DNA from: Escherichia coli
GTDB taxonomy: Bacteria > Pseudomonadota > Gammaproteobacteria > Enterobacterales > Enterobacteriaceae
Assembly (NCBI RefSeq): GCF_003334815.1
Contig: NZ_QOWO01000010.1
Length of the DNA stretch: 64,000 nt
Strand: one strand, 5' to 3'
Part shown: positions 1 to 64,000 of the stretch, in pieces
Layout: each line of letters starts with the position of its first letter
How positions within the stretch are numbered: position 1 is the stretch's first letter
The notes under the pieces: model-generated
The model's input: the letters and a program-made list of their open reading frames with translations, nothing else
The model's database searches: none
What the model was told of the DNA's origin: nothing
Made by a program: the position numbers and the translations under genes

Positions 1-10208: not shown

Positions 10209-12635
10209 ATGATGAAAATCCATACCACAGAGGCGCTCATGAAGGCTGAAATCAGCCGTAGAAGTCTGATGAAAACCTCCGCACTTGGCAGTCTTGCGCT
10301 GGCAAGCAGTGCTTTCACTCTGCCATTTTCCCAAATGGTCCGGGCGGCAGAGGCTCCGGTAGAAGAGAAAGCGGTCTGGAGTTCCTGCACCGTTAACTGC
10401 GGGAGCCGCTGTCTGTTACGTTTGCATGTGAAAGATGACACCGTGTACTGGGTGGAGTCTGATACGACAGGTGACGACGTCTACGGTAATCATCAGGTTC
10501 GAGCGTGTTTACGCGGGCGCTCTATCCGCCGACGGATGAATCATCCTGATAGGTTGAAATATCCCATGAAGCGCGTCGGCAAGCGCGGTGAAGGTAAATT
10601 TGAACGGATAAGTTGGGACGAAGCCCTGGATACCATCAGTGATAATCTTCGGCGGATCCTGAAAGATTACGGCAATGAGGCTGTACATGTCCTGTACGGA
10701 ACAGGCGTAGATGGCGGAAACATCACCAACTCAAACGTCCCGTACCGTCTGATGAACTCTTGCGGTGGTTTTCTCAGTCGCTATGGCAGCTACAGTACCG
10801 CACAGATCAGTGCCGCAATGAGTTATATGTTCGGTGCCAATGATGGCAACAGCCCGGATGATATCGCCAATACGAAACTGGTCGTTATGTTCGGAAATAA
10901 CCCGGCAGAAACGCGGATGAGCGGCGGTGGTGTCACTTACTACGTCGAGCAAGCCCGCGAACGTTCAAACGCACGCATGATCGTCATCGATCCACGTTAT
11001 AACGACACTGCTGCCGGGCGTGAAGATGAATGGCTGCCCATTCGCCCTGGCACCGATGGCGCACTGGCCTGTGCGATTGCCTGGGTACTGATTACTGAAA
11101 ACATGGTCGATCAGCCATTTCTCGACAAATATTGTGTTGGTTACGATGAAAAAACGCTGCCCGCCAACGCACCACGTAACGCGCATTATAAAGCCTATAT
11201 TCTGGGCGAAGGGCCTGACGGCATAGCTAAAACGCCGAAATGGGCAGCAAAAATCACCAGCATCCCGGCAGAAAAAATTATCCAGTTGGCACGAGAGATC
11301 GGTTCAGCAAAACCTGCTTATATTTGTCAGGGTTGGGGGCCACAACGACATTCCAACGGCGAGCAAACATCCCGCGCTATTGCCATGCTTTCCGTTCTCA
11401 CCGGCAACGTCGGCATAAACGGCGGCAACTCAGGCGTACGCGAAGGTAGCTGGGATCTGGGGGTAGAATGGTTCCCGATGCTCGAGAATCCTGTTAAAAC
11501 GCAGATTTCCGTCTTTACATGGACAGATGCCATCGACCATGGTACGGAAATGACCGCGACCCGTGATGGTGTTCGTGGAAAAGAAAAACTGGATGTCCCC
11601 ATCAAGTTTTTATGGTGCTACGCCAGTAACACATTGATCAATCAACATGGCGACATCAATCACACCCATGAGGTGCTTCAGGATGACAGCAAGTGCGAGA
11701 TGATTGTTGGCATTGACCACTTCATGACGGCCTCGGCTAAGTATTGCGATATCCTGTTGCCCGACCTGATGCCAACAGAGCAAGAAGACCTTATCTCTCA
11801 TGAATCTGCAGGGAATATGGGCTATGTGATCCTCGCCCAACCCGCAACCTCAGCAAAATTTGAACGCAAACCCATCTACTGGATGCTGAGTGAAGTCGCC
11901 AAACGCTTAGGACCAGACGTTTATCAAACCTTTACTGAAGGTCGCAGTCAGCATGAATGGATCAAATATCTCCATGCGAAAACGAAGGAACGTAACCCTG
12001 AGATGCCCGACTACGAGGAGATGAAAACGACCGGGATCTTTAAGAAAAAATGCCCGGAAGAACACTACGTCGCTTTCCGCGCATTCCGTGAAGATCCACA
12101 GGCAAACCCGTTGAAAACACCTTCGGGGAAAATCGAAATTTATTCTGAACGACTGGCGAAGATTGCAGATACCTGGGAATTGAAAAAAGATGAAATTATT
12201 CATCCCCTTCCTGCGTATACCCCAGGTTTTGATGGCTGGGACGATCCCCTGCGGAAAACCTATCCACTGCAGTTAACGGGCTTCCATTACAAAGCGCGTA
12301 CCCACTCCAGCTACGGCAATATTGATGTGTTACAGCAGGCCTGCCCACAAGAGGTGTGGATCAACCCCATTGATGCTCAGGCACGCGGTATCCGTCATGG
12401 CGATACCGTGCGGGTATTTAACAATAATGGAGAAATGCTGATTGCCGCAAAAGTGACTCCGCGTATTCTGCCTGGCGTTACCGCCATCGGGCAAGGTGCG
12501 TGGCTTAAAGCGGATATGTTTGGTGACCGGGTCGATCACGGCGGCAGTATCAATATTCTGACCTCTCACCGCCCTTCACCGCTGGCAAAGGGAAACCCGT
12601 CGCACAGCAATCTTGTCCAGATCGAAAAGGTTTAA
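10209..12635 (+). CDS. ynfF: Tat-exported molybdopterin oxidoreductase catalytic subunit, DmsA family (paralog of ynfE)
   Basis: 808-aa ORF with a twin-arginine signal (SRRSLMK) and Cys cluster (CTVNCGSRC). Long collinear identity with ynfE. The second ATG at 10212 may be the true start. Confidence 0.95.
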   Translation: MMKIHTTEALMKAEISRRSLMKTSALGSLALASSAFTLPFSQMVRAAEAPVEEKAVWSSCTVNCGSRCLLRLHVKDDTVYWVESDTTGDDVYGNHQVRACLRGRSIRRRMNHPDRLKYPMKRVGKRGEGKFERISWDEALDTISDNLRRILKDYGNEAVHVLYGTGVDGGNITNSNVPYRLMNSCGGFLSRYGSYSTAQISAAMSYMFGANDGNSPDDIANTKLVVMFGNNPAETRMSGGGVTYYVEQARERSNARMIVIDPRYNDTAAGREDEWLPIRPGTDGALACAIAWVLITENMVDQPFLDKYCVGYDEKTLPANAPRNAHYKAYILGEGPDGIAKTPKWAAKITSIPAEKIIQLAREIGSAKPAYICQGWGPQRHSNGEQTSRAIAMLSVLTGNVGINGGNSGVREGSWDLGVEWFPMLENPVKTQISVFTWTDAIDHGTEMTATRDGVRGKEKLDVPIKFLWCYASNTLINQHGDINHTHEVLQDDSKCEMIVGIDHFMTASAKYCDILLPDLMPTEQEDLISHESAGNMGYVILAQPATSAKFERKPIYWMLSEVAKRLGPDVYQTFTEGRSQHEWIKYLHAKTKERNPEMPDYEEMKTTGIFKKKCPEEHYVAFRAFREDPQANPLKTPSGKIEIYSERLAKIADTWELKKDEIIHPLPAYTPGFDGWDDPLRKTYPLQLTGFHYKARTHSSYGNIDVLQQACPQEVWINPIDAQARGIRHGDTVRVFNNNGEMLIAAKVTPRILPGVTAIGQGAWLKADMFGDRVDHGGSINILTSHRPSPLAKGNPSHSNLVQIEKV

Positions 12636-12645
12636 GGAGTAGCCC

Positions 12646-13263
12646 ATGACCACACAATATGGATTTTTTATCGATTCCAGCCGCTGTACTGGCTGTAAAA
12701 CCTGCGAACTGGCGTGCAAAGATTTTAAAGATCTTGGCCCGGAAGTCAGTTTCCGCCGTATTTATGAATACGCTGGCGGCGACTGGCAGGAAGATAATGG
12801 CGTCTGGCACCAGAACGTGTTCGCTTATTATCTCTCCATCTCCTGTAACCATTGCGATGACCCCGCATGTACAAAAGTCTGCCCCAGCGGCGCAATGCAT
12901 AAGCGTGAAGATGGCTTTGTGGTGGTTGATGAAGATGTTTGTATCGGCTGCCGCTACTGCCACATGGCTTGTCCGTACGGCGCGCCACAGTACAATGCTG
13001 AAAAAGGGCACATGACGAAGTGCGATGGTTGTTATTCGCGCGTCGCCGAGGGGAAACAACCCATATGTGTCGAATCCTGCCCGCTGCGTGCACTTGAGTT
13101 CGGTCCAATTGAAGAGCTGCGCCAGAAGCACGGCACTCTTGCTGCCGTCGCGCCACTGCCGCGCGCGCATTTCACAAAACCCAATATCGTTATCAAACCT
13201 AACGCCAACAGCCGCCCGACCGGCGATACCACTGGTTATCTGGCTAATCCGGAGGAAGTGTAA
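12646..13263 (+). CDS. ynfG: Four-cluster [4Fe-4S] ferredoxin-type electron-transfer subunit (DmsB-like)
   Basis: 205-aa ORF with four Cys clusters (CTGCKTCELAC, CNHCDDPACTKVCP, CIGCRYCHMACP, CDGC…CVESCP). Confidence 0.95.
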   Translation: MTTQYGFFIDSSRCTGCKTCELACKDFKDLGPEVSFRRIYEYAGGDWQEDNGVWHQNVFAYYLSISCNHCDDPACTKVCPSGAMHKREDGFVVVDEDVCIGCRYCHMACPYGAPQYNAEKGHMTKCDGCYSRVAEGKQPICVESCPLRALEFGPIEELRQKHGTLAAVAPLPRAHFTKPNIVIKPNANSRPTGDTTGYLANPEEV

Positions 13264-13264
13264 A

Positions 13265-14119
13265 ATGGGAAATGGATGGCATGAGTGGCCACTGGTTATC
13301 TTTACCGTATTGGGTCAATGCGTAGTAGGCGCGCTGATTGTTAGCGGAATTGGCTGGTTCGCCGCCAAAAATGACGCAGACCGTCAGCGTATTGTCCGTG
13401 GCATGTTTTTCCTCTGGCTGTTGATGGGCGTCGGGTTTATTGCCTCTGTCATGCACCTGGGATCGCCACTGCGGGCGTTTAACTCGCTGAATCGAATCGG
13501 AGCTTCTGGTCTGAGTAACGAGATTGCTGCCGGTTCCATATTTTTTGCCGTTGGCGGATTATGGTGGCTGGTGGCAGTCATCGGTAAAATGCCGCAAGCG
13601 TTGGGGAAACTCTGGTTACTTTTCAGCATGGCGCTCGGCGTCATTTTCGTCTGGATGATGACCTGCGTGTATCAAATCGACACCGTGCCAACCTGGCATA
13701 ACGGTTACACTACGCTGGCTTTCTTCCTGACGGTATTGTTGAGCGGTCCAATACTTGCTGCCGCAATTCTGCGGGCAGCTCGCGTTACATTTAATACCAC
13801 ACCATTTGCCATCATTAGCGTTCTGGCGCTGATCGCTTGTGCCGGGGTGATTGTGCTGCAAGGTTTGTCTCTGGCGTCTATTCACTCATCCGTGCAACAA
13901 GCCAGCGCACTGGTACCAGATTACGCCTCCTTACAGGTCTGGCGTGTGGTATTGTTATGCGCAGGTCTTGGATGCTGGCTTTGCCCGCTCATTCGTCGCC
14001 GTGAACCTCACGTTGCCGGACTTATTCTGGGGCTAATCCTCATACTTGGCGGTGAGATGATCGGGCGTGTGCTCTTTTATGGCCTGCACATGACAGTAGG
14101 AATGGCTATTGCAGGTTAA
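13265..14119 (+). CDS. ynfH: Integral-membrane anchor subunit (DmsC-like)
   Basis: The ORF-track ORF 13025..14119 overlaps ynfG in another frame. The in-frame ATG at 13265 (MGNGWHEWPLV) gives a 284-aa polytopic membrane protein immediately after the ynfG stop. Confidence 0.85.
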   Translation: MGNGWHEWPLVIFTVLGQCVVGALIVSGIGWFAAKNDADRQRIVRGMFFLWLLMGVGFIASVMHLGSPLRAFNSLNRIGASGLSNEIAAGSIFFAVGGLWWLVAVIGKMPQALGKLWLLFSMALGVIFVWMMTCVYQIDTVPTWHNGYTTLAFFLTVLLSGPILAAAILRAARVTFNTTPFAIISVLALIACAGVIVLQGLSLASIHSSVQQASALVPDYASLQVWRVVLLCAGLGCWLCPLIRRREPHVAGLILGLILILGGEMIGRVLFYGLHMTVGMAIAG

Positions 14120-14161
14120 CAAATTGGTGCGGGGCAACCCGCACATTTCAGGATGTTAGGA

Positions 14162-14776
14162 ATGACCCATTTTTCACAGCAAGATAATTTTTCTGTCGCG
14201 GCGCGCGTGTTGGGCGCGCTGTTTTATTACGCTCCAGAGAGTGCGGAAGCCGCACCTCTGGTTGCGGTACTCACCAGTGACGGCTGGGAAACTCAGTGGC
14301 CTCTACCAGAAGCGTCATTAGCGCCGCTGGTGACGGCTTTTCAGACACAGTGTGAAGAGACTCACGCCCAGGCCTGGCAGCGTTTGTTTGTCGGCCCGTG
14401 GGCACTGCCGTCTCCGCCGTGGGGGTCGGTCTGGCTGGATCGCGAATCTGTGCTGTTTGGCGATTCAACATTGGCACTTCGTCAGTGGATGCGCGAGAAA
14501 GGCATTCAGTTTGAAATGAAGCAAAACGAACCGGAAGATCATTTTGGTTCACTGCTGTTGATGGCTGCGTGGTTGGCGGAGAATGGTCGCCAGACAGAAT
14601 GCGAAGAATTGCTGGCATGGCACCTTTTTCCGTGGTCAACACGTTTTCTTGATGTTTTTATCGAAAAAGCAGAACACCCTTTCTACCGTGCACTGGGTGA
14701 ACTGGCTCGCTTAACGCTGGCGCAATGGCAATCACAACTGTTAATTCCTGTCGCGGTTAAACCGCTGTTTCGATAG
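14162..14776 (+). CDS. dmsD: Tat proofreading chaperone for DmsA-family enzymes
   Basis: ORF 14153..14776; the ATG at 14162 (MTHFSQQDNF) gives 204 aa. TorD/DmsD family. Last gene of the ynfEFGH-dmsD operon. Confidence 0.85.
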   Translation: MTHFSQQDNFSVAARVLGALFYYAPESAEAAPLVAVLTSDGWETQWPLPEASLAPLVTAFQTQCEETHAQAWQRLFVGPWALPSPPWGSVWLDRESVLFGDSTLALRQWMREKGIQFEMKQNEPEDHFGSLLLMAAWLAENGRQTECEELLAWHLFPWSTRFLDVFIEKAEHPFYRALGELARLTLAQWQSQLLIPVAVKPLFR

Positions 14777-14969
14777 GATCACCGTAATATTGCCGGATGG
14801 TGACGATTACGCGCAATCCGGCAATAATAGGTTACAGTGTCACGTTTTTTATCTCTTAAAGCACGCACTGCTTTTGCGGCTGGCCTCTTTTGCCGCAAAA
14901 TAGTCGCCCGTGTTTCATTGCCCATTTCTGCTCATGCATCATCTACACATCTATCCGGATCTGCGCACT

Positions 14970-16226
14970 ATGTTCCGCCGTCTGCTTATCGCAACAGTCG
15001 TCGGTATTCTCGCGGCCTCTGCCGTTGCCGGGTTTCGTCATGCGATGCTGCTACTGGAGTGGTTGTTCCTCAATAATGACTCCGGCAGTCTGGTCAATGC
15101 AGCGACAAACCTTTCCCCCTGGCGACGGTTGCTAACTCCGGCGCTCGGCGGACTGGCGGCGGGTTTGTTGCTGATGGGCTGGCAGAAATTTACCCAACAA
15201 CGCCCTCATGCGCCGACCGATTATATGGAAGCGTTGCAAACCGATGGACAGTTCGATTACGCAGCAAGCCTGGTTAAATCGCTTGCCTCTCTGCTGGTAG
15301 TAACCAGCGGCAGTGCAATTGGTCGCGAAGGTGCGATGATTCTTTTAGCTGCCCTTGCCGCCTCCTGTTTTGCCCAACGTTTTACGCCACGCCAGGAGTG
15401 GAAATTATGGATCGCCTGTGGGGCCGCGGCGGGAATGGCTGCGGCCTATCGTGCCCCGCTTGCTGGCAGTTTATTTATAGCCGAAGTGCTGTTTGGCACT
15501 ATGATGTTGGCCTCTCTCGGCCCGGTGATTATTTCCGCCGTCGTGGCATTGCTGGTTAGCAATCTGATTAATCATAGCGACGCGTTACTCTACAACGTAC
15601 AACTCTCAGTGACGGTTCAGGCTCGTGACTATGCGCTGATTATCAGTACAGGTGTGCTGGCAGGTCTGTGCGGACCACTGTTGTTAACGTTAATGAACGC
15701 CTGTCATCGTGGATTTGTGAGTCTCAAACTTGCGCCGCCCTGGCAACTGGCACTAGGCGGGTTGATCGTGGGTCTGCTTTCCCTGTTCACACCTGCAGTG
15801 TGGGGCAACGGCTATAGCACCGTACAATCCTTTTTAACCGCCCCACCACTGTTAATGATCATTGCCGGGATCTTCCTTTGTAAACTGTGTGCCGTGCTGG
15901 CGAGTAGCGGTTCCGGCGCACCCGGTGGGGTCTTTACACCGACGCTATTTATCGGTCTTGCCATTGGCATGTTGTATGGTCGTAGCCTGGGATTATGGTT
16001 CCCTGATGGCGAAGAAATTACACTTTTACTCGGATTGACCGGGATGGCGACACTGTTGGCGGCGACCACGCACGCGCCGATTATGTCGACGTTGATGATA
16101 TGTGAAATGACCGGGGAGTATCAGCTACTCCCCGGTTTATTGATTGCCTGCGTAATTGCGTCGGTAATTTCGCGGACGTTACACCGTGACTCTATCTACC
16201 GCCAGCACACTGCGCAGCATAGCTAA
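14970..16226 (+). CDS. clcB: ClC-family voltage-gated chloride channel / H+-Cl- antiporter
   Basis: ORF 14910..16226 trimmed to the ATG at 14970 ([11 protein letters not shown], 418 aa). ClC signature GREGAM and a polytopic profile. Confidence 0.85.
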
Positions 16227-16874
16227 GCGGATGTATTGCCCCAGTTCACGCTGTTCGGCGCGCGGCAGATAAGGCAGTTCACCAATGAGCGGTGCCGGAA
16301 GTTTTTTACCCAGCACATCAATGATTTCCGCATAATGCGCCAGTCCTGGGTTGATTCGGTTAGCCACCCAGCCAATGAGCGGCAGCCCGTCGTTGGCGAT
16401 CGCCTGAGCTGTTAGCAGTGCATGGTTAATGCAACCTTCCTGAATACCGACAACCATCAACACCGGCAGTTGTTCCTGCACTACCCATTCAGAGAGTGGA
16501 CGCAAATCATTCATCAGACTGCGCCAGCCGCCAGTCCCTTCTACCACGACATGATCGACTTTTTCGGTCAGGTTTGCCAGGCCGTTTGAAATGAGGGTGT
16601 AATTGATTGGGCAACTGTGCGCCACGCTACTTTCTTCTTCGCTTAACGCGATAGGATTAACTGCTTCATAAGGCAGTTCGATGGTTGAAACACTCTGCAA
16701 CACCAGGGCATCTTTATTACGCAGCCCTTCGGGTGTCTCTTTGCTCCCCTTCGCTACGGGTTTATATCCCGCAACCGTTTTTCCCTGGGAGGCTAACGCT
16801 TGTAGCAATGCGCGGGAAACCACCGTTTTCCCTACAGAAGTGTCTGTACCGGTAATAAAGAAACGCTTCAGCAT
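16179..16874 (-). CDS. ynfK: Dethiobiotin synthetase paralog (BioD2)
   Basis: ORF 16179..16886 trimmed to the ATG at 16872-16874 ([17 protein letters not shown], 231 aa). P-loop GTDTSVGKT. Its 3' end overlaps the clcB 3' end convergently. Confidence 0.85.
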
Positions 16875-16998
16875 CACTAACTCCACCGTTATGCTTCACA
16901 AATATAAACCAGGAAAATAATTAACCTTGAAAGTCTAAGTTATGCTTTCCTGGCCCAAATTGAGATAGCGCAAATTTTGGTAGAACAGTTAAAAAATG

Positions 16999-18219
16999 TT
17001 AACCCTGCAACAGACGAATCAACAAAGAACCGTTATACATCGCGTCTTTTACCAGTGCAGCGCCTGCCATCGTGCCCTGGTTAGAAAACTGAGTACTCTC
17101 AACGCTGATGTGCTGACTATACGCAGGAAGGGCCTGCTGACGGATGCTGTCTGAGATGACCGGGAAGAGGATATCTGCCGCTTTACTTAACGGTGAGCCA
17201 ATCAGTATTTTTTGTGGGTTAAATAAATTCACCATGATGGCAAGAATGCGCCCGACATGCGCGCCCACCCCGGTAATGATGTCTTTTGCCAGTAGATCGC
17301 CGCGCAATGCCGCCTGACACAATGAGTCCACGGTTAACGGTTGTCCATGTAACATCGAGCTCATGGATTGATTAAGACGCAGCTGTGCCAGCTCAAGAAT
17401 ACTGTCCACGCTGGCGATGGTTTCGAGGCAGCCGTGATTCCCGCAATAACAGCGTTTCCCATACGGGTCGACCTGTGTGTGGCCTATTTCCACGAGACTA
17501 CTGCTGCCTGCGTGTAGCAGATGACCATCGGTAATGACGCCCGCCCCCACGTTGTGATCGATAACCACCTGAATCACATCGCGCGCCCCGCGTGAGGCAC
17601 CAAACAAGGCCTCTGCCATCGTCCATGCGCTGATATCATGCTGAATATAAACCGGAACGCCGGTATGCTGCTCCAGCGCCTCGCCGAGCGGCATCTCTTT
17701 TACATCCTCGTAGAACGGCATGCGATGTACAATACCATTTTCCGTATCAATAATTCCCGGCAAGGTTATGGCAATCGAAGTTAGACGCTCAAGTTTTTTC
17801 TGGTGGCGGATAAAAAACTGATCGATATGGGAAATAATACGATCCAGCAATGGCAAGTCATCTTTTAACGCCAGTTCCTGCGACTCTTCCACCACCAGTT
17901 TGCTGCTCAGATCGCGCAGAGCAAGGAAAATCTCCCCGCGACTAATGCGCAGAGAAAGATAGTGCCAGGCTTCAGTTTCAACCACCAGCCCCACCGCCGG
18001 ACGGCCACGGTTCCCCGCTTCTTTGATTTCCAGCTCTTGCACCAGGTGTGCTTCGAGCATCTCACGGACAATTTTAGTGATACTGGCAGGAGCCAGTTGC
18101 GCCAGACGGGAAAGATCGATACGCGAGACTGGACCAAGCTGATCAATCAGGCGATAAACCGCGCCCGCGTTGGTCTGCTTTATTTGATCAATGTGCCCAG
18201 GCTGGTTTTCAGCAACCAC
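16999..18219 (-). CDS. mlc: ROK-family global transcriptional repressor of PTS and sugar-uptake genes
   Basis: 406-aa ORF with an N-terminal HTH and a ROK sugar-kinase-like fold with Zn-binding Cys/His (CYCGNHGC). Confidence 0.9.
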   Translation of the reverse strand: MVAENQPGHIDQIKQTNAGAVYRLIDQLGPVSRIDLSRLAQLAPASITKIVREMLEAHLVQELEIKEAGNRGRPAVGLVVETEAWHYLSLRISRGEIFLALRDLSSKLVVEESQELALKDDLPLLDRIISHIDQFFIRHQKKLERLTSIAITLPGIIDTENGIVHRMPFYEDVKEMPLGEALEQHTGVPVYIQHDISAWTMAEALFGASRGARDVIQVVIDHNVGAGVITDGHLLHAGSSSLVEIGHTQVDPYGKRCYCGNHGCLETIASVDSILELAQLRLNQSMSSMLHGQPLTVDSLCQAALRGDLLAKDIITGVGAHVGRILAIMVNLFNPQKILIGSPLSKAADILFPVISDSIRQQALPAYSQHISVESTQFSNQGTMAGAALVKDAMYNGSLLIRLLQG

Positions 18220-18353
18220 CGCATACTCCCTATATTTTCGCGCTCCGAAATAATCTGTAGGCTATGGTGAAGCACTTCAATACGTGTCGTCAAATTTTTA
18301 CTTAGGCATGTGATTAACAGCACATTTTTCGGGCTTTTTCGCTGAAATTTCCC

Positions 18354-19247
18354 TCACCTGAGAGCATTCAGCAGATGAATACGAAAGTTACGCGCAGCCG
18401 GACTTTGTTCATGATGTTTCGGCCAGACCAACCACATTTCAGAAACCGCATCCTCTTCAGCAATCGGCACCCAGCGCATTTCGTTGAGCTGAACACGTTT
18501 AAATGACGCAGGCAAAATTGAAACACCCAGACCGGCGGAAACCAGACCGATGATGGTCATTGCCTCGCCCACCTCCTGAGTGATGACGGGCGTCAAATGG
18601 TAACGTCGCATCAGCCCGAGAATATCGTCATACAGCCCTGTCCCGACGTGCGGATCAAAAAAGACAAAGGGTTCTTTCGCCAGTTCAGCCAGCGTTACAT
18701 TCGGGTTATTTGCCAGGGGATGATCGTGCGGGATCATCGCCATAAGCGGTTCATGGACGATGACTGCGTGTTCAAGCGACTCCGGTAACGCTGTGTTACG
18801 CAGCAATCCCATATCCAGCGTTCCTTCAATGAGCGGAGCGATTTGCTCGCGAGTGTTCATTTCGCGGGTTTGTAAATGGACATCAGGATAATCACGGCGA
18901 AACAGCGATAACGTATCGGACACCGCCCGAATAAAAGGAGCCGACGAAGTAAAACCAATGCGCAACTCCCCCGCTTCACCCTGATGCAGCCTTTCAGCGC
19001 GAGCGGCAGCGTCATCCACCATAGACAGGATTTGCCGACTATCTGCAAGAAACTGTTTTCCTGCTGCCGTCAGCAATACACTGCGATTGGTTCGTGCCAG
19101 CAGTCGGGCACCAATTTGTTGCTCCAGCGCCTGAATCTGCTGACTTAGCGGCGGTTGCGAAATATTCAGGCGGGCAGCGGCGCGCCCGAAATGCAGCTCT
19201 TCCGCAACAGCAACAAAGTAACGCAGATGACGAAGTTCAATATTCAT
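18354..19247 (-). CDS. ynfL: LysR-type transcriptional regulator
   Basis: 297-aa ORF with an N-terminal LysR HTH (LRYFVAVAEELHFGRAAARLNISQPPLSQQI). Divergent from ynfM. Confidence 0.85.
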   Translation of the reverse strand: MNIELRHLRYFVAVAEELHFGRAAARLNISQPPLSQQIQALEQQIGARLLARTNRSVLLTAAGKQFLADSRQILSMVDDAAARAERLHQGEAGELRIGFTSSAPFIRAVSDTLSLFRRDYPDVHLQTREMNTREQIAPLIEGTLDMGLLRNTALPESLEHAVIVHEPLMAMIPHDHPLANNPNVTLAELAKEPFVFFDPHVGTGLYDDILGLMRRYHLTPVITQEVGEAMTIIGLVSAGLGVSILPASFKRVQLNEMRWVPIAEEDAVSEMWLVWPKHHEQSPAARNFRIHLLNALR

Positions 19248-19353
19248 ATTTAAAACATCTTATTTGAGATTATTAATATATTAGACAGAACAATTCGATT
19301 TTTCTACCCTATGTATAAGCCTGATCTACAGGCATATTTAGCAAGGATTTCAA

Positions 19354-20607
19354 GTGAGCCGTACTACAACTGTTGATGGCGCTCCGGCAAGCGACACTGA
19401 CAAGCAAAGCATTTCTCAGCCAAATCAATTTATTAAACGCGGTACGCCGCAATTTATGCGCGTCACCCTGGCGCTGTTCTCTGCCGGACTGGCAACATTT
19501 GCACTTCTCTATTGTGTGCAGCCTATCCTTCCGGTGCTTTCGCAGGAGTTTGGCTTAACCCCCGCGAACAGTAGTATTTCACTGTCCATTTCCACGGCGA
19601 TGTTGGCTATTGGTTTGCTGTTTACTGGCCCGCTATCCGATGCCATTGGTCGCAAACCAGTGATGGTCACGGCGCTACTGTTGGCCTCCATTTGTACGTT
19701 ACTTTCGACAATGATGACCAGCTGGCACGGCATTTTGATTATGCGCGCCTTGATTGGGCTTTCGTTAAGTGGCGTGGCAGCTGTTGGCATGACTTATCTT
19801 AGCGAGGAAATCCATCCCAGTTTCGTGGCCTTTTCAATGGGGTTGTATATCAGCGGCAACTCAATTGGCGGCATGAGCGGACGCTTAATTAGCGGTGTCT
19901 TCACGGACTTTTTCAACTGGCGAATTGCTCTGGCGGCAATCGGTTGTTTCGCGCTGGCCTCGGCGTTGATGTTCTGGAAAATCCTCCCTGAATCACGCCA
20001 TTTTCGCCCGACTTCGCTGCGCCCTAAGACGTTGTTTATCAACTTTCGTCTGCACTGGCGTGACCGGGGATTACCGTTATTGTTCGCAGAAGGCTTTTTG
20101 CTGATGGGGTCGTTCGTCACGCTGTTTAATTACATCGGCTATCGGTTGATGCTCTCCCCCTGGCATGTCAGTCAGGCCGTGGTTGGCTTATTATCGCTGG
20201 CTTATTTGACCGGTACATGGAGCTCACCCAAAGCCGGAACCATGACCACCCGCTATGGGCGTGGTCCAGTGATGTTGTTTTCGACGGGGGTTATGCTGTT
20301 TGGTTTACTGATGACCTTATTCAGCTCGCTGTGGCTGATCTTTGCCGGAATGTTACTCTTCTCAGCAGGATTCTTCGCAGCCCACTCAGTAGCCAGCAGC
20401 TGGATCGGCCCCCGCGCAAAACGCGCTAAAGGCCAGGCCTCCTCGCTGTATCTGTTCAGTTACTATCTGGGGTCGAGTATTGCCGGGACGCTGGGTGGTG
20501 TTTTCTGGCATAACTATGGCTGGAACGGCGTCGGCGCATTTATTGCTCTGATGCTGGTCATTGCTCTGCTGGTCGGGACGCGTTTGCATCGTCGTCTGCA
20601 CGCCTGA
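19354..20607 (+). CDS. ynfM: MFS transporter
   Basis: 417-aa ORF with a GTG start and a 12-TM-like profile. Divergently arranged with the LysR regulator ynfL. Confidence 0.85.
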   Translation: MSRTTTVDGAPASDTDKQSISQPNQFIKRGTPQFMRVTLALFSAGLATFALLYCVQPILPVLSQEFGLTPANSSISLSISTAMLAIGLLFTGPLSDAIGRKPVMVTALLLASICTLLSTMMTSWHGILIMRALIGLSLSGVAAVGMTYLSEEIHPSFVAFSMGLYISGNSIGGMSGRLISGVFTDFFNWRIALAAIGCFALASALMFWKILPESRHFRPTSLRPKTLFINFRLHWRDRGLPLLFAEGFLLMGSFVTLFNYIGYRLMLSPWHVSQAVVGLLSLAYLTGTWSSPKAGTMTTRYGRGPVMLFSTGVMLFGLLMTLFSSLWLIFAGMLLFSAGFFAAHSVASSWIGPRAKRAKGQASSLYLFSYYLGSSIAGTLGGVFWHNYGWNGVGAFIALMLVIALLVGTRLHRRLHA

Positions 20608-20913
20608 AAAATAAGTCCGGACTGCGGTAAATACCCGTCCGGACTTATTGCCAGCTCAAACCAACGTTAATAGCCATCCTAAAATAGACGAAGCGCCAGC
20701 CAATTCCCGCAGCGCGTCTAGCGTCATCAGGATTATAAGTACCCAAATAAACGGATTCATTTTGCTGTGTGTCATTTATTACTGATGCGCAGTTATTCTA
20801 CTGCTTTGTAAGTAGTAAAATAGTTAACCCGATCAAGACTACTATTATTGGTAGCTAAATTTCCCTTAAGTCACAATACGTTATTATCAACGCTGTAATT
20901 TATTCAGCGTTTG

Positions 20914-20927
20914 TACATATCGTTACA
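20914..20927 (+). promoter_or_regulatory. RstA-box match in the asr promoter region
   Basis: TACATATCGTTACA fits the RstA box TACATNTNGTTACA as recalled, about 105 bp upstream of the asr start. An adjacent Pho-box-like element CTGTAATTTATTCAGCG sits at 20893-20909. Confidence 0.5.
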
Positions 20928-21030
20928 CGCTGAAACCAACCACTCACGGAAGTCTGCCATTCCCAGGGATATAGTTATTTCAACGGCCCCGCAGTGGGGT
21001 TAAATGAAAAAACAAATTGAGGGTATGACA

Positions 21031-21339
21031 ATGAAAAAAGTATTAGCTCTGGTTGTTGCCGCTGCTATGGGTCTGTCTTCTGCCGCCTTTGCTGCAGAGA
21101 CTACGACCACACCTGCTCCGACTGCGACGACCACCAAAGCAGCGCCGGCGAAAACTACACATCATAAAAAACAGCATAAAGCAGCACCTGCCCAGAAAGC
21201 GCAGGCGGCTAAAAAGCATCATAAAAATACGAAAGCTGAACAGAAAGCCCCTGAACAAAAAGCGCAGGCAGCGAAGAAACACGCCAAGAAACACAGCCAT
21301 CAGCAACCGGCAAAACCTGCTGCACAACCCGCAGCGTAA
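21031..21339 (+). CDS. asr: Acid shock protein (periplasmic, Lys/Ala/His-rich)
   Basis: ORF 21004..21339 trimmed to the ATG at 21031 ([21 protein letters not shown], 102 aa). Signal peptide and internal KAQAAKKH repeats. Confidence 0.85.
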
Positions 21340-21431
21340 GTTTTCAACAGTAATGCTGGCGCGCCCCCTCGCGCCTGAAAATTACGGTGCTAAGCGGGTA
21401 ACGTTTAGCACCGCCTTTAGCGGAGGGTAGT

Positions 21432-21515
21432 ATGGTGGGCCGTTATCGCTTTGAGTTCATTCTGATCATCCTTATTTTATGCGCACTGATTGCCGCCCGT
21501 TTTTATCTTTCCTGA
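21432..21515 (+). CDS. ydgU: Small hydrophobic protein (27 aa)
   Basis: ATG at 21432 preceded by a GGAGGG RBS with a 5-nt spacer. Translates to MVGRYRFEFILIILILCALIAARFYLS, then TGA at 21513-21515. Too short for the ORF track; matches the position and sequence of E. coli ydgU as recalled. Confidence 0.5.
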   Translation: MVGRYRFEFILIILILCALIAARFYLS

Positions 21516-21614
21516 TTGTAGTTATCTGATTTTACTCCCACTTTCATCCCGTCCCGTCTATAGTATTTATGAGGGTTTGCTTTTAATAATCATAATTACC
21601 CACCAGAGTGTGAT

Positions 21615-22436
21615 ATGCGTACAACCATTGCTGTAGTGTTGGGTGCAATTAGTTTGACGTCTGCTTTTGTGTTTGCAGATAAACCAGACGTTGCCAGATC
21701 GGCAAACGATGAGGTCAGCACCCTGTTTTTTGGTCATGATGATCGTGTGCCAGTGAATGACACGACCCAATCACCGTGGGATGCGGTTGGGCAACTGGAA
21801 ACGGCCAGCGGCAATTTATGTACGGCGACGCTGATTGCACCCAATCTGGCATTAACGGCAGGACACTGTTTATTGACACCTCCAAAGGGTAAAGCCGATA
21901 AAGCAGTGGCGCTGCGTTTTGTGTCAAATAAAGGTCTTTGGCGCTATGAGATCCACGACATAGAAGGCCGCGTTGATCCGACACTGGGAAAGCGGTTAAA
22001 AGCAGATGGGGATGGTTGGATTGTACCTCCCGCAGCCGCGCCGTGGGACTTCGGATTGATTGTGCTACGTAATCCCCCTTCTGGCATTACGCCGTTGCCG
22101 TTATTTGAGGGAGATAAAGCCGCGCTTACCGCCGCATTAAAAGCGGCAGGTCGTAAAGTGACTCAGGCAGGCTACCCTGAAGATCATCTCGATACGTTGT
22201 ACAGTCATCAAAACTGTGAAGTGACTGGCTGGGCGCAAACGTCGGTGATGTCACATCAGTGCGATACCTTGCCGGGTGACAGCGGTTCGCCTCTGATGTT
22301 GCATACCGATGACGGCTGGCAATTAATTGGGGTGCAAAGTTCGGCTCCTGCCGCGAAAGATCGCTGGCGCGCCGATAACCGGGCCATTTCTGTTACCGGT
22401 TTTCGCGACAAGCTGGATCAACTGTCGCAAAAATAA
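21615..22436 (+). CDS. ydgD: Secreted trypsin-like serine peptidase
   Basis: 273-aa ORF with a signal peptide and the catalytic motifs TAGHC and GDSGSP of S1-family proteases. Confidence 0.8.
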
Positions 22437-22445
22437 TGTTCAAAC

Positions 22446-22467
22446 GCTGCCCGACAGCGCGGGCAGC
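22446..22467. terminator. Hairpin between convergent ydgD and mdtI (bidirectional terminator candidate)
   Basis: Stem GCTGCCCG/CGGGCAGC in the 38-bp gap between the two stop codons. Confidence 0.45.
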
Positions 22468-22474
22468 GTCTTCA

Positions 22475-22804
22475 TCAGGCAAGTTTCACCATGATCATTC
22501 CAGCCAACAGCAAGACCAGGCCAATCCAGCCTTTACGATTTAACCGTTGACCAAACAAGATCCAACCTGCGGCTAACGTGGCGGCAATACCAAACCCGCC
22601 CCACAATGCATAAGCGACAGACAAGTCGATCCCTTTAACGGCTTGAGAAAGCGCACTAAAGGCAGCCAGCACCGCCGCCAGGGAGAGCAAGCCAAATATT
22701 TTGCGACGAAAGCCGTCAGAAAATTTCAAAAAGACGTTAGCAACGATTTCCAGCACGATTGCCAATGCCAGCCAGGCGGCGTGAACCCATTCAAACTGCG
22801 CCAT
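22475..22804 (-). CDS. mdtI: SMR-family spermidine exporter subunit
   Basis: 109-aa four-TM SMR protein. Its start overlaps the 3' end of mdtJ by 14 bp. Confidence 0.9.
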
Positions 22805-23156
22805 GGTTCACCTCCAGTTCAGGTTTACGCGCTTTACGGGTACCTGATTTTATCAACACAATCCCGGCGACCAGGGTGGTTAACCCGGCAATTTTCATCA
22901 GCGATAAACTTTCGTCGAATAACAAAACGCTAAACAAGGTAATAAATAAAATACCGATACCTTCCCACAGCGCATAAGCTACGCCTAAGGCGATTTTTTT
23001 AACGGCGAAAGAGAGAAATATATACGACAGAGAAATCATCACCAGCATTAAAATAAAGCCGCCATTTCCCTCACTGACGCTCGCCCATTTCATTGACAGC
23101 GTACCGGTAATTTCTGTAGCAATAGCCAGACCTAATAAAATCCAATAAATATACAT
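22791..23156 (-). CDS. mdtJ: SMR-family spermidine exporter subunit
   Basis: 121-aa four-TM SMR protein, upstream partner of mdtI. Confidence 0.9.
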
Positions 23157-23567
23157 TGTCCTTCTCCTGCAAGAGAATTATTTTAATTTTCGCTTAATTC
23201 AGCGAAACCAAAGTAAAGTGGTCAAGCCCCGCGCATAGCGCAAGCTTTGGCAGAAGAAAGGACTAAAGCGCGTTGCGCCAGTGCTGCTCACCTACGAGCA
23301 AGATAGTGGATGAGGTACGAAGATGGGTAAATGTAGAAAATAACGTCCTGAACAAATTGTCCATAATATTACAATTATCCGCAGTGTTGCTTCTCGTCAT
23401 CGCGGATGATAATTGTCCTCGGTAGTTGAACACGCCTGATTTGTATCATAGCTTAAGAATTAACTCAAAATATTTTCACTTCTTTACCTGAGCGGTTTGA
23501 TTTTCGTTATGATGACGGAGCGAAAAAGACATTATTATTAGCAAAGGAAGAAAAAACGGGGACAAGC

Positions 23568-24602
23568 ATGGCAAAGCCGATCATCACGCTCAATGGCCTA
23601 AAAATCGTCATTATGTTGGGAATGCTGGTCATTATTCTCTGCGGTATCCGTTTTGCCGCCGAGATCATCGTGCCGTTTATTCTCGCATTATTTATTGCTG
23701 TTATTCTTAACCCGCTGGTGCAACACATGGTCCGCTGGCGTGTGCCGCGTGTACTGGCGGTGTCGATTTTGATGACCATCATCGTGATGGCGATGGTGTT
23801 GCTATTAGCTTATCTGGGTTCCGCGCTCAACGAGTTGACGCGGACGTTACCGCAATATCGCAACTCTATTATGACGCCGCTGCAAGCGCTTGAACCGTTG
23901 TTGCAACGCGTAGGGATTGACGTCTCAGTTGACCAGCTGGCGCATTATATTGATCCGAACGCGGCGATGACGTTGCTCACCAACTTATTGACGCAGTTAT
24001 CTAATGCCATGTCATCAATATTTTTATTGCTGCTGACGGTGCTGTTTATGCTGCTCGAAGTGCCACAATTGCCCGGAAAATTTCAGCAAATGATGGCGCG
24101 TCCGGTTGAAGGGATGGCGGCGATTCAACGTGCGATTGACAGTGTTTCTCATTATCTGGTGCTGAAAACAGCCATCAGCATCATCACCGGCCTGGTCGCC
24201 TGGGCGATGCTCGCCGCACTCGATGTTCGCTTCGCTTTTGTCTGGGGATTGCTGGCCTTTGCGCTTAATTACATCCCGAATATTGGTTCAGTCCTCGCGG
24301 CAATCCCCCCTATCGCTCAGGTACTGGTGTTTAATGGCTTCTACGAAGCGTTGCTGGTGCTGGCGGGATATCTGCTGATTAATCTGGTCTTCGGCAATAT
24401 TCTGGAGCCGCGTATCATGGGGCGTGGGCTGGGGCTTTCCACATTGGTGGTATTTTTGTCGTTGATTTTTTGGGGATGGTTGTTAGGACCGGTGGGTATG
24501 CTGCTTTCCGTGCCGTTGACAATTATTGTCAAAATTGCGCTTGAACAAACAGCGGGAGGTCAAAGCATCGCCGTTCTGTTAAGCGATCTCAATAAAGAGT
24601 GA
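23568..24602 (+). CDS. tqsA: AI-2E-family transporter (autoinducer-2 export)
   Basis: 344-aa polytopic membrane protein; recognised as TqsA (YdgG). Confidence 0.85.
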
Positions 24603-24622
24603 CGGCCTCAGCAGAGGCCGTC
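24601..24622. terminator. Hairpin between convergent tqsA and pntB (bidirectional terminator candidate)
   Basis: Stem GACGGCCTC/GAGGCCGTC with loop AGCA, lying between the tqsA stop (24600-24602) and the pntB stop (24627-24629). Confidence 0.5.
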
Positions 24623-24626
24623 AGGG

Positions 24627-26018
<1,392 letters not shown>

Positions 26019-26025
26019 TTACCCC

Positions 26026-27621
<1,596 letters not shown>

Positions 27622-28081
27622 TCATGTACGAGCTAAATGTTACTCCGTTAAAATAAATTAGTAACAAACGCCCTATAACGTACTGAAAATTATGCCTGTG
27701 ATCTAGCGCCAAAAATCAGTATTTCGGCGTGAACTCGCAAAATATTAACGATTCAGCCGTGATAGTGGGATAAACACCTTAGAACGCCGGATAAAGACTG
27801 ATAATTGTCTTCGACGGTCGGGTAAAACGAGACATCGCCCCGGCACGAATCACTACTTAACATTAAATTAACTTATACAATTCAGTTGCTTCAGTAGTAA
27901 TGATGCTGATACGGCTGTTTTTTAAGCATAGACGGTCATTTGAGCAGGATTAAAATTGGCTTAAGGAATGTGATATGAAAAATGACGCAGACAGTTACAC
28001 CGTTTAAATGCAATAATCAGCCACGTTTCTCGTTAATAACAATACCAGTACCTGGTTTGCGCAAGGCGAAGGATTATTTTT

Positions 28082-29026
28082 ATGAAGCTTAAGAACACCC
28101 TCCTGGCGTCGGCACTGCTTTCTGCTACGGCATTCTCCGTTAACGCAGCAACAGAACTGACACCGGAGCAAGCGGCAGCGGTTAAACCTTTTGACCGTGT
28201 AGTGGTTACCGGTCGTTTTAATGCTATTGGCGAAGCGGTGAAAGCCGTTTCTCGTCGCGCAGATAAAGAAGGTGCCGCCTCTTTTTATGTTGTCGACACT
28301 TCTGATTTTGGTAACAGCGGTAACTGGCGTGTGGTCGCTGACCTCTATAAAGCCGATGCTGAAAAAGCAGAAGAAACAAGTAATCGCGTAATTAACGGTG
28401 TTGTCGAACTGCCGAAAGATCAGGCTGTTCTGATTGAACCGTTTGACACGGTCACCGTCCAGGGCTTCTATCGTAGCCAGCCAGAAGTCAATGATGCCAT
28501 CACCAAAGCGGCAAAAGCGAAAGGTGCCTACTCTTTCTACATCGTTCGTCAAATCGATGCCAACCAGGGCGGCAACCAGCGTATTACTGCATTCATCTAT
28601 AAAAAAGATGCTAAGAAACGTATCGTCCAGAGCCCGGATGTGATCCCGGCAGATTCCGAAGCAGGACGTGCAGCTCTGGCTGCCGGTGGCGAAGCCGCGA
28701 AAAAAGTTGAGATCCCGGGTGTTGCGACTACCGCATCACCAAGTTCTGAAGTCGGTCGCTTCTTTGAAACCCAGTCATCAAAAGGCGGGCGTTACACCGT
28801 CACGCTCCCGGATGGCACTAAAGTCGAAGAACTGAACAAAGCGACCGCAGCGATGATGGTCCCGTTCGACAGCATCAAATTCTCTGGCAACTACGGCAAC
28901 ATGACCGAAGTCTCCTATCAGGTTGCGAAACGTGCCGCGAAGAAAGGTGCTAAGTATTACCACATCACCCGCCAGTGGCAGGAACGTGGTAATAACCTGA
29001 CCGTCAGCGCAGATCTGTATAAATAA
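28082..29026 (+). CDS. ydgH: Periplasmic protein with three DUF1471 (YdgH/BhsA/McbA-like) repeats
   Basis: 314-aa ORF with a signal peptide (…FSVNA/AT) and three internally repeated ~90-aa domains. RBS AGGA 8 nt upstream. Confidence 0.8.
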   Translation: MKLKNTLLASALLSATAFSVNAATELTPEQAAAVKPFDRVVVTGRFNAIGEAVKAVSRRADKEGAASFYVVDTSDFGNSGNWRVVADLYKADAEKAEETSNRVINGVVELPKDQAVLIEPFDTVTVQGFYRSQPEVNDAITKAAKAKGAYSFYIVRQIDANQGGNQRITAFIYKKDAKKRIVQSPDVIPADSEAGRAALAAGGEAAKKVEIPGVATTASPSSEVGRFFETQSSKGGRYTVTLPDGTKVEELNKATAAMMVPFDSIKFSGNYGNMTEVSYQVAKRAAKKGAKYYHITRQWQERGNNLTVSADLYK

Positions 29027-29044
29027 CTATTCAGTTACTCCTAT

Positions 29045-29075
29045 AAGGCGGCTTGATGCCGCCTTTCGCATTTTT
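29045..29075 (+). terminator. Rho-independent terminator after ydgH
   Basis: Stem AAGGCGGC/GCCGCCTT followed by TCGCATTTTT. Confidence 0.55.
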
Positions 29076-29211
29076 AGTCACAAATTTCCCCGCGACCATT
29101 GCATGCAGACACATCTCTTCGTAAAATCCCGCGCTTCAGTGGCAAACTCCATTTTTATGCGTTTTGCCCTAATATTTATTCTTCTTATCACGTTTTAATC
29201 ACTGGATATCG

Positions 29212-30594
29212 ATGGAAAAGAAACTGGGACTGAGCGCACTCACCGCGCTGGTATTAAGCTCAATGCTGGGCGCGGGTGTTTTCAGTCTGCCGCAAAATAT
29301 GGCGGCAGTTGCCAGCCCGGCAGCACTGCTCATCGGCTGGGGTATTACTGGCGCTGGCATTTTATTGCTGGCCTTTGCCATGCTGATCCTCACGCGCATT
29401 CGTCGCGAACTTGACGGCGGTATCTTTACCTATGCCCGCGAAGGGTTTGGCGAGCTAATCGGCTTTTGTTCCGCATGGGGATACTGGCTGTGCGCAGTCA
29501 TCGCCAACGTCTCCTATCTGGTGATCGTTTTTTCCGCGTTAAGCTTTTTTACGGACACGCCGGAATTGCGCCTGTTTGGCGATGGTAATACCTGGCAATC
29601 GATAGTCGGTGCATCGGCTTTATTGTGGATTGTTCACTTTTTGATCCTGCGCGGGGTGCAAACCGCTGCCAGCATTAACCTGGTGGCGACACTGGCAAAA
29701 TTGTTGCCGCTGGGTCTGTTTGTTGTGCTGGCGATGATGATGTTCAAACTGGATACCTTCAAGCTCGACTTCACCGGACTTGCACTTGGCGTACCCGTTT
29801 GGGAACAGGTGAAAAACACCATGCTGATCACCCTGTGGGTTTTCATTGGTGTGGAAGGTGCCGTGGTTGTTTCTGCGCGTGCGCGTAATAAACGTGATGT
29901 TGGCAAAGCGACACTGCTGGCGGTTCTCTCCGCTCTGGGCGTTTACTTGCTGGTAACGCTGCTTTCGCTGGGTGTGGTGGCACGTCCTGAACTGGCTGAA
30001 ATTCGTAACCCGTCAATGGCCGGTCTGATGGTGGAAATGATGGGACCATGGGGCGAAATCATCATCGCTGCCGGTTTGATCGTTTCCGTTTGCGGCGCGT
30101 ACTTAAGCTGGACCATCATGGCAGCAGAAGTACCGTTCCTGGCCGCCACTCATAAAGCATTCCCGCGCATTTTTGCGCGCCAGAACGCACAAGCTGCGCC
30201 ATCCGCCTCACTGTGGTTGACCAACATCTGCGTGCAAATTTGTCTGGTACTCATCTGGCTGACCGGTTCCGATTACAACACGTTGCTGACCATCGCCTCA
30301 GAAATGATTCTGGTGCCCTATTTCCTGGTCGGCGCGTTCTTGCTGAAAATCGCAACCCGTCCACTGCATAAAGCGGTAGGTGTCGGTGCCTGCATTTATG
30401 GCTTATGGTTATTGTACGCCTCTGGTCCAATGCACTTGCTGTTATCCGTTGTTCTGTATGCACCGGGGCTGCTGGTTTTCCTGTACGCGCGCAAAACGCA
30501 TACCCATGATAATGTACTGAACCGTCAGGAAATGCTGCTGATTGGCATGCTGTTAATTGCCTCAGTTCCGGCGACCTGGATGCTGGTGGGATAA
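29212..30594 (+). CDS. ydgI: APC-family basic amino acid antiporter (arginine:ornithine antiporter-like)
   Basis: 460-aa polytopic membrane protein of the APC superfamily; recognised as YdgI (ArcD-like). Confidence 0.85.
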   Translation: MEKKLGLSALTALVLSSMLGAGVFSLPQNMAAVASPAALLIGWGITGAGILLLAFAMLILTRIRRELDGGIFTYAREGFGELIGFCSAWGYWLCAVIANVSYLVIVFSALSFFTDTPELRLFGDGNTWQSIVGASALLWIVHFLILRGVQTAASINLVATLAKLLPLGLFVVLAMMMFKLDTFKLDFTGLALGVPVWEQVKNTMLITLWVFIGVEGAVVVSARARNKRDVGKATLLAVLSALGVYLLVTLLSLGVVARPELAEIRNPSMAGLMVEMMGPWGEIIIAAGLIVSVCGAYLSWTIMAAEVPFLAATHKAFPRIFARQNAQAAPSASLWLTNICVQICLVLIWLTGSDYNTLLTIASEMILVPYFLVGAFLLKIATRPLHKAVGVGACIYGLWLLYASGPMHLLLSVVLYAPGLLVFLYARKTHTHDNVLNRQEMLLIGMLLIASVPATWMLVG

Positions 30595-30630
30595 CGTTCA
30601 TCCCATCGTTGGATAGCAAAGGAGATAACG

Positions 30631-31353
30631 ATGGGTAAAACCCAGCCCTTGCCAATATTAATTACTGGCGGAGGTCGTCGCATCGGCCTCGCCCTCGCAT
30701 GGCATTTCATTAATCAAAAGCAACCGGTGATTGTCAGCTATCGGACACACTATCCAGCCATTGATGGACTGATTAATGCAGGTGCGCAGTGTATTCAGGC
30801 TGATTTTTCGACCAACGACGGTGTGATGGCGTTTGCCGATGAAGTACTAAAAAGCACCCATGGTCTGCGTGCTATTTTGCATAACGCCAGTGCGTGGATG
30901 GCGGAAAAACCGGGTGCGCCACTGGCCGACGTACTGGCTTGCATGATGCAGATCCACGTTAATACCCCATACCTGCTCAACCATGCGCTGGAAAGATTAC
31001 TGCGTGGGCACGGACACGCCGCCAGCGATATCATTCACTTTACCGATTATGTGGTGGAGCGCGGTAGCGACAAACATATTGCGTATGCTGCAAGCAAAGC
31101 GGCACTGGATAATATGACCCGCTCGTTTGCCCGCAAGCTGGCACCGGAAGTGAAAGTGAATTCTATTGCGCCATCGCTGATCCTGTTTAATGAACATGAT
31201 GATGCCGAATATCGACAACAGGCGCTGAATAAATCACTGATGAAAACCGCGCCTGGCGAGAAAGAAGTGATCGACCTGGTCGATTACTTACTTACCAGTT
31301 GCTTTGTCACCGGACGCAGTTTCCCACTTGATGGCGGTCGTCATCTGCGTTAA
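30631..31353 (+). CDS. folM: Dihydromonapterin reductase (short-chain dehydrogenase/reductase)
   Basis: 240-aa SDR with N-terminal GGGRRIG and catalytic YAASK motifs. Confidence 0.9.
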   Translation: MGKTQPLPILITGGGRRIGLALAWHFINQKQPVIVSYRTHYPAIDGLINAGAQCIQADFSTNDGVMAFADEVLKSTHGLRAILHNASAWMAEKPGAPLADVLACMMQIHVNTPYLLNHALERLLRGHGHAASDIIHFTDYVVERGSDKHIAYAASKAALDNMTRSFARKLAPEVKVNSIAPSLILFNEHDDAEYRQQALNKSLMKTAPGEKEVIDLVDYLLTSCFVTGRSFPLDGGRHLR

Positions 31354-31685
31354 TGCAGCTTTATCCAGCATATAATCAACACCCATGCGCTTATCCCCCA
31401 ACACGCAACAGAACCAACAAAAGCGGCGGGCAAGCGCATCATTCCGGTGAAATACCACAGCGACACCAGGTAAACAAAATAGGGAATAATCGACCACATA
31501 CTAAAAATGATGGTTGCGCGTAAGGCTTCAATGCCGCGTTCGCTGGCAACAATATAATGCGCGATAAGCGCAAAGGTCGGGAAAAGTGGAATCAGCCCGG
31601 CGATATAATAATTTTTCGTTTTTGCTAAAACACCAATCAACAGCACTACCAGCGCACCGAGCGCGGCTTTGATTACCAGCCCCAT
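31350..31685 (-). CDS. ydgC: GlpM-family small inner-membrane protein
   Basis: 111-aa four-TM protein. Its stop codon overlaps the folM stop codon convergently (shared TTAA). Confidence 0.8.
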   Translation of the reverse strand: MGLVIKAALGALVVLLIGVLAKTKNYYIAGLIPLFPTFALIAHYIVASERGIEALRATIIFSMWSIIPYFVYLVSLWYFTGMMRLPAAFVGSVACWGISAWVLIICWIKLH

Positions 31686-31813
31686 CTTTTTACCTTAACA
31701 CTTCCATAACAAGTCATCAGTAGAATACCTGATGAAAACTTGTTTAGAAACGATTGATAGTAAGTAAAAACAGCGCGGTGTATTGTGACGTTTTTATATC
31801 TACCGTGAATGTT

Positions 31814-32533
31814 ATGAACACTATCGTATTTGTGGAAGATGATGCGGAAGTCGGTTCACTGATTGCCGCGTACCTGGCAAAACATGATATGCAGGTTACC
31901 GTAGAGCCGCGCGGCGACCAGGCCGAAGAAACCATTTTGCGAGAAAATCCGGATTTGGTGTTACTCGACATCATGCTACCAGGCAAGGACGGCATGACCA
32001 TTTGTCGTGATTTACGCGCAAAGTGGTCTGGACCGATTGTTCTTCTAACCTCTCTCGATAGCGATATGAACCACATCCTGGCACTGGAAATGGGTGCCTG
32101 CGACTATATTCTCAAAACGACGCCCCCTGCTGTTTTGCTAGCGCGTTTACGTTTGCATTTGCGTCAGAATGAGCAAGCCACACTGACCAAAGGTCTTCAG
32201 GAAACGTCTCTGACTCCCTACAAAGCCCTGCATTTCGGCACGTTGACCATCGATCCCATCAACCGCGTAGTCACCCTGGCTAACACTGAAATCTCGCTCT
32301 CGACAGCTGATTTCGAATTATTGTGGGAATTAGCTACCCATGCCGGGCAAATCATGGACCGCGATGCATTGCTGAAAAATTTACGCGGCGTCAGTTATGA
32401 CGGACTGGATCGTAGCGTGGACGTGGCTATTTCGCGGTTAAGAAAAAAACTGCTCGATAACGCCGCAGAACCTTATCGCATTAAAACTGTGCGTAACAAA
32501 GGCTATCTTTTTGCGCCTCATGCATGGGAATAA
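31814..32533 (+). CDS. rstA: OmpR-family two-component response regulator
   Basis: ORF 31754..32533 trimmed to the ATG at 31814 (MNTIVFVEDD, 239 aa). Receiver domain followed by a winged-helix DNA-binding domain. Confidence 0.9.
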   Translation: MNTIVFVEDDAEVGSLIAAYLAKHDMQVTVEPRGDQAEETILRENPDLVLLDIMLPGKDGMTICRDLRAKWSGPIVLLTSLDSDMNHILALEMGACDYILKTTPPAVLLARLRLHLRQNEQATLTKGLQETSLTPYKALHFGTLTIDPINRVVTLANTEISLSTADFELLWELATHAGQIMDRDALLKNLRGVSYDGLDRSVDVAISRLRKKLLDNAAEPYRIKTVRNKGYLFAPHAWE

Positions 32534-32536
32534 GCG

Positions 32537-33838
32537 ATGAAAAAACTGTTTATCCAGTTTTACCTGTTATTGTTTGTCTGCTTCCTTGTGATGTCTCTGC
32601 TGGTTGGGCTGGTGTACAAATTTACCGCCGAACGCGCGGGCAAACAGTCGCTGGATGATTTGATGAACAGTTCGCTGTATCTGATGCGCAGCGAATTGCG
32701 TGAGATCCCCCCACACGACTGGGGTAAAACTCTGAAAGAGATGGATTTAAATCTCTCTTTCGATCTGCGTGTCGAGCCACTGAGTAAATACCATCTTGAT
32801 GATATTTCCATGCACCGACTGCGTGGCGGCGAAATTGTCGCCCTGGACGATCAGTACACGTTTTTGCAGCGTATCCCGCGCAGCCACTACGTGCTGGCAG
32901 TTGGTCCTGTTCCTTATCTTTATTATCTCCATCAGATGCGATTGCTGGATATCGCCCTGATCGCTTTTATTGCTATTTCCCTCGCCTTTCCGGTGTTTAT
33001 CTGGATGCGTCCGCACTGGCAGGATATGTTAAAACTGGAAGCAGCGGCGCAACGATTTGGCGATGGGCATCTCAATGAACGTATCCACTTTGATGAGGGT
33101 TCGAGCTTTGAACGACTTGGCGTCGCATTTAACCAGATGGCGGACAATATCAACGCCTTAATTGCCAGCAAAAAACAGCTTATTGACGGTATCGCTCACG
33201 AACTGCGAACACCGTTAGTGCGCCTGCGTTATCGACTGGAGATGAGCGATAACCTGAGCGCCGCCGAATCCCAGGCGTTGAATCGTGATATCAGTCAACT
33301 TGAAGCTTTAATTGAAGAGCTGCTGACTTATGCCCGACTCGATCGCCCACAAAACGAGCTTCATCTTAGCGAACCAGACCTGCCGTTGTGGCTGTCAACG
33401 CATCTGGCAGATATTCAGGCAGTAACGCCCGATAAAACGGTACGGATAAAAACGCTCGTGCAAGGCCATTATGCGGCGTTGGATATGCGCTTAATGGAGC
33501 GCGTGCTGGATAATTTGCTCAATAACGCCCTGCGGTACTGCCATTCAACGGTTGAAACAAGCCTGCTACTGTCGGGGAATAGAGCGACATTAATTGTTGA
33601 GGATGATGGCCCAGGGATTGCCCCAGAAAACCGCGAACATATCTTTGAACCTTTTGTTCGCCTCGATCCCAGCCGGGATCGCTCAACCGGCGGCTGCGGG
33701 CTGGGGCTGGCAATTGTCCACTCTATAGCACTGGCAATGGGCGGTACGGTTAATTGTGACACCAGCGAACTGGGTGGTGCCCGCTTCTCGTTTAGCTGGC
33801 CGTTATGGCATAACATCCCGCAATTTACCTCTGCCTGA
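32537..33838 (+). CDS. rstB: Two-component sensor histidine kinase
   Basis: 433-aa ORF with two transmembrane segments, a HAMP domain, an H-box (HELRTPL) and an ATPase domain. Starts 4 bp after rstA. Confidence 0.9.
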   Translation: MKKLFIQFYLLLFVCFLVMSLLVGLVYKFTAERAGKQSLDDLMNSSLYLMRSELREIPPHDWGKTLKEMDLNLSFDLRVEPLSKYHLDDISMHRLRGGEIVALDDQYTFLQRIPRSHYVLAVGPVPYLYYLHQMRLLDIALIAFIAISLAFPVFIWMRPHWQDMLKLEAAAQRFGDGHLNERIHFDEGSSFERLGVAFNQMADNINALIASKKQLIDGIAHELRTPLVRLRYRLEMSDNLSAAESQALNRDISQLEALIEELLTYARLDRPQNELHLSEPDLPLWLSTHLADIQAVTPDKTVRIKTLVQGHYAALDMRLMERVLDNLLNNALRYCHSTVETSLLLSGNRATLIVEDDGPGIAPENREHIFEPFVRLDPSRDRSTGGCGLGLAIVHSIALAMGGTVNCDTSELGGARFSFSWPLWHNIPQFTSA

Positions 33839-33880
33839 CACTACGCGCACGATGGTCAAGTCACCACGACTGTGCTATAA

Positions 33881-36243
<2,363 letters not shown>

Positions 36244-36356
36244 GACCTGCTCCTCACCTGATTAATTTTTTCTTTCTGTTTTGCTTTCGTTAAGCAACTT
36301 TTAGCTCACTTATTATTTACCATTTGATAACAAATGTTTGGTCTTTCGTGCCATGT

Positions 36357-36380
36357 AAAAAAACCGCCCCGAAGGGCGGC
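36357..36380 (-). terminator. Rho-independent terminator downstream of fumA
   Basis: On the minus strand: GC-rich stem CCGCCC/GGGCGG with a 4-nt loop, followed by a run of seven U. Lies immediately 3' of the fumA stop. Confidence 0.8.
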
Positions 36381-36385
36381 TCTGT

Positions 36386-38032
36386 TTATTTCACACAGCG
36401 GGTGCATTGTGTGAGTTGTATCTGCTGGAAGAAGTCATTTCCTTTATCATCCACAAGGATAAACGCCGGGAAATCTTCCACTTCAATTTTCCAGATGGCT
36501 TCCATTCCCAGTTCCGGATATTCAACACATTCCAGGCTCTTAATACTTCCCTGCGCCAATACAGCGGCCGGACCACCGATACTGCCAAGGTAGAAGCCGC
36601 CGTGTTTTTTACAGGCATCCGTCACCTGCTGGCTGCGGTTGCCTTTCGCCAGCATGATCATACTTCCGCCCTGCGCTTGCAGTTGATCGACATAAGAATC
36701 CATCCGTCCGGCGGTCGTTGGGCCAAGAGAACCGGAGGCATAACCTTCCGGCGTTTTGGCCGGACCCGCGTAGTAAATCGGATGATCTTTGATGTACTGC
36801 GGCAGCCCTTCACCGTTATCCATCCGCTCTTTCAGTTTGGCGTGAGCAATATCACGACCGACGATAATCGTGCCGTTAAGCGATAAGCGTGTAGAAACGG
36901 GATACTGCGACAACTGTGCGAGGATCTCTTTCATCGGACGGTTAAGGTCAACGCGCACCGCTTCGCCTTCTCCCGCTTTGCGCAGCTCTTCCGGGATATA
37001 TTTGCCTGGATTATGTTCCAGTTTTTCGATCCAGATCCCCTGACGGTTGATCTTCGCTTTGATATTACGGTCAGCAGAGCAGGAGACGCCCATACCGACC
37101 GGGCAGGATGCGCCGTGACGTGGCAGGCGAATCACGCGGATGTCGTGAGCGAAGTATTTACCACCAAACTGCGCACCCAGACCAAGATTTTGCGCTTCGA
37201 TCAGCAATTCTTTTTCCAGTTCCACATCGCGGAACGCCTGACCGTGCTCATTCCCTTCCGTTGGCAGTTCATCATAGTATTTCGCGGAAGCCAGTTTCAC
37301 CGTTTTAAGGTTCGTTTCTGCAGAAGTTCCACCAATAACGAACGCAATATGATACGGAGGACAGGCCGCCGTACCCAGCGTGCGCATCTTCTCAACCAGG
37401 TAATTTTTCAGTTTCCCCGGCGTCAGTAACGCTTTGGTTTCCTGATAGAGATACGTCTTGTTTGCCGAACCACCACCTTTGGCGATACAGAGGAATTTGT
37501 ATTCGTCGCCATCAACGGCATAAAGATCGATCTGCGCTGGCAGATTGGTGCCGGTATTCACTTCTTTATACATATCCAGCGGCGCGTTTTGCGAGTAGCG
37601 CAGATTATCTTCGATATAAGTGTTATAGACACCGCGCGCCAGCGCCGCTTCATCACCACCACCGGTCCATACACGCTGCCCTTTTTTACCAACAATAATC
37701 GCGGTGCCGGTATCCTGACAGGTTGGCAGAACGCCTTTCGCCGCGATGTCGGAGTTACGCAGGAATTGCAGCGCCACATATTTATCATTTTCGCTGGCCT
37801 CCGGGTCACGCAGAATGTCGGCCACCTGTTGTTGGTGCGCCGGACGCAGCATGAACGACGCATCATGAAACGCCTGGCGCGCCAACAGAGTTAACGCTTC
37901 GGGTGCGACTTTCAAAATCTCCTGCCCTTCAAATTCAGATACGCTAACGTGTTCGCTGGTTAGCAGGTAATACTCAGTATCATCTTTTTTGAGTGGAAAA
38001 GGAGCCTGATAATGAAAGGGTTTGTTTGACAT
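36386..38032 (-). CDS. fumA: Class I (Fe-S dependent) fumarate hydratase (fumarase A)
   Basis: 548-aa ORF; recognised as FumA, a class I fumarase with conserved Cys residues. Confidence 0.95.
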
Positions 38033-38230
38033 TGTTCTCTCACTTACTGCCTGGTTTGGTTATGCTCTGGGCGGGTGTTCCGTTGCCCTGTTAAAAGCGA
38101 GTAACAATATCCTACACACTTTTTTAACAAAAACTGAGACTAGTACGACTTTTTGCGGCTCCAGGTTACTTCCCGTAGGATTCTTGCTTTAATAGTGGGA
38201 TTAATTTCCACATTAAAACAGGGATTGATC

Positions 38231-39406
38231 ATGCAAAAACTCATTAACTCAGTGCAAAACTATGCCTGGGGCAGCAAAACGGCGTTGACTGAACTTTATG
38301 GTATGGAAAATCCGTCCAGCCAGCCGATGGCCGAGCTGTGGATGGGCGCACATCCGAAAAGCAGTTCACGAGTGCAGAATGCCGCCGGAGATATCGTTTC
38401 ACTGCGTGATGTGATTGAGAGTGATAAATCGACTCTGCTCGGAGAGGCCGTTGCCAAACGCTTTGGCGAACTGCCTTTCCTGTTCAAAGTATTATGCGCA
38501 GCACAGCCACTCTCCATTCAGGTTCATCCAAACAAACACAATTCTGAAATCGGTTTTGCCAAAGAAAATGCCGCAGGTATCCCGATGGATGCCGCCGAGC
38601 GTAACTATAAAGATCCTAACCACAAGCCGGAGCTGGTTTTTGCGCTGACGCCTTTCCTTGCGATGAACGCGTTTCGTGAATTTTCCGAGATTGTCTCCCT
38701 ACTCCAGCCGGTCGCAGGTGCACATCCGGCGATTGCTCACTTTTTACAACAGCCTGATGCCGAACGTTTAAGCGAACTGTTCGCCAGCCTGTTGAATATG
38801 CAGGGTGAAGAAAAATCCCGCGCGCTGGCGATTTTAAAATCGGCCCTCGATAGCCAGCAGGGTGAACCGTGGCAAACGATTCGTTTAATTTCTGAATTTT
38901 ACCCGGAAGACAGCGGTCTGTTCTCCCCGCTATTGCTGAATGTGGTGAAATTGAACCCTGGCGAAGCGATGTTCCTGTTCGCTGAAACACCGCACGCTTA
39001 CCTGCAAGGCGTGGCGCTGGAAGTGATGGCAAACTCCGATAACGTGCTGCGTGCGGGTCTGACGCCTAAATACATTGATATTCCGGAACTGGTTGCCAAT
39101 GTGAAATTCGAAGCCAAACCGGCTAACCAGTTGTTGACCCAGCCGGTGAAACAAGGTGCAGAACTGGACTTCCCGATTCCAGTGGATGATTTTGCCTTCT
39201 CGCTGCATGACCTTAGTGATAAAGAAACCACCATTAGCCAGCAGAGTGCCGCCATTTTGTTCTGCGTCGAAGGCGATGCAACGTTGTGGAAAGGTTCTCA
39301 GCAGTTACAGCTTAAACCGGGTGAATCAGCGTTTATTGCCGCCAACGAATCACCGGTGACTGTCAAAGGCCACGGCCGTTTAGCGCGTGTTTACAACAAG
39401 CTGTAA
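38231..39406 (+). CDS. manA: Mannose-6-phosphate isomerase, type I
   Basis: ORF 38153..39406 trimmed to the ATG at 38231 (MQKLINSVQNYAWGSK, 391 aa). PMI type I signature. Confidence 0.95.
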   Translation: MQKLINSVQNYAWGSKTALTELYGMENPSSQPMAELWMGAHPKSSSRVQNAAGDIVSLRDVIESDKSTLLGEAVAKRFGELPFLFKVLCAAQPLSIQVHPNKHNSEIGFAKENAAGIPMDAAERNYKDPNHKPELVFALTPFLAMNAFREFSEIVSLLQPVAGAHPAIAHFLQQPDAERLSELFASLLNMQGEEKSRALAILKSALDSQQGEPWQTIRLISEFYPEDSGLFSPLLLNVVKLNPGEAMFLFAETPHAYLQGVALEVMANSDNVLRAGLTPKYIDIPELVANVKFEAKPANQLLTQPVKQGAELDFPIPVDDFAFSLHDLSDKETTISQQSAAILFCVEGDATLWKGSQQLQLKPGESAFIAANESPVTVKGHGRLARVYNKL

Positions 39407-39463
39407 GAGCTTACTGAAAAAATTAACATCTCTTGCTAAGCTTATTAAAGGCTTATAACACCT

Positions 39464-39493
39464 TCAGGCGGCCAGTCCGCCTGATTTCATTTT
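39464..39493 (+). terminator. Rho-independent terminator after manA
   Basis: Stem TCAGGCGG/CCGCCTGA followed by a T-rich tract (TTTCATTTT). Confidence 0.6.
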
Positions 39494-39506
39494 ATGGATA
39501 ATCATT

Positions 39507-41015
39507 ATGAATAAATCGCTGGTAGCGGTAGGCGTCATTGTTGCGCTAGGCGTAGTCTGGACAGGCGGCGCATGGTATACAGGCAAGAAGATTGAAACCC
39601 ATCTCGAAGACATGGTCGCGCAGGCGAACGCGCAACTCAAACTGACAGCTCCTGAATCCAACCTGGAAGTGAGTTATCAAAACTATCATCGCGGCGTATT
39701 CAGCAGCCAGTTGCAACTGTTGGTGAAACCCATTGCCGGGAAAGAAAATCCGTGGATTAAAAGCGGTCAGAGCGTCATCTTCAACGAATCGGTTGATCAT
39801 GGTCCCTTCCCGCTTGCCCAGCTTAAAAAACTGAACCTGATCCCGTCGATGGCATCAATTCAAACCACGCTGGTTAATAACGAAGTAAGCAAACCACTGT
39901 TTGATATGGCAAAAGGTGAAACGCCTTTTGAGATTAACTCGCGCATTGGTTACAGCGGTGATTCCAGTTCCGATATTTCGCTCAAGCCACTGAATTACGA
40001 GCAAAAGGATGAAAAAGTCGCCTTTAGCGGCGGCGAGTTCCAGTTAAATGCTGACAGAGACGGCAAAGCCATCTCCCTTTCCGGGGAGGCGCAAAGTGGT
40101 CGGATAGACGCAGTTAACGAATACAACCAGAAAGTGCAGTTGACCTTTAATAATCTGAAAACCGACGGTTCCAGCACGCTGGCAAGTTTTGGTGAGCGTG
40201 TAGGAAATCAAAAACTGTCACTGGAAAAAATGACCATTTCAGTGGAAGGCAAAGAACTGGCACTGCTGGAAGGCATGGAGATCAGCGGTAAATCGGATCT
40301 GGTCAATGACGGTAAAACGATCAATAGCCAACTGGATTACTCGCTAAACAGCCTGAAGGTACAGAATCAGGATCTGGGCAGCGGCAAGCTGACTTTAAAA
40401 GTCGGCCAGATTGATGGTGAAGCCTGGCATCAGTTTAGCCAGCAATATAACGCGCAAACTCAGGCGCTGCTGGCACAGCCAGAAATTGCCAACAACCCCG
40501 AACTTTATCAGGAGAAAGTGACGGAAGCCTTCTTTAGCGCCCTGCCGCTGATGCTGAAAGGCGATCCGGTGATTACTATCGCGCCGCTAAGCTGGAAAAA
40601 CAGTCAGGGTGAAAGTGCCCTGAATCTGTCGCTGTTCCTGAAAGATCCGGCAACGACTAAAGAAGCGCCGCAAACGCTGGCGCAGGAAGTAGATCGTTCG
40701 GTTAAATCTCTGGATGCGAAACTGACCATTCCGGTGGATATGGCAACTGAGTTTATGACTCAGGTAGCGAAGCTGGAAGGTTATCAGGAAGATCAAGCGA
40801 AAAAACTGGCGAAACAGCAAGTTGAAGGTGCATCAGCAATGGGGCAGATGTTCCGTCTGACCACCTTGCAGGACAATACCATCACCACCAGCCTGCAATA
40901 TGCTAACGGTCAGATAACGTTAAATGGGCAGAAAATGTCGTTAGAAGATTTTGTTGGCATGTTTGCGATGCCAGCTCTTAACGTTCCGGCTGTACCGGCA
41001 ATTCCGCAGCAGTAA
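39507..41015 (+). CDS. ydgA: DUF945-family periplasmic/membrane-anchored protein
   Basis: 502-aa ORF with an N-terminal signal/anchor sequence; recognised as YdgA. Confidence 0.8.
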   Translation: MNKSLVAVGVIVALGVVWTGGAWYTGKKIETHLEDMVAQANAQLKLTAPESNLEVSYQNYHRGVFSSQLQLLVKPIAGKENPWIKSGQSVIFNESVDHGPFPLAQLKKLNLIPSMASIQTTLVNNEVSKPLFDMAKGETPFEINSRIGYSGDSSSDISLKPLNYEQKDEKVAFSGGEFQLNADRDGKAISLSGEAQSGRIDAVNEYNQKVQLTFNNLKTDGSSTLASFGERVGNQKLSLEKMTISVEGKELALLEGMEISGKSDLVNDGKTINSQLDYSLNSLKVQNQDLGSGKLTLKVGQIDGEAWHQFSQQYNAQTQALLAQPEIANNPELYQEKVTEAFFSALPLMLKGDPVITIAPLSWKNSQGESALNLSLFLKDPATTKEAPQTLAQEVDRSVKSLDAKLTIPVDMATEFMTQVAKLEGYQEDQAKKLAKQQVEGASAMGQMFRLTTLQDNTITTSLQYANGQITLNGQKMSLEDFVGMFAMPALNVPAVPAIPQQ

Positions 41016-41026
41016 TTCACGGCCAA

Positions 41027-41058
41027 AACGCCGGAGAATTTTCACTCCGGCGTTTTCA
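41027..41058 (+). terminator. Rho-independent terminator after ydgA
   Basis: Stem CGCCGGAG/CTCCGGCG followed by TTTTCATC. Confidence 0.6.
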
Positions 41059-41079
41059 TCTGAAAACAAACCAGAGATT

Positions 41080-41177
41080 GCCTGATGCGCTACGCTTATC
41101 AGGCCTACCTTTTCCTGCAACACTTTGAATTTATGAGTTTTTGTAGGCTGGATAAGGCGTTTACGCCGCATCCGGCA
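41080..41177. repeat. Pair of REP (repetitive extragenic palindromic) elements forming a BIME-like unit
   Basis: REP1 at 41080-41108 (GCCTGATGCGCTACGCTTATCAGGCCTAC) and REP2 at 41143-41177 (GTAGGCTGGATAAGGCGTTTACGCCGCATCCGGCA) in inverted orientation. Both resemble E. coli REP consensus sequences. Confidence 0.7.
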
Positions 41178-41207
41178 TAAAAAACGCGCACTTTGTCAAC
41201 AATCTGA

Positions 41208-41242
41208 AACGCCGGAGATTTTTCTCTCCGGCGTTATTTTTT
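41208..41242. terminator. Hairpin plus T-run at the uidC 3' end (bidirectional terminator candidate)
   Basis: Stem CGCCGGAGA/TCTCCGGCG followed by TTATTTTTT. Nearly identical to the hairpin at 41027-41058. Confidence 0.5.
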
Positions 41243-42506
41243 ACTTCAGCATAAAGTCATACTGAATACTCATTTTCACATCCCAGTAATTCAGGCGATC
41301 GCCCAGCGTACTGCCATCGCGCTTTTCCCGCCCTTTATCGGCAGCAAGAAAGAAATTCATCCCTTGTAACGGCCCTTCGCTGACCCGATAGTTCATACCA
41401 CCTAAGATACCCGTGCCTTCAATCCGCACATCTCGTTTACTGGATTCATAGCCGCGAGTCACAATCGGTGCAAATGTCAGCGTAAATTGCGGCGTTAAAC
41501 GATAGTTGACGCCCAATTGCCAGGACTGCATTCCTTCACGGTTACGATCAAGACTTAATGAAAAGGGATAGCCAATGTCGGTATCCACCACGGCACCATT
41601 CATTGCATGGCGCAAATAACCACCACTGCCAAATACACTTCCCCACGGCGCATTCCAGGTCAATTGTCCACTAACCAACGCCGTTTCATTGGGCTGGCTG
41701 GTATTACGACTTAAACCTTCGAGCTGCGCGTAAAAGCCGAGCAACTCCCCTTTCAACGTATAATTCGGGTCGAGCGGTATGCTTTTCTCGAGAATACTTT
41801 GTATCTGATTGGAAACATCTTTCTGTACCGATGCCCCCAGAGAATAGCGACTGGTATCATCATGCCAACTGGCGGCTAAAAAAGAACGTGCGCGATGTTT
41901 ATCGTATTTTCCCGTCTGGCTGTTATACACCCCTTCATCACGAATACCGGTTGTTGAATCAGTCCATAAAAATACTCGTGAACGCCACATTCCCCACAGA
42001 TCAATATTTGGTGTTAAAGCCCAATAACCTAATGCTCCTTCAGAAACTGTCGGTAATGTACGTTGCGAACTGCCAGCCATTAACGGAATACGATAAGGTA
42101 AGCTACCATAACTATAATCCGTCCCGAAGCGACCTAATTTAAGCAGGCTATTTTCACTGGGTTTTATTTTTACTGCCCCCAGGGCAAAGCCAAAACTTTT
42201 ATCACCATCAAGATACCACCGGGTACTCATATCAGCACGAGCACCTAATTTATAAACATAATACGCCCCGCCTTCAACGCCAATAATATTGGAATAATAA
42301 CCACTATTGAAATCGAGCAATCCTCCCTGTACCCATGCGTAAATATCTCTTCCCGCGCCAGCACTGGGCTTATCCGCCCTGCGCAATTCGTTTTTCAGTC
42401 TGATGCGTAGTCCCGCTTCATCGTCAGCCAGTTGCGCCGCATAAGCAGAGGTAAGGCCAGAGGCAGCCGTCAGGCAAATAACGGCCATGGCCACTATTTT
42501 TCTCAT
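41241..42506 (-). CDS. uidC: Outer-membrane beta-barrel porin of the glucuronide utilisation operon
   Basis: 421-aa ORF with a signal peptide and a C-terminal aromatic residue typical of OM beta-barrels. Downstream of uidB. Confidence 0.85.
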   Translation of the reverse strand: MRKIVAMAVICLTAASGLTSAYAAQLADDEAGLRIRLKNELRRADKPSAGAGRDIYAWVQGGLLDFNSGYYSNIIGVEGGAYYVYKLGARADMSTRWYLDGDKSFGFALGAVKIKPSENSLLKLGRFGTDYSYGSLPYRIPLMAGSSQRTLPTVSEGALGYWALTPNIDLWGMWRSRVFLWTDSTTGIRDEGVYNSQTGKYDKHRARSFLAASWHDDTSRYSLGASVQKDVSNQIQSILEKSIPLDPNYTLKGELLGFYAQLEGLSRNTSQPNETALVSGQLTWNAPWGSVFGSGGYLRHAMNGAVVDTDIGYPFSLSLDRNREGMQSWQLGVNYRLTPQFTLTFAPIVTRGYESSKRDVRIEGTGILGGMNYRVSEGPLQGMNFFLAADKGREKRDGSTLGDRLNYWDVKMSIQYDFMLK

Positions 42507-42544
42507 AGTTGCACCTTTGATGTTCTGATTATTTTTATTGAATA

Positions 42545-45777
<3,233 letters not shown>

Positions 45778-45787
45778 TTAACCAATT

Positions 45788-45802
45788 CTGTGTTGCACAC
45801 AG
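45788..45802. promoter_or_regulatory. Inverted repeat in the uidA promoter region (candidate UidR/UxuR operator)
   Basis: Perfect 6-3-6 inverted repeat CTGTGT-TGC-ACACAG, 62-76 bp upstream of the uidA start codon. Confidence 0.35.
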
Positions 45803-46116
45803 TTATCTGTGAGAAACCCATGGAAGAGAAATGGAAATAAAAAGAACTGACACCGCGATCAAAAAACCAAAAACTGCAATACCCACAGCGTGATATAGAT
45901 CGCATTAATCTTTAAAACAGCGTTGACAGAAGCCATAAAATAAGCAACCGAACGTTCGTTCGAGCGTATTGGGAACGATAAACTCTCATGACATATGGCT
46001 ACAGTGAATATTTTGGGGGGAATTCTCCGAAGCTGGGAAGGATAATTTTTGCACAGAGAAATTACGATATGAAACGCGGGCACAGTTATCACCAGCCCGC
46101 CGAAAAAGAGAGAGAA

Positions 46117-46707
46117 TCAGGATGCGGTTAAGATACCGCCAATCATCGCGCGTAATCCCTGAGCAAACGACGCTTCACGCGCCAGGTCTTCCGCTTCGAT
46201 ATCGGCCAGTACACCGTAGGTCAGATCCAGCAGTAAACGTGAAGTCATTGCCGTGTTGATGTCTGGGCTTATCTCGCCTTTTTGCTGGGCATCACGCATC
46301 CGCTGGGCAACAAATTCCGTGATCGTCATATGCTTATTTTTAAGCATGGCGGCGACCTGTGGGTTACGCATCCCTTCCGCCATAATTTCAACCACCAGCG
46401 CCCGTTGTCCAAAGGCTTCATGGGTGAGAGAGACAATGGACTCGACCATATAGTCAACGAAATGAATCCCTTCAATCGGTTCCCGGAAACGGGCCAGCGC
46501 CCTCTCCTGGTCCTGTAAGATAATCGCCTGAATCAAGGCTTCTTTGGAGATGAAATGGTGATAGAGCGTCCCGGGACTAATGGCGCAAGATTTACAGATG
46601 GCTTTCATCGAGGCACTGTGAAATCCATTTTCTGAAAAAATCTCTCTGGCAGCATTGAGGATCCGGGTCCGTGTCGGTTGTGCTTCAGTCTGCATGTTAT
46701 CCATCAT
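46117..46707 (-). CDS. uidR: TetR-family repressor of the uid operon
   Basis: 196-aa ORF with an N-terminal TetR HTH. Confidence 0.9.
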   Translation of the reverse strand: MMDNMQTEAQPTRTRILNAAREIFSENGFHSASMKAICKSCAISPGTLYHHFISKEALIQAIILQDQERALARFREPIEGIHFVDYMVESIVSLTHEAFGQRALVVEIMAEGMRNPQVAAMLKNKHMTITEFVAQRMRDAQQKGEISPDINTAMTSRLLLDLTYGVLADIEAEDLAREASFAQGLRAMIGGILTAS

Positions 46708-46927
46708 TAAACCATTATAGTTAGCGTGAATAACTAGTTTACCGCGTTGTCAGGTGAGCGCCTATCATTGCTGTTGAATAGTGCGAAGGCACACTCTATT
46801 CGTATACTTTTCACTCTGAAATTGGTTAACCAATAGCCGTGATTTGGCTGCCAGTTATTTAGCAGAGACGTTGATGAGTTTATCCCGGTAAACAACACGC
46901 ACGGTTGTTTACCGGTCCGTTAGTGTA

Positions 46928-47695
46928 TTAATTGAGCTCCTGTACCCCACCACCGGAGACGGTGAGAATTTGTCCGCTTACCCAGCTCGCAGCAGGCGAG
47001 CAAAGGAACAGCGCTGCGTTAGCAATATCTTGCGGTTGGCCCAGACGTCTGATCGGCGTGTGCTGTAACATTTTTTGTTCAATTTCTGGTGTAATAACGG
47101 ATTTCAGGGCATCGGTTAATATTGCCCCCGGCGCAATGCCATTTACCCGAATATTTTTTTCACCCAGGTCAAACGCCATATTTCTGACCAGATGACTGGC
47201 CGCAGCTTTAGATGATGCATAGGAAGTCATGTTTATATTTTTATTTTCTGCCGCCATAGAAGTGATGGTCAGAATAACGCCACCGCCATTTTTTTCCATT
47301 TCTGGCGCAACAAGTTGTGACAGATGGAAAAAAGAAAACACATTCAGTTCATAAGCACGGCGAAAATCCGCCATTGGCATATCAAACGGTTTAGGTCCAC
47401 CGCCACCGGCGTTGTTAACCAGAATATCAACTTTACCCAGCTTACTGATAGCAAAGTCTGCCAGTGCAGAGAGTTCCTGTTCGGAAGTAATATCACAACG
47501 GCAGGCAAATGCCTGACCACCCAGTTGTTGAATTTCGTCTACAACATGGTTAGCTGCGTCGGCGTTAATATCACTGACCACCACAGATGCGCCAGCTGTC
47601 GCGAATGTAATGGCGATTTCTTTACCAATACCTGCACCCGCACCTGTGATGATGGCGCATTTTCCGTCGAGTCTCAGGTTGTCAGAATTAAACAC
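46928..47695 (-). CDS. hdhA: 7-alpha-hydroxysteroid dehydrogenase (SDR family)
   Basis: 255-aa SDR with a TGAGAGIG cofactor motif and catalytic YASSK. Confidence 0.9.
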   Translation of the reverse strand: MFNSDNLRLDGKCAIITGAGAGIGKEIAITFATAGASVVVSDINADAANHVVDEIQQLGGQAFACRCDITSEQELSALADFAISKLGKVDILVNNAGGGGPKPFDMPMADFRRAYELNVFSFFHLSQLVAPEMEKNGGGVILTITSMAAENKNINMTSYASSKAAASHLVRNMAFDLGEKNIRVNGIAPGAILTDALKSVITPEIEQKMLQHTPIRRLGQPQDIANAALFLCSPAASWVSGQILTVSGGGVQELN

Positions 47696-47806
47696 ATAAA
47701 CCTCCTGTGAACTTCAGTAAAAATAAAAGGCACCGCCTGTGTGCCACATTTTTTATCATTAACCTTGAGGAAAGGACACTACCAGGTATAGCAGATAAAG
47801 AGAGGA

Positions 47807-50602
<2,796 letters not shown>

Positions 50603-50611
50603 GGATAAGAT

Positions 50612-51784
50612 ATGTTCGATTTTTCAAAGGTCGTGGATCGTCATGGCACATGGTGTACACAGTGGGATTATGTCGCTGACCGTTTCGGCACTGCTGACCT
50701 GTTACCGTTCACGATTTCAGACATGGATTTTGCCACTGCCCCCTGCATTATCGAGGCGCTGAATCAGCGCCTGATGCACGGCGTATTTGGCTACAGCCGC
50801 TGGAAAAACGATGAGTTTCTCGCGGCTATTGCCCACTGGTTTTCCACCCAGCATTACACCGCCATCGATTCTCAGACGGTGGTGTATGGCCCTTCTGTCA
50901 TCTATATGGTTTCAGAACTGATTCGTCAGTGGTCTGAAACAGGTGAAGGCGTGGTGATCCACACACCCGCCTATGACGCATTTTACAAGGCCATTGAAGG
51001 TAACCAGCGCACAGTAATGCCCGTTGCTTTAGAGAAGCAGGCTGATGGTTGGTTTTGCGATATGGGCAAGTTGGAAGCCGTGTTGGCGAAACCAGAATGT
51101 AAAATTATGCTCCTGTGTAGCCCACAGAATCCTACCGGGAAAGTGTGGACGTGCGATGAGCTGGAGATCATGGCTGACCTGTGCGAGCGTCATGGTGTGC
51201 GGGTTATTTCCGATGAAATCCATATGGATATGGTTTGGGGCGAGCAGCCGCATATTCCCTGGAGTAATGTGGCTCGCGGAGACTGGGCGTTGCTAACGTC
51301 GGGCTCGAAAAGTTTCAATATTCCCGCCCTGACCGGTGCTTACGGGATTATAGAAAATAGCAGTAGCCGCGATGCCTATTTATCGGCACTGAAAGGCCGT
51401 GATGGGCTTTCTTCCCCTTCGGTACTGGCGTTAACTGCCCATATCGCCGCCTATCAGCAAGGCGCGCCGTGGCTGGATGCCTTACGCATCTATCTGAAAG
51501 ATAACCTGACGTATATCGCAGATAAAATGAACGCCGCGTTTCCTGAACTCAACTGGCAGATCCCACAATCCACTTATCTGGCATGGCTTGATTTACGTCC
51601 GTTGAATATTGACGACAACGCGTTGCAAAAAGCACTTATCGAACAAGAAAAAGTCGCGATCATGCCGGGGTATACCTACGGTGAAGAAGGTCGTGGTTTT
51701 GTCCGTCTCAATGCCGGCTGCCCACGTTCGAAACTGGAAAAAGGTGTGGCTGGATTAATTAACGCCATCCGCGCTGTTCGTTAA
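50612..51784 (+). CDS. malY: PLP-dependent cystathionine beta-lyase / MalT-interacting protein
   Basis: 390-aa class-II aminotransferase-fold protein, 9 bp downstream of malX. Confidence 0.9.
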   Translation: MFDFSKVVDRHGTWCTQWDYVADRFGTADLLPFTISDMDFATAPCIIEALNQRLMHGVFGYSRWKNDEFLAAIAHWFSTQHYTAIDSQTVVYGPSVIYMVSELIRQWSETGEGVVIHTPAYDAFYKAIEGNQRTVMPVALEKQADGWFCDMGKLEAVLAKPECKIMLLCSPQNPTGKVWTCDELEIMADLCERHGVRVISDEIHMDMVWGEQPHIPWSNVARGDWALLTSGSKSFNIPALTGAYGIIENSSSRDAYLSALKGRDGLSSPSVLALTAHIAAYQQGAPWLDALRIYLKDNLTYIADKMNAAFPELNWQIPQSTYLAWLDLRPLNIDDNALQKALIEQEKVAIMPGYTYGEEGRGFVRLNAGCPRSKLEKGVAGLINAIRAVR

Positions 51785-51887
51785 CCCCAATTGCGCAACG
51801 TAAAAAATCTTTGCGCAATCGTGGATTTTTACCCTGCTTTGTTTTTATAATGGTGCGCACTTTTATATCCAGAAAAAGAGTGCGACC

Positions 51888-52889
51888 ATGATTGATACCA
51901 CCCTGCCATTAACTGATATCCATCGCCACCTTGATGGCAACATTCGTCCCCAGACCATTCTTGAACTTGGCCGCCAGTATAATATCTCGCTTCCTGCACA
52001 ATCCCTGGAAACACTGATTCCCCACGTTCAGGTCATTGCCAACGAACCCGATCTGGTGAGCTTTCTGACCAAACTTGACTGGGGCGTTAAAGTTCTCGCC
52101 TCTCTTGATGCCTGTCGCCGCGTGGCATTTGAAAACATTGAAGATGCAGCCCGTCACGGCCTGCACTATGTCGAGCTGCGTTTTTCACCAGGCTACATGG
52201 CAATGGCACATCAGCTGCCTGTAGCGGGTGTTGTCGAAGCGGTGATCGATGGCGTACGTGAAGGTTGCCGCACCTTTGGTGTGCAGGCGAAGCTTATCGG
52301 CATTATGAGCCGGACCTTCGGCGAAGCCGCCTGTCAGCAAGAGCTGGAGGCCTTTTTAGCCCACCGTGACCAGATTACCGCACTTGATTTAGCCGGTGAT
52401 GAACTTGGTTTCCCGGGAAGTCTGTTCCTTTCTCACTTCAACCGCGCGCGTGATGCGGGCTGGCATATTACCGTCCATGCAGGCGAAGCTGCCGGGCCGG
52501 AAAGCATCTGGCAGGCGATTCGTGAACTGGGTGCGGAGCGTATTGGACATGGCGTAAAAGCCATTGAAGATCGGGCGCTGATGGATTTTCTCGCCGAGCA
52601 ACAAATTGGTATTGAATCCTGTCTGACCTCCAATATTCAGACCAGCACCGTAGCAGAGCTGGCTGCACATCCGCTGAAAACGTTCCTTGAGCATGGCATT
52701 CGTGCCAGCATTAACACTGACGATCCCGGCGTACAGGGAGTGGATATCATTCACGAATATACCGTTGCCGCGCCAGCTGCTGGGTTATCCCGCGAGCAAA
52801 TCCGCCAGGCACAGATTAATGGTCTGGAAATGGCTTTCCTCAGCGCTGAGGAAAAACGCGCACTGCGAGAAAAAGTCGCCGCGAAGTAA
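51888..52889 (+). CDS. add: Adenosine deaminase
   Basis: 333-aa ORF with the HxH zinc motif near the N-terminus (DIHRHLDGN) and a C-terminal SINTDDP motif. Confidence 0.95.
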
Positions 52890-52892
52890 CAA

Positions 52893-52920
52893 AATGGATG
52901 GTGCAAATGCACCATCCATT
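52893..52920. terminator. Bidirectional hairpin terminator between convergent add and ydgJ
   Basis: Perfect stem AATGGATGGTGCA/TGCACCATCCATT flanked by A-run and T-run, exactly between the two stop codons (add 52887-52889, ydgJ 52923-52925). Confidence 0.65.
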
Positions 52921-52922
52921 TT

Positions 52923-64000: not shown

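Follow-up and report, generated by a model that had tools for sequence, protein, structure and literature searches.

The convergent clcB–ynfK overlap of the Enterobacteriaceae and a conserved hairpin within clcB as candidate 3′-end element of ynfK

Our analysis of a 64,000-nucleotide stretch of the Escherichia coli chromosome (the window; gene order ynfH-dmsD-clcB >< ynfK-mlc) leads us to an explanation that we hold, on balance, to be probable: clcB and ynfK form an ancient, fixed tail-to-tail overlap of two functional genes, and a ynfK 3′-end hairpin is encoded in the codons of clcB. As the arrangement leaves no intergenic space, the putative 3′-end stem-loop of ynfK would have been written into clcB codons 381–389 by the choice of specific synonymous codons. 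The overlap itself is already known and stands in the public annotation; the putative ynfK 3′-end hairpin embedded in clcB adds one modest case to a kind of element that is already known.

Results

The two reading frames are mirror images over 48 bp

The features of the locus are collected in Table 1. In the list of open reading frames, that of ynfK spans 16179-16886 and that of clcB ends at 16226. Sequence, open reading frames and the RefSeq annotation of K-12 agree on the 48-bp convergent overlap that the original prediction had proposed: in NC_000913.3, clcB occupies 1665315-1666571 (+) and bidA, as ynfK is now called, 1666524-1667219 (−), with an identical 48-bp overlap (window coordinate = K-12 coordinate − 1650345). 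The plus strand of 16179-16226 reads TTA CAC CGT GAC TCT ATC TAC CGC CAG CAC ACT GCG CAG CAT AGC TAA. The ClcB and YnfK frames are antiparallel and in exact codon register, position 2 facing position 2, so that each TAA stop mirrors a Leu TTA codon of the opposite gene. The mirror frame of the clcB 3′ end contains few stops. Among the database relatives of YnfK that were listed, the name given is dethiobiotin synthase.

Table 1. Features of the clcB–ynfK locus. Positions are those of the window.
Feature	Position	Strand	Description	Source
clcB CDS	14970..16226	+	418 aa; TAA stop 16224-16226	ORF; RefSeq K-12 b1592
clcB product			CLC-family Cl−/H+ antiporter paralog of ClcA	phmmer vs ClcA structures, E ~1e-26
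ynfK (= bidA) CDS	16179..16874	−	231 aa; TAA stop 16181-16179	ORF; RefSeq b1593
ynfK product			BioD-type dethiobiotin synthetase paralog	homologs with PF13500/PF01656, 231 aa
Dual-coding convergent overlap	16179..16226	both	48 bp; ClcB L404-S418 + stop, YnfK L217-V231 + stop	
ClcB Tyr410 codon (TAC)	16197..16199	+	inside the overlap; aligns with ClcA Tyr445	
Perfect 11-bp GC-rich hairpin	16110..16136	−	ACCGGGGAGTA / TACTCCCCGGT, 5-nt loop; candidate ynfK 3′-end hairpin, possibly bidirectional	
Published Rho termination region	16169 (K-12 1666514)	−	'primary: ynfK; antisense: clcB'	PMC7815308 Supplementary file 2

A 601-bp region of this locus was found in 5421 of the 5426 complete E. coli genomes, always under clcB and a bioD-type CDS. 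Within it, the 131 bp that contain both overlap and hairpin are at least 99% identical in 5224 of these complete genomes, whereas the enclosing 601 bp reach this identity in only 2284.

Both stop positions are conserved across the Enterobacteriaceae

We retrieved the ynfK locus from 80 GTDB species genomes, which together with the window gave 81 sequences, and located both stop codons in each. Examined in this way in related genomes, both stop positions are conserved across the Enterobacteriaceae, and more so than by chance. The convergent overlap is present in 65 of the 81 sequences, with lengths of 27, 39, 45, 48 or 66 bp; these are always multiples of three, so the codon register is constant. 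The genera that carry it include Escherichia, Salmonella, Citrobacter, Klebsiella, Raoultella, Kluyvera, Enterobacter, Leclercia and Buttiauxella. YnfK stops at the same codon, giving a protein of 231 aa, in 80/80 genomes, the clcB-less ones included, and 231 aa is by far the commonest length among the close YnfK database relatives listed, all of which are at least 86% identical. The end of ClcB shifts between genomes only in so far as the overlap ranges from 27 to 66 bp, always in frame, and the shortest forms of the protein (27-bp overlap) terminate with S-I-Y-R or S-I-Y-H, one codon past Tyr410. Neither a conserved earlier stop nor a shorter homologue, the two findings that would have spoken for one gene ending earlier, was encountered in the 80 GTDB genomes.

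The shared segment encodes constrained residues of ClcB and of YnfK

The overlap covers an essential part of ClcB, because Tyr410, which is aligned to ClcA Tyr445, lies within it. We take the latter residue to be the central chloride-coordinating tyrosine of established CLC structural work. The alignment of ClcB with ClcA is gapless, residue 402 being placed at 437 (for chain 1kpl, 7-410 align with 38-445). According to the codon tables, Tyr410 is invariant in 61/61 genomes, and the D407-S-I-Y410 segment is conserved at 89-100%. YnfK Val226, which faces the ClcB Tyr codon TAC, is GTA in 55/55 genomes; Arg228, facing the ClcB Ser codon TCT/TCG, is AGA or CGA; and ClcB Leu404, which faces the ynfK stop, is TTA or CTA only. 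The mirror register over the 48 bp thus imposes rare codons on both genes, namely Arg AGA/CGA and Val GTA on YnfK and Leu TTA/CTA on ClcB.

In seven genomes (four of Kosakonia type, Pseudescherichia, Intestinirhabdus and one Enterobacter sp.), clcB is missing without trace. There, the YnfK tail retains its length and the motif [AV]DR[IV]xA (in full [AV]-D-R-[IV]-L-A and the stop), the YnfK Arg codons, elsewhere AGA/CGA, have relaxed to CGY, and TGA serves as the ynfK stop. Because length and motif persist without clcB while the codons are relaxed, the tail is kept for YnfK's own sake. We also considered that its conservation might be a mere shadow of ClcB D-S-I-Y; this was rejected as the sole cause, given that D-R and the length persist without clcB. 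There is, then, protein-level selection on both tails within the overlap. These data establish that both proteins run to their annotated stops and that residues under constraint in each of them, including ClcB helix-R Y410 and YnfK V-D-R, are encoded by the 48 bp they share.

Distant BioD-family proteins, whose tails were taken from protein representatives, have unrelated and variable tails past a Y-[IL]-x-L motif (E. coli BioD was used solely to mark the end of the BioD core). Likewise, a 65%-identical homologue with the same ynfL-mlc-ynfK synteny but without clcB carries an unrelated tail. The 11-residue tail of YnfK past the BioD core would have arisen when ynfK grew into the sequence antisense to the 3′ end of clcB, presumably in an ancestor of the core Enterobacteriaceae, and would later have become useful in its own right.

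A hairpin inside clcB is under selection

The hairpin (Table 1) is formed by clcB codons 381-389 (T G E Y Q L L P G) and lies 42 nt beyond the stop codon of ynfK. It is the dominant structure in the folded ynfK 3′ region (z = −2.7 for a 121-nt context), with a mean dG of ∼−17.5 kcal/mol over 62 sequences. About eight perfect hairpins of such size occur in the 64-kb window, as compared with ∼0.4 expected in random sequence by our own arithmetic. Across the 62 distinct sequences, 92.8% of the stem cells are paired, versus 19-44% in slid controls. One stem pair covaries (CG in 35, GC in 19 sequences) through a Glu383Gln replacement combined with a synonymous change of Leu387; this is a single pair with few independent events, for which relatedness alone can beat the shuffle control.

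Codon choice provided the strongest evidence. Of 171 conserved clcB codons with at least four synonymous alternatives (median synonymous entropy, 1.61 bits), only Thr381 (ACC) and Pro388 (CCC) showed zero variation, each in 61/61 genomes; both are in the stem, and their third positions pair with bases that are fixed by the protein. Gly382 is GGG or GGA in 60/61 genomes. The 9-bp core of the stem is 97.1% paired in minus-strand RNA versus 89.2% in plus-strand RNA, and through G-U wobbles 46 cells of this core pair only in the minus-strand (ynfK) RNA versus two only in the plus-strand RNA. Taken together, these results show that the hairpin is a selected structure.

The fate of the hairpin in genomes that have lost clcB was followed in the same data set. 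A 3′ clcB fragment of 56-109 codons, with overlap and hairpin included, is kept in four genomes, and essentially the hairpin alone is retained in five, 8-26 nt past the ynfK stop. Its being kept beside ynfK after the loss of clcB ties the hairpin to ynfK. In two of these five, the Citrobacter genomes L013 and L016, a new run of 7-8 U follows the hairpin on the ynfK strand; to judge by sequence, hairpin and U-tract are a textbook intrinsic terminator. We infer that the hairpins of the clcB-less genomes probably descend from the clcB hairpin. The remaining clcB-less genomes have different GC-rich hairpins after ynfK.

Mode and strand of termination

On the minus strand the stem is followed by CAUUUCAC, which is dictated by the ClcB peptide C-E-M, and the first 8 nt contain three U in 58/65 sequences and two in 7/65. 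With only 3 U in 8 nt, the hairpin is not a canonical intrinsic terminator on the ynfK strand, and a consensus terminator scan made no call at the hairpin on the minus strand. As to the features of intrinsic terminators on this strand, the GC-rich stem-loop is present and the U-rich tract is found only in the clcB-less L013 and L016. On the plus strand, 4-5 of the 8 nt after the stem are T(U) in 60/65 sequences, versus 2-3 on the minus strand. In addition, Leu390, which adjoins the stem, is TTA or TTG in 85% of the genomes, the strongest such preference among 39 conserved Leu codons (median, 19%). From the U-richness of the plus strand and the Leu390 bias it follows that the selected function could lie on the plus strand or on both, and the element may be bidirectional.

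The original prediction held that the overlap leaves no room for a terminator. This is right in that there is no intergenic space, but a conserved 11-bp hairpin lies inside clcB and published mapping places a Rho termination region at the 3′ end of ynfK (Adams et al., 2021; PMC7815308). In that study, reads upstream/downstream were 85/11 in untreated and 292/159 in bicyclomycin-treated cells, which gave a Rho score of 4.2 (p = 1.5e-6) at K-12 1666514 on the minus strand; the coordinate derives from 800-nt windows, falls ∼32 nt before the hairpin and is of regional resolution. ynfK does not figure at all in the curated list of Term-seq 3′ ends of PMC7815308, probably as a result of low aerobic expression, and no mapped RNA 3′ end at the hairpin emerged from the published data considered. 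According to Dar and Sorek (2018; PMC6061677), Rho-dependent transcripts typically end just past stable stem-loops without a U-tract, which protect them from exonucleases. The C:G ratio of the minus strand is 1.2-1.5 over the first ∼300 nt past the hairpin versus 1.05 for the whole clcB antisense, i.e. weakly rut-like.

A clcB terminator inside ynfK was not detected: plus-strand RNA of 16200-16360 is less structured than its shuffles (z = +1.56). Towards the 3′ end of ynfK, the codon tables contain no frozen synonymous codons. A scan of 15800-17000 against Rfam returned nothing at the gathering threshold; its sole match, SR6_antitoxin (23.2 bits versus a gathering threshold of 55, E = 0.28), is a hairpin-driven chance hit.

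Antisense RNA at the locus

A full-length ClcB mRNA and a full-length YnfK mRNA are complementary over at least 48 nt. That the two transcripts, where both genes are expressed, would be antisense to each other, as had been predicted, follows from the conserved stops and accords with published per-gene RNA levels (Huang et al., 2020; PMC7373196 Table S1c). The sense/antisense values for clcB are 4.62/3.61 RPM in the wild type, 3.32/3.85 in rnc-14 and 4.96/4.96 in rnc-38; those for ynfK are 19.66/1.34, 27.06/0.90 and 14.14/1.49 respectively. Antisense RNA is hence about as abundant as sense RNA over clcB, consistent with read-out from ynfK, and amounts to 5-10% of sense over ynfK. Double-stranded RNA captured by p19 was 8-21 RPM for clcB and 8-31 RPM for ynfK (PMC7373196).

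Coupled expression of the two genes, which had also been suggested, finds no support in these aerobic per-gene data, given the low p19-captured dsRNA and the inconsistent effect of RNase III: no consistent change in the sense level of either gene was seen in rnc-14 and rnc-38, in a table without replicates. ynfK is directly activated by FNR (PMC3688515). Since the expression data are all aerobic, they may understate convergent transcription.

Discussion

In the explanation we favour, transcription leaving ynfK would pass the hairpin and most likely be stopped, for the most part, by Rho acting on the untranslated antisense-clcB RNA. The hairpin would then define and protect the ynfK 3′ end, and it may add weak intrinsic or bidirectional termination. 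The clcB and ynfK mRNAs would accordingly be complementary over at least ∼117 nt (16110-16226), not 48. Should this duplex couple the regulation of the two genes at all, the effect is probably small at the low aerobic expression levels.

Several other readings were weighed against this one. To the possibility that the overlap is an annotation artefact, in which one gene ends earlier and the shared segment is untranslated on one strand, we assign a vanishingly small probability. A mirrored antisense frame is naturally poor in stops, which would suit an artefact, but an earlier in-frame stop is lacking by definition, both ends are kept in 65 sequences, YnfK measures 231 aa in each of the 80 genomes, as it does in most listed relatives, the YnfK tail outlives clcB, and the overlap contains ClcB Tyr410. 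Misannotation of either stop was rejected on the conservation of the stops in the 80 GTDB genomes and the window. It is also very unlikely that the hairpin has no function at the nucleic acid level, its palindromy being a by-product of a conserved CLC peptide (E-M-T-G-x-Y-x-L-L-P-G) and codon bias. This peptide is indeed conserved and aligns with EMTDNYQLILP of ClcA; the stem positions are mostly first and second codon positions, which the protein fixes, and covariation is confined to one pair. However, the protein cannot account for ACC and CCC in 61/61 genomes at third positions that pair with protein-fixed bases; by our own calculation, the chance that both frozen columns (2/171), if placed at random, fall among the six eligible stem codons is ∼0.001. 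Nor does a by-product explain why Glu383Gln is matched by a synonymous Leu387 change or why the hairpin persists where clcB is gone, and this reading is already disfavoured.

Whether the hairpin serves mainly the plus strand, as a latent intragenic or bidirectional intrinsic terminator directed against untranslated clcB-sense transcription, is harder to dismiss, and we regard it as possible though doubtful. The consensus scan does call a terminator-like site on the plus strand, a 12-pair stem followed by TATTGATTGC; the greater number of T residues after the stem on this strand (4-5 per 8 nt in 60/65 sequences versus 2-3) and the TTA/TTG preference at Leu390 (85% versus a median of 19%) agree with such a role, as do 29 apical wobble cells that pair only on the plus strand and the low level of antisense RNA over ynfK. 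Yet the wobbles of the 9-bp core favour the minus strand (46 cells versus two), after clcB loss the hairpin stays by ynfK and, in L013 and L016, gains a U-tract on the strand of ynfK, and a terminator 87 nt before the clcB stop would generate non-stop mRNAs. A stop at this position would precede antisense entry into ynfK and mlc, and would be masked when ribosomes translate clcB; plus-strand activity is compatible with our preferred explanation. A model built on the original prediction, with no terminator at all and with reciprocal, excludon-like coupling that would arise when RNase III cuts the duplex or converging polymerases collide, appears unlikely. Complementarity of the mRNAs is unavoidable, antisense equals sense over clcB (4.62/3.61 RPM in the wild type), some p19-captured dsRNA (8-31 RPM) is present on both genes, activation of ynfK by FNR (PMC3688515) may raise convergent transcription under anaerobic conditions, and collision at stem-loops between convergent genes has been proposed as a termination mechanism (bioRxiv 10.1101/2022.10.23.513370). 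Against this model, a selected hairpin and a Rho termination region exist, and sense levels vary inconsistently in rnc-14/rnc-38 (clcB from 4.62 to 3.32/4.96 and ynfK from 19.7 to 27.1/14.1 RPM). [quoted passage not shown] A bolder proposal, which we think quite improbable, would have the hairpin act as a stop or collision site programmed for both directions. In anaerobic cells, with ynfK driven by FNR, expression of clcB and of ynfK would then each depend on the other, clcB translation melting the hairpin that is needed for ynfK 3′-end formation, and the reverse. The YnfK tail would be a peptide born de novo, by overprinting on sequence antisense to the CLC helix-R motif, and would have gained its own function later.

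Since the overlap is in the reference annotation, it changes nothing by itself, and clcB/ynfK is an ordinary but neatly constrained gene overlap. What the locus offers is the packing of three layers into ∼120 bp, two proteins in mirror register over 48 bp and a stem-loop specified through the synonymous choices of the neighbouring gene. It provides a natural example of how a terminator can be accommodated when convergent genes overlap, of how deletion of one partner releases constraints on the other (codons relax and a U-tract appears), and of a C-terminal extension that was probably born by overprinting. In practical terms, 3′-end formation of ynfK/bidA is likely to suffer when clcB is recoded or deleted, as may happen in genome-recoding projects and in knockout collections.

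With excludons, which are defined by overlapping UTR transcription and mutually exclusive expression (ExcludonFinder, PMC12288877), clcB and ynfK share the arrangement of opposite-strand neighbours whose transcripts must overlap. They differ in that the available data reveal neither reciprocal expression nor RNase III dependence, and in that the overlap is one of coding 3′ ends rather than of a long UTR with the neighbouring gene. Parallels exist with bidirectional terminators (Ju, Li and Liu, 2019; Wang et al., 2022, bioRxiv 10.1101/2022.10.23.513370): in either case two convergent genes have one stem-loop, which both polymerases meet, the clcB/ynfK hairpin has an A-rich flank and, opposite to it, a modestly U-rich one, and the stem-loop could position head-on collisions. 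In contrast to that class, which is described as Rho-independent and is intergenic, the hairpin is located 87 nt inside clcB, and Rho dependence at ynfK has been published.

The ynfK element also resembles the protective 3′ stem-loops of PMC6061677 in being a stable GC-rich stem-loop without a U-tract soon after the stop codon of a gene with Rho-dependent read-through. Relative to those stem-loops, the candidate 3′-end element of ynfK is distinct in that it lies inside the coding sequence of a convergent gene and is maintained by synonymous codons. As for the overlap, conserved convergent overlaps have been catalogued before (Rogozin et al., 2002; Palleja, Harrington and Bork, 2008, PMC2478687); they account for 7% of overlaps, and credible long cases are confined to this orientation (PMC2478687). 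Like these, clcB and ynfK are bona fide opposite-strand genes that share their 3′ ends, with a probable 3′ extension of one gene and conservation across species. At 48 bp the clcB/ynfK overlap is shorter than the > 60 bp class studied there, and whereas most of the putatively real long overlaps of PMC2478687 occur only in very close species, that of clcB and ynfK is conserved across the Enterobacteriaceae.

Codon choice beside the clcB hairpin

On the + strand, the GC-rich 11-bp hairpin within clcB is followed directly by Leu390. Comparison of clcB codons showed that this residue is encoded by TTA or TTG in 85% of 61 genomes (TTA alone, 61%), which is the strongest TTA/TTG bias among the 39 conserved Leu codons of the gene (median, 19%). 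These codons make the tail U-rich on the clcB strand or place an A-tract upstream of the stem on the ynfK strand; read in the ynfK frame, TTA at Leu390 is also a second in-frame TAA. An Rfam search returned a weak SR6_antitoxin match spanning the hairpin, at 23.2 bits where the gathering score is 55 (E = 0.28). It was judged a coincidental resemblance to a stem of terminator-like form.

The length of the ClcB C-terminus differs between lineages among the compared loci. In Superficieibacter and one Escherichia lineage, the protein is cut short directly after S-I-Y-[RH], and the overlap is 27 bp. ClcB of Enterobacter, Leclercia and Pseudenterobacter is six residues longer (...REIDVLR*), and this extension lengthens the overlap with ynfK to 66 bp.

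Features in the window and overlaps in the compared ynfK loci (L-numbers)
Feature	Window position	Loci	Remarks
clcB codons 390-392	16137-16145
SR6_antitoxin match	16080-16139 (-)
ynfK codon 4 (Arg4)	16863-16865
Inverted repeat, 14 nt	14785-14829		TAATATTGCCGGAT / ATCCGGCAATAATA; 17-nt spacer; 93% complementary
Promoter-like site	14800-14828		overlapped by the 14-nt repeat
Further perfect inverted repeats, 11-15 nt	52891-52922, 20610-20649, 41025-41056, 41208-41235, 46885-46915, 63948-63974		short spacers
clcB/ynfK overlap, 27 bp		L003, L064, L071
clcB/ynfK overlap, 66 bp		L031, L035, L040, L047, L048, L057, L061, L062, L066, L070, L076, L077, L080

Inverted repeats elsewhere in the window

The 195 bp that separate the dmsD stop (14776) from the start of clcB (14970) contain the 14-nt inverted repeat, which may be the terminator of the ynfEFGH-dmsD operon or a regulatory site of clcB. 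The six further perfect repeats are presumably terminators or operator sites; those at 41025 and 41208 have the core AACGCCGGAG in common.

The ynfK 5′ end and neighbourhood

Arg4 of YnfK is encoded by CGT in 60/60 genomes, and is the sole conserved ynfK codon with at least four synonymous alternatives that exhibits zero synonymous variation. A requirement of translation initiation or of 5′ mRNA structure may explain this fixation.

Locus L036, an mlc-ynfK><clcB locus typical of Enterobacteriaceae, comes from a contig (CACSKA010000003.1) entitled 'Chryseobacterium sp. 18061'. The YnfK encoded there shares 88% identity with that of E. coli, and mislabelling or contamination of the assembly is probable.

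Five loci (L013, L016, L032, L059 and L073; about 3750-5200) lack the ynf-dmsD-clcB block; there, the gene downstream of ynfK is convergent to it and ends ...ISQDYIADYLSSGRTRRALNI... In the more distant locus L082, a co-directional permease gene comes first, and a convergent gene of the ABC_tran+CBS ATPase type lies further downstream. This may represent the older ynfK neighbourhood.

Follow-up and report, generated by a model that had tools for sequence, protein, structure and literature searches.

The characterised RstA operator of the asr-ydgU promoter of Escherichia coli and a neighbouring Pho-box-like stretch that behaves like background

How does the RstA box upstream of the acid-shock gene asr compare with the sites that have already been described? 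The closest described system is the RstA box of the Escherichia coli asr promoter itself (Ogasawara 2007), which has the same locus, the same 14 bases and the same regulator pair as the site considered here, with no difference between the two. The RstA consensus, TACATNTNGTTACA, comes from genomic SELEX (Ogasawara 2007, as quoted in PMC4117788), and tandem TACA half-sites have been described as a feature of RstA boxes (PMC4117788, PMC6824119). The asr promoter of E. coli has the canonical TACA repeat and that of K. pneumoniae, a species absent from our own set of compared promoters, has an imperfect TACA/TACT repeat (PMC4117788). That RstA binds this promoter and activates it in vitro and in vivo, and that the promoter depends on PhoQP, is known from the literature. 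The promoter is shifted by RstA in EMSA, and no binding is left once the box has been deleted or scrambled (PMC11135836); a further RstA EMSA on the same promoter has been reported together with RNA-seq data in which asr is down-regulated in an rstA deletion strain (PMC6824119). In DRaCALA, Pasr is bound by purified RstA, which also activates it when transcribed in vitro with sigma-70, and the induction of Pasr at pH 5 needs rstA, as judged from a reporter in an rstA deletion (PMC13425233). In low Mg2+, the activity of the asr-ydgU promoter is PhoQ-dependent (PMC11429745). The asr RstA box is a textbook-level site that has already been used in synthetic pH sensors, and its recognition in another E. 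coli sequence has little discovery value in itself. A related system is the RstA/OmpR site of the csgD promoter, which is likewise a TACA-type tandem bound by an OmpR-family regulator and is RstA-activated at acid pH (PMC13425233, PMC11135836). The csgD site is shared with OmpR, whereas no OmpR involvement has been reported for asr; moreover, unlike the csgD site, the asr box has next to it, on the downstream side, an invariant block of 25 bp to which no factor has been assigned.

The window, by which we mean the whole 64-kb stretch of DNA that was analysed, is E. coli chromosome and is nearly identical to K-12 MG1655 at the asr locus. The two differ by two bases over a 3-kb stretch and not at all in the promoter itself, and a coordinate in MG1655 is the window coordinate plus 1,650,345. 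An 801-bp query around the asr promoter was matched in 5,423 of 5,426 complete E. coli genomes, in many of them at 100%. The local gene order is ynfM, an ORF of the KPN_01571 family, asr, ydgU/samT and ydgD, and thirteen annotated genes (mdtI to ydgC) lie between ydgD and rstA. The genes concerned are as follows.

19354-20607, + strand: ynfM, the first gene of the local order
20656-20775, - strand: a 39-aa ORF of the KPN_01571 family (NCBIfam NF033695, 63 bits against a cut-off of 35)
21031-21339, + strand: asr, acid-shock periplasmic protein of 102 aa (NCBIfam NF033636 equivalog; RefSeq annotation)
21432-21515, + strand: ydgU/samT, 27-aa membrane peptide, co-transcribed with asr (translation, annotation, PMC13425233, PMC11429745)
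31814-32533, + strand: rstA, response regulator (NCBIfam NF007977 equivalog; annotation)
32537-33838, + strand: rstB, sensor histidine kinase (NCBIfam NF007898 equivalog; annotation)

The identity of the target and of its regulators is secure: Asr scored 102 bits against the cut-off of 50 of the NCBIfam acid_shock_Asr equivalog, and RstA (485 bits against 330) and RstB (833 bits against 478) lay far above the cut-offs of theirs. The KPN_01571-family ORF, which lies between ynfM and asr and is divergent from asr, is annotated by PGAP in many E. coli genomes and does not appear in the RefSeq annotation of MG1655. Upstream of the start codon of asr we distinguish the following elements.

20893-20909, + strand: Pho-box-like element CTGTAATTTATTCAGCG, which has a single half-site of Pho type and is, in our judgement, no functional PhoB site
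20905-20927, + strand: the RstA site as published (-77 to -55), position -55 being the last base of the box
20914-20927, + strand: RstA box TACATATCGTTACA, tandem TACA half-sites, exact consensus match
20928-20952, + strand: nearly invariant 25-bp block, cgccGa.ACCAA.cactcACgGAA in the footprint of 55 sequences, with no assigned factor
20943-20960, + strand: the published Pho box (-39 to -22), CTCACGGAAGTCTGCCAT, which overlaps the -35 region (position from PMC9026648)
20970-20975, + strand: -10 hexamer TATAGT, invariant in 55/55 sequences, in agreement with the spacer and the A at -17 and -13 given in PMC9026648
20982, + strand: probable transcription start of asr-ydgU, equal to MG1655 1,671,327, from the published numbering and the coordinate offset
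20985-21001, + strand: hairpin GGCCCC-GCAGU-GGGGUU at the 5' end of the transcript, conserved in the footprint

An earlier note on this DNA, made from its letters alone, had proposed an RstA box at 20914-20927, and here it was borne out: TACATATCGTTACA fits the consensus TACATNTNGTTACA with no mismatch. This is the only exact match in the 64 kb, where 0.0076 would be expected at uniform composition, and none of 100 dinucleotide-preserving shuffles of the window contained an exact match. When up to two mismatches were allowed, the window had six matches against 4.2 expected, so that only the exact site stands out. The half-sites, TACA at 20914-20917 and TACA at 20924-20927, form a direct repeat of 10 bp from start to start. 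The note had put its two elements 105-140 bp upstream of asr, which is also correct: counted back from the start codon at 21031, the RstA box occupies 104-117 bp and the second element 122-138 bp. The position of the box in the window agrees with the published -77 to -55. The RstA site at 20914-20927 is thus a previously known and characterised one, and the reading of it restates published work; what we add is a footprint over 54 other species, which tells only which core has been retained and which positions are free.

In the published numbering, the RstA site occupies -77 to -55 and the Pho box -39 to -22, and a 9-bp spacer, with A at -17 and -13, precedes the -10 element (PMC9026648). We placed this numbering on the window by means of the wild-type promoter sequence in Table S6 of PMC9026648, and with +1 at 20982 all the published promoter numbers were mutually consistent. 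From this secondary source (PMC9026648) and the offset between the window and K-12, we infer that transcription starts at 20982. The centre of the RstA box would then lie at about -61.5, a distance compatible with an activator, and the position of the box would resemble class-I activator geometry. A sigma-70 consensus scan of 20560-21560 returned no promoter, and no -35-like hexamer was recognisable there. This result fits an activator-dependent promoter that has no match to the -35 consensus and is not evidence against a promoter. The hairpin at 20985-21001 begins 3 nt past the probable start and is almost invariant across genera. Neither it nor any other part of 20600-21600 matched a family in an Rfam scan, and the folding energy of the 5'-UTR hairpin was not unusual (z-score -0.46); it may be an mRNA-stabilising 5' hairpin.

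Which parts of this promoter have been retained in evolution? With YnfM as an anchor, we collected 80 loci from different species of Enterobacteriaceae, in 55 of which asr was found downstream. For the 54 loci with a complete Asr N-terminus, the 230 bp upstream of the start codon were aligned with the window, giving 55 sequences. None of the 55 asr promoters lacked the pattern GTACA-N4-GTTACA, and its distance to the start codon was 116-120 bp throughout. Conservation sets in abruptly at 20912, and there is none upstream of this position among the 55 sequences. Within the box, the 4-nt spacer is variable among the orthologues, many of which also have another base than T at consensus positions 5 and 7 (e.g., TACAAACGGTTACA); this lack of conservation implies that the SELEX consensus is stricter than what evolution has retained. 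On the 3' side of the box, near-invariant sequence (20928-20952) is followed by variable sequence (20953-20964), the TATAGT hexamer, the hairpin at 20985-21001 and the ribosome-binding site. On the other side, many genera have a GC-rich, terminator-like hairpin, belonging to the preceding gene, directly against the RstA box (loci L007-L081), which marks the box as the place where the conserved promoter begins. In most genera other than Escherichia, ynfM and asr are 1.7-2.8 kb apart, with other DNA between them.

The block at 20928-20952 is more strictly conserved in the 55 Enterobacteriaceae asr promoters than the spacer of the RstA box. Of the published Pho box it takes in just the half that is less Pho-like, and it contains weak (A/T)ACC and TCAC motifs with 10-11-bp phasing. 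One might consider that this block is a second operator abutting the -35 region, occupied by a second RstA dimer, by another member of the OmpR family or by a factor of another kind. We regard this idea, which comes from the pattern of conservation, as tentative and rather doubtful. If it were true, such an operator could confer acid specificity and could explain the old and disputed gel-shift data on PhoB.

The Pho box, the operator of PhoB, consists of two CTGTCAT repeats that are 11 bp apart and overlaps the -35 region. The earlier note had described a Pho-box-like element immediately upstream of the RstA box. Its two strings, TACATATCGTTACA and CTGTAATTTATTCAGCG, are indeed found at 20914-20927 and 20893-20909, but the resemblance of the second to a Pho box does not stand. 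The first half of CTGTAATTTATTCAGCG, CTGTAAT, agrees with the Pho repeat at six of seven positions and the second, TTCAGCG, agrees with CTGTCAC at one of seven, and the whole has seven mismatches to the 18-nt consensus CTGTCATAWAWCTGTCAY. Matches to CTGTCATAWAWCTGTCAY that are equally good or better occur at 515 of the 127,966 positions of the window on both strands, so about two are expected in every 250 bp; no match to the strict Pho consensus with three or fewer mismatches was found in the whole window. We also derived a PhoB weight matrix from the 53 PhoB sites in Table 1 of a ChIP-seq study (PMC10294691). In leave-one-out scoring, the lowest of these sites had 6.0 bits and the highest 23.3, the median being 13.8 and the 10th percentile 9.4. 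The element at 20893-20909 scored -5.8 bits, which ranks 4,963rd among the 127,966 positions and lies below all 53 ChIP-seq sites, that is, at the level of background. Shifting the register within the intergenic region gave 6.6 and 6.2 bits at best, values that about 70-90 window positions equal. Among the orthologues, the best PhoB score in the 45 bp that precede the RstA box had a median of -2.9 bits, and no PhoB site of at least 9.4 bits was found anywhere in the orthologue promoters. The published Pho box at 20943-20960 is a different sequence, 50 bp downstream of the element in question. With six mismatches to the Pho consensus, CTCACGGAAGTCTGCCAT is matched or surpassed at 128 window positions, and its score on the matrix is -3.8 bits, likewise under all 53 ChIP-seq sites; the orthologue median in its register is -16 bits.

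If 20893-20909 were a functional Pho box, PhoB and RstA would sit side by side and co-activate asr. Such an arrangement could draw on the 6/7 match of CTGTAAT to CTGTCAT and on the AT-rich spacer that follows it, as in a Pho box, as well as on the retention of a half-site (TGTAAT, TGTCAT or CGTCAT) at this place in five of six sequences of the Escherichia lineage. The shifted register at 20883-20900, with 6.2 bits, would just enter the range of real sites at its lowest end, and asr has been assigned to the pho regulon in older literature. Nevertheless, the second repeat is missing, the score in register is at background and the shifted registers are nothing rare in the window. Column identity at 20893-20909 is 10-50% across the orthologues, and the element is unconserved past E. 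coli proper, even within Escherichia; in the many genera with a terminator-like hairpin at the RstA box, there is no room for it, and their promoters hold no PhoB site of 9.4 bits or more elsewhere. Moreover, its centre lies at about -81, upstream of the RstA box, whereas Pho boxes act over the -35 region. A 129-bp acid-responsive part of the asr promoter gave a pH 5 to pH 7 response ratio of 1.95 on a reporter plasmid (PMC9026648); this part starts at 20902, so that the element lies mostly outside it and its only Pho-like half-site is missing from a promoter that still responds to acid. No PhoB occupancy of 20893-20909 has been reported, the Pho box published for asr is at 20943-20960, and the parts of the PhoB study that deal with ChIP-seq and RNA-seq under phosphate limitation are negative at asr (PMC10294691). 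We consider a functional Pho box at 20893-20909 to be extremely improbable. Could the same stretch instead belong, on the left side, to an inverted repeat peculiar to E. coli that brackets the RstA box and modulates the binding of RstA or attracts some other factor? The RstA box does lie between the arms of a perfect 8-nt inverted repeat, with TTCAGCGT at 20903-20910 and ACGCTGAA at 20927-20934, a second one of 7 nt is present at the promoter, and a third copy of the repeat, AACGCTG (ACGCTG), lies upstream at 20889-20895. The published RstA site of -77 to -55 also reaches over the CAGCG of the left arm. However, by our estimate for a 256-bp region with spacings of up to 60 bp, about 0.2 perfect 8-nt and 0.9 perfect 7-nt repeats are expected by chance, which is close to what is seen. 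The left arm at 20903-20910 occurs in E. coli proper and one close relative only, being absent in E. albertii, E. whittamii, cryptic-clade E. coli and all the other genera in the alignment, and it is split by IS1 at 20905-20913 in natural isolates. In E. coli 26561 (615-1391 of the matched locus, L083), IS1 lies in a 9-bp target duplication, CAGCGTTTG, of 20905-20913. The duplication ends one base upstream of the RstA box; the insertion leaves the box and the promoter intact and displaces all that lies upstream, the 20893-20909 element included, by about 0.77 kb. Three other top matches also carry IS1 somewhere inside the same 801-bp query interval. A role for this repeat in RstA binding or recruitment is hence quite unlikely, if less so than the Pho box just discussed, and we rejected the inverted repeats as a distinct element, taking them to be due to chance or specific to the lineage.

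A different proposal concerns the published Pho box, through which PhoB would regulate asr directly from 20943-20960, in place of a -35 element, RstA and PhoB being alternative activators. A direct role of PhoB through -39 to -22 is stated in PMC9026648 and PMC4117788, which cite Suziedeliene 1999 and Ogasawara 2007. The position over the -35 region is the canonical geometry of a Pho box, and the second half, CTGCCAT, matches the Pho repeat at six of seven positions. Against this, the six mismatches and the 128 equal or better positions leave little to set the sequence apart in the window, its score is lower than each of the 53 ChIP-seq sites, and the Pho-like half CTGCCAT is the poorly conserved one, only the half that is not Pho-like being conserved, in keeping with the low orthologue median. 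In the parts of the ChIP-seq study that concern phosphate limitation, no PhoB peak is reported upstream of asr, asr expression is not PhoB-dependent in RNA-seq, and the authors call asr an unlikely PhoB target (PMC10294691). Because the condition described in these passages is phosphate limitation, with no mention of acid, PhoB binding at asr that is specific to acid is possible. On balance, direct regulation through the published box seems unlikely to us, though it is a more credible proposal than either of those for 20893-20909. As far as those parts of the study go, the matrix scores and the footprint give independent, sequence-level support to its conclusion that asr is probably not a direct target of PhoB.

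We therefore hold with high confidence that TACATATCGTTACA is the operator, already characterised, through which RstA acts on the sigma-70 promoter of asr-ydgU(samT), and that 20893-20909 is not a PhoB site. The latter stretch is a chance half-site match in lineage-specific, AT-rich flanking DNA, and the earlier reading of it is to be corrected accordingly, since the flagged stretch is not the Pho box that was published and its behaviour is that of background. On this reading, mild acid or low Mg2+ causes PhoQ-PhoP to raise the expression of rstAB, and RstA is phosphorylated. A dimer of RstA then binds the two TACA half-sites, 10 bp apart and centred about 61.5 bp upstream of the probable start, and the bound RstA activates a promoter that has a good -10 element (TATAGT) and no recognisable -35.

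The earlier note had also pointed out that rstA and rstB are encoded about 11 kb away and had seen in this a local relationship between regulator and target. The distance is accurate, as 10.9 kb separate the RstA box from the start of rstA on its downstream side, and rstAB and asr are indeed linked as regulator and target. The proximity is not needed for this link, however, because RstA is diffusible and acts in trans, and its other published target, csgD, lies outside the window; the 11-kb spacing is a matter of synteny rather than of mechanism. Upstream of rstA, at 31730-31757, the hexamers TGATGA, TGTTTA and CGATTG resemble a PhoP box with 11-bp spacing. They lie 57-84 bp before the start codon of rstA, which fits the published PhoP control of rstAB. 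We do not claim a PhoP box here, as the pattern occurs at chance frequency, with 21 matches in the window against 15 expected. At the other end of the circuit, the YdgU/SamT peptide has been reported to bind RstB and to exert negative feedback on the RstAB system that activates its own promoter (PMC13425233).

Follow-up and report, generated by a model that had tools for sequence, protein, structure and literature searches.

Two long reading frames overlapping the Escherichia coli acid-shock gene asr are very probably shadows of the Asr protein sequence

Introduction

In the window (the whole 64-kb stretch of Escherichia coli DNA analysed here), a gene of 102 codons is overlapped by two long open reading frames, one on the same strand and one on the opposite strand. 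The question raised by this locus is whether these frames are genes in their own right or a by-product of the protein that the annotated gene encodes. An initial annotation, made from the DNA letters, assigned the gene to asr, described the mature product as being made of Lys/Ala/His-rich KAQAAKKH-type repeats, and held that these repeats generate two spurious ORFs that should not be annotated. It proposed: a compositional analysis of the translated ORF; a comparison of repeat number with other genera; and a check of the alternative frames for conservation or translation.

The analysis described below suggests a simple answer. The feature at 21031-21339 is asr, an acid-shock gene of E. coli that is already known and ordinary, and the two overlapping ORFs are very probably shadow ORFs fixed by the Asr amino-acid sequence. 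Their importance is limited to annotation hygiene. Only two points go beyond the textbook here: the hazard that the shadow frames pose to annotation, and a lead concerning the cleavage of Asr at its repeats.

The gene at the locus is asr

The assignment to asr was borne out by the product of the gene, which scores 102 bits against the NF033636 equivalog (cutoff 50; residues 1-100 covered in the NCBIfam profile search), matches Pfam PF06392 at E=5.6e-12, and is identical to RefSeq E. coli Asr at 100%. RefSeq names the product at this locus "acid resistance repetitive basic protein Asr" and gives the gene order as ynfM, a 39-aa KPN_01571-family protein, asr, the 27-aa ydgU/samT, ydgD, mdtI, and mdtJ. 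The neighborhood agrees with Asr membership, with samT at 21432-21515 and a matching RefSeq context (Table 1). Across 80 loci of Asr relatives, samT lies downstream of asr in 67 and ydgD in 59. A 701-nt stretch around asr is present in 5423 of 5426 complete E. coli genomes, many of them at 100% identity. A PDB sequence search with Asr returned no solved relative, as expected for a disordered protein.

Table 1. Positions of the features discussed at the asr locus, numbered along the window; arrows mark cleaved bonds
Feature	Position	Strand	Basis or remark
Shine-Dalgarno GAGGG	21019-21023	+	7 nt 5' of the 21031 ATG; kept in orthologues
asr CDS (102 aa + stop)	21031-21339	+	ORF list, PF06392, NF033636, RefSeq identity
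Signal peptide, aa 1-21, cleaved AFA↓AE	21031-21093	+	sole hydrophobic part; MS/MS fragment starts at A22
Presumed spurious codon-aligned antisense ORF, 94 aa, Phe/Leu/Arg/Cys-rich, TTG start	21043-21327	-	mechanical ORF list
Presumed spurious +1-frame ORF, 125 aa, Arg/Lys-rich, TTG start	21053-21430	+	mechanical ORF list
Thr/Ala/Pro-rich N-terminal segment, aa 22-58, ends with first QKAQ	21094-21204	+	published peptide
A6 run, commonest chimera junction	21166-21171	+	GCA_000190815.1 DNA = window minus one A
Repeat unit 1, aa 52-72; core QKAQAAKKH at 21193-21219	21184-21246	+	cut between nt 21204/21205 (Q58↓A59)
A5 run, second chimera junction	21211-21215	+	GCA_052882035.1 DNA = window minus one A
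Repeat unit 2, aa 73-93; core QKAQAAKKH at 21256-21282	21247-21309	+	cut between nt 21267/21268 (Q79↓A80)
samT (ydgU), 27-aa small membrane protein	21432-21515	+	NF052476 at 70 bits; RefSeq CDS

The ATG at 21031 is the correct start of asr, because the GAGGG that precedes it is conserved and the upstream in-frame ATG at 21004 is not, the latter being ATA or TAA in other Escherichia species. The same 309-nt CDS, in the same Shine-Dalgarno context, is present in E. coli K-12 (b1597, NC_000913.3:1671376-1671684; ATTGAGGGTATGACA). Asr itself has no differences between K-12 and the window, and all three of the published MS/MS fragments discussed below are identical in the two. The neighbors samT/ydgU and ydgD are also the same. 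Within SamT, the window has an Ala where K-12 has a Thr (CALIAARFYLS versus CALITARFYLS), which sets the window apart from MG1655.

Published work places asr among the responses of E. coli to acid. Its induction at pH 4.4 is ~1000-fold, the strongest of all genes, and about 2% of ribosome footprints fall on asr at this pH (PMC10746267). With this share of footprints, rare frame slippage would still yield some product of the +1 frame. The downstream samT is co-transcribed with asr in an RstA-dependent asr-samT operon, from which Asr exerts positive and SamT negative feedback on RstB-RstA (PMC13425233). PMC10746267 and PMC13425233 cite functional work in which Asr is an intrinsically disordered chaperone or aggregase of the periplasm; the former paper also cites Ren et al. 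2022 for a role of Asr in supporting outer-membrane integrity.

Composition and repeats of the Asr protein

Asr is exported by the Sec route to the periplasm and is intrinsically disordered and strongly basic, with two 21-residue units. All of its hydrophobic residues lie within aa 1-21, which end in the A-x-A of a Sec signal, as judged from composition and the published fragment. The 81-residue mature protein is built from nine residue types only: A (28%), K (21%), T (14%), Q (11%), P (10%), and H (10%), with E, N, and S as the remaining three. V, L, I, M, F, W, Y, and C do not occur in it at all. The proposed compositional analysis thereby makes "Lys/Ala/His-rich" a fair description, A and K being the commonest residues, with His no more frequent than Thr or Gln.

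The statement that mature Asr is made of KAQAAKKH-type repeats is correct in one part and overstated in another. The repeats are real. Two exact copies of QKAQAAKKH are found at aa 55-63 and 76-84, 21 aa apart, and an exact 9-residue repeat arose in 0 of 5000 shuffles of mature Asr (maximum 8, mean 4.2). However, aa 22-50 are Thr/Ala/Pro-rich and non-repeat. At the DNA level, the repeat pair covers 36 nt at 78% identity with a spacing of 63 nt, and a third copy, upstream of the pair, is weaker and degenerate.

Comparison of the two full units identifies 13 of 21 residues and 36 of 63 nt in common, with differences at 16 of the 21 third positions. The two 27-nt cores are more tightly matched in protein, keeping 9 of 9 residues; they differ at six nucleotides, all of them in third positions. 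The repeat duplication in Escherichia asr is old, its two copies having diverged since.

The Asr sequence holds both alternative frames open

Both alternative ORFs have exactly the coordinates first given for them, as confirmed against the mechanical ORF list. The +1 ORF extends 91 nt beyond the asr stop and terminates at a TAG (21428-21430) that lies 1 nt before the samT ATG. Across the mature asr region, stops are absent from the +1 and codon-aligned antisense frames and number 3-6 in the other three frames. The underlying codons are strongly constrained: T occupies codon position 1 or 2 in 0 of the 81 mature asr codons.

In the +1 frame, codons begin at the second base of the asr codons. 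A stop would therefore need a T at that base, which would correspond to a V, L, I, M, or F codon in asr. Because T at position 2 is absent from the mature codons, this frame is open until the intergenic TAG at 21428. For the codon-aligned antisense frame, a stop would correspond to a sense TTA, CTA, or TCA codon, encoding Leu or Ser. This second frame is open back to the Leu TTA at 21043, within the signal peptide, because Leu is absent from mature Asr and its single Ser is encoded by AGC.

The contribution of the protein sequence was measured by recoding. The Asr protein was held constant, and its synonymous codons were redrawn 5000 times with the codon usage of the window. The +1 frame was open in 100% of these recodings, and the antisense frame in 88%. 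By comparison, when 81-codon segments are taken from ordinary long ORFs of the window, 3.5% of them have an open +1 frame and 18.8% an open codon-aligned antisense frame; both are open at once in 14 of 540 such segments. Openness of both frames is uncommon for a typical gene and is fully accounted for by the amino-acid sequence of Asr.

The spurious status first assigned to these ORFs stands, but repetition as its cause does not. The stop-free stretch also spans the N-terminal part, which lacks repeats, and continues through 91 nt of intergenic DNA. The real cause is the absence of hydrophobic residues and of TTA, CTA, and TCA codons.

Shadow ORFs in general arise by the same mechanism, above all in the codon-aligned antisense frame, where a stop requires one of the rare sense codons TTA, CTA, or TCA. 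The 64-kb window has 117 ORFs of 90 aa or more, and 54 of these sit inside a longer ORF of another frame. The asr locus differs from these in that the same-strand +1 frame is open as well, and is strictly forced to be so. Unlike the general shadow-ORF case that has been described, the asr +1 shadow ORF (125 aa) also exceeds the true gene (102 aa). It is a clean example of a disordered protein without hydrophobic residues giving rise to a shadow ORF longer than the gene.

Orthologues and coding signals

Conservation of the alternative frames was assessed in 76 complete Enterobacterales genes, taken from 80 loci of Asr relatives on one-genome-per-species contigs. Of the 76 orthologues, 11 have a fully open +1 frame, and the remaining 65 have 1-9 stops in it. 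The state of this frame follows the hydrophobic content of the protein: it is open in 7 of 7 genes without hydrophobic mature residues and in 4 of 69 with at least one, and the number of stops correlates with the V/L/I/M/F count (Spearman 0.79 over the 76 orthologues). Many orthologues have a Val or Met in their linkers, which closes the +1 frame, whereas the mature Asr of the window has neither.

As for the antisense frame, 59 of the 76 orthologues have it open. This only resembles conservation, because the Leu and Ser counts, with E. coli-like codon usage, predict 55.7 open frames. TCA accounts for 19 of the 185 Ser codons in the orthologues, which is about background.

The distribution of substitutions was analyzed in six equal-length Escherichia-clade genes. 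In the mature region, asr codon positions 1, 2, and 3 have 13, 8, and 41 variable sites, respectively. Within this clade, the alternative-frame peptides are 58-94% identical and Asr is 84-96% identical; in one example, the values are 65% and 67% for the alternative peptides versus 86% for Asr. Within the gene of the window, the +1 and antisense translations of the two repeat cores differ because of the six third-position differences between them. These patterns suggest that selection acts on the asr frame only. The conservation check put forward for the alternative ORFs gave nothing beyond composition (11/76; 59/76 versus 55.7; 13/8/41), with the orthologue comparison identifying neither a frame kept open above expectation nor purifying selection in an alternative frame.

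Signals that could support expression of the alternative frames were also sought. The starts of the +1 frame inside asr are three TTGs, all without a Shine-Dalgarno sequence, and neither ATG nor GTG is among them. The ATGs of the antisense ORF (21300, 21222, 21219, 21177, 21165, and 21162) are reverse complements of His CAT codons, and the best upstream signal is a weak 4-nt AGGT. No promoter-like site was found on either strand in a scan with the sigma-70 consensus, no family was found on either strand in an Rfam scan of 20600-21700 at E<=1, and no family match was returned by an NCBIfam search with both alternative peptides. Consistent with the advice that the ORFs should not be annotated, RefSeq annotates neither at this locus.

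An exact look-up of the alternative peptides in a 15-billion-protein collection returned no match; it failed to return the 102-aa and 111-aa canonical Asr sequences too, and was therefore given no weight. A literature search for an overlapping gene at asr returned no whole-word mention of asr, its matches stemming from "asRNA". An acid-stress Ribo-seq study (PMC10746267) left out same-strand overlaps and ORFs >70 aa; its silence on the alternative ORFs is weak evidence because ORFs of these kinds were excluded there. On the composition, conservation, and start-signal results, the alternative frames are probably not translated from wild-type DNA.

Frameshifted Asr entries in protein databases

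The advice against annotation holds in so far as neither ORF is annotated directly, but the +1 peptide is already public, forming the C-terminal end of "Asr" entries that carry a frameshift. These E. coli entries, 110-141 aa in length, begin as Asr and continue as the +1-frame peptide (...TFSTAFSGG). Matches of 141, 132, 131, 122, and 110 aa were considered as repeat-number variants and were rejected on reading their sequences, which are the Asr N-terminus plus the +1 peptide. With chimeras defined by alternative-frame words of 7 residues or more, and with clusters drawn at 90% identity, 27 of the 120 "Asr homologue" clusters among the matches listed are frameshift chimeras, mostly into the +1 ORF. 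Their junctions lie at a dozen or more different places, most commonly the A6 run, and some of the entries are officially named Asr.

Two of these entries were checked at the DNA level, GCA_000190815.1 at the A6 run and GCA_052882035.1 at the A5 run. Apart from the missing A (Table 1), both are 100% identical to the window over 437 nt. The shortened (A5) allele of the A6 run has 0 exact matches in 5422 complete RefSeq E. coli genomes. The sole route by which the +1 peptide reaches databases is most likely a 1-nt deletion in an A run that arises as a sequencing or assembly error. Since no stop interrupts the +1 frame, a frameshift error at this locus gives a CDS that exceeds the true gene in length.

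A single homopolymer miscall can in this manner make a plausible CDS out of the shadow, and about a fifth of the retrieved 90%-identity clusters are of this type. Inferring Asr repeat expansion from protein length is misleading, since those entries of 110-141 aa that were read are, in all likelihood, artefacts and not proteins with extra repeats.

Genes, frameshift products, or errors

Three other readings of these frames can be set against the structure of the data. One is that one or both alternative ORFs are genuine overlapping genes, as proposed for some E. coli O157:H7 ORFs. The ORFs are long (125 and 94 aa), with the +1 ORF outsizing asr, and the antisense frame contains several in-frame ATGs and is open in 59 of 76 orthologues. 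This openness is, however, fully predicted from the Asr protein sequence, and the +1 frame carries 1-9 stops in 65 of 76 orthologues. Substitutions that cluster at asr third positions (41 versus 13 and 8) also argue against selection on either peptide, as does the failure to find a convincing Shine-Dalgarno, promoter-like site, family match, or RefSeq annotation for them. We regard overlapping genes as exceedingly improbable. The same grade applies to programmed frameshifting or transcriptional slippage at the A-rich Lys codons, which would produce an Asr-poly(Arg/Lys) fusion ending before samT. Here, the attractions are: A6 and A5 runs that lie in frame inside asr; a +1 product that would still be strongly basic, with a net charge of +35; a +1 TAG at 21428-21430 that abuts the samT ATG at 21432; and very high translation of asr at pH 4.4. 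Efficient slippage, however, generally needs A runs longer than six. In addition, both of the chimeric entries checked carry a genuine 1-nt deletion in their DNA, the A5 allele occurs in 0 of 5422 complete genomes, and the +1 frame is closed in most genera. The published MS/MS fragments (22-58, 59-79, and 80-102) tile the zero-frame protein fully. A shifted product from wild-type DNA was not found among these data, the DNA of the chimeras lacking one A and the peptides being zero-frame only.

The remaining alternative concerns the chimeric entries themselves, which could be real natural loss-of-function or variant alleles and not sequencing or assembly errors. The presence of at least a dozen independent junctions over 27 clusters, one of which holds 33 member sequences, speaks for real alleles, and homopolymer slippage is a genuine mutational process. 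Against this, the two entries checked at the DNA level differ from the window in homopolymer length only, none of the 5422 complete RefSeq genomes has the exact A5 allele, and most of the entries trace back to read sets that are draft, third-party, or assembled automatically. Real alleles are distinctly unlikely on this evidence, though less so than either genes or programmed products. Sequencing or assembly error in an A run, acting on a frame that the Asr protein sequence holds open, is the reading carried forward.

Asr is cut within the repeat core

The account of Asr in PMC6782097 documents processing of the protein, citing Seputiene 2003, and Table 1 of that paper reports MS/MS fragments of Asr from lactose-acidified E. 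coli. When placed on the protein of the window, the published fragments correspond to aa 22-58, 59-79, and 80-102, an exact tiling of mature Asr. The masses were recomputed for each. Fragment aa 59-79 has a computed monoisotopic [M+H]+ of 2371.295 (reported m/z 2371.207), and fragment aa 80-102 has a computed monoisotopic [M+H]+ of 2401.332 (reported m/z 2401.201), an agreement to about 0.1 Da for both. Fragment aa 22-58 (AETTTT...APAQKAQ) has a computed average [M+H]+ of 3823.3 (reported m/z 3824.8); the extra C-terminal K printed for this peptide in Table 1 of PMC6782097 does not fit the mass.

Because the fragments tile the protein as 22-58/59-79/80-102, the cuts, whether made in the cell or during handling of the sample, fall at QKAQ↓AAKKH in both E. 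coli repeats. The initial annotation had stated that Asr is proteolytically processed in the periplasm. This is supported by the documented MS/MS fragments (PMC6782097) and can now be sharpened to a specific bond.

Conservation of the core was quantified in 75 distinct proteins. In the 197 KAQ-anchored sites found there, in which the KAQ residues are fixed by construction, P4 is Gln in 99%, and the residues that follow the anchor are A (95%), A (96%), K (97%), K (99%), and H (88%). Together with the published MS/MS peptides and the mass check, this supports the view that the most conserved motif of the family holds the scissile bond. Seputiene et al. are said to have placed, in 2003, a second Asr processing site after Gln58; the first of the two cuts (Q58↓A59) agrees with that position.

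Repeat number across the Enterobacterales

The signal peptide and the QKAQAAKKH core are common to the Asr of the window and that of other Enterobacterales, including Citrobacter, Klebsiella, Enterobacter, Salmonella, Yersinia, Serratia, Pectobacterium, and Edwardsiella. The proposed comparison of repeat number across genera gave a range of 1 to 7 QKAQAAKK cores. A single core is found in Salmonella arizonae, one Yersinia paralogue set, and Citrobacter sedlakii. Two are found in Escherichia and in several Citrobacter and Serratia, and 3-5 in Klebsiella, Enterobacter, Raoultella, other Citrobacter, Pectobacterium, and Rahnella. The highest numbers, 6-7, belong to Yersinia alsatica (second copy), Y. 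nurmii, and Edwardsiella anguillarum. All six of the Escherichia-clade genes encode 102 aa with two cores each.

The spacing from core to core is 15-25 aa in Asr relatives, and the core itself is almost invariant. Tandem Repeats Finder identified periods of 45-75 nt in these genes, all multiples of three, the largest array having 6.5 copies at 94% match. Arrays of up to this copy number and match point to recent expansions in Asr relatives. In contrast to these recent tandem expansions in other Enterobacterales, Escherichia Asr has two old, diverged copies.

A possible cleavage module and the neighboring peptidase

The location of the cut within the repeated core raises the possibility that the repeat is a processing module. 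In this proposal, Asr would be a putative tandem pro-protein that would be cut in the cell once per repeat, with YdgD as a candidate enzyme. The proposal is tentative and, on balance, unlikely. If cleavage proceeds in this way, the products would be a Thr/Ala/Pro-rich N-terminal piece and n short polycationic His-rich peptides, the latter of 15-25 aa and a median net charge of +5. The number of repeats, 1 to 7 in Enterobacterales, would then set the peptide dose.

Multi-copy peptide precursors that are cut at a repeated site are known among eukaryotic prohormones and insect apidaecin precursors. These offer an analogy for processing only, in that the conserved motif of Asr occurs once per repeat and is cut at both E. 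coli copies. No homology between Asr and the prohormone or apidaecin precursors is implied, and published work treats Asr as a disordered chaperone or aggregase. If true, the proposal would turn the "repetitive basic protein" into a source of short cationic peptides, a change of modest importance, and would provide the neighboring YdgD with a testable substrate.

The suggestion that YdgD is the enzyme that processes Asr is a long shot, and proceeds from guilt by association. The ydgD product is an uncharacterised periplasmic S1-family peptidase of the trypsin fold, and its gene adjoins asr-samT on the downstream side. This placement is kept in 59 of the 80 loci of Asr relatives, down to about 55% identity. 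At pH 4.4, the translation efficiency of ydgD is up 4.5-fold (log2 2.16; Table S4, PMC10746267).

Frameshifted Asr entries

Public E. coli "Asr" entries of 110-141 aa consist of the Asr N-terminus joined to the +1 shadow ORF, the spurious 125-aa frame (21053-21430, plus strand) that overlaps asr and runs past its stop. These proteins are frameshift chimeras, and 27 of the 120 clusters retrieved are of this type. The check at the DNA level covered two such entries only (loci L082 and L083), each of which differs from the window solely by one A missing from a homopolymer run.

The shadow ORF is closed by a TAG at 21428-21430, one base ahead of the samT ATG (21432). If asr carried a frameshift, translating ribosomes would stop right at the start of samT, which encodes a small membrane protein, and this termination could couple samT translation to asr. 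The intergenic RNA between the two genes (21337-21436) is predicted to form an unusually stable fold of three hairpins (-38.7 kcal/mol, z=-2.9), none of which is followed by a T run. The last of these, pairing 21414-21418 with 21423-21427, is predicted to place the samT Shine-Dalgarno sequence GGAGG in a paired state.

Positions of features at the asr locus
Feature	Position	Strand	Basis or description
39-aa ORF	20656-20775	-	NCBIfam KPN_01571 family, NF033695, 63 bits
Homopolymer runs tied to frameshift	21166-21171 and 21211-21215		loci L082, L083
Asr cut Q58/A59	21204/21205		published MS/MS fragments
Asr cut Q79/A80	21267/21268		published MS/MS fragments
samT	21432-21515	+	small membrane protein gene
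ydgD	21615-22436		uncharacterised periplasmic trypsin-fold peptidase gene

Processing of Asr

The Asr fragments identified by MS/MS in PMC6782097 are 22-58, 59-79 and 80-102, which together cover the mature protein end to end; therefore, both repeat cores are cut, at QKAQ/AAKKH. The recomputed fragment masses agree with the published values to about 0.1 Da. The location of these cuts in the two cores draws no remark in PMC6782097. One possible candidate for the processing enzyme is YdgD. Its gene lies downstream of asr-samT in 59 of the 80 Enterobacterales loci encoding Asr relatives (L002-L081), and ydgD is translated more efficiently at pH 4.4 (PMC10746267, Table S4).

Two asr paralogues are present in Yersinia, Klebsiella pneumoniae, Raoultella terrigena, Enterobacter sp. 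10-1 and Serratia sp. AKBS12 (locus pairs L013/L031, L025/L028, L030/L065, L036/L046, L037/L042, L068/L077 and L078/L080). The multi-repeat copy of Yersinia has neither samT nor ydgD downstream. The Klebsiella and Raoultella copies still have samT. Their 1.5-kb flanks show no full-length ydgD; L030 has a partial match at its flank end.

Start and upstream region of asr

An in-frame ATG upstream of the asr start (region 21004-21030) would give a 111-aa product, and several database entries use it. This codon is not conserved: other Escherichia species have ATA or TAA in its place. The Shine-Dalgarno sequence GAGGG ahead of 21031 is conserved. About 100 nt upstream of asr lies TACATATCGTTACA (20914-20927), a putative RstA site that fits the RstA-box consensus, TACATNTNGTTACA. 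Between ynfM and asr sits the 39-aa ORF, encoding a small protein of unknown function with a relative in only 6 of the 80 related loci.

Database look-ups and strain difference

An exact-sequence look-up of the canonical 102-aa Asr in a collection of 15 billion proteins reported it absent, and a homologue search gave no 100% match to Asr over its full length. Low-complexity filtering may lie behind these missing matches. Because canonical Asr itself was missed in the collection, negative look-ups at this locus are unreliable.

SamT residue 21 is Ala in the window (…CALIAARFYLS) and Thr in K-12 MG1655 (…CALITARFYLS), indicating that the window is not from MG1655.

Elsewhere in the window, at least three mutually overlapping ORFs of at least 90 aa occur at 58022-58785, 24681-25161 and 12659-13156, and likewise at 3561-3929, 37558-37894 and 47852-48204.

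Follow-up and report, generated by a model that had tools for sequence, protein, structure and literature searches.

The Escherichia coli frame between asr and ydgD is ydgU (samT), a conserved small membrane protein gene preceded by a terminator-like hairpin

Is the short reading frame that follows the acid-shock gene asr in Escherichia coli a gene, and how does it stand to the gene behind which it lies? The original prediction, made from the letters of the window (the whole 64-kb stretch of E. coli DNA analysed here), placed a 27-residue hydrophobic protein at positions 21432–21515. In the 3 kb around this site we counted 50 overlapping open reading frames (ORFs) of at least 20 amino acids, so the size of the frame alone was uninformative.

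The 27-codon frame and its identity

We found that the frame opens with an ATG at 21432 and closes with a TGA at 21513–21515 on the forward strand, and that its 27 codons and stop (21432..21515) specify MVGRYRFEFILIILILCALIAARFYLS, a predicted single-pass inner-membrane peptide. The predicted frame and the GGAGGG upstream of it agreed exactly with the sequence. This Shine–Dalgarno (SD) sequence occupies 21422..21427 on the same strand and was invariant in an alignment of Escherichia, Citrobacter and Salmonella. The 5-nt spacer that had been claimed was obtained when counting from the GGAGG core, but from the full GGAGGG the distance is 4 nt (TAGT). The hydrophobic core of the peptide reached a maximal 17-residue Kyte–Doolittle mean of 2.73, as expected of the single-transmembrane-like product that had been proposed. 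The statement that the ORF track misses the gene was true of that track, but this was a length-threshold effect only: the frame is listed once ORFs of at least 20 amino acids are called, and ydgU is annotated by RefSeq in the E. coli records inspected. Upstream lies asr (21031..21339, forward strand; RefSeq annotation in identical or near-identical DNA), which encodes a periplasmic acid-shock protein of 102 amino acids and is the first gene of the operon. Its stop codon at 21337–21339 leaves a 92-nt intergenic gap before ydgU, and a further 99 nt separate ydgU from ydgD, which begins at 21615.

The combination of signals was much rarer than short frames as such. On both strands of the 64-kb window, GGAGG followed by an ATG 4–9 nt on occurred at six sites, and only the ydgU site opened an ORF of 15–50 amino acids, one that also has a transmembrane-like core. 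When the sequence was shuffled, 8 of 200 trials yielded any GGAGG–ATG ORF of this length with such a core.

The ORF at 21432–21515 is E. coli ydgU (b4601), since renamed samT, a real, ordinary and already known gene. The original prediction had given this name from the position, and correctly so: K-12 MG1655 annotates ydgU at the same place, between asr and ydgD. Over 5001 nt around the locus the window and MG1655 differed at 2 positions. One falls between ynfL and ynfM (about 19303); the other is the G at 21492, which gives Ala21 in YdgU where MG1655 has an A and hence Thr21 (YP_001165320.1). Locus, 27-codon length, SD and neighbours were otherwise those of K-12 YdgU/SamT. The gene order, ynfM-asr-ydgU-ydgD-mdtI-mdtJ-mdtU-tqsA, is as in K-12, and the arrangement of asr followed by ydgU is identical in MG1655 and NCTC 86. 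The window peptide was identical to WP_000233090.1, a common E. coli allele whose name varies by RefSeq assembly between 'small membrane protein YdgU' and 'hypothetical protein' (one of each was confirmed). Two NCBIfam equivalog models covered residues 1–27 of 27, NF052476 (small_YdgU) with 70.3 bits where 24 are required, and NF011341 with 74.5 bits where 66 are required.

Of 5426 complete E. coli genomes, 5423 contained a 701-nt region around the ORF at an identity of at least 95%. In NZ_CP037910.1 an IS1 element lies inside this asr-ydgU-ydgD stretch, and in NZ_AP027599.1 the match is broken at query position 403, which is window position 21402; both interruptions may be natural disruptions of ydgU expression, the second of them falling inside the hairpin 2 described below. 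Another annotated small protein gene of the window, mdtU (b4777, 33 codons, 23263–23364, reverse strand), lies upstream of mdtJ in a stretch with two mismatches to MG1655, and it too would escape a length-thresholded ORF track.

Conservation of YdgU across Enterobacterales

For the comparison between species, Asr homologs were aligned and 80 asr loci were collected, a single genome standing for each species; all small ORFs on either strand of these ~5-kb loci were then scored against YdgU. In about 70 of the 80 loci the best-scoring small ORF was the one on the same strand just downstream of asr. Such an ORF was found in Escherichia, Citrobacter, Salmonella, Klebsiella, Raoultella, Leclercia and Siccibacter, and further in Pantoea, Erwinia, Serratia, Yersinia, Pectobacterium, Brenneria, Rahnella and others. 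The peptides share the motif M-x(1-3)-R-[RH]-Y-x-F-E-[FIL]-[IL]-L ... C-[AG] followed by a hydrophobic tail. The window peptide fits this family pattern, with a length of about 26–32 amino acids, a basic N-terminal RRYxFE and one hydrophobic helix carrying Cys-[Ala/Gly]. Among 71 distinct homologs the Glu was kept in all 71, the Phe in 70, the Tyr in 68 and the Cys in 66, with the qualification that the first eight alignment columns had served to locate homologs and are therefore conserved partly by construction. An unbiased ORF scan recovered the same ORFs as the motif-based search.

The substitutions were of the kind seen in coding sequence. Over 21 aligned codons of the 71 distinct sequences, the mean pN/pS was 0.37, and 0.29 for closer, less saturated pairs. 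Entropy by codon position was highest at the third (1.52), lower at the first (0.96) and lowest at the second (0.54), and stop codons interrupted the other two frames, one of them in 61 and the other in 53 sequences. Furthermore, an SD-like hexamer (at least 4 of 6 matches to AGGAGG, 3–11 nt before the start) was found at 65 of 70 loci. By these measures of substitution, the amino-acid sequence of YdgU is under purifying selection. The YdgU frame is kept across Enterobacterales, which was one of the checks proposed at the outset; a translation signal and a conserved frame, the two features whose absence was to speak against the original prediction, were both clearly present.

In several genomes the asr locus was present twice, and a ydgU-like ORF accompanied each copy. 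The genomes were those of Klebsiella pneumoniae (loci L020/L047), Raoultella (L025/L027 and L061/L067), Enterobacter sp. 10-1 (L024/L031), Yersinia (L008/L063 and L016/L075) and Serratia sp. AKBS12 (L049/L055), and asr and ydgU seem to have been copied together as a pair. The peptides of the second copies end differently, with ...CALFTLRLIFK, for instance, in Klebsiella and Raoultella; in Yersinia and Serratia they take a 32-residue form, MINRYLFELIFS.... Other copies were broken or divergent. In Candidatus Pantoea persica the codon for the conserved Glu has become a stop, and the neighbouring asr is truncated; the second copy of Y. similis contains an in-frame stop; that of Y. rohdei is a degenerate remnant; and Y. 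pestis has a divergent ORF, MIHYSWFELIFS.... At the asr locus of Edwardsiella anguillarum no ydgU homolog was found, and the locus of E. hoshinae, which stops at a contig edge, was not counted as an absence. Copies of ydgU with in-frame stops occur where asr has also decayed or been duplicated, and this is the pattern of decay expected of a gene.

The start site was unusual in the three Buttiauxella loci (L018, L019 and L022; about positions 2860–3040). There, the six codons before the RYRFE motif contain no ATG, GTG or TTG, and the sole in-frame ATG is found a few bases past the asr stop, which would give an ORF of 47–55 amino acids running through the terminator hairpin. Alternatively, a non-canonical start may be used in this genus.

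Hairpins between asr and ydgU

We found two hairpins on the forward strand in the 92 nt that separate the two genes. Hairpin 1 (21358..21375) has the form GGCGCG-CCCCCT-CGCGCC with a C-rich loop, and folds alone at -11.2 kcal/mol. Hairpin 2 (21385..21413) has a 12-bp stem, CGGTGCTAAGCG / CGTTTAGCACCG, followed by GCCTTTAGC, with a folding energy of -20.0 kcal/mol. Its position is equivalent to that of an intrinsic terminator between asr and ydgU in other genera. A stable hairpin (-12 to -25 kcal/mol) was found in most of 70 loci, ending about 16–22 nt before the ydgU start, with the SD directly after it. In Klebsiella, Raoultella, Leclercia, Yersinia and their relatives this element is a canonical intrinsic terminator with 6–7 T, whereas Escherichia, Citrobacter and Salmonella have only a shortened T-run, CCTTTAG or CCTTTCGG. 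A scan with a consensus terminator did not flag hairpin 2 of E. coli.

The hairpin 2 stem was well kept within the clade. In the alignment of Escherichia, Citrobacter and Salmonella, 99.1% of the cells of the stem were paired, compared with 27–44% in slid controls, and 4 of the 12 pairs changed on both sides and still paired. RNAalifold on 67 loci returned no consensus structure, since clade-specific hairpins are out of register in such an alignment. Given these clade-specific stems, we claim across clades only the shared position of the hairpin, and covariation only within Escherichia, Citrobacter and Salmonella. An Rfam search of 20600–21800 at E ≤ 1 gave no match.

We then considered the other end of the unit. 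The scan found no convincing terminator in the E. coli gap between ydgU and ydgD (21516–21614), and in 11 of 12 sampled genera the 200 nt after ydgU held no terminator-like site, the exception being one Klebsiella candidate. Thus ydgU is preceded, and not followed, by the one terminator-like element of the unit; the operon could end in a Rho-dependent manner, or transcription could run on into ydgD. With a hairpin before ydgU and no terminator after it in most sampled loci, the peptide is probably made from read-through transcripts. The simplest reading of this arrangement is that most transcripts would stop after asr and that ydgU would be translated from the fraction that reads through. We infer that the hairpin between asr and ydgU may act as a partial terminator that holds SamT far below Asr.

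In Escherichia the predicted structure extended over the start site itself. The minimum free energy (MFE) fold of 21337–21445 had -46.7 kcal/mol (z = -3.3 against shuffles). In the Escherichia MFE structure CCCUC pairs with GAGGG of the SD, and the bases preceding it pair with the G of the AUG and the next codon. The predicted probability that the SD is unpaired was 0.00–0.02 in Escherichia compared with about 0.3 in controls, and forcing the SD and AUG open was predicted to cost 11.4 kcal/mol. The hairpin 1 loop is CCCCCU in all four Escherichia loci, and its CCCCC run was found in 16 of 16 Escherichia, Citrobacter and Salmonella loci listed, with varying flanks. Complementarity between this loop and the SD was confined to Escherichia; in Citrobacter the A of the SD interrupts it, and Citrobacter and Salmonella keep the C5 loop without that pairing.

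General sequestration of the SD was considered and rejected. Over the 70 loci, mean accessibility was 0.34 for native sequences and 0.28 for controls with shuffled upstream sequence, a difference (Wilcoxon p = 0.064) in the direction opposite to sequestration, and occlusion was confined to Escherichia and a few scattered loci. Within Escherichia, the folding predictions suggest that occlusion of the SD and AUG may add a second layer that lowers ydgU translation. It is a tentative possibility, and one we would rather doubt than favour, that the leaky terminator abutting the SD in all genera, the C5-loop hairpin of Escherichia, Citrobacter and Salmonella and the burial of the Escherichia SD and AUG make up a conserved regulatory device, as opposed to a plain terminator, that would set or conditionally change the ratio of SamT to Asr. 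The authors who described SamT considered that asr and samT might be expressed differentially (PMC13425233); a terminator, read-through or a hairpin was not discussed for asr–samT in the main text of the ydgU/samT papers searched. What novelty is left to the present analysis resides in the conserved order of terminator and then SD, and in the predicted burial of the start site that is specific to Escherichia.

Expression, feedback on RstB and alternative roles

Upstream of asr lies a candidate site for RstA. The sequence TACATATCGTTACA at 20914..20927 on the forward strand exactly matched the RstA-box consensus TACATNTNGTTACA, and a canonical RstA box has been described at E. coli asr (PMC4117788). 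This was the single match in the 64-kb window even with 1 mismatch allowed, but 22 of 100 shuffles gave at least one, which makes the match weak evidence alone; the box is the probable activator site of the asr–ydgU promoter. A sigma-70 consensus scan of 20700–21800, in itself weak evidence, found no promoter, as would be expected if the asr promoter depends on an activator and ydgU has none of its own. The region just upstream of ydgU has been reported to have negligible promoter activity, with expression depending on PhoQP through the asr promoter (PMC11429745). The genes for the two-component system lie in the same window about 10–11 kb downstream of ydgU, both matched from MG1655 and on the forward strand: rstA (31814–32533) is identical, and rstB (32537..33838), which encodes the sensor kinase reported as the target of SamT, differs at some positions.

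Ribosome profiling and epitope tagging, proposed as checks in the original prediction, had both been published. The identification of ydgU is credited to Hemm et al. 2008 (PMC13425233). In the work of Schumacher et al. 2023, ydgU was one of the most induced ORFs at pH 4.4 and came third among genes with raised ribosome occupancy, with a log2 fold change of 9.22 in Ribo-seq and 12.39 in RNA, and was assigned to the asr transcription unit; Asr accounted for about 2% of all Ribo-seq reads at this pH (PMC10746267). Vellappan et al. showed that magnesium limitation induces ydgU in a PhoQ-dependent manner through the region upstream of asr (PMC11429745). Expression had been seen by earlier epitope tagging and membrane localisation by tagging with GFP, GFP–YdgU being found at the cell periphery, and neither deletion nor overexpression of ydgU changed growth under magnesium limitation (PMC11429745). 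Mathis de Fromont et al. (NAR 2026) renamed the gene samT and showed by northern blots that asr and samT RNAs are RstA-dependent at pH 5 (PMC13425233). In that work samT alone, in single copy and in trans, restored negative feedback on Pasr at pH 5; the feedback was abolished in rstA D52A/D52E and rstB mutants and persisted when a PhoP-independent promoter drove rstAB. Two-hybrid signals, obtained with overproduced fusions, were strong for SamT–RstB and weaker for PhoQ and EnvZ, and Asr and SamT acted independently of each other (PMC13425233). Inhibition of RstB by SamT is thus reported by one paper, from two-hybrid and genetic data in K-12, and the allele of the window is Ala21.

Taking the locus and these reports together, we consider it very probable that ydgU/samT is the second cistron of an acid- and low-magnesium-induced asr–ydgU operon and encodes a membrane peptide that feeds back on RstB. 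In this mechanism PhoQ–PhoP would induce the rstA operon, and phosphorylated RstA would activate the asr promoter. Transcripts that pass the hairpin or hairpins after asr would carry the strong SD and the ATG of ydgU, and the 27-residue product would enter the inner membrane as one helix with its N-terminal arginines in the cytoplasm. SamT would then bind RstB and limit phosphotransfer from RstB to RstA at acid pH, a negative feedback comparable to that of MgrB on PhoQ.

Other readings of the locus were weighed against this one. Small ORFs are common by chance, as the count of 50 around ydgU illustrates, and the region just upstream is a clearly structured RNA, so that the frame could in principle be fortuitous, lying in a non-coding asr 3′ UTR whose conserved element is an RNA, either a terminator or a 3′-UTR-derived sRNA. 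Such an RNA would not account for a pN/pS of 0.3–0.37, for third positions that vary most while the other frames are closed, for the conserved SD and start, or for a peptide motif that is kept from Escherichia to Yersinia and Pectobacterium while the nucleotides diverge, and Rfam held no match to it. Ribosome footprints (PMC10746267) and a tagged protein (PMC11429745) have also been reported. With coding-type conservation and published Ribo-seq and tagging in hand, we ruled this reading out, and give it next to no probability. Slightly less remote, yet still highly improbable, is a role mainly in cis, in which translation of ydgU would control ydgD expression or asr mRNA stability and the peptide would be irrelevant. 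Read-through into ydgD is conceivable, no intrinsic terminator having been found between the two genes; however, the gap to ydgD measures 99 nt, selection acts on the amino-acid sequence, and samT acts in trans from another locus (PMC13425233).

The remaining alternative accepts a real membrane peptide and gives it a main partner other than RstB, which might be a different kinase (PhoQ or EnvZ), a transporter, for instance the adjacent MdtJI, or the membrane, the effect on RstB being secondary or an artefact of overproduction. Many small membrane proteins modulate transporters, which counts in its favour. The weaker two-hybrid signals with PhoQ and EnvZ (PMC13425233) and the lack of a deletion or overexpression phenotype in low magnesium (PMC11429745) point the same way. 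We nevertheless regard it as unlikely, because single-copy samT in trans restores the Pasr feedback at pH 5, and because the effect needs the RstB–RstA phosphorelay and persists with a PhoP-independent rstAB promoter (PMC13425233). In addition, ydgU is tightly linked to asr, the main target of RstA, across genera and in duplicated copies. Feedback on RstB by a peptide encoded behind asr is therefore the reading that we prefer.

SamT under this preferred reading resembles MgrB in being a small single-pass peptide that is controlled by a two-component system and restrains the kinase of that system, binding in the case of SamT having been detected by two-hybrid; the SamT authors found no strong sequence similarity between the two (PMC13425233). 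The mgrB gene is absent from the 64-kb window. MgrB is longer than SamT and is monocistronic, whereas SamT is encoded second in its operon, after an abundant periplasmic protein, and follows a terminator-like hairpin. In this respect the locus recalls operons in which an internal partial terminator sets the ratio of promoter-proximal to promoter-distal products. The likeness is that a first gene expressed at a very high level is separated from a second gene of low stoichiometry by a stable, GC-rich hairpin with a T-run; the difference is that in Escherichia the U-tract is eroded and a structure predicted to occlude the SD and AUG is found instead, termination here being itself a prediction. 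A further parallel is ugtS–ugtL of Salmonella, where one operon under two-component control likewise encodes both a factor that activates this system and a small protein that inhibits it, but UgtS antagonises UgtL, both being PhoQ modulators, whereas Asr and SamT are independent (PMC13425233).

As a discovery the frame carries little weight, since b4601 is in the K-12 annotation, has a dedicated NCBI family model and had its function published in 2026. It does illustrate that a genuine 27-codon gene can be recovered from raw sequence by SD, ATG and hydrophobicity alone. What the analysis adds is the picture across genera, in which both the peptide and its placement right after a terminator-like hairpin extend from Escherichia to Yersinia and Pectobacterium. 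This placement suggests a way in which a kinase-inhibiting peptide may be kept at a much lower dose than Asr while both are expressed from the same promoter.

Follow-up and report, generated by a model that had tools for sequence, protein, structure and literature searches.

The ten-codon open reading frame (ORF) located upstream of ydgH in Escherichia coli is probably incidental, a by-product of promoter sequence and not a selected coding sequence or regulatory upstream ORF (uORF); we put the probability of this reading at about 80%. The ORF reads ATG AAA AAT GAC GCA GAC AGT TAC ACC GTT TAA (MKNDADSYTV) and occupies positions 27975-28007 on the plus strand of the window, i.e. the whole stretch of 64,000 nucleotides of E. 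coli DNA analysed here. Its coordinates, the published positions of the transcription start sites (TSSs) and the pattern of conservation show that it coincides exactly with positions -50 to -18 of P1, the main exponential-phase promoter of ydgH. Since it lies upstream of the TSS at 28025, it is promoter DNA and is missing from the P1 mRNA.

In the mechanism that we propose, the bases of the ORF are the upstream half of P1: an A-tract, the spacer and, between them, an invariant octamer CGCAGACA that includes a -35-like hexamer. The stop codon TAA abuts the extended -10 element TGCAATAAT, the exponential-phase ydgH mRNA begins downstream, at 28025, and the in-frame appearance of the ORF would come solely from a -35/-10 spacing that is intolerant of indels. 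Escherichia has in addition gained a younger upstream promoter, P2, so that a leader of 119 nt opens with AAGGA-N7-AUG. Loading of ribosomes on the ORF is possible in this P2 isoform, and we infer that such translation has no selected function for ydgH. The initial annotation had proposed either a leader peptide or regulatory uORF, or a chance ORF; the latter is now favoured by the P1 promoter DNA and by the promoter-type conservation, whereas the uORF reading survives by way of the P2 isoform. A false-positive small-gene candidate is thereby removed, with the caution that an ORF between a conserved -35 and a conserved -10 can seem conserved in frame across genera. The analysis also yields an integrated ydgH control region, comprising three tandem condition-dependent TSSs, a divergent antisense TSS, an invariant -35 block and a near-invariant 5' untranslated region (UTR). 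The features of the region are as follows.

27560, minus strand: annotated start of pntA.
27929-27963, plus strand: P2 promoter, TAGACG, 16-nt spacer, TAAAAT (consensus scan and Cho et al. 2014).
A27963, plus strand: P2 TSS, NC_000913.2 position 1676332, 62 reads, stationary phase, glutamine and heat shock, 12 nt before the AUG of the ORF (PMC3923258).
27963-27967, plus strand: Shine-Dalgarno (SD)-like AAGGA, the first base of which doubles as the start of the P2 transcript.
27977-27994, plus strand: conserved upstream block of P1, GAAAAATGACGCAGACAG, mostly 1.0 in the 81-locus alignment (64 haplotypes).
G27987, plus strand: P3 TSS (minor), NC_000913.2 position 1676356, 17 reads, stationary phase, inside the ORF after the AUG (PMC3923258).
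28009-28017, plus strand: extended -10 of P1, TGCAATAAT, TG at 28009-28010, TSS 8 nt downstream.
G28025, plus strand: P1 TSS, 76 reads, exponential phase, 18 nt downstream of the ORF stop.
28025-28081, plus strand: ydgH 5' UTR, 57 nt, with a hairpin ACCAGTACCTGGT at 28044-28056, a palindrome TTGCGCAA at 28057-28064 and the SD AAGGA at 28069-28073.
28029, minus strand: TSS, position 1676398, 44 reads, stationary phase and heat shock, assigned to pntAB (Cho et al. 2014, PMC3923258).
28082-29026, plus strand: ydgH coding sequence (CDS), encoding a DUF1471 periplasmic protein, followed downstream by ydgI.

The initial description of the site holds, apart from one distance. The ORF is present on the same strand as ydgH, and AGGA (27964-27967) does precede its ATG by 7 nt, the intervening bases being ATGTGAT. 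The intergenic region, given as AT-rich and about 520 bp long, measures 521 bp between pntA and ydgH, with 39.7% GC versus 50.1% in the whole window. The ORF does lie upstream of ydgH, at a distance given as 75 bp that has to be corrected to 74 nt between the stop and the ydgH ATG (28082). The frequency of such ORFs was evaluated with 2000 dinucleotide-preserving shuffles of the spacer, counting ATG ORFs of at least 10 codons preceded at 4-10 nt by an SD-like tetramer. At least one comparable ORF occurred in 35% of the shuffles, with a mean of 0.44 versus the one observed; the candidate is within chance expectation for this spacer.

No feature is annotated in the pntA-ydgH spacer of the MG1655 RefSeq entry, nor at the ORF site among the matches listed from 5424 complete E. 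coli genomes, and an Rfam scan of positions 27400-28300 at E <= 10 returned sub-threshold noise alone, with nothing near a gathering score. The same window contains an annotated small ORF upstream of mdtJI, mdtU (b4777; 23263-23364, minus strand), which we take to be a regulatory ORF for mdtJI. As mdtU is annotated in MG1655, the annotation of this strain does record validated small upstream ORFs. A second ATG ORF, of 36 codons and in another frame (MTQTVTPFKCNNQPRFSLITIPVPGLRKAKDYFYEA, 27982-28092, plus strand), begins within the ten-codon ORF and extends 10 nt into ydgH. It lacks an SD, its start lies upstream of the P1 TSS, and UTR indels would disrupt its frame in other genera.

The exponential-phase TSS of ydgH was mapped to position 1676394 of NC_000913.2, with 76 reads and a 57-nt 5' UTR, and the string printed for its positions -50 to +1 is ATGAAAAATGACGCAGACAGTTACACCGTTTAAATGCAATAATCAGCCACG, i.e. 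ATGAAAAATGACGC...CAGCCACG (Kim et al. 2012, PMC3415461). This string matches window positions 27975-28025 exactly. The E. coli TSS positions used here are those of published high-throughput 5'-RACE tables, the rows of which match the window exactly; the tables give one read count per TSS and label P1 as exponential phase only. P1 appears in both published datasets, although the exponential-phase data of Cho et al. 2014 come from the Kim et al. study. A ydgH reporter employed in work on SdsR in Salmonella begins at a mapped TSS, at -58, within 1 nt of that of E. coli.

A consensus scan pointed independently to the same promoter, with CAGACA at 27988-27993 (4/6 matches), an 18-nt spacer and a TG-extended AATAAT at 28012-28017. 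The upstream block GAAAAATGACGCAGACAG consists of an A-tract at -47 to -43, resembling an UP element, and of CGCAGACA at -39 to -32, which includes the -35-like CAGACA. The ChIP regions RNAP_785, SigD_679 and SigS_384 extend over 1675770-1676570, and P1, P2 and P3 are all assigned to sigma70/sigmaS (Cho et al. 2014, PMC3923258). All the features of a sigma70-type extended -10 promoter that we tested are found at P1, namely a mapped TSS, TGn, a -35-like hexamer, conserved elements with a variable spacer, and occupancy. The region resembles the tandem sigma70/sigmaS promoters in the maps of Kim et al. 2012 and Cho et al. 2014: the TSSs lie 7-8 nt downstream of the -10 hexamers, TGn, the -35-like hexamer at 18 nt and the A-tract at -47 to -43 are present, RNAP, sigma70 and sigmaS occupy the region, and the choice of TSS depends on the condition, P1 being used in exponential phase and P2 and P3 under stress.

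For the comparison with relatives, 80 ydgH loci were fetched from Enterobacteriaceae genomes and the 125 nt that precede the ydgH start were aligned, with 81 loci in the alignment; conservation was computed per position over the 64 distinct haplotypes. Relative to the P1 TSS, positions -47 to -42 (AAAAAT) are invariant or nearly so, except for 0.91 at -43, and CGCAGACA (-39 to -32) is 100% invariant over the 64 haplotypes. The spacer is free to vary at -29 to -22 (0.34-0.72), and positions -21 to -7 (TTAAATGCAATAATC) are mostly conserved. The TAA of the ORF is part of a conserved TTTAAATG that abuts the extended -10. Variation in the nine bases of the latter is practically confined to -13 (28012, the first base of the hexamer; 0.69), where A or C is found, and the rest of -17 to -7 is likewise invariant or almost so. 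Apart from -13, scores are 0.98-1.0 in the -10, the TG and the -39 to -32 block.

Read in codons, the ORF has a mean conservation of 0.77, 0.78 and 0.87 at positions 1, 2 and 3, respectively. This is the reverse of the normal coding pattern, which codons 2-40 of ydgH do display at the same loci (0.90, 0.97 and 0.63). The first and second positions of codon 4 are the most variable and adjoin an invariant third position. Judging by the alignment, the conservation of the ORF region is the signature of a promoter and not of a coding sequence, and no coding-type conservation of the ORF was found.

Conservation of the reading frame in other Enterobacteriaceae, which had been suggested as a check on the ORF, gave a mixed result. 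On the one hand, no indel breaks the frame and the ten-codon length is retained in 58 of the 81 loci, because the fixed spacing between the -35 and -10 of P1 forbids indels. On the other hand, 19 of the 81 loci have lost the start codon: the codon aligned with the ATG is ATG in 11, GTG in 47 and TTG in 4, the remainder showing GCA, CTG, GTT, GTA, GAG, GCG, CCT or ATC. An SD-like motif beside a start codon is absent outside Escherichia (six sequences, all of that genus), and most genera lack either the start codon or the SD. The deduced peptides have only xKNxAD(S) in common, the remainder varying freely, and this shared part is what the invariant DNA block gives when translated.

The complete invariance of the octamer CGCAGACA is more than a -35 hexamer with 4/6 matches beside an extended -10 seems to need, and it is here that ydgH departs from the tandem sigma70/sigmaS promoters, its -35 block being far more conserved than the usual weak -35. 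The invariant block GAAAAATnnCGCAGACAG might be the operator of a transcription factor, in addition to an UP-like tract and a -35, in which case the ORF would still be incidental. That ydgH has no known regulator leaves room for such a factor, and a semi-conserved GCAC found some 11 nt upstream of the block in many non-Escherichia genera would be in keeping with it. However, the block matches no known motif, a CRP-like half-site would centre near -43.5 with a second half that is poor by inspection, and the sole other close copy in the 64-kb window is located inside the ynfH coding sequence. We regard an operator as possible but doubtful.

Several observations concern the same block and its surroundings. 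A CRP class II site over GTGA-N6-ACGCA, centred near -43.5 and weak in its second half, was considered and dropped on inspection. The copy in ynfH is an exact 15-nt match, AAAAATGACGCAGAC, at 13367-13381 on the plus strand, its in-frame translation there being KNDAD; chance alone would produce some 1e-4 matches of this kind over the two strands of 64 kb, the flanking sequences are unrelated, and the match is possibly a coincidence. The semi-conserved GCAC lies about 11 nt upstream of GAAAAAT in 67-75% of the haplotypes (loci L010-L074), often as (G)CAC-N5-GTG, and is aligned to window positions 27965-27969, where Escherichia has AAGGAAT. Together with the AAA that follows upstream of P1, it may resemble part of a MarA/SoxS/Rob box. 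The candidate marbox-like GCAC-N8-AAA precedes P1 in non-Escherichia genera only, being absent from Escherichia, and was dropped. The gene itself belongs to an uncharacterised iModulon without a known regulator, and it influences the susceptibility to cephalosporins and detergents.

If the ORF is a by-product of P1, it is still carried by one ydgH transcript. P2 and P3 were placed in the window by exact string match. In NC_000913.3 coordinates, the ORF spans 1678320-1678352, with P2 at 1678308, P3 at 1678332 and P1 at 1678370; its AUG falls in the -10 of P3. With respect to the ydgH leader, the ORF is outside the P1 mRNA, inside the P2 isoform and truncated in transcripts from P3, which begin at 27987. 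The P2 mRNA opens with AAGGAAUGUGAUAUG, so that the SD and the complete ORF stand at the very beginning of its 119-nt leader. The survey that reported P2 added three conditions to exponential phase, for four in all, and P2 is not reported in exponential phase; for b1604, its table comparing the wild type with an rpoS deletion gives an approximately 4-fold difference, to which we assign no direction as the column order is not given (Cho et al. 2014, PMC3923258). The compendium of Tjaden 2023 contains sporadic assembled fragments on the plus strand upstream of P1, e.g. 1678220-1678369, for which the expression cells are nearly all empty among the rows listed, so that it is uninformative here.

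The string MKNDADSYTV has no match in the searchable literature, and the main text of two initiation-profiling preprints does not mention the ORF locus. Initiation profiling by Ribo-RET or Onc112 reportedly used exponentially growing cultures. As P2 is not among the TSSs reported for that phase, the silence of these preprints is uninformative.

The P2 transcript is the basis of an alternative in which the ORF is an Escherichia-specific regulatory mini-ORF: a ribosome bound to AAGGA-N7-AUG of the P2 mRNA would translate the ten codons and thereby tune ydgH under stress. An SD with good spacing, an AUG and A-rich early codons do stand on a real, condition-specific mRNA, the read count of P2 is comparable to that of P1 (62 versus 76), the first 50 nt are predicted to be unstructured, and AAGGAA and the ATG are retained in most Escherichia lineages. 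However, the ORF lacks a coding signature and is not conserved beyond the genus, its SD varies or is lost among E. coli strains, its stop lies 74 nt from the ydgH AUG, and the predicted fold of the leader is no better than that of shuffled sequences and does not involve the ydgH ribosome-binding region. On balance, we consider a regulatory mini-ORF unlikely. The routes by which it might act, for example protection of the 5' end from decay or opening of a pairing predicted between the 5' end and 28022-28030, are likewise improbable, although this AGGAAUGUG/CACGUUUCU pairing in the minimum free energy (MFE) structure could in principle regulate ribosome access.

The variation within the genus bears directly on the SD. 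In a comparison of seven Escherichia lineages, the segment 27951-27974, with the P2 -10, the SD and the spacer, has 10 variable columns out of 24, versus 1 out of 33 for the ORF and 1 out of 74 for 28008-28081. Strong conservation therefore sets in at the upstream limit of P1. Both the P2 -10 TAAAAT and AAGGAA are confined to Escherichia, the sequence of Salmonella and Citrobacter being unrelated there; AAGGAA is retained in six of the seven lineages, with variable flanks.

Within the species, haplotypes were counted over 27945-28012 in 5424 complete E. coli genomes. The SD is intact in the haplotype of the window (3803 genomes) and in the UTI89-type haplotype (1040 genomes), and is weakened from AAGGAA to AAAGAA in at least 236 of the 5424. 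Strain E69 has AAGAAG in place of the SD, and strain JNE170426 carries a 14-bp deletion of TGGCTTAAGGAATG, aligned to 27957-27970, by which the P2 start and the SD are lost and P1 is left intact. From the ATG onwards the DNA is unchanged or nearly so in all the sequences examined. Natural SD variants next to unchanged downstream DNA indicate that wild strains can do without the SD but not without the promoter. The AAAGAA strains and the JNE170426 deletion constitute natural mutants for any role of the ORF.

RNA folding was used to look for a coupling of the ORF to the ydgH ribosome-binding site, and none was found. Folded by itself, the 5'-terminal 50-nt segment of the P2 RNA is predicted to be essentially unstructured, and in the MFE structure of the full leader the 5' AGGAAUGUG pairs with CACGUUUCU at 28022-28030. 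Compared with shuffled sequences, the long leader has no excess stability (z = 0.47), and the predicted fold of the region comprising the SD and AUG of ydgH is identical in the long and short isoforms. The consensus scan revealed no terminator-like site on the plus strand of the spacer. Direct translational coupling is not expected, given the 74-nt gap between the ORF stop and the ydgH AUG. In these predicted folds we see no structural route from translation of the ORF to initiation at ydgH, and neither a structural nor a positional link between the ORF and ydgH expression was found.

Like the regulatory uORFs and leader peptides mdtU, trpL, tnaC, speFL and mgtL, the candidate is a short SD-bearing ORF on the same strand as the gene downstream and is present on at least one mapped transcript, that of P2. 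Unlike them, it is absent from the main ydgH transcript, its peptide and frame are not conserved as coding sequence, and it has no sensor codons, attenuator, terminator or structure sequestering a ribosome-binding site. With the pervasive non-functional short ORFs described in the preprint of Stringer et al. 2021 it shares a very short length, a restriction to the species, the lack of purifying selection and possible translation from a fortuitous SD and AUG on an expressed RNA; it differs from them in that it is missing from the candidate lists that could be consulted and would be expressed from the stress isoform alone.

In a related proposal, P2 is a stress promoter that evolved recently in Escherichia and yields the dominant ydgH mRNA of stationary phase and heat shock; an SD and ORF that arose de novo at the extreme 5' end of this mRNA would, through translation or mere binding of the 30S subunit, modulate the stability or output of the isoform. 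The 5' UTR of ompA in E. coli and the STAB-SD of Bacillus are 5'-proximal ribosome-binding stabilisers. By analogy, the SD within the first few nucleotides of the P2 mRNA could protect its 5' end, but, unlike in these systems, the ydgH P2 SD is dispensable in natural E. coli variants. We consider this proposal quite unlikely. If it were true, it would add to SdsR a lineage-specific post-transcriptional layer acting on an envelope protein that affects beta-lactam susceptibility, and a small ORF acting on the stress isoform would be a minor case of a uORF that arose de novo within one genus.

An independently acting functional peptide of ten residues is extremely unlikely: an SD, an AUG and a P2 transcript exist and nothing more, whereas the residues beyond KNxAD vary freely, the conserved ones are dictated by promoter bases that are invariant even at third codon positions, the start codon or SD is missing in most genera, and the literature that could be searched does not contain the string.

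Downstream of the ORF, the ydgH 5' UTR is almost invariant at 28044-28081 over the 81 Enterobacteriaceae loci. In the hairpin ACCAGTACCTGGT the ACCA and TGGT arms are retained and the loop is variable, with no compensatory changes. SdsR represses ydgH via the 5' UTR in Salmonella. From sequence comparison, the strong conservation of this UTR may reflect an RNA element, an sRNA site or a DNA operator, and we keep all three as candidate causes.

The promoter of the minus-strand TSS at 28029 lies within the conserved ydgH 5' UTR, and transcription from it proceeds towards pntA, antisense to P1, P3, the ORF and P2 in turn. It would be either a pntA leader of about 469 nt or an antisense or interference RNA for ydgH. 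Four minus-strand TSSs in all, at 28029, 27858, 27649 and 27629, are assigned to pntAB (Cho et al. 2014, PMC3923258).

A sigmaE promoter has been proposed for ydgH in the literature, and a published gSELEX peak of the sigmaE holoenzyme lies at about 27885. A conserved sigmaE-like AACTT-N16-TCAGT (similar to GGAACTT-N16-TCnnA) is present at 27870-27895 on the plus strand. No plus-strand TSS is reported near 27902 in the four conditions, heat shock included, and the listed row for this RNAP-binding region has no sigmaE entry, the sigmaE sites there being taken from a public database (PMC3923258). A literature search for ydgH together with sigmaE returned nothing further. A long ydgH leader driven by sigmaE was rejected, as no plus-strand TSS is reported and the conserved block matches the minus-strand pntA TSS. 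This block, TTAACATTAAATTAACTTATACAATTCAG, at 27857-27885, is conserved in Escherichia, Salmonella and Citrobacter and coincides with the TSS at 27858. A further segment in the middle of the spacer, CTGATAATTGTCTTC / GATAATTCGCT, at 27797-27811, is conserved across the same three genera. It contains a GATAAT hexamer, which is presumably like those found in Fur boxes.

What the first reader, a model, noticed from the sequence alone, without database searches (positions are those of the whole stretch)
31350..31353. Convergent folM and ydgC share overlapping stop codons
The folM stop (TAA, 31351-31353) and the ydgC stop on the opposite strand (31350-31352) overlap within the tetranucleotide TTAA. 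There is no intergenic terminator, so the 3' UTRs are necessarily antisense to the partner gene's coding sequence.
Basis: seen in the sequence. Interest (0 to 1): 0.15.

Follow-up and report, generated by a model that had tools for sequence, protein, structure and literature searches.

The report
folM/ydgC shared-stop tail-to-tail overlap
Two neighbouring E. coli genes on opposite strands really do end on the same four bases (TTAA), so each mRNA runs on as antisense to the other gene, but this is a common, already documented kind of gene junction and not a new mechanism.

Summary
Confirmed and ordinary. The folM stop (TAA, 31351-31353, + strand) and the ydgC stop (31350-31352, - strand) share TTAA at 31350-31353. 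RefSeq annotates the same ends. Both proteins match their family models to the last position.

The junction is present in 5418 of 5426 complete E. coli genomes. In 67 of 80 related species loci (68 of 81 sequences with the window) both stops sit at the same place, as TTAA, TTAG or CTAG.

Published data support it:
- The pair is in the MG1655 "excludome".
- A bicyclomycin-sensitive (Rho) termination region lies on the ydgC strand inside folM, about 585 nt past the ydgC stop.
- No discrete Term-seq 3' end is listed for the locus.
- RNase III-type 21-22-nt duplexes map in folM up to 447 nt past the ydgC stop, and in ydgC up to 318 nt past the folM stop.

The 4-nt stop/stop overlap (TTAA/TTAG/CTAA/CTAG) is the known modal class of convergent overlaps. 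tus/fumC, 3.5 kb downstream, has the same TTAA.

Most likely this is a frozen junction held by purifying selection on both C-termini, with Rho-limited overlapping 3' tails. A regulatory role is possible but untested. Low interest; already known.

The parts
30631..31353 (+). folM coding sequence (dihydromonapterin reductase, 240 aa), stop TAA at 31351-31353
   Evidence: ORF. RefSeq annotation. NCBIfam NF005066 equivalog, 415 bits, full-length match to the last profile position.
31350..31685 (-). ydgC coding sequence (GlpM-family small inner-membrane protein, 111 aa), stop is the reverse complement of 31350-31352
   Evidence: ORF. RefSeq annotation. Pfam GlpM PF06942 matches residues 5-111 to model positions 1-107 of 107. 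Listed as a predicted dual-topology 3-TM protein in PMC3962082.
31350..31353 (.). Shared tetranucleotide TTAA that holds both stop codons (4-nt tail-to-tail overlap)
   Evidence: The same position in 68 of 81 sequences (the window plus 67 of 80 Enterobacteriaceae loci) reads TTAA (19), TTAG (25) or CTAG (24).
31354..31433 (+). C-rich, G-poor tract in the untranslated folM 3' tail, antisense to the ydgC C-terminus; a candidate Rho loading (rut-like) region
   Evidence: C=27 and G=13 in the first 80 nt after the folM stop. This is in the top 1.5% of 80-nt windows of the 64-kb window, and C exceeds G in 66 of 68 species. Rho use on this strand is inferred, not shown.
30765..30765 (-). Published Rho termination region on the ydgC strand, antisense to folM (MG1655 1681110). 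Resolution is coarse because it rests on 800-nt windows
   Evidence: Adams et al. 2021, Supplementary file 2: reads upstream/downstream 74/17 without bicyclomycin and 79/66 with it, Rho score 3.64, p 2.4e-5. The coordinate offset of 1650345 was verified.
31307..31330 (.). p19-captured 22-nt RNase III-type duplex in folM; shows - strand RNA 22-43 nt past the ydgC stop
   Evidence: PMC7373196 Table S3, mapped to the window.
30903..30925 (.). p19-captured 21-nt duplex in folM; shows - strand RNA 427-447 nt past the ydgC stop
   Evidence: PMC7373196 Table S3, mapped.
31583..31605 (.). p19-captured 21-nt duplex in ydgC; shows + strand RNA 232-252 nt past the folM stop
   Evidence: PMC7373196 Table S3, mapped.
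31649..31671 (.). p19-captured 21-nt duplex in ydgC; shows + strand RNA 298-318 nt past the folM stop, almost reaching the ydgC start codon at 31685
   Evidence: PMC7373196 Table S3 (794 reads on the + strand, 115 on the - strand), mapped.
31255..31289 (-). Candidate weak hairpin (31265-31289) plus U-rich tract (31255-31264) on the ydgC strand, inside folM codons for E-K-E-V-I-D-L-V-D-Y
   Evidence: Flagged by the terminator scan. MFE -11.2 kcal/mol, z -1.98. Hairpin potential is present in most species, but pairing is 79% against 78% in shuffles and covariation is weak. No Term-seq 3' end is listed there. Status: inconclusive.

Best explanation
This is an ancient, ordinary 4-nt tail-to-tail overlap of two real genes. 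It probably arose when the spacer between folM and ydgC was lost. It is now frozen because the only single-base changes that keep both proteins at their normal length are those within YTAR (TTAA, TTAG, CTAG, CTAA). Because there is no spacer and no hairpin at the junction, RNA polymerase leaving either gene keeps transcribing, untranslated, through the partner gene. On the ydgC strand the tail runs several hundred nt into folM and is stopped by Rho; this step is shown by published bicyclomycin data. On the folM strand the tail begins with a C-rich, G-poor stretch and covers at least 318 of the 336 nt of ydgC. Its existence is supported by captured duplexes; its end point and any use of Rho are inferred. 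The complementary tails and mRNAs pair, and RNase III cuts them at a low level (shown by published p19 capture). Any mutual dampening of the two weakly expressed genes is most likely a side effect and not a selected switch (inferred).
For: Anatomy. Both ORFs end where their family models end. The 80-nt junction segment is covered at 80% or more, and at 95% identity or more, in 5418 of 5426 complete E. coli genomes. Both stops are at the same place in 68 of 81 sequences (the window plus 67 of 80 species loci, more than 20 genera), while stop identity drifts among TTAA, TTAG and CTAG. Losing the folM stop would add 39 residues. Losing the ydgC stop would add Arg-Arg to a predicted dual-topology protein. 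The junction has no terminator hairpin and the window has no Rfam hit. The Rho region antisense to folM has Rho score 3.64 and p 2.4e-5. No discrete Term-seq 3' end is listed between MG1655 1680900 and 1682099. The tract after the folM stop is C-rich. The pair is in the MG1655 excludome, meaning it was found in at least 50% of 58 RNA-seq sets. RNase III-type duplexes lie in both genes. In wild-type total RNA, sense/antisense RPM are 19.6/3.1 for folM and 4.4/3.4 for ydgC, so about a third of each gene's per-kb signal continues over the partner. The 4-nt class and its neutral stop-codon-mutation origin are described in PMC2174442.
Against: Deep conservation of the exact overlap could also reflect selection for obligatory transcript overlap. 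The Rho call rests on low read counts and 800-nt windows. The + strand RNA inside ydgC could come from an unmapped antisense promoter and not from folM read-through, although the promoter scan found no + strand site inside ydgC. Low-level dsRNA is pervasive in that dataset: 87% of genes give at least 1 RPM. No Rho region was reported on the folM strand.
Confidence: 0.8

Rival explanations
1. Selected excludon. The zero-spacer overlap is kept because obligatory antisense 3' tails make folM and ydgC expression mutually exclusive, through transcriptional interference and RNase III cleavage.
For: The pair is listed among 165 convergent excludons of MG1655. The overlap is kept at the same position in 68 of 81 sequences, the window plus 67 of 80 species loci. 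dsRNA duplexes lie in both genes, and p19 dsRNA signal on ydgC is relatively high at 336-870 RPM in four Illumina repeats. Antisense reads over ydgC are nearly as abundant as sense reads.
Against: The conservation is fully explained by coding constraint on two C-termini with no spacer. Four Kluyvera loci carry a 7-nt insertion, apparently a duplication, that separates the stops by 3 nt. Eight loci (Atlantibacter, Siccibacter, two Enterobacter) have lost ydgC altogether. Both genes are weakly expressed, and rnc mutants show no obvious rise in either mRNA (folM 19.6 to 12.7 and 11.4 RPM; ydgC 4.4 to 3.9 and 6.2 RPM). No functional link between FolM and YdgC is known, and no anticorrelated expression has been shown for this pair.
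Confidence: 0.12
2. Embedded intrinsic terminator. ydgC transcription is ended mainly by the hairpin plus U-rich tract at 31255-31289, hidden in folM codons, so the antisense tail is only about 95 nt long.
For: The terminator scan flagged the site. The fold is -11.2 kcal/mol with z -1.98. Most of the 68 species can form a similar or stronger hairpin followed by CUCUUUYUC, down to -21 kcal/mol. Pair 14-34 switches between G-C (22 species) and A-U (16 species).
Against: Overall pairing is 79% against 78% in column shuffles, and sliding the partner by 3 columns gives a similar covariation score. The stem follows from palindromic ATC-GAT codons of an (I/V)D-x-(I/V)D motif. No Term-seq 3' end is listed there in three conditions. 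A - strand duplex 427-447 nt past the stop and a Rho region about 585 nt past it show that transcripts get beyond the hairpin. The U-tract is poor in E. coli (CUUUCUC).
Confidence: 0.1
3. Non-contiguous operon. The ydgI-folM transcript reads antisense through all of ydgC and continues into rstAB, so ydgC is embedded in a longer unit on the opposite strand.
For: + strand RNA is present up to 318 nt past the folM stop, 14 nt short of the ydgC start. No + strand terminator or Rho region is reported in that stretch. In eight loci that lack ydgC, folM lies 55-114 nt upstream of rstA on the same strand.
Against: ExcludonFinder reports only three non-contiguous operons in MG1655 and this locus is not one of them. 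rstA sense signal is about 25 times that of folM (496 against 19.6 RPM), so rstA has its own promoter. The C-rich tract after the folM stop favours Rho termination. An Escherichia-specific hairpin at 31708-31744 could stop part of the read-through.
Confidence: 0.07
4. Annotation artefact. One of the two genes really ends at another stop, so there is no overlap.
For: None found. ydgC is small and poorly studied.
Against: Both ORFs are uninterrupted up to these stops. Both match their family models to the last model position. Both stops are conserved in position across more than 20 genera while the flanking codons vary.
Confidence: 0.01

Closest known systems
4-nt tail-to-tail stop/stop overlaps (tetramers TTAA, TTAG, CTAA, CTAG), described by Lillo and Krakauer 2007 (PMC2174442)
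   Same: Two convergent genes with both stop codons inside one YTAR tetramer. This is the modal overlap length. The proposed neutral origin is stop-codon mutation or loss of the spacer. The raised use of TAG seen here (folM 49 of 68, ydgC 24 of 68) matches their report of raised TAG use in convergent overlaps.
   Different: Nothing essential differs. The only addition here is that this junction keeps both stops in place across more than 20 enterobacterial genera.
Convergent excludons (E. coli MG1655 excludome, ExcludonFinder, PMC12288877)
   Same: Neighbouring convergent genes with overlapping 3' transcripts and RNase III-cleaved dsRNA. folM-ydgC is itself in the published list, and duplexes lie in both genes.
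   Different: Mutually exclusive expression, the functional hallmark of an excludon, has not been shown for this pair. The spacer here is -4 nt, against a mean of 95 nt for E. coli excludons.
The tus/fumC junction in the same window (34840-34843)
   Same: The same TTAA stop/stop overlap. It is also in the excludome. It also has a Rho termination region on the - strand antisense to the + strand gene, at MG1655 1684895 with Rho score 5.6, and p19 duplexes in tus.
   Different: The genes are different, and the dsRNA signal in tus is stronger (140-683 RPM).
Rho-dependent termination of untranslated or antisense RNA (Adams et al. 2021, PMC7815308, which cites Peters et al. 2012 for Rho termination of antisense RNAs)
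   Same: Untranslated RNA downstream of a stop codon, bicyclomycin-sensitive read-through on the ydgC strand, and a C-rich, G-poor tract on the folM strand. In that study 51.5% of Rho regions are antisense to genes.
   Different: Rho action on the folM strand is only inferred. On the ydgC strand the C/G ratio is near 1.
Bidirectional intrinsic terminators between convergent genes (Ju et al. 2019, recalled from memory; the paper is not held in the library)
   Same: A convergent gene pair that needs termination in both directions.
   Different: There is no stable hairpin with flanking A and U tracts at or near the junction, so this pair does not use that solution.

Membership tests
4-nt convergent stop/stop overlap (YTAR class) | Two protein-coding genes on opposite strands, tail to tail | tested here: met
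   ORFs and RefSeq annotation. Family matches for both proteins.
4-nt convergent stop/stop overlap (YTAR class) | Both stop codons lie within one tetranucleotide from TTAA, TTAG, CTAA or CTAG | tested here: met
   TTAA at 31350-31353. Relatives carry TTAA, TTAG or CTAG at the same position.
Convergent excludon | Transcripts of the two convergent genes overlap | tested here: met
   This follows from the zero-length spacer. The pair is listed in the MG1655 excludome. Duplexes and antisense reads are found in both genes. All of this is published data, not a new experiment.
Convergent excludon | The overlap produces dsRNA that RNase III processes | tested here: met
   Four perfectly paired 21-22-nt duplexes with 2-nt overhangs, from PMC7373196 Table S3. 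Their abundance is low.
Convergent excludon | Expression of one gene lowers expression of the other (mutual exclusion) | not testable with these tools
   No expression perturbation data were found for this pair. rnc mutants show no clear rise of either mRNA.
Rho-dependent terminator (ydgC strand, inside folM) | Read-through increases when Rho is inhibited by bicyclomycin | tested here: met
   Adams et al. Supplementary file 2: 74/17 against 79/66 reads, Rho score 3.64, p 2.4e-5. Counts are low and resolution is coarse.
Rho-dependent terminator (folM strand, inside ydgC) | A C-rich, G-poor untranslated stretch plus bicyclomycin-sensitive read-through | tested here: inconclusive
   The C-rich tract is present: C27/G13, top 1.5% of windows, and conserved in 66 of 68 species. 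No Rho region is listed on this strand.
Intrinsic (hairpin plus U-tract) terminator at the junction | A stable G+C-rich hairpin followed by a U run, at or next to the stops | tested here: not met
   The scan finds nothing at the junction. Fold z-scores are -0.54 and -0.02. Neither candidate helix shows convincing covariation.
Intrinsic terminator embedded in folM (31255-31289, - strand) | A hairpin plus U-tract with a mapped RNA 3' end | tested here: inconclusive
   Hairpin potential is widespread, but it is not distinguishable from the effect of codon composition. No Term-seq end is listed.
Dihydromonapterin reductase FolM (NCBIfam NF005066 equivalog) | Score above the curated cut-off over the full length | tested here: met
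   415 bits against a cut-off of 249; residues 3-240 match profile positions 2-239 of 239.
GlpM family (Pfam PF06942) | Full-length match to the family model | tested here: met
   E 1.3e-50; residues 5-111 match model positions 1-107 of 107.
Non-contiguous operon | One RNA that spans the genes on both sides of an oppositely oriented gene | not testable with these tools
   + strand RNA reaches at least 318 nt into ydgC, but continuity into rstA is unknown. The locus is not in the published list of three.

The most novel reading that the evidence does not exclude
The exact stop-on-stop junction, kept across more than 20 enterobacterial genera, is maintained by selection for obligatory transcript overlap. 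In one version this is a true excludon that makes the tetrahydromonapterin enzyme FolM and the membrane protein YdgC mutually exclusive. In the other, ydgC is embedded antisense in a ydgI-folM-rstAB non-contiguous operon, so that folM transcription both silences ydgC and feeds into the RstAB two-component system.
Probability: 0.1. Interest if true: 0.35.

Novelty: already known. Interest (0 to 1): 0.1.

Why it matters
It matters little by itself. The overlap is in the standard annotation, the class was described in 2007, and the transcript overlap, the Rho region and the dsRNA are all in published genome-wide tables. The pair could serve as a clean natural test case. It has no spacer and no hairpin, both genes are weakly expressed, and there are natural variants with a 3-nt gap or without ydgC. 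That makes it useful for asking whether overlapping 3' tails at such junctions have any regulatory effect or are merely tolerated noise cleaned up by Rho and RNase III.

Tried and rejected
1. A junction hairpin as a hidden bidirectional terminator. Helix A (CTGCG/TGCAG) did no better than shuffles: 152 of 500 shuffles paired as well. Helix B (CCGCT/AGCGG) was 70% paired, but its two-sided changes trace mainly to one clade split. The ungapped RNAalifold consensus was essentially empty. Fold z-scores were near zero. Rejected.

2. The strong palindromic hairpin in the ydgC-rstA spacer (31708-31744, z -3.6 and -5.0) as a conserved terminator for the folM tail. It is confined to Escherichia and is already degraded in some Escherichia species. 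Rejected as a conserved feature.

3. The embedded hairpin at 31255-31289. Left as inconclusive.

4. An Rfam scan of the whole window at gathering thresholds gave no hits.

5. Supplements of ExcludonFinder and of Dar and Sorek 2018 are not held. Peters et al. 2012 and Ju et al. 2019 were not found under the ids I tried. Their 3'-end and Rho tables could therefore not be checked.

6. The 2026 SamT paper mentions ydgC only as a passenger gene on a plasmid. Stop codons in ydgC, or its deletion, had no effect on omrB activation. It says nothing about the overlap.

7. I did not count 4-nt convergent overlaps genome-wide myself. I relied on PMC2174442 and on the seven convergent junctions in the 50-kb MG1655 stretch: -4, -4, -48, +2, +24, +38 and +225 nt.

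Full report
**Observation.** The window reads ...gtcatctgcg ttaatgcagc... at 31340-31359. The + strand ORF 30631..31353 (240 aa) stops with TAA at 31351-31353. The - strand ORF 31350..31685 (111 aa) stops with the reverse complement of 31350-31352.

**Identity of the genes.** The region is the E. coli chromosome. A 1.5-kb query matches 5424 of 5426 complete E. coli genomes. RefSeq annotates folM (dihydromonapterin reductase) and ydgC (GlpM family protein) with these same ends, both in strain SH19PTE6 and in MG1655, where folM is 1680976..1681698 and ydgC is 1681695..1682030.

**Are these the true gene ends?** Yes.
- FolM matches the NCBIfam equivalog NF005066 at 415 bits (cut-off 249), from residue 3 to residue 240, against profile positions 2-239 of 239.
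- YdgC matches Pfam GlpM (PF06942, E 1.3e-50) from residue 5 to residue 111, against model positions 1-107 of 107.
- Both proteins end exactly where their families end.
- If the folM stop were lost the protein would gain 39 residues. If the ydgC stop were lost it would gain Arg-Arg and then meet TGA.
- YdgC is listed as a predicted dual-topology, 3-TM protein with a K+R bias of +1 (PMC3962082). Two extra arginines at its C-terminus would plausibly matter. This last point is my inference.

**Conservation.**
- Within E. coli, an 80-nt segment centred on the junction is covered at 80% or more, and at 95% identity or more, in 5418 of 5426 genomes.
- A scan of one genome per species with FolM returned 80 loci from more than 20 enterobacterial genera.
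- I located folM and ydgC in each locus by tblastn and walked to the stops. Of 81 sequences (the window plus the 80 loci), 68 have the same 4-nt overlap at the same position. That is 67 of the 80 related loci.
- The tetranucleotide is TTAG in 25, CTAG in 24 and TTAA in 19. The positions of both stops are fixed while their identity drifts among the single-step neighbours that keep both stops. CTAA was not seen.
- TGA cannot take part in a 4-nt overlap. This explains the very high use of TAG here: folM 49 of 68 and ydgC 24 of 68.

**Exceptions, which are informative.**
- Four Kluyvera loci carry a 7-nt insertion, apparently a duplication (GTTTAGCGTTTAG), that separates the stops by 3 nt without changing either protein.
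- Intestinirhabdus has TCAGTGA, a 7-nt overlap in which folM is one residue longer.
- Eight loci (Atlantibacter, Siccibacter, two Enterobacter) lack ydgC. In these, folM is followed by rstA after 55-114 nt on the same strand.
- The overlap is therefore old and stable, but it is not indispensable.

**Is it more than chance?** As a class, no. Lillo and Krakauer (PMC2174442) describe exactly these tetramers (CTAA, TTAA, CTAG, TTAG) as the cause of the peak at length 4 among convergent overlaps. They count 58 convergent overlaps in E. coli. Across 58 genomes they count 1890 convergent overlaps, of which 1218 are 5 nt or longer. They find the phase distribution consistent with neutral stop-codon mutation.

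In the 50-kb MG1655 stretch that covers this window there are seven convergent junctions. Two overlap by 4 nt (folM/ydgC and tus/fumC), one overlaps by 48 nt (clcB/bidA), and the rest have gaps of 2, 24, 38 and 225 nt. tus/fumC in the window is also TTAA, at 34840-34843.

**Termination signals.**
- *At the junction.* The consensus scan finds no terminator-like site there. The short inverted repeat around TTAA (CTGCG-TTAA-TGCAG) folds no better than shuffled sequence (z -0.54 on the + strand, -0.02 on the - strand). It shows no covariation over 68 species: 152 of 500 shuffles paired as well. An alternative helix seen in Enterobacter-like species (CCGCT...AGCGG) is 70% paired, but its two-sided changes trace mainly to one clade split. 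Rfam gives no hit anywhere in the window. The statement "no intergenic terminator" is correct, and no terminator hairpin is built from the two gene ends either.
- *Embedded hairpin on the ydgC strand.* A hairpin plus U-rich tract lies inside folM at 31255-31289. Most species can form it, some strongly. However, the stem follows from palindromic ATC-GAT codons of an (I/V)D-x-(I/V)D motif, and the U-tract from Glu-Lys-Glu codons. Pairing is 79% against 78% in shuffles, and sliding the partner by one codon gives a similar covariation score. I leave it as inconclusive.
- *C-rich tract on the folM strand.* The first 80 nt after the stop have C=27 and G=13. This is in the top 1.5% of 80-nt windows in the 64 kb, and C exceeds G in 66 of 68 species. 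The tract is rut-like, but it could simply mirror the codons of the last YdgC transmembrane helix.
- *Spacer hairpin.* A strong palindromic hairpin in the ydgC-rstA spacer (31708-31744, z -3.6 and -5.0) is restricted to Escherichia.

**Published transcript evidence.**
1. ExcludonFinder (PMC12288877) lists folM-ydgC, and also tus-fumC, among 165 convergent excludons. These are pairs found in at least 50% of 58 MG1655 RNA-seq sets.
2. Adams et al. 2021 (PMC7815308, Supplementary file 2) list a Rho termination region at MG1655 1681110, minus strand, antisense to folM. Reads upstream/downstream are 74/17 without bicyclomycin and 79/66 with it. The Rho score is 3.64 and p is 2.4e-5. This maps to window 30765, about 585 nt past the ydgC stop, using the offset verified. 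Resolution is coarse.
3. The curated Term-seq tables of Adams et al. hold no 3' end between 1680900 and 1682099 on either strand. This fits diffuse termination not driven by a hairpin, or low expression.
4. Huang et al. 2020 (PMC7373196, Table S3) list perfectly paired 21-22-nt duplexes of RNase III type, captured by p19. I mapped them to the window.
   - In folM: 31307-31330 and 30903-30925. These show - strand RNA 22-43 nt and 427-447 nt past the ydgC stop.
   - In ydgC: 31583-31605 and 31649-31671. These show + strand RNA 232-318 nt past the folM stop, almost to the ydgC start at 31685.
5. The total RNA table of Huang et al. gives wild-type sense/antisense RPM of 19.6/3.1 for folM and 4.4/3.4 for ydgC. 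Per kilobase, about a third of each gene's signal continues across the partner.

A caveat applies to the dsRNA data. The authors state that 87% of genes give at least 1 RPM of dsRNA, so low-level dsRNA is not special to this pair.

**Mechanism.**
- *Shown:* two real genes share TTAA; there is no hairpin terminator at the junction; RNA from each strand exists well inside the partner gene; dsRNA is cut by RNase III; and there is Rho-dependent loss of signal on the ydgC strand within folM.
- *Inferred:* the + strand RNA inside ydgC is the folM 3' tail (no + strand promoter-like site was found there); it is eventually stopped by Rho or in the ydgC-rstA spacer; and the overlap persists because both C-termini are under purifying selection and there is no spacer left to absorb change.

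**Rivals** (confidence, with the reasons given in the report sections):
- a selected excludon: 0.12
- the embedded intrinsic terminator as the main ydgC terminator: 0.10
- a ydgI-folM-rstAB non-contiguous operon with ydgC embedded antisense: 0.07
- misannotation: 0.01

**Comparison with what is known, and novelty.** The junction is a full member of the YTAR 4-nt convergent overlap class. It is already listed as a convergent excludon, although the functional hallmark of an excludon, mutual exclusion, is untested for this pair. It does not use a bidirectional intrinsic terminator. Everything in the finding is already in the public annotation or in published genome-wide tables. My only addition is the cross-genus conservation of the exact junction and its natural variants. 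Novelty: already known. Interest: low.

**What led nowhere.**
- The junction hairpins and the spacer hairpin.
- The Rfam scan.
- Supplements of two papers, which are not held.
- Two papers not found under the ids I tried.
- The 2026 SamT paper, in which ydgC is only a passenger gene with no phenotype.

Noticed in passing
window 34840-34843: tus (+, ends at 34843) and fumC (-, low end at 34840) share the same TTAA stop/stop overlap. The pair is also in the published excludome. It has a Rho termination region antisense to tus (MG1655 1684895, roughly window 34550) and abundant p19 duplexes in tus.
   Followed up: partly
window 16179-16226: clcB (+) and bidA (-) overlap tail to tail by 48 nt. This is a much longer convergent overlap than the one under study, and the pair is also in the excludome list.
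   Followed up: no
window 31708-31744: A strong palindromic hairpin (AACAAGTCATCAG...CTGATGAAAACTTGTT; z -3.6 on the + strand, -5.0 on the - strand) lies in the ydgC-rstA spacer, 22 nt upstream of the ydgC start. It is present only in Escherichia and is already degraded in some Escherichia species. Its function is unknown; it could be an operator, a 5' UTR structure, or a partial stop for the folM tail.
   Followed up: partly
window 31741-31757: The motif TGTTTA-GAAAC-GATTGA (TGTTTAGAAAAGATTAAT in other genera) is the best conserved part of the ydgC-rstA spacer across genera. It resembles a PhoP box, and rstA is known to be PhoP-activated; both of these points are from memory and were not tested here.
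   Followed up: no
window 1-2398: The window is 99.97% identical to MG1655 from 2399 onward, which corresponds to the right boundary of the cryptic prophage Qin. Its first 2398 nt are ydfI-ydfJ. The strain therefore lacks Qin at this site and carries ydfJ uninterrupted by it.
   Followed up: partly
L035:3211-3260; also L029, L061, L066, L067, L071, L072, L076: ydgC is absent in Atlantibacter, Siccibacter and two Enterobacter genomes. folM is then followed by rstA after 55-114 nt on the same strand. L035 still carries CTAGTGAAA, which looks like the remnant of the ydgC stop, His and Phe codons and points to a deletion.
   Followed up: partly
L073:3190-3218, L074, L078, L081 (Kluyvera); L025:3208-3238 (Intestinirhabdus): These are natural variants of the junction. 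A 7-nt insertion, apparently a duplication (GTTTAGCGTTTAG), gives a 3-nt gap between the stops. A T-to-C change gives TCAGTGA, a 7-nt overlap with FolM one residue longer.
   Followed up: yes
H1 (NZ_CP172108.1, strain QL57EC), H12 (NZ_CP128919.1) and H27 (NZ_CP032073.1, strain CT29): A few E. coli strains have a disrupted locus. H1 has an IS1 insertion that splits ydgC. In H12 the match stops inside folM. H27 has a break about 7 nt after the junction.
   Followed up: no
A1 alignment, columns 41-44 (68 species): Among the four tetramers that allow a 4-nt overlap, CTAA never occurs. About 7 of 68 would be expected if the two stop choices were independent. Shared ancestry probably explains this, but it was not tested on a tree.
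   Followed up: no

Follow-up and report, generated by a model that had tools for sequence, protein, structure and literature searches.

The combined evidence identifies, with high confidence, positions 31741-31757 of the DNA analysed here, a window of 64,000 nucleotides, as the PhoP box of the Escherichia coli rstAB promoter. The site, TGTTTAGAAACGATTGA (TGTTTA-gaaac-GATTGA, plus strand), was recognised by its sequence, by its PWM score and by its orthology to a footprinted PhoP box of Salmonella. A PhoP box driving rstA at this place had been regarded as plausible in the original prediction, and the PWM, a distance of 23 nt to the -10 region, conservation, a transcription start located downstream and the PhoP dependence described in the literature all agree with it. 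The PhoP box of rstA is already known, and it is ordinary, not new. The link between PhoP and rstA has been in the literature since 2003-2012, and its confirmation adds nothing new for specialists.

The window is part of the E. coli chromosome. Positions 2399-64000 are 99.97% identical to K-12 MG1655; for positions 1-2398 no alignment was obtained to K-12, whose cryptic prophage Qin end (IS2E, intQ pseudogene) is situated there. This mismatch and a 1-nt indel relative to K-12, which lies somewhere before approximately 14.9 kb, indicate that the strain is close to K-12 but not MG1655. In the 4 kb around rstA, two coding differences to K-12 were detected, and the rstA promoter is base for base that of K-12. 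The 1.3 kb surrounding the box were matched in 5,423 of 5,426 complete E. coli genomes. Gene order in this region is ydgI, folM (plus strand), ydgC (minus strand), rstA (plus strand), rstB, tus, and fumC. Based on open reading frames and RefSeq annotation (K-12 and other E. coli), rstA extends from 31814 to 32533 and rstB from 32537 to 33838, both on the plus strand, and the regulated operon rstA-rstB spans 31814-33838. The ATG of rstA at 31814 is the current K-12 start (NP_416125.2). The divergent gene ydgC occupies 31350-31685 on the minus strand, and the intergenic region of 128 nt between ydgC and rstA therefore holds two divergent promoters. Between rstB and tus, an exact Tus-binding Ter core, GTATGTTGTAACTAAAG, is present at 33886-33902 (plus strand), which we take to be TerB. 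It adjoins a tus transcription start among the entries listed from Kim et al. 2012 (PMC3415461). Another feature of the window is a set of tandem repeats in rsxC (58230-58750) with a period of 96 nt, which are 87-91% identical according to off-diagonal BLAST matches.

The half-sites of the box, TGTTTA (31741-31746) and GATTGA (31752-31757), both on the plus strand, are (T/G)GTTTA-like hexamers in direct repeat, exactly 5 nt apart and separated by gaaac. In K-12 MG1655, the box is found at NC_000913.3 1,682,086-1,682,102. Relative to the A of the rstA ATG it extends from -73 to -57, and the predicted location about 60-75 bp upstream of the start was essentially right (57-73 nt as measured). The first half-site, said to match (T/G)GTTTA, does so in all six positions. 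The second had been described as degenerate, and it indeed deviates from (T/G)GTTTA at positions 2 and 5, leaving four of six residues identical, or five if GTTGA is also accepted. Random decay does not account for the A at position 2, however, because GAT-T is kept in nearly all orthologues. Second half-sites of the GAT-T type are a recognised variant of the PhoP box in Table 1 of Zwir 2012 (PMC3335776). A full-text literature search for the exact 17-mer gave no match. PhoP-like hexamers in an 11-bp register also flank the box, and the series TGATGA (31730-31735), TGTTTA, GATTGA, and AGTAAA (31763-31768) is contained in 31729-31769. The register-shifted 19-mers score 10.6 bits (31729-31747, which shares the TGTTTA half-site) and 6.2 bits (31751-31769); the upstream hexamer TGATGA is not conserved beyond E. 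coli.

When the window was searched for KGTTTA-N5-KGTTKA, two matches with at most one mismatch were obtained where 2.2 were expected, and 31 with at most two mismatches where 28.6 were expected. Such numbers correspond to chance, and they would fit the assumption that the repeat is a fortuitous resemblance to a PhoP box in AT-rich intergenic DNA without function, as would the presence of other PWM matches of 12-16 bits in the window for which no PhoP role is known. A different picture emerged with a 19-column PWM derived from 37 footprinted Salmonella PhoP boxes (Table 1 of Zwir 2012, PMC3335776), from which rstA had been left out. The rstA box ranked first among 127,964 positions on both strands, with 16.3-16.4 bits depending on the background, and it was also first if only the 24 'activating' boxes were used. 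With 16 promoter-proximal direct boxes, a training set in which boxes whose first half-site is degenerate prevail, it reached 11.4 bits and rank 12. The exact P-value of the box is 8e-7 for a uniform background and 1.4e-5 for the AT-rich composition of the intergenic region, and 0.0002-0.003 PWM matches at its score would be expected in these 128 nt, which argues against a chance match. Its score exceeds 31 of the 37 leave-one-out scores of footprinted boxes, placing it above background and within the range of such boxes. The boxes of rstA (16.3 bits), phoP (15.1 bits), and mgtA (16.4 bits) are comparable, and a site failing to shift in Shigella scores 10.5 bits. In the intergenic region, the only other matches of at least 9 bits are the 10.6-bit match at 31729-31747 and one on the minus strand in the ydgC leader (9.5 bits).

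The apparent mismatches in the second hexamer are almost free in the PWM, A at position 2 contributing +0.1 bit and G at position 5 -0.2 bit. The match had been called weak; with the first rank in the window, a P-value of 8e-7, and a score level with the phoP and mgtA boxes, this judgement does not hold. The PWM scan suggested as a check placed the site far above background, and the available footprint, that of the Salmonella orthologue, covers the orthologous 17-mer and no other place. In terms of calibration, counting mismatches to the consensus undervalued a genuine, experimentally supported site, while matrix scan, distance between box and -10 region, and phylogenetic footprint recover the rstA box unambiguously.

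PWM matches elsewhere in the window, all on the plus strand, include CGTTTTACCTTTTATTTAT at 48873-48891 in the divergent malI-malX intergenic region (15.5-16.2 bits), AGGTTAATTGTTTTTTTAA at 61945-61963 upstream of dtpA (14.1 bits), and CCGTTTAGCGCGTGTTTAC at 39376-39394 (12.9 bits, one mismatch to the consensus), which is located at the 3' end of manA, approximately 113 nt upstream of ydgA.

Downstream of the box, a -10 hexamer, TATTGT (31781-31786, plus strand), is found, which is preceded by GGTG (block 31777-31786) and homologous to the Salmonella -10 sequence TATGTT. From the end of the box at 31757 to the start of TATTGT at 31781 the distance is exactly 23 nt, and the box is in direct orientation. 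This arrangement is that of architecture III promoters, in which a single direct PhoP box lies 21-23 nt upstream of -10. The hexamer at the -35 position, TAGTAA (31758-31763, plus strand), is 17 nt away from -10, corresponds to TGGAAG of Salmonella, and agrees with TTGACA in three of six positions. A scan with the sigma-70 consensus did not detect a stand-alone promoter at 31600-31900. The poor -35 and the negative scan were not counted against the promoter, because poor -35 regions are expected in activator-dependent promoters.

Among the entries listed from supplementary file 2 of Kim et al. 2012 (PMC3415461), an rstA transcription start supported by two reads is given at 1680165 in NC_000913.2. 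Mapping by means of the old GTG start (1680174, window 31805) placed it at an A in position 31796 (plus strand), resulting in an rstA leader of 18 nt. The promoter string of this entry, AGAAACGATTGATAG...GACGTTTTTA, starts inside the box. The start site follows TATTGT by 9 nt, a long gap resting on two reads, and from the Salmonella promoter a start at about 31792 would be expected; distances between box and start are therefore uncertain by about 4 nt. Measured from the transcription start, the box centre is approximately 42-47 nt upstream. The sequence 31787-31795 immediately after the -10 region (G-x-CGTTTTT, over the start site) reaches a conservation of 1.2 bits.

For Salmonella, detailed information on the rstA promoter is available from Zwir 2012 (PMC3335776). 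Its box, TCGTTTAGAAAAGATTTAT, is single and direct, and in DNase I footprinting PhoP-P covers about 20 nt. The box is 23 nt upstream of the -10 sequence TATGTT, the -35 sequence is TGGAAG with a spacer of 17 nt, 5 nt separate -10 from +1, and the leader comprises 21 nt. In vitro, activation depends on the alpha-CTD of RNA polymerase, and the promoter loses its activity when the 17-mer is reversed. The E. coli box is orthologous to this footprinted box (tCGTTTAgaaaaGATTTAt), and 14 of 17 bases are identical (TGTTTAgaaacGATTGA versus CGTTTAgaaaaGATTTA). Both promoters, of which that of Salmonella belongs to architecture III, have a single direct box at the orthologous position, 23 nt to -10, a poor -35 at 17 nt, and a short leader (18-22 nt in E. 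coli, 21 nt in Salmonella). They differ by three substitutions in the box, among them T instead of C at position 1, which makes hexamer 1 of E. coli the better one, and G instead of T at position 5 of hexamer 2. In addition, E. coli has TATTGT and not TATGTT at -10 and TAGTAA and not TGGAAG at the -35 position.

The same single direct repeat, (T/G)GTTTA-N5-(T/G)GTTTA, is known from the boxes of phoP, mgtA, yrbL, and slyB in E. coli, Shigella, and Salmonella, which represent the class II-like architecture I. While these boxes are 11-12 nt away from -10 and overlap the -35 region, the rstA box, at 23 nt, lies farther upstream by one turn of the helix. The mgtA promoter of architecture I does not need alpha-CTD, unlike Salmonella rstA. 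The other architecture III promoter, that of Salmonella ompX, likewise has a single direct box, 21 nt (about two helical turns) upstream of -10, but differs by its leader of 237 nt and by its half-sites GGTTGA and CGTTGA.

To follow the box through the family, a scan of one genome per species was used, which comprised 80 rstA loci of Enterobacteriaceae and, with the window, 81 sequences. The best PWM match within 110 nt upstream of rstA was exactly 23 nt away from the conserved -10 block in 46 of the 81. With 1.9 bits, this block, GGTG-TAT(G/T)(T/G)T, shows the highest conservation of all non-coding blocks, and it includes invariant columns in an alignment of 15 genera. The 67 distinct promoters keeping GGTG-TAT(G/T)(T/G)T were aligned with MAFFT, and an information profile was calculated from the alignment. 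Mean values were 1.2 bits for half-site 1, 1.2 bits for the spacer, 1.7 bits for half-site 2, and 1.45 bits for the -35 position, which reads ATGGAAG in other genera; unconserved DNA between these islands showed 0.2-0.6 bits. E. coli, Escherichia sp. E1V33, and E. albertii share an identical 19-mer, although the bases on either side differ. In Franconibacter, a canonical GGTTTA-tcatt-GGTTGA is present at the same place. Among 5,426 complete E. coli genomes, 5,419 contain the stretch of 74 nt that includes box and -10 (31722-31795), and it is identical in 3,891. The box is thus conserved in orthologous promoters, although some lineages lack it.

Position, orientation, and the spacing of 23 nt are maintained across many genera while the flanks vary, and the orthologous site of Salmonella was protected in footprinting and depends on its orientation, all of which speaks against a fortuitous resemblance. 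Because the low P-value coincides with conserved position and spacing, such an origin was discarded as exceedingly improbable.

No PhoP box was found 23 nt upstream of -10 in Klebsiella sp. BIGb0407, K. oxytoca, K. grimontii, K. michiganensis, K. indica, Kluyvera species, and Cedecea; in total, eleven loci lack the box in the 110 nt upstream of rstA. Most of these lineages are also devoid of the GGTGTATGTT block. It seems that a different rstA promoter has taken over in the K. oxytoca group, in Kluyvera, and in Cedecea. This suggests that regulation was rewired, comparable to the situation in Yersinia, where rstA is described as not being regulated by PhoP.

Another deviation was noted in the Enterobacter cloacae complex, Lelliottia, Leclercia, and Silvania, where the first hexamer has decayed to TAATTT or TAATTG. 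In this clade, represented by 15 loci, the best match is GATTAA-tggaa-GGTTAA about 63 nt upstream of the rstA ATG, 11 bp nearer to the gene and 12 nt from -10. The scores are modest (5-10 bits), and the position is that of architecture I. Judged from these sequences, the box of Enterobacter, Lelliottia, and Leclercia seems to have moved by one turn of the helix towards -10. If true, a promoter of architecture III that depends on alpha-CTD would thereby be converted into a class II-like one of architecture I.

Two further observations concern individual strains and species. In the blood isolate E. coli EC9952 (NZ_CP104595.1), the IS66-family element ISEc23 (tnpA, tnpB, transposase) is inserted between box and -10, from position 2551 of the extracted locus onward, equivalent to 31771/31772 of the window. 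This insertion should uncouple rstAB from PhoP. In Citrobacter amalonaticus and Citrobacter sp. Awk 4, a PhoP-like match of 9-12 bits, for example ATGTTGACGTTTTGTATTT, is situated over -10 and +1. A paper on Salmonella mentions an unpublished PhoP repression site in the rstA promoter (data not shown there). A candidate for such a site over -10/+1 was rejected for E. coli, where nothing on the plus strand reaches 5 bits.

Other response regulators of the OmpR/PhoB family read similar hexamer-N5-hexamer repeats spaced by 11 bp, and the repeat could accordingly be a target of RstA itself, in the form of autoregulation, of PmrA/BasR, or of CpxR rather than of PhoP. For PmrA, the second half-site ATTAAT of orthologues resembles the PmrA half-site CTTAAT, and PmrA acts at some PhoP promoters, yrbL and pmrD. 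The first half-site, however, is a perfect PhoP hexamer and matches the PmrA half-site in only four of six positions, and it is purified PhoP-P that binds the orthologous site. PmrA and CpxR were rejected by eye and from the literature only. RstA autoregulation was dismissed since no RstA box (TACATNTNGTTACA, up to three mismatches) is present in the rstA intergenic region, while a perfect one is located upstream of asr; RstA is also listed among the E. coli regulators not known to autoregulate. A target of a regulator other than PhoP is thus considered very unlikely, and assignment to PhoP is preferred.

The perfect RstA box, TACATATCGTTACA, lies at 20914-20927 (plus strand); the window contains no second exact match, and none would be expected. 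It is found 104-117 nt upstream of asr (21031-21339), a known RstA target. The gene ydgU (21432-21515) downstream of asr was renamed samT in 2026 and encodes a peptide of 27 amino acids feeding back on RstB. PhoP box, rstAB, RstA box, and asr-samT are thus all located within the one window.

Since the intergenic region is shared with ydgC, the box might also serve this gene, PhoP over the -35 region of ydgC repressing ydgC while activating rstA. Next to the box, about 6-8 nt upstream, a block at 31720-31734 reads CAGCATAACGGAA in most genera and GTAGAATACCTGATG in E. coli. It contains a -10-like hexamer, TATTCT (31727-31722, minus strand), a candidate ydgC promoter element 13 nt from the box. 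The distance of 13 nt, the conservation of the block (mean 1.34 bits), and the identity of its invariant bases, which are positions 1, 2, 5, and 6 of a minus-strand TAT(G/T)CT plus G at -14, are in favour of such a dual role. Equally, though, the block could be bound by another factor or serve the rstA promoter as an upstream contact, and a reversed box 12 nt from -10 does not activate (Zwir 2012, PMC3335776). Among the entries listed from Kim et al. 2012 (PMC3415461), no ydgC transcription start is near 31715, which is weak evidence, and the only one assigned to ydgC falls inside rstA at window 31970. No paper linking ydgC to PhoP regulation was found. Taken together, a function of the box in ydgC repression is doubtful.

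The ydgC start mentioned, at 1680339 in NC_000913.2 (window 31970, minus strand) among the entries listed, is antisense in rstA and supported by two reads. It would give a leader of 285 nt that traverses the complete intergenic region, PhoP box included. The conserved block is overlapped by a 7-bp inverted repeat, TCATCAG-tagaatac-CTGATGA (31714-31735), which was flagged on both strands by a terminator scan and is not conserved outside Escherichia.

Functional data from the literature are consistent with the statement in the original prediction that rstA is PhoP-activated. In a phoPQ mutant of Shigella flexneri, the expression ratio of rstA versus wild type is 0.07. PhoP-P shifts an rstAB promoter fragment of Shigella; Table 5 of that work does not contain the rstA box, so that binding is localised to the fragment only. 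In E. coli, rstAB is described as being under positive control of PhoQ-PhoP, a plasmid bearing rstAB and its native upstream region loses its effect when phoP is deleted, and the rstAB promoter was replaced to remove PhoP control. For the rstAB promoter of E. coli, S1 mapping, gel shift experiments, and DNase I footprinting with PhoP were reported by Minagawa and colleagues in 2003. Harari 2010 makes no mention of rstA.

In the preferred explanation, the site works as follows. PhoQ senses low Mg2+, and also mild acid or antimicrobial peptides, and phosphorylates PhoP. A dimer of PhoP-P then binds the two direct-repeat hexamers head-to-tail. The promoter depends on the activator, because only a poor -35 (TAGTAA) is available. 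By analogy to Salmonella, bound PhoP, 23 nt or two helical turns upstream of -10, would recruit RNA polymerase via alpha-CTD, as in architecture III; we infer from this analogy that the Salmonella mechanism, including the alpha-CTD contact, carries over unchanged to the E. coli site. Transcription of rstAB in turn links PhoQ/PhoP to RstB/RstA and its targets, including asr-samT in the same window. The box is the wiring point of a relay from PhoQ/PhoP to RstB/RstA, by which sensing of Mg2+ and acid is coupled to the control of asr-samT, csgD, feoB, and RpoS.

Follow-up and report, generated by a model that had tools for sequence, protein, structure and literature searches.

BIME-1 elements of E. 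coli, also termed RIP or RIB, consist of one Z1 and one inverted Y palindromic unit (PU) with, between them, a long L linker containing an IHF site, and measure ~140–150 bp (Gilson/Bachellier/Hofnung; Boccard and Prentki; Oppenheim). Transcription units carry them at their 3′ ends, one copy per locus, and a given copy is present in some strains and absent from others. REPs more widely are enriched between convergent genes and in mapped bidirectional terminators, with 78 REPs lying within 306 such terminators. In the REPIN/RAYT systems, the mobile unit likewise comprises two inverted REPs and a spacer, is non-autonomous and extragenic, and is presumed to be mobilized in trans by a hairpin-recognizing Y1 HUH transposase (Bertels and Rainey; Nunvar; Ton-Hoang). 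Y1 transposition of the IS200/IS605 type, the usual model for REPs, makes no target duplication. REPs are said in the literature to show neither target duplication nor MITE signatures, and the mechanism of their dissemination has been called unresolved.

Here we describe the gap between ydgA and uidC in a 64-kb stretch of E. coli DNA (the window, by which we mean the whole stretch analyzed), in which a BIME-1 sharing all of the published BIME-1 features above is flanked by two copies of one hairpin. We propose, with a probability of roughly 85%, that this BIME-1 inserted into a single bidirectional ydgA/uidC terminator and duplicated its 28-nt stem-loop, and that duplication of hairpin length is a property of the BIME-1 family.

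The ydgA-uidC gap and its BIME-1

The ORF coordinates place ydgA and uidC in convergent orientation with a gap of 225 bp (41016–41240), as the first-pass annotation of this DNA had stated. Over the 901 bp around the gap, the sequence matches E. coli DH1/K-12 at 100% identity, with the two genes annotated there as ydgA and uidC (b1614 and b1615 in MG1655). The feature table of NC_000913.3 lists no REP features for the ydgA-uidC stretch. The parts of the locus, with the evidence for each, are as follows.

39507–41015, plus strand: ydgA coding sequence (ORF list; DH1 and MG1655 annotation); H1 begins 11 nt past its stop codon
41027–41054, no strand assigned: H1, left stem-loop copy, AACGCCGGAGAATTTTCACTCCGGCGTT (direct repeat with H2, pattern search, RNA fold); missing from the short allele
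41055–41079, plus strand: BIME-1 left arm (paralogue alignment; family terminus consensus)
41080–41108, plus strand: Z1-type PU (REP), GCCTGATGCGCTACGCTTATCAGGCCTAC (exact match, the only one in the window; invariant across paralogues)
41109–41142, no strand assigned: L linker, 34 nt, with an IHF-consensus-like site inside (41118–41130, minus strand)
41143–41177, minus strand: Y-type PU (REP), inverted relative to Z1 (paralogue alignment; head at 41143–41159 with one mismatch)
41178–41207, plus strand: BIME-1 right arm, with the canonical terminus ...GCACTTTGTCAACAATCTGA (exact match, unique in the window; kept across 60 canonical copies)
41208–41235, no strand assigned: H2, right stem-loop copy, AACGCCGGAGATTTTTCTCTCCGGCGTT (direct repeat, pattern search, allele comparison, terminator scan on the plus strand, published transcript-end overlap)
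41236–41244, plus strand: T-tract ATTTTTTAC of the plus-strand terminator (sequence; terminator scan); overlaps the uidC stop codon at 41241–41243
41241–42506, minus strand: uidC coding sequence (ORF list, annotation); 5 nt separate its stop codon from the H2 foot

Judged by its sequence, segment 41055–41207 is a complete BIME-1 of 153 bp. The first-pass annotation had reported two REPs at 41080–41108 and 41143–41177; both REPs hold up, and the pair is a BIME, specifically a BIME-1, its arms as well as its PUs aligning with paralogues. When a 152-bp query (41055–41206) was searched against 5,426 complete E. coli genomes, query positions 6–152 found paralogues at entD-fepA and mog-satP with 83–85% identity, also in genomes that carry no copy at ydgA-uidC. 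Because the paralogues cover positions 6–152, the repeat includes the arms. Such arms, lying beyond the PUs, correspond to the A and B motifs of the BIME-1 literature. In the paralogue alignment, the conserved order is left arm, Z1, a linker of ~34 nt, inverted Y and right arm, the end of which reads ...GCGCACTTTGTCAACAATCTGA.

Feature by feature, the ydgA-uidC copy has the composition of a BIME-1. One Z1 and one Y PU face each other in inverted orientation, and the L linker of ~34 nt between them carries a predicted IHF site, ATTCAAAGTGTTG (41118–41130, minus strand), with one mismatch to the consensus WATCAANNNNTTR. IHF-like sites at no more than one mismatch are present in 90 of 122 BIME-1 linkers, compared with 5.7% of shuffled linkers. 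Both PUs are followed outward by arms; the right arm is canonical, and the left arm is recognizable with a degenerate terminus, which reads TTCATCTGAAAACAAACC where the family consensus is TGAGACTGATGACAAACG (in a second notation, TTCATCTGAAAAC in the ydgA-uidC copy versus TGAGACTGATGAC). The element has the stop codon of ydgA on one side and that of the convergent uidC on the other. Searches of the 64-kb window with the Z1, right-arm and Y patterns returned no further BIME-1. A distinct RNA gene in the gap was considered and rejected: Rfam gave only sub-threshold matches, the best being naRNA4 with 37 bits against a gathering score of 59.5, and this match, on the Y PU, is accounted for by REP similarity.

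Two hairpins, one terminator and the short allele

H1 and H2 form a direct repeat in which 27 of 29 positions are identical, the loop included, with a start-to-start spacing of 181 nt; the two mismatches adjoin the loop. This identity is well above the 80% that the first-pass annotation had set as the cut-off for its two near-identical hairpins flanking the REP pair. The positions it gave for them were right, but the ends were not: the hairpins end at 41054 and 41235, and the ends at 41058 and 41242 take in tail bases. A hairpin pattern search of the 64 kb returned two matches, H1 and H2, with 0 expected from 100 shuffles. Folded as RNA on either strand, each hairpin reaches about −20 to −21 kcal/mol (−21.1 kcal/mol for H1 and −20.2 kcal/mol for H2), with z of about −5 to −6.5. 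H2 has the properties of an intrinsic (Rho-independent) terminator, namely a G+C-rich stem-loop, a T-tract and overlap with a mapped transcript end, and it passes the terminator scan on the plus strand with an 11-bp stem followed by ATTTTTTACT. It is the sole report of that scan in the gap. H1 retains the A-tract upstream, carries TTTTCATCT as its downstream tail, fails the scan with this tail and, despite its stable stem-loop, falls short of an intrinsic terminator.

Each gene has a hairpin near its stop codon, and all four strand readings (4/4) fold stably, as would be the case if two independent terminators, alike by chance or convergence, happened to enclose an unrelated REP pair. We regard this as having almost no probability, given that the hairpins agree at 27/29 positions down to the loop where 0 chance matches are expected, and that an exact 181-bp indel takes out one hairpin together with the BIME-1.

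This indel emerged from a comparison of a 901-bp query around the locus with 5,426 complete E. coli genomes. The allele classes listed for ydgA-uidC are one of 901 bp, one of 720 bp and a single IS200C allele; the last occurs in strain 382634_2f, in which IS200C is inserted in the T-tract of the ydgA-uidC hairpin. The short allele, found in the majority of E. coli genomes, spans 720 bp instead of 901 bp, and the 181 bp by which it is shorter equal both the H1–H2 spacing and the sum of the 153-bp element and one 28-nt hairpin. It consists, in order, of the left flank of H1, a single hairpin identical to H2 and the right flank of H2, without BIME-1. In 3,533 genomes, among them O157:H7, O104:H4 and the B2 strain IHE3034, an 82-nt probe for the empty junction is covered to 80% or more, and every empty allele examined has the H2-type loop. 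The filled allele is present in ~1,745 genomes, with an insert at least 99% identical in 1,744. The whole element is present or absent among E. coli strains as this 181-bp indel.

Since the short allele retains one hairpin, H1 and H2 lie outside BIME-1 and, on the comparison of alleles, are duplicated target DNA, the target being a predicted bidirectional intrinsic terminator of ydgA and uidC that existed beforehand. A past duplication had been one of the origins suggested for the two hairpins, and an allele with one hairpin and no BIME-1 bears it out. A repeat of 9–10 nt nearer the element (ATCTGAAAAC after H1 and ATCTGAAAC before H2) was considered as a short target duplication, left by an insertion between two hairpins that were already there, and rejected, its terminal CTGA belonging to the conserved element termini.

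Tandem terminators occur in bacteria, and the two mismatches between H1 and H2 could mean that the duplication is older than the insertion. The terminator might then have been duplicated in tandem first, for example by replication slippage, with BIME-1 landing between the copies later. However, the alleles listed from the 5,426 genomes include no BIME-free double hairpin. Furthermore, the same arrangement recurs at no fewer than 30 independent loci, with the repeats directly against both element termini, which independent two-step histories would not yield. We consider such a history very improbable, and favor a single insertion that duplicated the hairpin.

Published transcript ends locate the terminator now in use. 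A supplementary table of a 2026 preprint, compiled from bidirectional terminators of an earlier study, lists a ydgA:uidC end overlap at MG1655 1691549–1691583 in log phase, which corresponds to 41204–41238 of the window and hence to H2; the list of transcript-end overlaps has no entry at H1. Given that the overlap falls on H2, the ydgA mRNA would carry H1 and BIME-1 in its 3′ UTR. We infer that uidC transcripts end just beyond H2 and that ydgA transcripts traverse H1 and BIME-1 and end at the T-tract of H2. The insertion would in this way have shifted the working terminator and given ydgA a structured 3′ UTR of ~180 nt.

Repeats beside BIME-1 at other loci

Filled and empty alleles form pairs of the same kind at mog-satP, aspC-gloC and uvrB-yvcK in the E. 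coli pangenome, with a single hairpin in one allele and hairpin, BIME-1 and hairpin in the other. The short alleles at these three loci are ~170–175 bp shorter, and all four sites, ydgA-uidC included, lie between convergent genes (4/4). At mog-satP, the BIME-1 is flanked by a local hairpin, ATCCCCCCAAGCGGGGGGA, on one side and a decayed copy of it (16/19) on the other, 172 nt apart. The K-12 mog-satP hairpin, which is entry 1 of the same table of bidirectional terminators, is an empty site; B2 strains have BIME-1 there.

We extended the comparison by scanning a genome collection for BIME-1 cores, which gave 120 loci in E. albertii, E. whittamii, two genomes labelled E. coli, two Pseudocitrobacter and a few others. 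Copies with both arms recognizable form a canonical set (n = 60, from five species). For each copy, the 45 nt to its left were locally aligned with the 45 nt to its right, the null being mismatched pairs of loci (permutation). The median flank-to-flank score was 10.75 for canonical copies versus 5.0 for mismatched pairs, and 33/60 copies exceeded the 99th percentile of the null. In a set chosen independently of the arms, 36 of 98 single copies did so where about one was expected; these represent 30 of 82 independent loci (Mann-Whitney p = 2e-16). Other REP clusters at the same loci exceeded this percentile in 4/88 cases, compared with 30/109 for BIME-1. The top-scoring of the four clusters is itself a BIME-1 orthologue that the search pattern had missed.

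A locus-specific repeat lies directly against both BIME-1 ends in 32 of the 60 canonical copies and measures 12–32 nt (median 21). In 21 of these 32, the left copy ends 4 nt ahead of CTGATGAC, and in 26 the right copy begins directly after ...AATCTGA, with a gap of 0 nt. The right-hand copy folds at −5 kcal/mol or better in 28/32, and the ends of the repeat mostly coincide with the feet of the stem. Across the canonical set, a hairpin abuts at least one end of the element in 50/60 copies, versus 17–21% at control positions. Upstream of the left copy the sequence is A-rich (mean 4.7 A in 8 nt), and downstream of the right copy it is T-rich (4.6 T in 8 nt); by these contexts, the targets of BIME-1 look like bidirectional intrinsic terminators. 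The gene context is convergent in 48 of 85 classifiable copies, and it is there that the repeat is most frequent (23/48). In tandem gene contexts, no orientation bias of the element was detected (21 versus 13, p = 0.23).

These loci also bear on the other origin suggested in the first-pass annotation, in which the hairpins are part of a composite repeat unit. The symmetrical bracketing of the REP pair, and the potential pairing between the outer hairpin arms on its two sides (inverted repeats I3 and I5), would suit a mobile unit of hairpin, REP, REP and hairpin that moves as a whole. Yet the flanking hairpins have a different sequence at every locus, and the AACGCCGGAGA...TCTCCGGCGTT hairpin of ydgA-uidC is confined to alleles of that locus, being present at none of the 120 scanned loci and nowhere else in the window. 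The empty allele, moreover, keeps exactly one hairpin. A composite mobile unit is extremely improbable on these grounds, and the hairpins are better assigned to the target than to the element.

No more than roughly one-third to one-half of BIME-1 copies have a recognizable duplication, and in the E. coli genome SCPM-O-B-8794 it is present in 0/11. Either decay or a different mode of insertion must account for the copies that lack it. Examples of decay are found among orthologous copies (L011 versus L096, in which one copy of the repeat was lost over time, and L135 versus L127). The duplication is strongest in Pseudocitrobacter, where many repeats are perfect (P. faecalis DSM 27453 is a genome with perfect duplications), and weaker in typical E. 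coli with old copies, which may be why work centered on K-12 would have overlooked the pattern. A proxy for element age showed no significant correlation with repeat quality (rho = −0.13, p = 0.31), with a consensus that is crude and biased toward Pseudocitrobacter.

Between species, copies that share a locus are mutual best matches (92% at aspC-gloC and 97% at entD-fepA). The insertions at these two loci, like that at mog-satP, hence predate the species splits, and some of the empty alleles in E. coli must be secondary precise losses, presumably via the flanking repeats. At ydgA-uidC, too, the insertion is old, and its original junctions are no longer exactly readable: the copy is the most diverged among the BIME-1 copies compared (75–83% to any other), and this divergence, together with the mismatches between H1 and H2 and the degenerate left terminus, shows that the insertion is not fresh. 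The filled allele is tied to a ydgA 3′ haplotype that is 5–6% diverged from strains with the empty allele, whereas on the uidC side filled and empty alleles are identical at up to 326/326 positions, which points to a putative recombination boundary at the hairpin or at BIME-1.

With a phylogenetically broad empty allele and a narrow filled one, insertion within E. coli is mildly favored. Conversely, the filled allele could be ancestral in E. coli, an earlier insertion having made the duplication and the short allele having arisen by precise deletion between the 28-nt repeats. The age and divergence of the K-12 copy would fit such an order of events, as would the filled orthologues of aspC-gloC and mog-satP in other Escherichia species, which make the empty alleles there probable losses; whole-BIME-1 "excisions" are also said to have been reported by Bachellier in 1997. 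We find this direction of change unlikely, though a substantial minority view, as the filled allele is one nearly uniform haplotype and the empty alleles span deep phylogroups, all those examined with the H2-type loop, and as the flanks of the empty alleles, 5–6% off the filled haplotype on the ydgA side, are not those of recent derivatives. Whichever ydgA-uidC allele is ancestral, the duplication is the footprint of an insertion.

Proposed integration and comparison with known systems

The termini of the element are conserved irrespective of the hairpin that they abut. The left terminus reads T-GAGA-CTGATGACAAACGC, with the T in 49/60 copies whatever the target, and the right terminus reads ...TTTGTCA(G/A)CAATCTGA. 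The two ends form an imperfect inverted repeat, TGAGACTGATGACAAA versus TCAGATTGCTGACAAA, with agreement at 13/16 positions (a manual count on the family consensus). Whichever strand is read, the junction takes the same form, in that the hairpin's 3′ foot leads into the 5′ end of the element.

These junctions suggest a scheme in which DNA structure would guide integration to its target. Each 5′ end of the element, which is almost symmetrical (TGAGACTG... on one strand and TCAGATTG... on the other), would be linked to the hairpin's 3′ foot in the same strand, the two cuts would be staggered by the length of the whole palindrome, and gap filling would then copy the stem-loop. A variant with only one nick, at the hairpin foot, would yield the same product if the nick primed the copying of the element and re-entry followed upstream of the stem-loop. 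A candidate enzyme is the REP-associated Y1 transposase (TnpA-REP/RAYT). TnpA-REP cleaves at CT dinucleotides near REP hairpins, at times at a distance. More generally, BIME-1, and possibly elements of the REPIN type as a whole, might use an undescribed, structure-guided integration in which an extruded terminator hairpin would receive their ends at its two feet, with a geometry nearer to that of CRISPR and casposon integration than to that of IS200/IS605, and in which insertion, not selection, would explain the presence of REPs at bidirectional terminators. We put this broader proposal forward tentatively, at somewhat less than even odds.

The duplication against conserved termini is a molecular footprint of the target (intrinsic terminator stem-loops, for the most part bidirectional ones in convergent gaps) and of the joining points (stem feet); it is a clue to the spread of BIME-1 and constrains the mechanism. 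It also suggests, in mechanistic terms, why REPs overlap with bidirectional terminators, and it supplies the direct repeats that permit precise loss of whole BIME-1 elements among strains. If integration is indeed structure-guided, the enrichment of REPs between convergent genes would reflect insertion there and not functional selection.

Already known are BIME-1 itself, its IHF site, its position at 3′ ends and its polymorphism of presence and absence. In the literature examined, which extends to accounts of BIME-1 later than the original papers of the 1990s, there is no description of a target duplication of hairpin length at BIME-1, and neither direct duplication of a target hairpin nor targeting of intrinsic terminators is mentioned. 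The hairpin duplication is seemingly undescribed, and the older literature may have noted it.

Compared with the REPIN/RAYT systems, BIME-1 shares the architecture of the mobile unit and differs in its product. Transposition of the IS200/IS605 type leaves no target duplication, whereas the duplication is 28 nt at ydgA-uidC and 12–32 nt at other loci, set by the structure of the target; such a transposition alone would leave the right-hand copy of the hairpin unexplained. Bacterial MITEs resemble BIME-1 in being small, non-coding elements whose terminal inverted repeats are imperfect and which lie between direct repeats of target DNA. Their duplication, however, is short and of a length fixed by the transposase (5 bp in one example), whereas that of BIME-1 varies by locus between 12 and 32 nt, tracking the size of the target stem-loop.

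Group IIC introns, Tn7 (at glmS) and IS200 insert at intrinsic terminator hairpins or just past them, where gene ends provide a safe site. None of these is known to duplicate the whole hairpin, unlike BIME-1. A product of that form is made by CRISPR Cas1-Cas2 and by casposons, which transfer strands at both borders of the target and leave the insert between two copies of ~28–36 bp that are often palindromic; in E. coli, IHF assists the integration of CRISPR spacers. The likeness to BIME-1 would be an analogy of geometry only, as there are no cas genes and no array, and as it is the repeat that is fixed in BIME-1 and the duplicated sequence is that of whichever terminator was hit.

IS200C at the ydgA/uidC hairpin

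In E. coli 382634_2f, whose ydgA-uidC locus (L004) carries the empty allele with a lone terminator hairpin, an IS200C copy lies within the T-tract, directly 3′ of the hairpin:

L004:630-1375, IS200C insertion in the ydgA-uidC locus, with tnpA at 803-1261

At the left junction GGCGTTTTTT abuts the GTGCAC of the element, and at the right junction the element ends in ATATTTAT, followed by TCTTACTTC; the uninterrupted empty sequence is GGCGTTTTTTCTTACTTC. The ydgA/uidC hairpin has therefore been used independently by a second element, one that carries a Y1 transposase.

Hairpin copies and flanking haplotypes

Over the final 326 nt of ydgA (window 40700-41026), the K-12-type filled allele matches the empty alleles (L001-L004) at 306-310/326 positions, a divergence of 5-6%, whereas on the uidC side identity between filled and empty alleles reaches 326/326 (strain 97-3250). 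This asymmetry suggests that a recombination boundary lies at the hairpin or BIME-1, or that the ydgA 3′ haplotype was imported.

At uvrB-yvcK, the left hairpin copy beside BIME-1 has been almost entirely lost in E. coli XH987 (L135:330-350; GCGAAGAAGACTGATGAC) and is retained in the orthologous locus of strain E69 (L127). The pair exemplifies the decay or deletion of one hairpin duplicate.

The left terminus of BIME-1 in the window (41055-41066) is degenerate, reading TTCATCTG where the family consensus has TGAGACTG, and as a result the tail of H1, the left hairpin copy, is richer in U (UUUUCAUCU). This could reflect random decay, or selection restoring some termination at H1.

Further observations on BIME-1 copies

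The Rfam family naRNA4 (RF02564) matches the Y palindromic unit of BIME-1 below threshold (window 41146-41187; 37 bits, gathering score 59.5). We attribute this match to general REP similarity and rejected a distinct RNA gene here.

An exact enterobacterial BIME-1 core is also present in a 262-bp contig assigned to the Firmicute Desulfosporosinus sp. OT (NZ_AGAF01000060.1), most likely through assembly contamination.

In E. albertii NBRC 107761 (L014:6900-7600), three BIME-1-like units form a tandem series, and between them recurs a segment of ~17 nt (GCGTCTGTTAAGGCGTT and variants) similar to the outer flank. Units and repeated spacers thus alternate at this locus, whereas BIME-1 is usually single-copy.
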